A stretch of DNA of 13,334 nt from Candidatus Eiseniibacteriota bacterium. GTDB lineage: Bacteria; ARS69. The position numbers and the translations under genes are program-made. The notes beneath the pieces are model-generated. The model worked only from the letters and a program-made list of their open reading frames with translations, ran no database searches and had not been told where the DNA came from. The stretch spans positions 1-13,334 of the forward strand of contig JBQTGV010000162.1 of the NCBI GenBank assembly GCA_052390515.1, in the 5' to 3' direction. Positions 1-13,334 of this stretch are shown here, piece after piece; position 1 is the stretch's first letter, and each line of letters opens with the position of its first letter.

Positions 1-432
1 CAGCAGCGCGCACACGAGGCCGTGTCGCTTCACCGTGAAGCGCTCCGTCTCCAGGCCAGGAGCCTCGACCCGAAGCATCCCGAGCGAGCCACGACGCTCG
101 AGCTCTGGGCGAAAAGCGCCATGACGATCGGTGAGCTGAGCGACGCGGAGCCACTCGCCGAGGAAACCCTCGCGATCCTGGAGGAGCGTCTCGGCGCGGA
201 CCACCTGCGTGTTGCCGATGCGCTCTTCACGCTCGCCGAAGTGCGGGCGCGCCAGACGCGCTGGGGCGAGGCCCGGACGCACTGCCGCCGGGCGCTCACC
301 GTCGTCACGCGGGTGCTCGGCTCCCGCCATCCGAGCATCGGCGGTCATCTCGACGAGTACTCCGCGATCTTGCGCAGCGCCGATCAGGTGTGCGCAGAGG
401 CGATGACGTCCACGACCGGGCCACCAGTGTGA
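1..432 (+). CDS. Tetratricopeptide-repeat protein, C-terminal part (5' truncated by window edge)
   Basis: Frame is open from base 1 (QQRAHEAVSLHREALRLQ...). Repeated kinesin-light-chain-type TPR units: 'EALRLQARSLDPKHPERATTL', 'ETLAILEERLGADHLRVADALFTLA', 'RALTVVTRVLGSRHPSIG'. Stop TGA at 430-432. Confidence 0.75.
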   Translation, partial: QQRAHEAVSLHREALRLQARSLDPKHPERATTLELWAKSAMTIGELSDAEPLAEETLAILEERLGADHLRVADALFTLAEVRARQTRWGEARTHCRRALTVVTRVLGSRHPSIGGHLDEYSAILRSADQVCAEAMTSTTGPPV

Positions 433-473
433 TCCGCCGCATCCGCGCAGTTCCACCCTTCACCAAGGACGCC

Positions 474-1193
474 ATGGCTTCGCTCAACAAGGTCCTCCTC
501 ATCGGCAACCTGACGCGCGATCCCGATCTCCGCTACACGGCGGCCGGCACCGCGGTCGCCAACCTCCGTCTCGCGGTCAACCGGACGTTCGTGGTGCAAG
601 GTGACCGGCGAGAGGAAACGCTCTTCATCGACGTCGTGGCGTGGGGCAAGCAGGCCGAGGCCTGCGGCGAGTACCTCGCCAAGGGTTCGGCGAGCTTCGT
701 CGACGGCCGCCTCCAGAGCCGCGAGTACGAGGCGAAGGACGGGACCAGGCGCACCGTGGTCGAGGTCGTCGCCGACGCCGTGCAGTTCCTGACGCGCAAG
801 TCCGGTGCGCCGGCCGCGGCCGACGCCGGCGCGGAGATCCCGGCCGGGAGCGCTGCGGCCGCGGACGACGACGTCCCGTTCTCGCCACCCCCGAGCCCTG
901 ACCCACCGCGCGGCAGCGCCCGACCCGCCAATCTGGCCCATGCCGCCCAGTGGCTCACCGAGCCGCCCGTCGTGAGCCGCCTTGCTCCGTTGTTGCCGTC
1001 CGCACGGCTTCCGATGCTGAACCCACCGGGCGTTCCCGATCGCGGCCGAACAACAAGGAGGCATTCGGATGCGAGTGCTTGTGTGCGGCGGGCGCGACTA
1101 CAACGACGTCAAGACCGTTCAGGACGTTCTCGATCGCCTCCACGAAGAAACACCCTTCTCGTGCGTCATCCACGGCGCCGCACGCGGTGCTGA
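474..1193 (+). CDS. ssb: Single-stranded DNA-binding protein; conserved part 474-881, followed by read-through because no stop follows the DDDVPF tip
   Basis: [22 protein letters not shown]...VAWGKQAE...[11 protein letters not shown]...VEVVAD OB-fold signature. Acidic tip DDDVPF at 864-881. AAGGA upstream of ATG 474. Confidence 0.92.
920..937. repeat. 18-bp direct repeat CCGACCCGCCAATCTGGC, copy 1 (contains GCCA-N3-TGGC palindrome)
   Basis: Identical to 6830-6847. Both copies lie upstream of a + strand gene. Confidence 0.7.
983..1063 (+). promoter_or_regulatory. Predicted long-range stem sequestering the Shine-Dalgarno of the SLOG gene
   Basis: TGCTCCGTTGTTG (983-995) is near-complementary to CAACAAGGAGGCA (1051-1063), which contains the SD. 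Confidence 0.4.
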
Positions 1194-1416
1194 CACGCTG
1201 GCCGGCTTGTGGGCGAAGCATCACGACGTACCGGTCGAGGCGTACGCGGCTGCGTGGTCCAGGCACGGCCGTGCGGCAGGGATGATCCGAAACGAACAGA
1301 TGCTCCGTGAGGGAAGGCCTGACCTCGTGGTGGCGTTCCCTGGTGGAGTCGGCACGGCAAGCATGGTGCGAATCGCGCGTAGGGCGGGCGTTCGCGTCGA
1401 GGCGGTCGGTTCATGA
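1069..1416 (+). CDS. SLOG-superfamily protein (DUF2493 / YspA-cpYpsA-related), common in phages
   Basis: [11 protein letters not shown]..., [49 protein letters not shown]. Strong SD AAGGAGG. Confidence 0.88.
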
Positions 1417-2132
1417 CCAAGTTGTCGCGGCCGTTCGCTGCGCGTTCCGCCGGTGTCCTCATCACGTTCGAAGGCCCGGATGGCAGCGGCAAGACCACCC
1501 AGCTCGAGCGGCTAGGCGAGCGCCTCCGCGCATCCGGTCTCCCGGTCGAGCTCACGCGGGAGCCGAAGGGCACCGCGCTCGGCGAGGCGATCTTCGGGCT
1601 GCATGGCCTCCGCCCGGAGCCTCTGGCCGAACTCTTCCTCATGCTCGCCCAGCGCGCCCAGCACATGGCCGAGAAGATCCGTTCCTGGCTCGATGCAGGA
1701 CGGGTCGTGCTCTGCGACCGCTTCATCGATGCGAGCGTCGCCTACCAGGGCTACGGCCGTGGCCTCGGTGCCCGCTTGGTCCAGGCCCTCAACGCTCACG
1801 CCTCCGGCCACATCGTCCCTGACCTCACGCTGCTCCTCGACGTGCCGCCGCTCGTTGGCCTCGCGCGGATCGGCGACCGGCGCTTCGACCGCTTCGAGGG
1901 CGAGGACCATGAGTTCCACGAGCGCGTGCGCCAGGGCTACCTCGCACTGCTGCTGACGGAGCCCCGGTTCCAGCGGATCGACGCCGCACGCGCGGTCGAC
2001 GCGGTGGCCGCCGACATCGCAGACGTCGTGCTCGGCTTCCTCGCCGCCCGCGAGCCCCTCCCCTCGGCGGCGGTTCCCCCTCATGAAGATCTTCCTGCCG
2101 CGCGCGCTCCGCACGGAGCGTCGCTGCCCTGA
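1413..2132 (+). CDS. tmk: Thymidylate (dTMP) kinase
   Basis: [15 protein letters not shown]-loop, [37 protein letters not shown] overlap with the SLOG stop codon. Confidence 0.93.
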
Positions 2133-2145
2133 GGTCTCGAGACCT

Positions 2146-2487
2146 ATGGAGTCTTACAAGCGCGTGCCGTCATCCCGGATCGTCCGCCGCCGGCCCACGG
2201 CCGTCTCGACCTCGCTGCTGTCGATGCCGGCGGTCGACGTGGACCTGCACGTCGTCCTCGCGCGCCCGCTGCCCGATGTCATCACCGCGACCACGTTCGT
2301 GCGCGTGTCCTTCCACGAGGAGCGGGTCGTGGTCGAGCTGTGCGTGTGCGAGCGTCAGGTCGAACCCGACGCCGATGCCTCGGCGCTCGCCGCCACCCAG
2401 GCGCTCGCGCTGCGGCGCAATCCGGCCGCTTGCCGAGAGTTCGTCCGCCAGGCCATCACGGTCGCGACCGCTGTCAGCCCGAACTGA
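2146..2487 (+). CDS. Hypothetical protein (~113 aa)
   Basis: ATG 13 nt after the tmk stop, GAGG upstream, GC-rich third positions. No recognised motif; start uncertain. Confidence 0.5.
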   Translation: MESYKRVPSSRIVRRRPTAVSTSLLSMPAVDVDLHVVLARPLPDVITATTFVRVSFHEERVVVELCVCERQVEPDADASALAATQALALRRNPAACREFVRQAITVATAVSPN

Positions 2488-2594
2488 GCTCGAACCCGAC
2501 GCGCGAGCGACAGCGGGACGCAATGATGCCGAGGAACTCATCGTCCCCGTGATTCGGACGCTACGCGTGCCGCCGTTTACCCAGGGAGTCTCCA

Positions 2595-3341
2595 GTGATC
2601 CTCATCGTCGACCCCGTGACCGCACTCGACACCGACCTCCGCCAGCTCCACCCGGATCTTGCCCGGCCGGTGTTCCTGCAGGCCATCCGCTACTTGCGGG
2701 GCCTCGTGCACACGACCGAGGGCGCCTGGGAGGCCTATCGCGAGGGGCGACTCCTCCCCAAAGAAGCCGACGCCGTCAACGCCGCCCTCGAGGAGCACCT
2801 CGGGATCGAGCCGGAGTACGCCCGCCTAGTCTCGCTCGGTTTCGCGCACCGCCAGGACGGCGACTGGCGCGTCAAGACGCTGACCGCGCTCAACCGTCAG
2901 GAAGAGGCGGAGATGCTGGCCGCCTTCTGGCAGATCGTCGCGAAGAGCCTCCGTCTGCAGTACCAGCTGGTGACCTACGGCGGCGCGCGCTGGGGGATCC
3001 CGTTCGTCCTGCGCCGGACGCTCCTGCACGACATGACACCGGCCGCGAGCTTGCCGATCGGACGCGCACGGACCGACATCCACTTCGACGTGAGCGAGGT
3101 GCTGGCCAACTGGGACCGTGGCCGCGCGCGCCCGCTGGAACTCGCCGCGATCCAGTACACGATCCCGGGGCCCTGGGACGCGACCACCGAGGAGGAGCCG
3201 ATCGACTCGGCCGGCGGGATCCGCCACGCGGTTGGCACCGCTGACCTCGAACGCGTGCGCTTCCTGGCCGAGTCGCGTCTGTCCGCGATCGGTCACCTGG
3301 ACCACCGCCTCGCGCGCACGTATCTCGCGGCGTCGGCCTGA
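2595..3341 (+). CDS. PolB-exonuclease-related (DEDDy, RNase H fold) protein with degenerate catalytic motifs
   Basis: Layout matches the predicted 3'-5' exonuclease related to PolB: ILIVDPVT (ExoI), EEAEMLAAFW, LVTYGGARWGIPFVLRR (ExoII), HFDVSEVL, LAESRLSAIGHL (ExoIII). GTG start with GGGAG upstream. Confidence 0.7.
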   Translation: MILIVDPVTALDTDLRQLHPDLARPVFLQAIRYLRGLVHTTEGAWEAYREGRLLPKEADAVNAALEEHLGIEPEYARLVSLGFAHRQDGDWRVKTLTALNRQEEAEMLAAFWQIVAKSLRLQYQLVTYGGARWGIPFVLRRTLLHDMTPAASLPIGRARTDIHFDVSEVLANWDRGRARPLELAAIQYTIPGPWDATTEEEPIDSAGGIRHAVGTADLERVRFLAESRLSAIGHLDHRLARTYLAASA

Positions 3342-3396
3342 GGCTCGTAGGCGCAGGGCTGAAGGTTGGTCGCGCCATGGAGGGAGGTGAAGAGCC

Positions 3397-3600
3397 GTGA
3401 AATGCTCCATCTGCGGATGCGATCGGCGGATGCTGTGCTCGCGCTGCCGCGACGGTCGGTGCGTCCCGTGCCGGGCGGCGCCAACGACGCTGACCAAGCG
3501 GGTGCTAACGGCAGGAGTGACGAGGCGAGAAGCGCCCGCTGGCGGAGCCCTACCAGCACGTCGGCTGTACCGCTCATCCGTATCCGGCCCCCGCTCGTGA
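3397..3600 (+). CDS. Small Cys-rich, putative zinc-binding protein (67 aa)
   Basis: Strong SD GGAGGTGA (3383-3390) before GTG. MKCSICGCDRRMLCSRCRDGRCVPC has three CxxC pairs plus one extra Cys. Confidence 0.5.
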   Translation: MKCSICGCDRRMLCSRCRDGRCVPCRAAPTTLTKRVLTAGVTRREAPAGGALPARRLYRSSVSGPRS

Positions 3601-3614
3601 TTGCGGAGGTTCCG

Positions 3615-3841
3615 ATGAAACACGGCGAGGCGCCATGCTTCTTGATGTGGTGCGGCCCGCTGCTCTTCACGTTCGGGATGGCGTGGGACTGGCTCGTCAC
3701 CGTTGGCGCCGCCAAGACCGCCACATCCTGGACACGCCGACGCGTTCCGCGCTCCTCCTCGGCGCCGGCGTCCTCGGCACCGTCCTCGGGCAGTTCGGGA
3801 TGCTCTGGGCGTGGCGGCGCTACGTACGCGCGACCGACTGA
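3615..3841 (+). pseudogene. Small two-TM membrane protein split by a 1-nt frameshift near 3721
   Basis: SD GGAGG + ATG 3615 gives hydrophobic FLMWCGPLLFTFGMAWDWLVTVGA. A second hydrophobic segment, ALLLGAGVLGTVLGQFGMLWAWRR, is in another frame. One extra C at 3721-3722 joins them into 75 aa. Confidence 0.5.
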
Positions 3842-3938
3842 CGATTCTTGCCGAGGGCGCACTCGACCGCGTGAAGAGGGAAGCGCCCGACGACGCCATC
3901 TGCGCGGTGGCAAGGAAGCAGAGCGAGGAGCGAGGGTG

Positions 3939-4421
3939 ATGGGCGTCTACGGTTGGGCCAAGCTGAAGATCGGCGGCAATGTGTCGAAGCGCGCGCTGCG
4001 AGAAGCGCTTGCGATCCACGAGATCGATGTGGACGAGGCCCTCAAGTCGGGTGACTACGAAGGACAGGGGCTCGAGGCATACCTGGACGAGGACCACCTG
4101 GTCGTCGAGCACGACCAGGCGAGCTATGCCCAGTTCACGGACCTGGAGGCCGCGCTCGTCACGGCAGGAATTGCGTTCGATCGGCTGAGTGACGCGGTGG
4201 CCGAGTACGGCGAGAGCGTGCGCTTCTTTCGCCCGGGCCTGGCCAAGCCGTATGACGCGGCCTCGGAGGGCTACGAGCCGATGGTCCCGGTGGGTGAGGT
4301 GCGCCGGCGGCTCGCGGATGGTCTCGATGCACTCCAGAGGTGGCTCGACCAGGAGTATCCGGCGATCCCAGAGCTCGAGAGGTTGGAGATCGTCGAGGAC
4401 GAGCCCGCCACCACCAACTGA
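3939..4421 (+). CDS. Hypothetical acidic protein (160 aa)
   Basis: SD GAGGAG upstream of ATG 3939. Protein-like composition (MGVYGWAKLKIGG...ASYAQFTDLEAALVTAGIAFDRLSD). The upstream part of the 3366-4421 ORF is low-complexity and probably not translated. Confidence 0.75.
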   Translation: MGVYGWAKLKIGGNVSKRALREALAIHEIDVDEALKSGDYEGQGLEAYLDEDHLVVEHDQASYAQFTDLEAALVTAGIAFDRLSDAVAEYGESVRFFRPGLAKPYDAASEGYEPMVPVGEVRRRLADGLDALQRWLDQEYPAIPELERLEIVEDEPATTN

Positions 4422-4442
4422 AGAGCGGCAGGGGCGGCCGGT

Positions 4443-4694
4443 CTAGTTGCGCCGGAGATTGTAGTCGAGCCAGTCAACCGTGGCGAGTTGACGGCTGGAA
4501 AGCTCCTGCCCTCGCTTGAGCGCCGGGTCGTCTGGCAGCGCGTACGCGGCGTCCAGTGTCGCAGAGCCCCACCGCCAGTGCCGAGGGTAGGGCCACGGGA
4601 TCGGCCCACCCATCAGCCGGAACATCACGGCAGTGGCCAGCCAGCCGAGCACCACGACCCCGAGCAGATCGAGGATGACCAGAACGGTCTCCAT
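4443..4694 (-). CDS. Small single-TM membrane protein (83 aa, METVLVILDLLGVVVLGWLATAVMF...); host gene of the intron, original ATG at 6764-6762
   Basis: N-terminal hydrophobic helix. Joining ATG (6764-6762) to GAG ACC (4691 downward) gives the same protein as starting at the intron-terminal ATG (4694-4692). Confidence 0.7.
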   Translation of the reverse strand: METVLVILDLLGVVVLGWLATAVMFRLMGGPIPWPYPRHWRWGSATLDAAYALPDDPALKRGQELSSRQLATVDWLDYNLRRN

Positions 4695-4787
4695 TGGTAG
4701 ATCCTTACCCCCCGACCGCCTTGCAGCGGTACTGGAAGTCAAGACCCCCTTTCAAACCGTGCGTGCGGATTTCCCGCACACGGCTTA
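4692..4787 (-). ncRNA. Group II intron catalytic domain V and domain VI
   Basis: AGC catalytic triad at 4785-4783 and GAAA-containing loop. DVI stem GGGGGTCTT / AAGGATCT[A]CC with inner hairpin ACCGC-TGCAAG-GCGGT. Confidence 0.92.
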
Positions 4788-4811
4788 CCGGTGGTCTCTC
4801 GGGTCGCAGCA

Positions 4812-6176
4812 TTACGCCGTCGCCAGGAAGAAGGGCCGCTCCGGGTACTGCACCGTGCCCCGCAAGCGGTGGAGCCCCAGGTTCCAGAAGTACTCGCGCG
4901 TCCACTTGGCCGCCTCGCCCGCCTTCAGATTGCGGCCCTTGCGCTCCGCGCGCAGGTGCCGCAACCGTCGCCAGACATAGCCGTCGATCTGGTTGAACTT
5001 CTTCGCGGCGTTGCCCGTGCGGAAGTAGTTGCCCCAGCCGCGCAGCACTGGGTTCACGTCGGCGATCACCGCCCGGATGTCCTCGTGACAGCGCCGCCTC
5101 AGTGTCAACTCCTTCACGCGCGCCCTCACCCGCTTCAGCGCACCTCGCGAGGGCCAGCGGTGCAGGTAGTACAGGCGCTTCCGCTGGCGCGCCCACAGCA
5201 CCCCGCTCATGCGCTTCTGCAAGTGATGGCCGAGGAAGTCGAACCCCTCCTTACCGTCGTAGAGCTCGACTCGCCTCGTCTTGTCCGGGTGTAGCTCCAG
5301 ACCGAGCCGCCTCAGAATCTCCCGGATGCGCTGCTCGGCCTTCTCGCACTCGCCCTTCGTCCGACACATCACGACGAAGTCATCGCAGTACCGCACCAGC
5401 GTCCCAAGCGGAGCGCTGTGGCGGCTCCACAACACGTCGAGTACGTGCAGGTAGATGTTGGACAGCAGCGGGGAAATCACCCCGCCCTGTGGCGTCCCCG
5501 CCATGCTCCGCGTGACCGCGCCGTCTTCCATCACGCCTGCTTCGAGCCACTGCCGCACCAGCTTCAGCACCCGCCGGTCCGAAACCCGTCGCGCCACCAG
5601 CTTCAACATCTTGGCGTGATCGATACTGCCGAAGTAGTCGCGAATGTCGGCGTCCAGCACGTGGTGGTGCCCTTTCGCGCCGAGCTTCCTCAGCGTTTCC
5701 AGAGCCCCGAGCGCACCGCGCTTCGGCCGGAATCCCCATGAGCACGGCAGGAAGTCCGCCTCGAAGATCGGCTCCAGCACCAGCTTCGCCGCCATCTGCG
5801 CCACCCGGTCCCGCACCGTCGGAATGCCCAGCGGCCGCTTTCCTCCGTTCCCCTTGGGAATGTACCGACGCAGGACCACCCCCGGCCGGTACTGCTGCTC
5901 CCGCAGCGCGGCGCCCAATTCCTCCAGCATCCGCTCGACGCCGTACTGCTCGACCGCGGCGATCGTCTGCCCATCCACGCCCGCCGCGCCCTGGTTTGCC
6001 CGCACCCGCTTCCACGCTTCCTGGAGGACGTCACTCCGCCAGAGATGGTCGTACAGCGCGTGAAAGCGCCTCCCCGGTGCCCGCTTGGCTGCCGCCCACA
6101 GTCGTCGTTGCAGTTGTCGCACTTTGTCCCGCGGCTTCTCGCCGCGGGGGTCGTTAGGTCCGGTCGCGCCGGCCAT
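4812..6176 (-). CDS. ltrA: Group II intron reverse transcriptase/maturase (~454 aa), no endonuclease domain
   Basis: KVRQLQRRLW..AK, GAAGVDG, RPLGIPTVRDRVAQ, GFRP, DADIRDYFGSIDH, GTPQGGVISPLLSNIYL, RYCDDFVV, GFDFLG, domain X NPVLRGWGNYFR. Start at 6176 inferred from where RT-like sequence begins; the frame is open up to 6764. Confidence 0.95.
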   Translation of the reverse strand: MAGATGPNDPRGEKPRDKVRQLQRRLWAAAKRAPGRRFHALYDHLWRSDVLQEAWKRVRANQGAAGVDGQTIAAVEQYGVERMLEELGAALREQQYRPGVVLRRYIPKGNGGKRPLGIPTVRDRVAQMAAKLVLEPIFEADFLPCSWGFRPKRGALGALETLRKLGAKGHHHVLDADIRDYFGSIDHAKMLKLVARRVSDRRVLKLVRQWLEAGVMEDGAVTRSMAGTPQGGVISPLLSNIYLHVLDVLWSRHSAPLGTLVRYCDDFVVMCRTKGECEKAEQRIREILRRLGLELHPDKTRRVELYDGKEGFDFLGHHLQKRMSGVLWARQRKRLYYLHRWPSRGALKRVRARVKELTLRRRCHEDIRAVIADVNPVLRGWGNYFRTGNAAKKFNQIDGYVWRRLRHLRAERKGRNLKAGEAAKWTREYFWNLGLHRLRGTVQYPERPFFLATA

Positions 6177-6770
6177 TCCCTCGCGCTTACCCGCTCCGAC
6201 GACTCGACCACCCCAGGGGCCCTTCCCTCCCGCCGCGTTCTGCCTCACGGCGTTCGTTCCCGAGGCTCGCGCCCCGGTCTGCGGTACCTCGGCCCCCTCG
6301 GACTCCCGCTGCACCGCGGCCGACTTCACCTTCGGTTTATACGGCTCGCGTCGCCCTGACGGGGGCCGTGCAGACGGGTCTCCCGTGTTCCGCGCTCCTC
6401 CCTGCACGCGTGCTGCGCCCTGTACCCCGCCGGAATTCGCCGCGCGTTCCGGAGCTGGCGCGACGAACATCGCCTTCGCCGTGATATGAGCGGCTCGGCT
6501 CCCGGATTGTTCCTCTGTCGAGGCTGCAGGCTTCACGTGATGTTGCGGCCCACGTGCTCGCTCCCCGCTGTACAGCTCACGCTGCGTCACGGGCTTTTGA
6601 CACCCCGCTCGTCCGTCGAGGTCTCCCTCGCTCAGATGGGGTCTGCTACCCGGCGTTCCGGCACTTACCGGGGCGGGACTTGCACCCGCTGGAGAGGCGC
6701 AGCGAGCAACGGTCGTCTCGCTCGTGCTGCCAGTGAGATCGTCCGTCGCGTCACGGCGCACCATACCTGC

Positions 6771-6776
6771 AGGTTA
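6771..6776 (-). promoter_or_regulatory. Candidate -10 element TAACCT, 6 nt upstream of the host ATG (leaderless-type promoter)
   Basis: Minus strand reads TAACCT-GCAGGT-ATG|GTGCG. No well-spaced SD. Confidence 0.4.
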
Positions 6777-6829
6777 GTCGACCTGCCAAGTCCCTGACCG
6801 GCCCCGTCCACTGAGCAACCCGCGAGGGG

Positions 6830-6847
6830 CCGACCCGCCAATCTGGC
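6830..6847. repeat. 18-bp direct repeat CCGACCCGCCAATCTGGC, copy 2
   Basis: Identical to 920-937. Ends 21 nt before the ATG of the Fis-type HTH gene. Confidence 0.7.
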
Positions 6848-6868
6848 TCGTCCCTCGGAGGCCTCGCC

Positions 6869-7183
6869 ATGCACCGACACAACCTCTATCACTCACTCCT
6901 CGCCGCCTTTCAGGTCGAGGTCATCAAGCGGGCGTTGGCCGCCGCCGGCGGCAACCGCACGCACGCCGCGCGCCTGCTGGGGCTCCAGCGCACCTACCTC
7001 CTCAGGCTGATGCGCGACCGCGGCATCGACGTCCCGCCCGCGCGCGGCAAAGGCCGAAGCACGCTGATTGCTGGAACGACGCCTCCCGAGTTCCACATCG
7101 AGATCAGGGGCTGGGAGCCCCTGGCGCCCCCGAACGGCGACAATCCACATCCGGCAATCGCGACCGACGCCGCTTCGCTCTGA
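6869..7183 (+). CDS. Stand-alone Fis/NtrC-type helix-turn-helix protein
   Basis: IKRALAAAGGNRTHAARLLGLQRTYLLRLMRDRGI is an HTH_8 signature. SD GGAGG upstream. Confidence 0.82.
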   Translation: MHRHNLYHSLLAAFQVEVIKRALAAAGGNRTHAARLLGLQRTYLLRLMRDRGIDVPPARGKGRSTLIAGTTPPEFHIEIRGWEPLAPPNGDNPHPAIATDAASL

Positions 7184-7232
7184 TTTCCCCAACGCAAGAG
7201 GCGATGATCCGCTGACCTTCCGCCCGGGTGGG

Positions 7233-8891
7233 TTAGCGAATCAACGCCTTCTGGCCGAGGAGTCTCGCGATCTCGTCCCGGAGCAGGTATTTCTGGATCT
7301 TCCCGCTCGGAGTCATGGAGAACGCGTCGCGGATCTCGAGACGCTCGGGGAGCTTCCAGGACGCAATGCGCTTGTCCTTGAGAAACGCGATCATCTCCTC
7401 GAAGGTCAGCGGCTCTCCGGGCCGGCAGATCACGAAGGCACAGACGCGCTCCACGAGCACGGGGTCCGGCATGGCGACGCAAGCCACCGTCGCGACCTTG
7501 GGATGGGTGAACAGCAGCTCTTCGATCTCGCGGGCGCTGATGTTGGCGCCACCCCGGATGATCATGTCCTTCTTGCGACCGACGACGCTCAGGTAGTCGT
7601 CTGGGTCCAGCGTGCACAGGTCGCCGGTGCTGTACCAGCGGTCAGCGGTGCAGACCTCGCGAGTGCGGACGGGATCCTTGTAGTACCCGGCGAACAGCGC
7701 CGGTGTTCTCACCTGCAGTTCTCCTTCCTCGCCTGGCTTCCTCGGCGCGCCGGAGTCGGGATCGACCAGGCGTGCCTCGACATCGGGAAGGACCTTGCCG
7801 TCCGTGCCGTACCGCCGGTCGAGCGGATCGGCAGCGGTGATGGCGCTGTTGACGAGAGCCTCGGAGGAGCCGTAGAGGGCGGAGACGAGAAAGCCGTGCT
7901 CGGCCTCGGCGCGCCTGATGAGCTCGCGCGGGATGGGCGCCCCACCGCAGGCGAAGACCCGGAGGCTCGCGAGGGCGTCGCGCGTGGCGTTTCTCGCGTG
8001 CACCAGACCGTAGAGGAACGGCGTCGCCGAGAGCGTGAACGTGCAGCCTTCCCGGGCGATCAGCTCGACGGCGGCTTCGGGATTCCAGTGCTCCTGCCAG
8101 ACGGTGGTCATGCCGCACATCACGGGCAAGCGGGCCCCGATGAGCAGGGCCGTCGTGTGCCCGATGGGCGAGGCCATGAAGATGACGTCGTCGGCGCTCA
8201 GGCCGTAGGTCTCCTGCACCTGGCGGGCACCCCGGTCGATCGTGTTGTGGGTGTGCATCACGCCTTTCGGATTCGCCTCGGTCCCGGAGGTGAACATGAG
8301 CGTCGCCACGCGATTCGGATCTGGTCGGCGGGCGGCGAGATCCGCCGCGGAGGATTGCTCTTCCCACGGCGTGGCGAGGAGGTCCTCGAACGAGCGCATC
8401 CCGTTCGGCACCGACTCGCCGACCACCAGCACGTGGCGGAGGTTGGGAAGCGCCGGCCAGAGCTCGGCGAGCATCGCGGTGTACGAGAAGCCACGGAAGG
8501 TGTCCGGGATCAGCATCACCGCCGTGCCGGCGTACTCCAGGATGTAGCGCACTTCGCGCTCGCGATACACCGCGCCGATCGAGTTCGTCACCGCGCCGAT
8601 CTTCGTCGCCGCGCAGTGCATGATGAGCCACTCGGCCCAGTTGGGAAGCTGGATAGAGATCACGTCTCCGGAGGTCACGCCGAGGTGCAGGAGCCCCCCG
8701 GCGATACGGCGGGCCAGGCGGTCGAGCTCGGCGTAGGTCAGGCGCCAGCGGCGGTCGACGATGGCGAGCTTGTCGCCGCGCTCACGGGCCTGCTGCTGCA
8801 GATAGTCGTCCAGCGTCCGGTTGGCCCACGCGCCGTCCTGCACGTAGCGCTGGGTCGTCTCGGCGTCGTGGTAGATGTCGCGGATGGCCAT
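7233..8891 (-). CDS. AMP-binding acyl-CoA synthetase (cyclohexanecarboxylate-CoA ligase / FadK-like)
   Basis: LMFTSGTEANPKG, YGSSE, YSTGDL, GRKKDMIIRGG, PSGKIQK adenylate-forming motifs; 552 aa. Confidence 0.92.
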   Translation of the reverse strand: MAIRDIYHDAETTQRYVQDGAWANRTLDDYLQQQARERGDKLAIVDRRWRLTYAELDRLARRIAGGLLHLGVTSGDVISIQLPNWAEWLIMHCAATKIGAVTNSIGAVYREREVRYILEYAGTAVMLIPDTFRGFSYTAMLAELWPALPNLRHVLVVGESVPNGMRSFEDLLATPWEEQSSAADLAARRPDPNRVATLMFTSGTEANPKGVMHTHNTIDRGARQVQETYGLSADDVIFMASPIGHTTALLIGARLPVMCGMTTVWQEHWNPEAAVELIAREGCTFTLSATPFLYGLVHARNATRDALASLRVFACGGAPIPRELIRRAEAEHGFLVSALYGSSEALVNSAITAADPLDRRYGTDGKVLPDVEARLVDPDSGAPRKPGEEGELQVRTPALFAGYYKDPVRTREVCTADRWYSTGDLCTLDPDDYLSVVGRKKDMIIRGGANISAREIEELLFTHPKVATVACVAMPDPVLVERVCAFVICRPGEPLTFEEMIAFLKDKRIASWKLPERLEIRDAFSMTPSGKIQKYLLRDEIARLLGQKALIR

Positions 8892-8926
8892 GAGCGGGGT
8901 CCGCCGGCGTTAATCTAACCTAACCC
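8892..8926. promoter_or_regulatory. 35-bp divergent intergenic region with overlapping TANNNT elements
   Basis: TTAATCTAACCTAACCC gives TAATCT and TAACCT on +, TAGATT and TAGGTT on -. No SD for either gene. Confidence 0.45.
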
Positions 8927-10531
8927 ATGGCAGCCTCCCATGACGTCATCGTGATCGGGGCCGGTATGGCCGGCATGTACCAGCTCCACCGGCTGCAGGG
9001 GCTGGGCCTGCGCGCGCGGGTGTTCGAGGCCGGGCACGGCGTCGGGGGCACCTGGTACTGGAACCGTTACCCCGGGGCCCGGTTCGATTCCGAGTCGTGG
9101 ACCTACGGCTACTCCTTCTCGGACGAGATCCTGCGCGAGTGGGAATGGAGCGAGCACTTCGCGGCCCAGCCGGAGACGCTGCGCTACTGCAACTTCGTGG
9201 CGGACAAGCTCGACCTCCGACGGGACATCGAGTTCGGCTGCCGGATCACGGCGGCGGTCTACGACGAGGCCACCAGGCAATGGGAGACCACGGGCGAGGA
9301 CGGCCGAAGGGCGCGCGCGCCGTTCCTGATCACGGCGATCGGGCCGCTGTCGGCGCCGACCATGCCGGCAATCCCGGGCGTGGAGACCTTCCGCGGGGAG
9401 GCGTACCACACCGGCCGCTGGCCCCACGAGCTAGTCAGCTTCGTGGGCAAGCGCGTCGCCGTCATTGGCACCGGGGCCACGGCCGTGCAGGCGATCCCGG
9501 AGATCGCCAAGACGGTCGGCCAGCTCACCGTGTTCCAGCGCACGCCGAACTGGTGCGCGCCGCTGCACAACACTCCGATCGACGCGGTCACCCAGGCGCG
9601 CATCGAGGCCACGTACCCGGAGATCTTCGCGCGCTGCCGGCAGTCGTTCGGCTGCTTCATCCACGACGCGGATCCGCGCAAGGCGCTGGAGGTGAGCGCC
9701 GAGGAGCGCGAGGCATTCTTCGAGAAGCTCTACGGCGAGCCGGGCTTCGGCATCTGGATGGGCAACTTCCGCGACGTGCTGGTGGACCCCGCGGCCAACG
9801 CCACGATCACCGAGTTCATGCGCCGGAAGATCCGGGCGCGCGTGAAGGATCCAGCCGTGGCCGAGAAGCTGATCCCGACCAATCACGGCTTCGGCACCCG
9901 GAGGGTGCCGCTCGAGAGCGGCTACTACGAGGTCTACAACCAGCCGAACGTCAAGCTCGTCGATCTGCGGGAGACGCCGATCGAGCGGATCACGCCGCGC
10001 GGCGTGAAGACGAGCGATGCCGAGTACCCGGTCGACATGATCGTCTACGCCACCGGCTTCGACGCCATCACGGGGGCGTTCGACTGCATCGACATCCGAG
10101 GCCGCGGTGGCCGTCGACTGCGGGACAAGTGGGCCGACGGCCCTCGGACGTACCTGGGGCTGCAGATCGAAGGCTTCCCCAACCTGTTCACGTTGGTCGG
10201 ACCTCACAACGCGGCCACCTTCTGCAACATACCGCGCTGCATCGAGCAGAACGTCGACTGGGTGACCGCGCTTCTCGCCCACATGCGCAAGCAGGGCCAC
10301 ACCTGGGTGGAGCCGACGACGGAGGCGGAGCGCGAGTGGACGCAGCACGTGCACGACACCGGCCGGCGCATGCTCTTCACCCAGGTCGACTCGTGGATGA
10401 TGGGCATCAACTCCAACGTGCCCGGCAAGCAGACGCGCCGGTTCATCGTCTACGCCGGCGGTGCGCCGCGGTACCGCGAGAAGTGCGACGAGGTCGCTGC
10501 CGGCGGCTACATCGGCTTCGCCTTCCGGTAG
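8927..10531 (+). CDS. Type I Baeyer-Villiger monooxygenase (cyclohexanone monooxygenase-like)
   Basis: GAGMAG, GGTWYWNRYPG, BVMO fingerprint FRGEAYHTGRWP (FxGxxxHxxxWP), second Rossmann motif GTGATA, ATGFDA; 534 aa. Confidence 0.95.
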   Translation: MAASHDVIVIGAGMAGMYQLHRLQGLGLRARVFEAGHGVGGTWYWNRYPGARFDSESWTYGYSFSDEILREWEWSEHFAAQPETLRYCNFVADKLDLRRDIEFGCRITAAVYDEATRQWETTGEDGRRARAPFLITAIGPLSAPTMPAIPGVETFRGEAYHTGRWPHELVSFVGKRVAVIGTGATAVQAIPEIAKTVGQLTVFQRTPNWCAPLHNTPIDAVTQARIEATYPEIFARCRQSFGCFIHDADPRKALEVSAEEREAFFEKLYGEPGFGIWMGNFRDVLVDPAANATITEFMRRKIRARVKDPAVAEKLIPTNHGFGTRRVPLESGYYEVYNQPNVKLVDLRETPIERITPRGVKTSDAEYPVDMIVYATGFDAITGAFDCIDIRGRGGRRLRDKWADGPRTYLGLQIEGFPNLFTLVGPHNAATFCNIPRCIEQNVDWVTALLAHMRKQGHTWVEPTTEAEREWTQHVHDTGRRMLFTQVDSWMMGINSNVPGKQTRRFIVYAGGAPRYREKCDEVAAGGYIGFAFR

Positions 10532-10882
10532 TCGCTCGCTCTCTGTTTCAGCGACGAGATCTTGAACACCGCGATTCAGACCTCATGACGTGGAGCCCAC
10601 GTCCGAACGGCATGAAGCAATAACGGCCTCCCGGGTGTCCCTCCCTCCTTCGCCGGGACGGTCCTGCCTATCTGCGGCCGGCCTCGACGCGAGCAAGTCG
10701 CAGCGACACTCATTGCGTCGCGCCTGCGCTCGAGGCGCAGCGGGGCGGGGACTCTGACCCGACGCGCGGGGGTTATCCCGCAACCGGGCTTTCTAGACTG
10801 CCGGCTGTGACAACGGGCACCAGCATCCGTCAGCCGAACGTCCACGCGCCGAACCCCAACCATCGTCTTAAGGAGGCCCTCG

Positions 10883-11290
10883 ATGACCGCGTTGGACGTG
10901 CTCGAACGCGACCTCCAGCAGCGCTTGCGCGACATTCACCTCCGCCTCGCCGAGCTCCACCCCCGGGCCAGTGCCGAGATCACGGCCGACCTGCGCCGCA
11001 ACGACCTCTGCGACTCGGCGCAGGCCACCGTTGTGCTCGAAGCCCAGACCGTGAGCGTCGAACGACTGACGCTCGAGGCTCAGCAGATCGCCGCCGCGCT
11101 CGAGCGCATCGCCGACGGCACGTACGGACAATGCCTGGAATGCGGCGAACCAATCGCGGCCGCACGTCTGAAGGCCATTCCCACCGCCACCCTGTGCGTC
11201 ATCTGCCAGAGCGCCGCCGAGGTGCGCACGTCCCGCGCCGTCCGCGCGCGACAAGCGGCCTCGGACCACGAGGAGGCGCCCTACCTCTAA
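10883..11290 (+). CDS. TraR/DksA family C4 zinc-finger transcription factor
   Basis: DLCDSA (DxxDxA), ALERIADGTYGQCLECGEPIAAARLKAIPTATLCVICQ. SD AAGGAGG. Confidence 0.9.
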   Translation: MTALDVLERDLQQRLRDIHLRLAELHPRASAEITADLRRNDLCDSAQATVVLEAQTVSVERLTLEAQQIAAALERIADGTYGQCLECGEPIAAARLKAIPTATLCVICQSAAEVRTSRAVRARQAASDHEEAPYL

Positions 11291-11310
11291 CCGGAAGGGA
11301 GCCATAACCG

Positions 11311-12459
11311 ATGTCCACGCCTCCTGCAGCCGCCGGCCGCCCCACCGGCGACCTCGCGCCCCGCCGGCCGTTTCAGGCCAGCGGACGCTTCGACCGGCCC
11401 GTCATGCCCCAGGAACAGATCGACGCGCTCATCCGTCAGGCGCGTGAGAACGCCAAGCGACTCATGCTCGACGCGCTCCAGAAGACCGACCCCAAGTACC
11501 GCAGCTTCATCGTGGCCATCGGGCAGTGGAGGAAAGTCGGCGAGAGCGGCGACCGCGACATCAAGATCTACGTCGAGCTGCCCTACATGTCCGTCGACGG
11601 TCGCGTGCTGATGGCCATCGACGAACACATGGCGCATGGGAGGAAGCTGATCATCGGATCGGCCGAATTCAGGGACGATTCGGTGTCGAGCCAGAAGCTC
11701 TGCCAGGTCACGGTGAAGGCGGAACTCCGCGGCGAGGCCACCGGCACAGCACGCCTGTTCATCGGCGGGGGCGGCGCCAATCGCGACAATCCCGTCGAGA
11801 CCGCCGAGACCTCCGCGATCGGCCGCGCGCTCGGCTTCCTCGGCTATGGCTGCTTCGGAACCGGTATCGCCTCGGCAGACGAGATGATCACCGCGCTCGG
11901 CGGCGATCCGTCGCGCCCGGAGGTCACCCGGAACGCCGACGGCGTGCAGGCGGCGGCGGGCACTCGCACACCTGCGGCGACGACTGCGTCCCCCGCCGAA
12001 CGCACACCCCCTCTCGGGCCGCAGCCGCGCTCACCGGAGGCTGCGGCTCTCGTGACGACTGCCGATCCGATGCCTCGCGACCCCGAGGTCATCCCCACCG
12101 TGGCGAGTGACAGCGAGGCCGACGGCGCCGGGCCGCTCGCCGCCGCGCGTGAGCTGGCCGACGCACGGCCCACGACGTCGGTGCCGCCAGCGGGCGGCTC
12201 GCAGATCCTGCTCGACGCGCTTACCGCCAGCACCCTCGACCGCGACCGACTCGCCGCCGCCGCGGCGACGCTCCTCAAGGTCCCGGAGTCCGGCTACGTC
12301 GCCTATCTCACGCGGACCTTCGGCGTCAGGGGCCCCGAGAGCCTCAGCGAGGCTCAGCTCAAGAAAGAGATCGAGTTCCTGCTGCGCCGCACGCAGCACG
12401 CCGATCAGGCCGAGCGCTTCCGCATACAGTGTGAGAGGCTCGCGCAGCCGGCGGCCTGA
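11311..12459 (+). CDS. Putative phage-type single-strand annealing protein (Rad52/Sak-like N-domain), Pro/Ala linker, helical C-domain
   Basis: YMSVDGRV...ETAETSAIGRALGFLGYG...IASADEM resembles the 'E.AETSA.GRAL..LG.G...IAS.EE' motif of phage SSAP-like proteins. The CDS is secure; the function is inferred. Confidence 0.6.
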   Translation: MSTPPAAAGRPTGDLAPRRPFQASGRFDRPVMPQEQIDALIRQARENAKRLMLDALQKTDPKYRSFIVAIGQWRKVGESGDRDIKIYVELPYMSVDGRVLMAIDEHMAHGRKLIIGSAEFRDDSVSSQKLCQVTVKAELRGEATGTARLFIGGGGANRDNPVETAETSAIGRALGFLGYGCFGTGIASADEMITALGGDPSRPEVTRNADGVQAAAGTRTPAATTASPAERTPPLGPQPRSPEAAALVTTADPMPRDPEVIPTVASDSEADGAGPLAAARELADARPTTSVPPAGGSQILLDALTASTLDRDRLAAAAATLLKVPESGYVAYLTRTFGVRGPESLSEAQLKKEIEFLLRRTQHADQAERFRIQCERLAQPAA

Positions 12460-12608
12460 TCCGTCGGGACCCTCCGCGTCGTCGGACCTCCAGCCCGCGC
12501 GCCTCCCCCGTCCTCCGTCACAGCAACTCCTCTTCCGATCGCCGGTGCGCGACGTCCCGCTCTCATCGAACACCGAGCGCACGGCGCTTCATCGCCAAGG
12601 AGATCCGG

Positions 12609-12959
12609 TTGAGTCACACCGCGTCCGTTCAGGTCCACTTTCGCGACCGCGAGGCGCTTGCCGACGCCTGCCGCGAGCTCGGCTTCCCGCTCGAGCACGG
12701 CAGCGTGACGTTCTACGACCAGCAGACGCACTCCGGCGACGTCATCCGGCTCCCCGGCTGGCAGTACCCGATCGTCGTCGAGACGCCCGAGAGCGTCCGC
12801 ATGGACCACTTCGAGGGGCGCTGGGGCGACATCGTGCACTTCCAGCGCCTCAAGCACAGCTACGCGCTGCACGCGTCGATCCGCGCCGTCGAGCGCACCG
12901 GCCGGCGCGTCCTGCAGCGGATCGAGCAGAACGGTCACGTCCAGCTGGTGGTCCAGTAG
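12609..12959 (+). CDS. DUF1257 (Ycf35-like) family protein
   Basis: MSH...RDREALADACRELG...LPGWQYP...DHFEGRWG...LKHSYA...NGHVQLVV. TTG start with SD AAGGAG. Confidence 0.8.
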   Translation: MSHTASVQVHFRDREALADACRELGFPLEHGSVTFYDQQTHSGDVIRLPGWQYPIVVETPESVRMDHFEGRWGDIVHFQRLKHSYALHASIRAVERTGRRVLQRIEQNGHVQLVVQ

Positions 12960-12983
12960 CTCCCGCCCGGCAAGGAGATCCCG

Positions 12984-13187
12984 ATGCCACGTCCCACGAT
13001 CCTCATCGACATCGACCCTGCGGGCGAGGTGAAGATCACCGTCCAAGGGCACGCGGGCCCGGGCTGCCACGCGCTGACGCGCGATCTCGAGCAGCAGCTC
13101 GGCACCACCATCCAGGACGACCGGACGCGCGAGTACTACCTGCGCCAGCAGGGCGGCGCGCAGCATGCCCGCATCGATCTTCGTTAG
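12984..13187 (+). CDS. DUF2997 family protein
   Basis: IDIDPAGEVKITVQGHAGPGCHALTRDLEQQLG...TREYY. SD AAGGAG. Confidence 0.82.
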   Translation: MPRPTILIDIDPAGEVKITVQGHAGPGCHALTRDLEQQLGTTIQDDRTREYYLRQQGGAQHARIDLR

Positions 13188-13334
13188 GCCCGACGGCACC
13201 GTCGAGTTCCTCTACGAGGACGGTCTCCGGTCGCTCCTCGAACTCGGCCAGGTGACGATCACACGCGCCTCGCACGTCGAGCCCACGCCCGACGGCCGGT
13301 GGACGGCCGATCTATCTCCGCGCGGCGGCCCGCT
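13165..13334 (+). CDS. Conserved hypothetical protein usually found with DUF1257/DUF2997 (3' truncated by window edge)
   Basis: Not in the ORF track. Manual translation MPASIFVRPDGTVEFLYEDGLRSLLELGQVTITRASHVEPTPDGRWTADLSPRGGP; RASHVEP...W.ADLSP.GGP motif recalled from Planctomycete-type clusters. Confidence 0.72.
   Translation, partial: MPASIFVRPDGTVEFLYEDGLRSLLELGQVTITRASHVEPTPDGRWTADLSPRGGP

Follow-up and report, generated by a model that had tools for sequence, protein, structure and literature searches.

A group II intron clade with an AUG 3' end, found behind start codons preceded by -10-like boxes

Introduction

On the minus strand of a 13,334-nt stretch of DNA from a Candidatus Eiseniibacteriota bacterium (the window), a group II intron begins directly behind an ATG and appears to end in a second ATG, in phase with the reading frame that follows. 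Does this second ATG belong to the intron, and if so, how does the element select its site, and what could the two start codons mean for expression of the intron protein and of the host frame? We addressed these questions with a comparison set of 80 related loci; counts refer to distinct sequences where stated, and because the introns compared are mutually related, counts across them overstate independence.

Results

Boundaries and domains of the window intron

The element comprises the following parts:

4692 to 6761, minus strand: complete group II intron of 2,070 nt, GUGCG...CCAAUG (Rfam RF02003 and RF00029; boundaries set by comparison with relatives, 75 at the 3' end and 64 at the 5' end)
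6538 to 6691, minus strand: domain I core motif, Rfam group-II-D1D4-4 (RF02003; 75.4 bits, E 2.2e-15)
4812 to 6176, minus strand: intron-encoded reverse transcriptase (RT)/maturase of 454 aa with YCDD, lacking an endonuclease domain (translation; Pfam RVT_1 and GIIM only)
4754 to 4786, minus strand: domain V (Rfam domain V/VI model RF00029 at 44.2 bits, and consensus fold)
4696 to 4749, minus strand: domain VI, in which the branch A at 4698 is bulged (53-sequence consensus fold; A unpaired and invariant)
4692 to 4694, minus strand: intron-terminal AUG, sharing the phase of exon 2 (CCAATG in 64, CCTATG in 9 and CCAGTG in 2 of 75 ends)

Everything that a preliminary description of this DNA had pointed out was recovered at its place in the minus-strand read. 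The domain I core begins at intron nucleotide 71, and domains I to III total 585 nt. In the consensus fold of domains V and VI, built from 53 distinct ends, compensatory changes affect 11 of the 20 predicted pairs; GG:CC lies below the unpaired, invariant A, and CC and AAUG follow. Pfam assigns RVT_1 (E 5.4e-32) and GIIM (E 1.8e-16) to the window ORF, whose C-terminus extends about 45 aa past the GIIM match and contains no endonuclease domain by Pfam. An RF02003 search of 14 named control genomes gave no match.

The window intron thus combines a domain V with the catalytic AGC triad, a domain VI with bulged A, an ORF for RT and maturase in domain IV, and EBS1-IBS1 and EBS3-IBS3 pairing. As to the termini (GUGYG/AY), its 5' end is the usual GUGCG, but AUG takes the place of the 3' AY. 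Judged from the alignment, this 3' end is a variant of the group II intron and no reason for exclusion, as it is compensated by a C at the gamma position.

The terminal AUG is part of the intron

That the intron truly ends in AUG had been proposed in the preliminary description, and three comparisons bear this out. First, the relatives end in NUG in 75 of 75 cases and in AUG in 73. Second, where one genome holds several copies, identity stops exactly after the terminal ATG and the flanks diverge from there. Third, the base after the AUG covaries with a single domain I base, EBS3 (mutual information 1.45 bits, 86% Watson-Crick in 63 sequences). The terminal AUG therefore belongs to the intron, and exon 2 of the window starts at 4691, directly after the ATG at 4694-4692. 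The two positions concerned are:

6422, minus strand: EBS3, a C (GGGGUA-C-AGGG) that pairs with G4691, where exon 2 starts (covariation in 63 sequences)
6298 to 6300, minus strand: J2/3, CGA, with gamma = C6300 as the proposed partner of the terminal G4692 (GUC-CGA-GGGG in 61 of 63 aligned rows, the remaining two being misaligned at that point)

Two outgroups of the same RNA class (RF02003), L107 and L113, have GGA in J2/3 and a C at the intron end; the L107 family keeps an AC end across six different flanks, and the single-copy L113 ends in CUAC by our reading. Also by our reading, 6 nt follow the branch A up to the intron end in both the clade and the outgroups. Gamma C in the clade, as against G in the C-ending outgroups, is by this comparison a compensatory swap.

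Four base pairs recognize the 5' exon

At the 5' junction, the minus strand of the window reads ...GCAGGTATG|GTGCG, with the ATG at 6764-6762 and intron base 1 at 6761. The first base is U rather than G in 11 of 64 introns, and some sub-lineages begin with UCGCG or UUGCG. The pairing partners are:

6762 to 6765, minus strand: IBS1 (UAUG), the host start codon ATG (6764-6762) together with position -4, the last bases of the 5' exon (EBS1 pairing counts, covariation)
6485 to 6488, minus strand: EBS1 (CAUA) in the loop CUCAUAUCA (pairing across sites)

This domain I loop (6490-6482) is closed by the stem GCCG (6494-6491)/CGGC (6481-6478). Its positions 1 to 4 pair with the exon in 64, 62, 63 and 62 of 64 distinct sites, positions 5 to 7 in 33, 29 and 15, the latter showing no covariation. 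Position 4 covaries with exon position -4 (mutual information 0.64 bits, 97% paired), and the combinations of position -4 and loop base include C:G, G:U and, in the window, U:A. EBS1 reads CAC in L091 and L057, both of which stand behind GTG. The six pairs between GGUAUG and CAUAUC (6488-6483) that had been described for the window are indeed present, but across the 64 sites IBS1 measures 4 nt instead of 6, and the last two pairs in the window are probably due to chance. No EBS2-IBS2 pairing was detected. Exon recognition by pairing is thus minimal, with four pairs between EBS1 and the 5' exon (CAUN:N'AUG) and one between EBS3 and the first base of codon 2.

Most insertion sites are start codons close to -10-like boxes

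Among the 63 insertion sites with at least 30 nt of 5' flank, the codon before the intron is a start codon in 60, namely ATG in 56, GTG in 3 (4 after re-reading L057) and TTG in 1, which supports the earlier suggestion that the element inserts after initiation codons. Start codons are not universal, however: L069 is situated within an ABC ATPase domain, and fewer than 60 open codons follow the ATG in 7 of the 63 sites. The sites share a further feature, which the window has as well:

6771 to 6776, minus strand: TAACCT, a -10-like hexamer of the form TANNNT, with 6 nt between it and the downstream host start codon (sequence read)

Such a TANNNT box is found 5-8 nt upstream in 58 of the 63 sites, as compared with 46 of 5033 background NATG positions (0.9%). 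The spacer is 6 nt long in 32 sites, 7 nt in 19 and 8 nt in 7, a variability that fits a promoter rather than a pairing register. A box in this position is the signature of leaderless genes. In Mycobacterium tuberculosis, TANNNT is centred 7-12 bp upstream of 73% of primary transcription start sites (PMC3898074). No hairpin with a run of T marks the 5' flanks, which present a start codon and a -10 box instead, and no terminator-like site was found in the window between 4300 and 7300. The best match of a promoter scan in the window, TTGGCA-18-TATGGT, was set aside, as its hexamer is created by the insertion itself.

We ruled out that the box is part of the element, because the sequence between and around it is wholly different among copies in one genome. 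It belongs to the host, as intron-less orthologues carry it too: for the host gene of one relative (L051), all ten orthologues with an N-terminus read hexamer-N6-7-ATG-codon 2. L126 and L132 (92% identity) match the first 15 nt of L051 exon 2 exactly. The form of the empty site that the preliminary description had predicted is therefore found in orthologues of a relative's host gene, but it was not recovered for the window's own site.

From these sites we consider it likely that the clade homes to the bond directly behind the start codon of promoter-proximal, leaderless-type genes. The introns could instead insert at any NATG|N, with the link to the -10 box arising later because only copies behind leaderless starts are transcribed and translated, and so persist and multiply. 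Such a filter is consistent with a pairing that covers 5 nt only, none to the box region being seen, and with L069, which sits at an internal Met codon; an open frame running from the host AUG into the intron (see below) would give it a plausible selective reason. It would, however, have to produce a 100-fold enrichment (58 of 63 against 0.9%) by near-total and quick loss of all other insertions. Dead copies elsewhere should then be common, but only one sampled site was seen inside a gene, and decayed copies such as L021, whose 5' end has changed, and L076, whose preceding codon is now ACG, have the box too. We therefore regard later selection as somewhat unlikely, and direct homing to start codons behind a -10 box remains our preferred reading.

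The frame of the host start codon is open into the reverse transcriptase in about half of the introns

4812 to 6764, minus strand: 650-codon open frame from the host ATG through domains I to III into the reverse transcriptase (translation)

This frame is free of stops over its first 181 codons in 25 of 48 distinct introns, as compared with 0 of 48 in each of the other frames, while in the outgroup L107 the three frames contain 5, 4 and 3 stops. Fusion of the host frame to the RT is seen in 22 of 44 distinct introns, the window included. In 5 of the 44, one of which (L076) has an ATGA overlap, the stop of the host frame is no more than 40 nt away from where the RT starts, and in 16 the frame stops more than 40 nt before it. 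Going by these counts, the frame of the host start codon is kept stop-free through the ribozyme domains I to III in about half of the lineages, and the open frame from the host start codon through the ribozyme into the RT is an observation of the present analysis.

In the yeast mitochondrial introns aI1 and aI2, the RT is read in frame with the upstream exon, from the host start codon through the intron RNA. The present introns resemble them in that their protein is predicted to be read from the start codon of the host gene through intron RNA. However, aI1 and aI2 are organellar, their coding 5' exon is long and their 3' end is the canonical AY, whereas the 5' exon of the present introns would consist of nothing but the start codon and only about half of the lineages show the fusion.

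A proposed replacement start codon at the 3' end

4702 to 4706, minus strand: AAGGA, SD-like, within the 3' strand of domain VI and 7 nt ahead of the terminal AUG (sequence read)

The preliminary description had noted this motif, and it is present in the window as claimed, but it is not a general feature of the clade. Of 52 distinct 3' ends, 37 have an SD-like 4-mer ahead of the AUG and 15 have none; the latter comprise whole sub-clades, including the Solirubrobacterales, Bryobacterales and Embleya copies. In Embleya sp. NBC_00896 the copy is on NZ_CP108777.1, at about 1,251,800-1,253,800. Where present, the motif is paired within domain VI.

We tentatively propose a clade-wide 'start-codon swap', which the sequences make possible rather than probable. 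The intron would find genes whose mRNA starts at AUG, perhaps via melted or exposed promoter-proximal DNA, take that AUG for its RT by fusion or coupled re-initiation, and give the host a replacement AUG, with an SD motif in many lineages, at its non-canonical 3' end. Transcription would begin at the A of the host ATG, leaving an RNA with AUG alone as 5' exon, which would explain the loss of pairing beyond AUG. Ribosomes loading on this 5'-terminal AUG would read into the RT as a fusion, which in the window comprises 650 codons, or, in some lineages, would terminate where the RT gene begins, a pattern suggestive of coupled re-initiation. For the displaced host ORF two routes could exist: splicing would restore pppAUG followed by the ORF, and on unspliced RNA translation could start at the intron's own AUG, which in this sub-clade follows the AAGGA of domain VI. 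Intron and host would thus both be expressed from one leaderless promoter, spliced or not, with a 5' exon of three nucleotides.

The terminal AUG could also be a feature of the ribozyme only, a shifted 3' splice site matched by gamma = C and without a role in translation, so that the host gene would be expressed only after splicing. The 15 of 52 ends that lack an SD-like motif speak for this; the phase with the host ORF is already given by where the intron inserts; and L086 and L091 end in GUG behind a GUG, a hint that, in the RNA, the last triplet of the intron may follow that of the 5' exon. All 75 ends nevertheless finish in a start codon, and the outgroups, in which by our reading 6 nt likewise come after the branch A, finish in CAC or UAC, which argues that the ribozyme has no need of an AUG. 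In addition, the SD-like motif is maintained through compensatory changes in domain VI (AAGGAUCU, CAGGGUCU, CAAGGUCU). On balance we consider a role in the ribozyme alone unlikely, and a replacement start codon for the host the better account of the terminal AUG.

Host genes and the window locus

ORFs in the frame of the terminal ATG carry Pfam families in 17 of 20 tested cases, and 7 of these match their family profile from its position 1-7, starting 5-27 residues past the ATG. This agreement in frame is not independent evidence, as it follows automatically from the insertion point. The surroundings of the window intron are:

4443 to 4691, minus strand: exon 2, which holds codons 2-83 and the stop of an ORF for a small hydrophobic protein (METVLVILDLLGVVVLGWL...) without a known family (translation, Pfam)
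6869 to 7183, plus strand: divergent neighbour gene with a Fis-type HTH_8 domain (Pfam HTH_8, E 5.7e-09)

With this divergent neighbour, the window intron sits in a 104-nt divergent promoter region. Searches for an empty form of the window site and of the L023 site gave no readable case: an exact 22-mer of the window 5' flank was not found in metagenome contigs, and 25 relatives examined via purE, the host gene of L023, were too distant, with different N-termini and leaders. Four sequencing runs (one of RNA) yielded only short contig fragments of related introns, and short-sided joints not at intron ends, with neither a spliced nor an empty form among them. The source sample is probably represented by one run, in which a fraction of 0.80 of the words sampled is present.

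Could the window copy be a relic without mobility, lying in an intergenic spacer and followed by an 83-codon ORF that is not a gene? The copy is the only one found in the 95%-complete genome, 60 relatives hold no near-identical copies, only near-identical fragments of 31-44 nt, mostly of domain V, and the exon 2 protein, besides lacking a family, has no homologue in 11 genomes of the same family. Yet the RT ORF is intact with its YCDD, domain V, branch A, EBS1, EBS3 and gamma are all present, and the box lies at a 6-nt spacer. The A of EBS1 moreover matches the window's unusual U at position -4, so that the intron fits its own site. A relic is thus improbable, and the element is, from its sequence, an intact and probably mobile group II intron without an endonuclease domain. 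In single genomes of relatives, near-identical copies occur at several different sites.

It is most improbable that the boundaries lie one base upstream (AU|G-GUGCG...CCAAU|G), which would give a canonical AU end and an extra 5' G, leave the ligated exons identical, so that empty sites cannot discriminate, and restore a 5' GU in the sub-lineages starting with UCGCG or UUGCG, since EBS3 covaries with the base after the ATG and not with its G (including U:A in the U-starting L057 and Solirubrobacterales copies), that G is paired with the C of EBS1 at every one of the 64 sites, gamma = C suits an intron that ends in G, and only 5 nt would follow the branch A, as compared with 6 in the outgroups.

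Discussion

Bacterial group II introns with habitual sites in or beside start and stop codons are known from a subgroup IIB1 lineage (Avi.groEL, EcKTE56.groEL; Michel et al. 2007, as cited by Gomes et al. 2025, PMC12584367). As far as the available text of the latter describes them, its groEL introns rebuild the split codon (UAA to UAG), and the lineage is reported from housekeeping genes. The present clade resembles this lineage in its choice of sites, 60 of 63 of which are behind ATG, GTG or TTG. However, the IIB1 lineage has a CL1-type RT with a C-terminal endonuclease domain, which the present clade lacks, and the insertion reported for that lineage is absent here, where 70 nt of intron precede the RF02003 match and domains I to III span 585 nt. 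The present clade differs further in belonging to RF02003, in its AUG end and in its tie to -10 boxes.

Class C (IIC) introns, which insert behind transcription terminators and attC sites (PMC12584367, PMC1702495, as far as seen), share with the clade the lack of an endonuclease domain, a very short EBS-IBS pairing and a specificity drawn from genomic context instead of long sequence. Whereas IIC introns read a DNA hairpin after gene ends, the present introns are found at gene starts, behind a -10 box at variable spacing, and have an ordinary domain VI with bulged A but differ in domain I. Those class B introns that carry a 3' extension, e.g. B.a.I2, are likewise bacterial introns with a 3' splice site off its usual position, in their case 50-70 nt past domain VI (PMC4028801, PMC4424553, both consulted in part); here the distance from branch to end appears normal and only the terminal bases differ.

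The canonical relatives in our set, the G064 family (45% RT identity, L107-L112) and Streptomyces plasmid copies (about 50%, L117), share the Rfam domain I family, an endonuclease-less RT and a similar size. They begin with GUGCG but end in AC, with GGA in J2/3 where checked (L107, L113), and the target of the G064 family is a repeated GATGTCCGC...GGGT motif, not start codons. We found no description of AUG-terminal or leaderless-targeting group II introns in the literature, although Michel et al. (2007) may mention such elements. In the parts available to us, a 2015 review (PMC4424553) does not mention start codons or initiation, and PMC3552965 does not mention start codons, initiation, homing sites or insertion sites. 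The lineage is widespread and apparently undescribed.

The clade would add a third kind of context-guided homing in bacterial group II introns, beside terminator/attC hairpins and the start/stop-codon lineage of IIB1, the guiding genomic feature here being the promoter-proximal start codon. It also shows that the AY 3' end, taken to be invariable, can give way to another if gamma changes along with it. Intron-finding pipelines will misplace the boundaries of AUG-ending introns, and for dozens of host genes the annotated start would be intron RNA, with the true start codon 2 kb upstream. In view of the open frame from the host AUG into the RT, intron proteins fused to an exon may have a bacterial counterpart, one linked to leaderless translation. 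How short an exon a group II ribozyme can work with would be tested by a precursor whose 5' exon is 3 nt long. With 5 nt of pairing and a putative context sensor, the clade might also attract interest as a tool for directing insertions to promoters. It is experimentally accessible, since a cultured carrier exists in Embleya sp. NBC_00896.

A group II intron behind a start codon

The intron in the minus strand of the window belongs to a broad and apparently undescribed clade of group II introns. On re-reading of the sequence, all coordinates of the preliminary description were correct, namely the junction ATG|GTGCG (6764/6761), the loop CAUAUC (6488-6483), J2/3 CGA (6300-6298), AAGGA (4706-4702), the bulged A (4698) and the terminal ATG (4694-4692). 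Its observation is confirmed, and its interpretation is supported wherever testable.

Features of the intron and its surroundings
6761-4692, minus strand: complete group II intron (Rfam matches to the domain-I core and a domain V/VI model)
6691-6538, minus strand: domain-I core, family group-II-D1D4-4 (Rfam, 75.4 bits)
6869-7183, opposite strand, upstream of the intron: Fis-type HTH gene
7233-8891, minus strand: AMP-binding (acyl-CoA synthetase-like) enzyme, an ordinary neighbouring gene
8927-10531, plus strand: flavin monooxygenase-like protein, an ordinary neighbouring gene

As the upstream HTH gene lies on the other strand, the intron is placed within a 104-nt divergent promoter region; the ORF behind it has 83 codons, is hydrophobic and matches no known family. 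The intron-internal ORF carries the Pfam domains RVT_1 and GIIM and no others, and the protein from the ATG at 6176 (454 aa) contains YCDD and lacks an endonuclease domain. The intron is a single copy in its own 95%-complete genome, and no near-identical DNA was found in 60 relatives. The insertion itself gives rise to the hexamer TATGGT, 18 nt behind TTGGCA (6760-6789, minus strand). This is the best sigma-70-like match of the region, and starts from it would fall a few bases into the intron.

Scanning with the reverse transcriptase, one genome per species, yielded 80 related loci (50-81% identity) that are spread over many phyla, with several copies in some genomes. Their 3' ends (75 loci) read CCAATG in 64, CCTATG in nine and CCAGTG in two, and the downstream flank is unrelated from site to site, even for near-identical copies in one genome. 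The 5' ends (64 loci) read GTGCG (51), TCGCG (5, or 6 with locus L057 re-read), TTGCG (5), GTGTG (2) and GTGCC (1). Insertion after initiation codons, as originally proposed, is borne out by 60 of 63 sites with at least 30 nt of flank, where the preceding codon is ATG (56), GTG (3, or 4 with L057) or TTG (1); exceptions include GAG in L021, where the 5' end is changed too, and ACG in L076. A cultured carrier, Embleya sp. NBC_00896 (RT identity 58.7%), has the site TACGGT-GCGTCC-ATG|GTGCG...CTACCAATG|ACC.

Splice-site register and exon pairing

With ATG on both sides of the intron, shifted registers are possible, and the ligated exons are identical in all of them. On comparative sequence evidence, four lines fix the register as ATG|GUGCG...AAUG|N. 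First, EBS3-IBS3 pairing takes in the first base of the 3' exon, and the base after the terminal ATG covaries, as expected of this pairing, with a single domain-I column, the N in GGGGUA-N-GGGG (C6422 in the window), with a mutual information of 1.45 bits and Watson-Crick combinations (A:U, U:A, G:C and C:G) in 86% of 63 pairs. Eight Bryobacterales sites, in which this base is always C or U, fit with the neighbouring G as EBS3, an assignment made uncertain by an alignment gap.

Second, pairing between the loop CAU-N and N'-AUG is seen in 62-64 of 64 sites, and position -4 covaries with the loop: C occurs with G, G with U, and the unique U of the window with A. Two introns located behind GUG, L091 and L057, have CAC as EBS1. 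The six-of-six pairing initially described for the window is thus a real match, but the specificity is carried by four of its pairs: at loop positions 5-7, exon pairing occurs in 33, 29 and 15 of 64 sites, without covariation. No second pairing (EBS2-IBS2) emerged when every domain-I column was compared with positions -5 to -8.

Third, 61 of 63 aligned rows read CGA at J2/3, two rows being misaligned there, versus GGA in two outgroup families that share the Rfam class and end in C: ...CUCCAC over six different flanks in the family with 45% identity and, by our reading of its domain VI, ...CUAC in the single-copy outgroup L113. The gamma-gamma' pair would accordingly be G:C in the outgroups and C:G in the clade. 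Fourth, the bulged A of domain VI is invariant and is followed by 6 nt (CCAAUG) before the intron ends, and by our reading the outgroup has the same 6-nt distance behind its branch A (A-CUCCAC). Together, these lines uphold both a true AUG 3' end and a gamma C that compensates for the terminal G.

U-starting sub-lineages depart from the near-universal initial G, with UCGCG in L044, L057, L078, L082, L083 and L091 and UUGCG in L058, L059, L061, L073 and L079. One of them occurs as four copies in a single genome, and EBS3 pairing is kept in all. In the outgroup locus L107 (G064:C5:1800-10800), three copies of a canonical intron (GUGCG...AC) from the same Rfam class lie head to tail, repeating every 1984 nt. 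Single copies elsewhere lie behind a repeated GATGTCCGC...GGGT motif, unlike the tandem junction CCAC|GTGCG.

Leaderless-type target sites

Of the 63 sites, 58 (59 with L057 re-read) have a TANNNT box whose end is 5-8 nt upstream of the start codon, with spacers of 6 nt (32 sites), 7 nt (19) or 8 nt (7), and near-matches take the place of the strict motif in four of the other five. At position -4, C predominates (50 of 63 sites), and the window target reads TAACCT-GCAGGT-ATG. Among other C/G/T-ATG sites of the same flanks, the box occurs in 46 of 5033 (0.9%). The account of primary transcription starts in Mycobacterium tuberculosis in PMC3898074 places TANNNT, centred 7-12 bp upstream, at 73% of them, with no -35 consensus; by this spacing, we infer that target genes whose box precedes the A of ATG by 6-8 nt would be transcribed from the start codon onwards. 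The box is the host's: the sequence around it is entirely different between copies of one intron. Its varying spacing argues against fixed-register pairing.

No empty allele was found for the window's own site or for locus L023. For L051, with a host gene for a phosphoglucomutase-like protein, scanning metagenomes returned 15 intron-less relatives, ten with the N-terminus included. All ten begin M-x-x-A-x-W-L-Q-S-Y-S-G-V-R, and their ATG lies 6-7 nt behind a -10-like hexamer (strict TANNNT in eight, CATAAT in the two closest), so that this gene family appears leaderless-type without any intron. The two closest, L126 and L132 (92% identity), read ...CATAAT-N6-ATG-CCAGGCGCCAAGTGG, in which a single ATG precedes a stretch identical to the first 15 nt of L051 exon 2, the form that had been predicted for an empty site.

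Behind the introns, the frame of the terminal ATG is open for a median of 167 codons versus 15 and 68 in the other two, and is the longest in 40 of 63 sites; fewer than 60 codons are open in seven of the 63. Pfam families were found in 17 of 20 ORFs, a non-random choice of ours from the 36 of at least 140 codons, and seven of these match the profile from its first positions, few residues after the ATG (for example, Aldedh 12-472 on 2-460, AIRC 5-151 on 2-146, SpoU 5-154 on 2-142 and adh_short 8-193 on 1-190). This argues that the ORFs are real genes starting at that ATG. Site L069 lies at profile position 30 of an ABC ATPase domain and is therefore an internal Met codon.

Proposed translation into and out of the intron

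In the window, a 650-codon ORF (6764-4812, minus strand) opens at the host ATG, crosses domains I-III and enters the reverse transcriptase. Over the first 181 codons, the host frame is stop-free in 25 of 48 distinct introns and each of the other two frames in none of 48, counts that come from related introns and hence are not independent; the mean numbers of stops are 1.6 (host frame), 4.8 and 4.65, versus 5, 4 and 3 in the outgroup. Where the RT start could be mapped (44 distinct introns), in-frame fusion to the reverse transcriptase occurs in 22 (one, L072, has a later stop inside the RT), and fused lengths vary between 594 and 680 codons, so the frame has survived insertions and deletions. 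In five others, the host frame ends no more than 40 nt from the RT start (ATGA in L076, for instance, or TAG-gc-ATG in both L058 and L059); it ends earlier in 16 and runs on in another frame in one. On our reading, these frames suggest that ribosomes which initiate at the host AUG serve the intron's own gene.

At its 3' end, the window intron has AAGGA 7 nt ahead of the terminal AUG. An SD-like 4-mer occurs 5-14 nt upstream of the terminal codon in 37 of 52 distinct 3' ends, persisting through compensatory changes in domain VI (AAGGAUCU, CAGGGUCU, CAAGGUCU), and is absent from 15, whole sub-clades among them. A translational role of the terminal AUG is probable, since the last three intron bases are always a start codon and the outgroups, which by our reading have the same branch distance, end otherwise. 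We leave room for an RNA-level role of the triplet as the less probable reading; in its favour, L086 and L091 end in GUG rather than AUG and both lie behind GUG codons, and eleven introns begin with U.

Comparison with known introns

The IIB1 lineage located at start and stop codons (Michel et al. 2007, as described in PMC12584367) is defined there by two features that the window intron lacks, a CL1 RT that includes an endonuclease domain and a domain-I insertion of 300-700 nt. Class C introns share short pairing and context-guided homing with the clade but, unlike it, read hairpins at gene ends. AUG-terminal or leaderless-targeting introns were described nowhere in the full texts searched, PMC4424553 and PMC3552965 among them; Michel et al. 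2007 and the supplementary tables of PMC3552965 may bear on novelty.

Some members carry additional DNA. The introns at L029, L079 and L089-L093 are 3389-4289 nt long with 1.4-2.3 kb extra inside, and in L029 a second reverse transcriptase (42% identity) adjoins the first. In L028, L039 and L053, domain V is interrupted by an insert beginning GTGCAGCC..., which in L039 (4388-5212, about 825 nt) is too short for a reverse transcriptase gene. The arrangement resembles a twintron, with a small ORF-less intron inside the catalytic domain.
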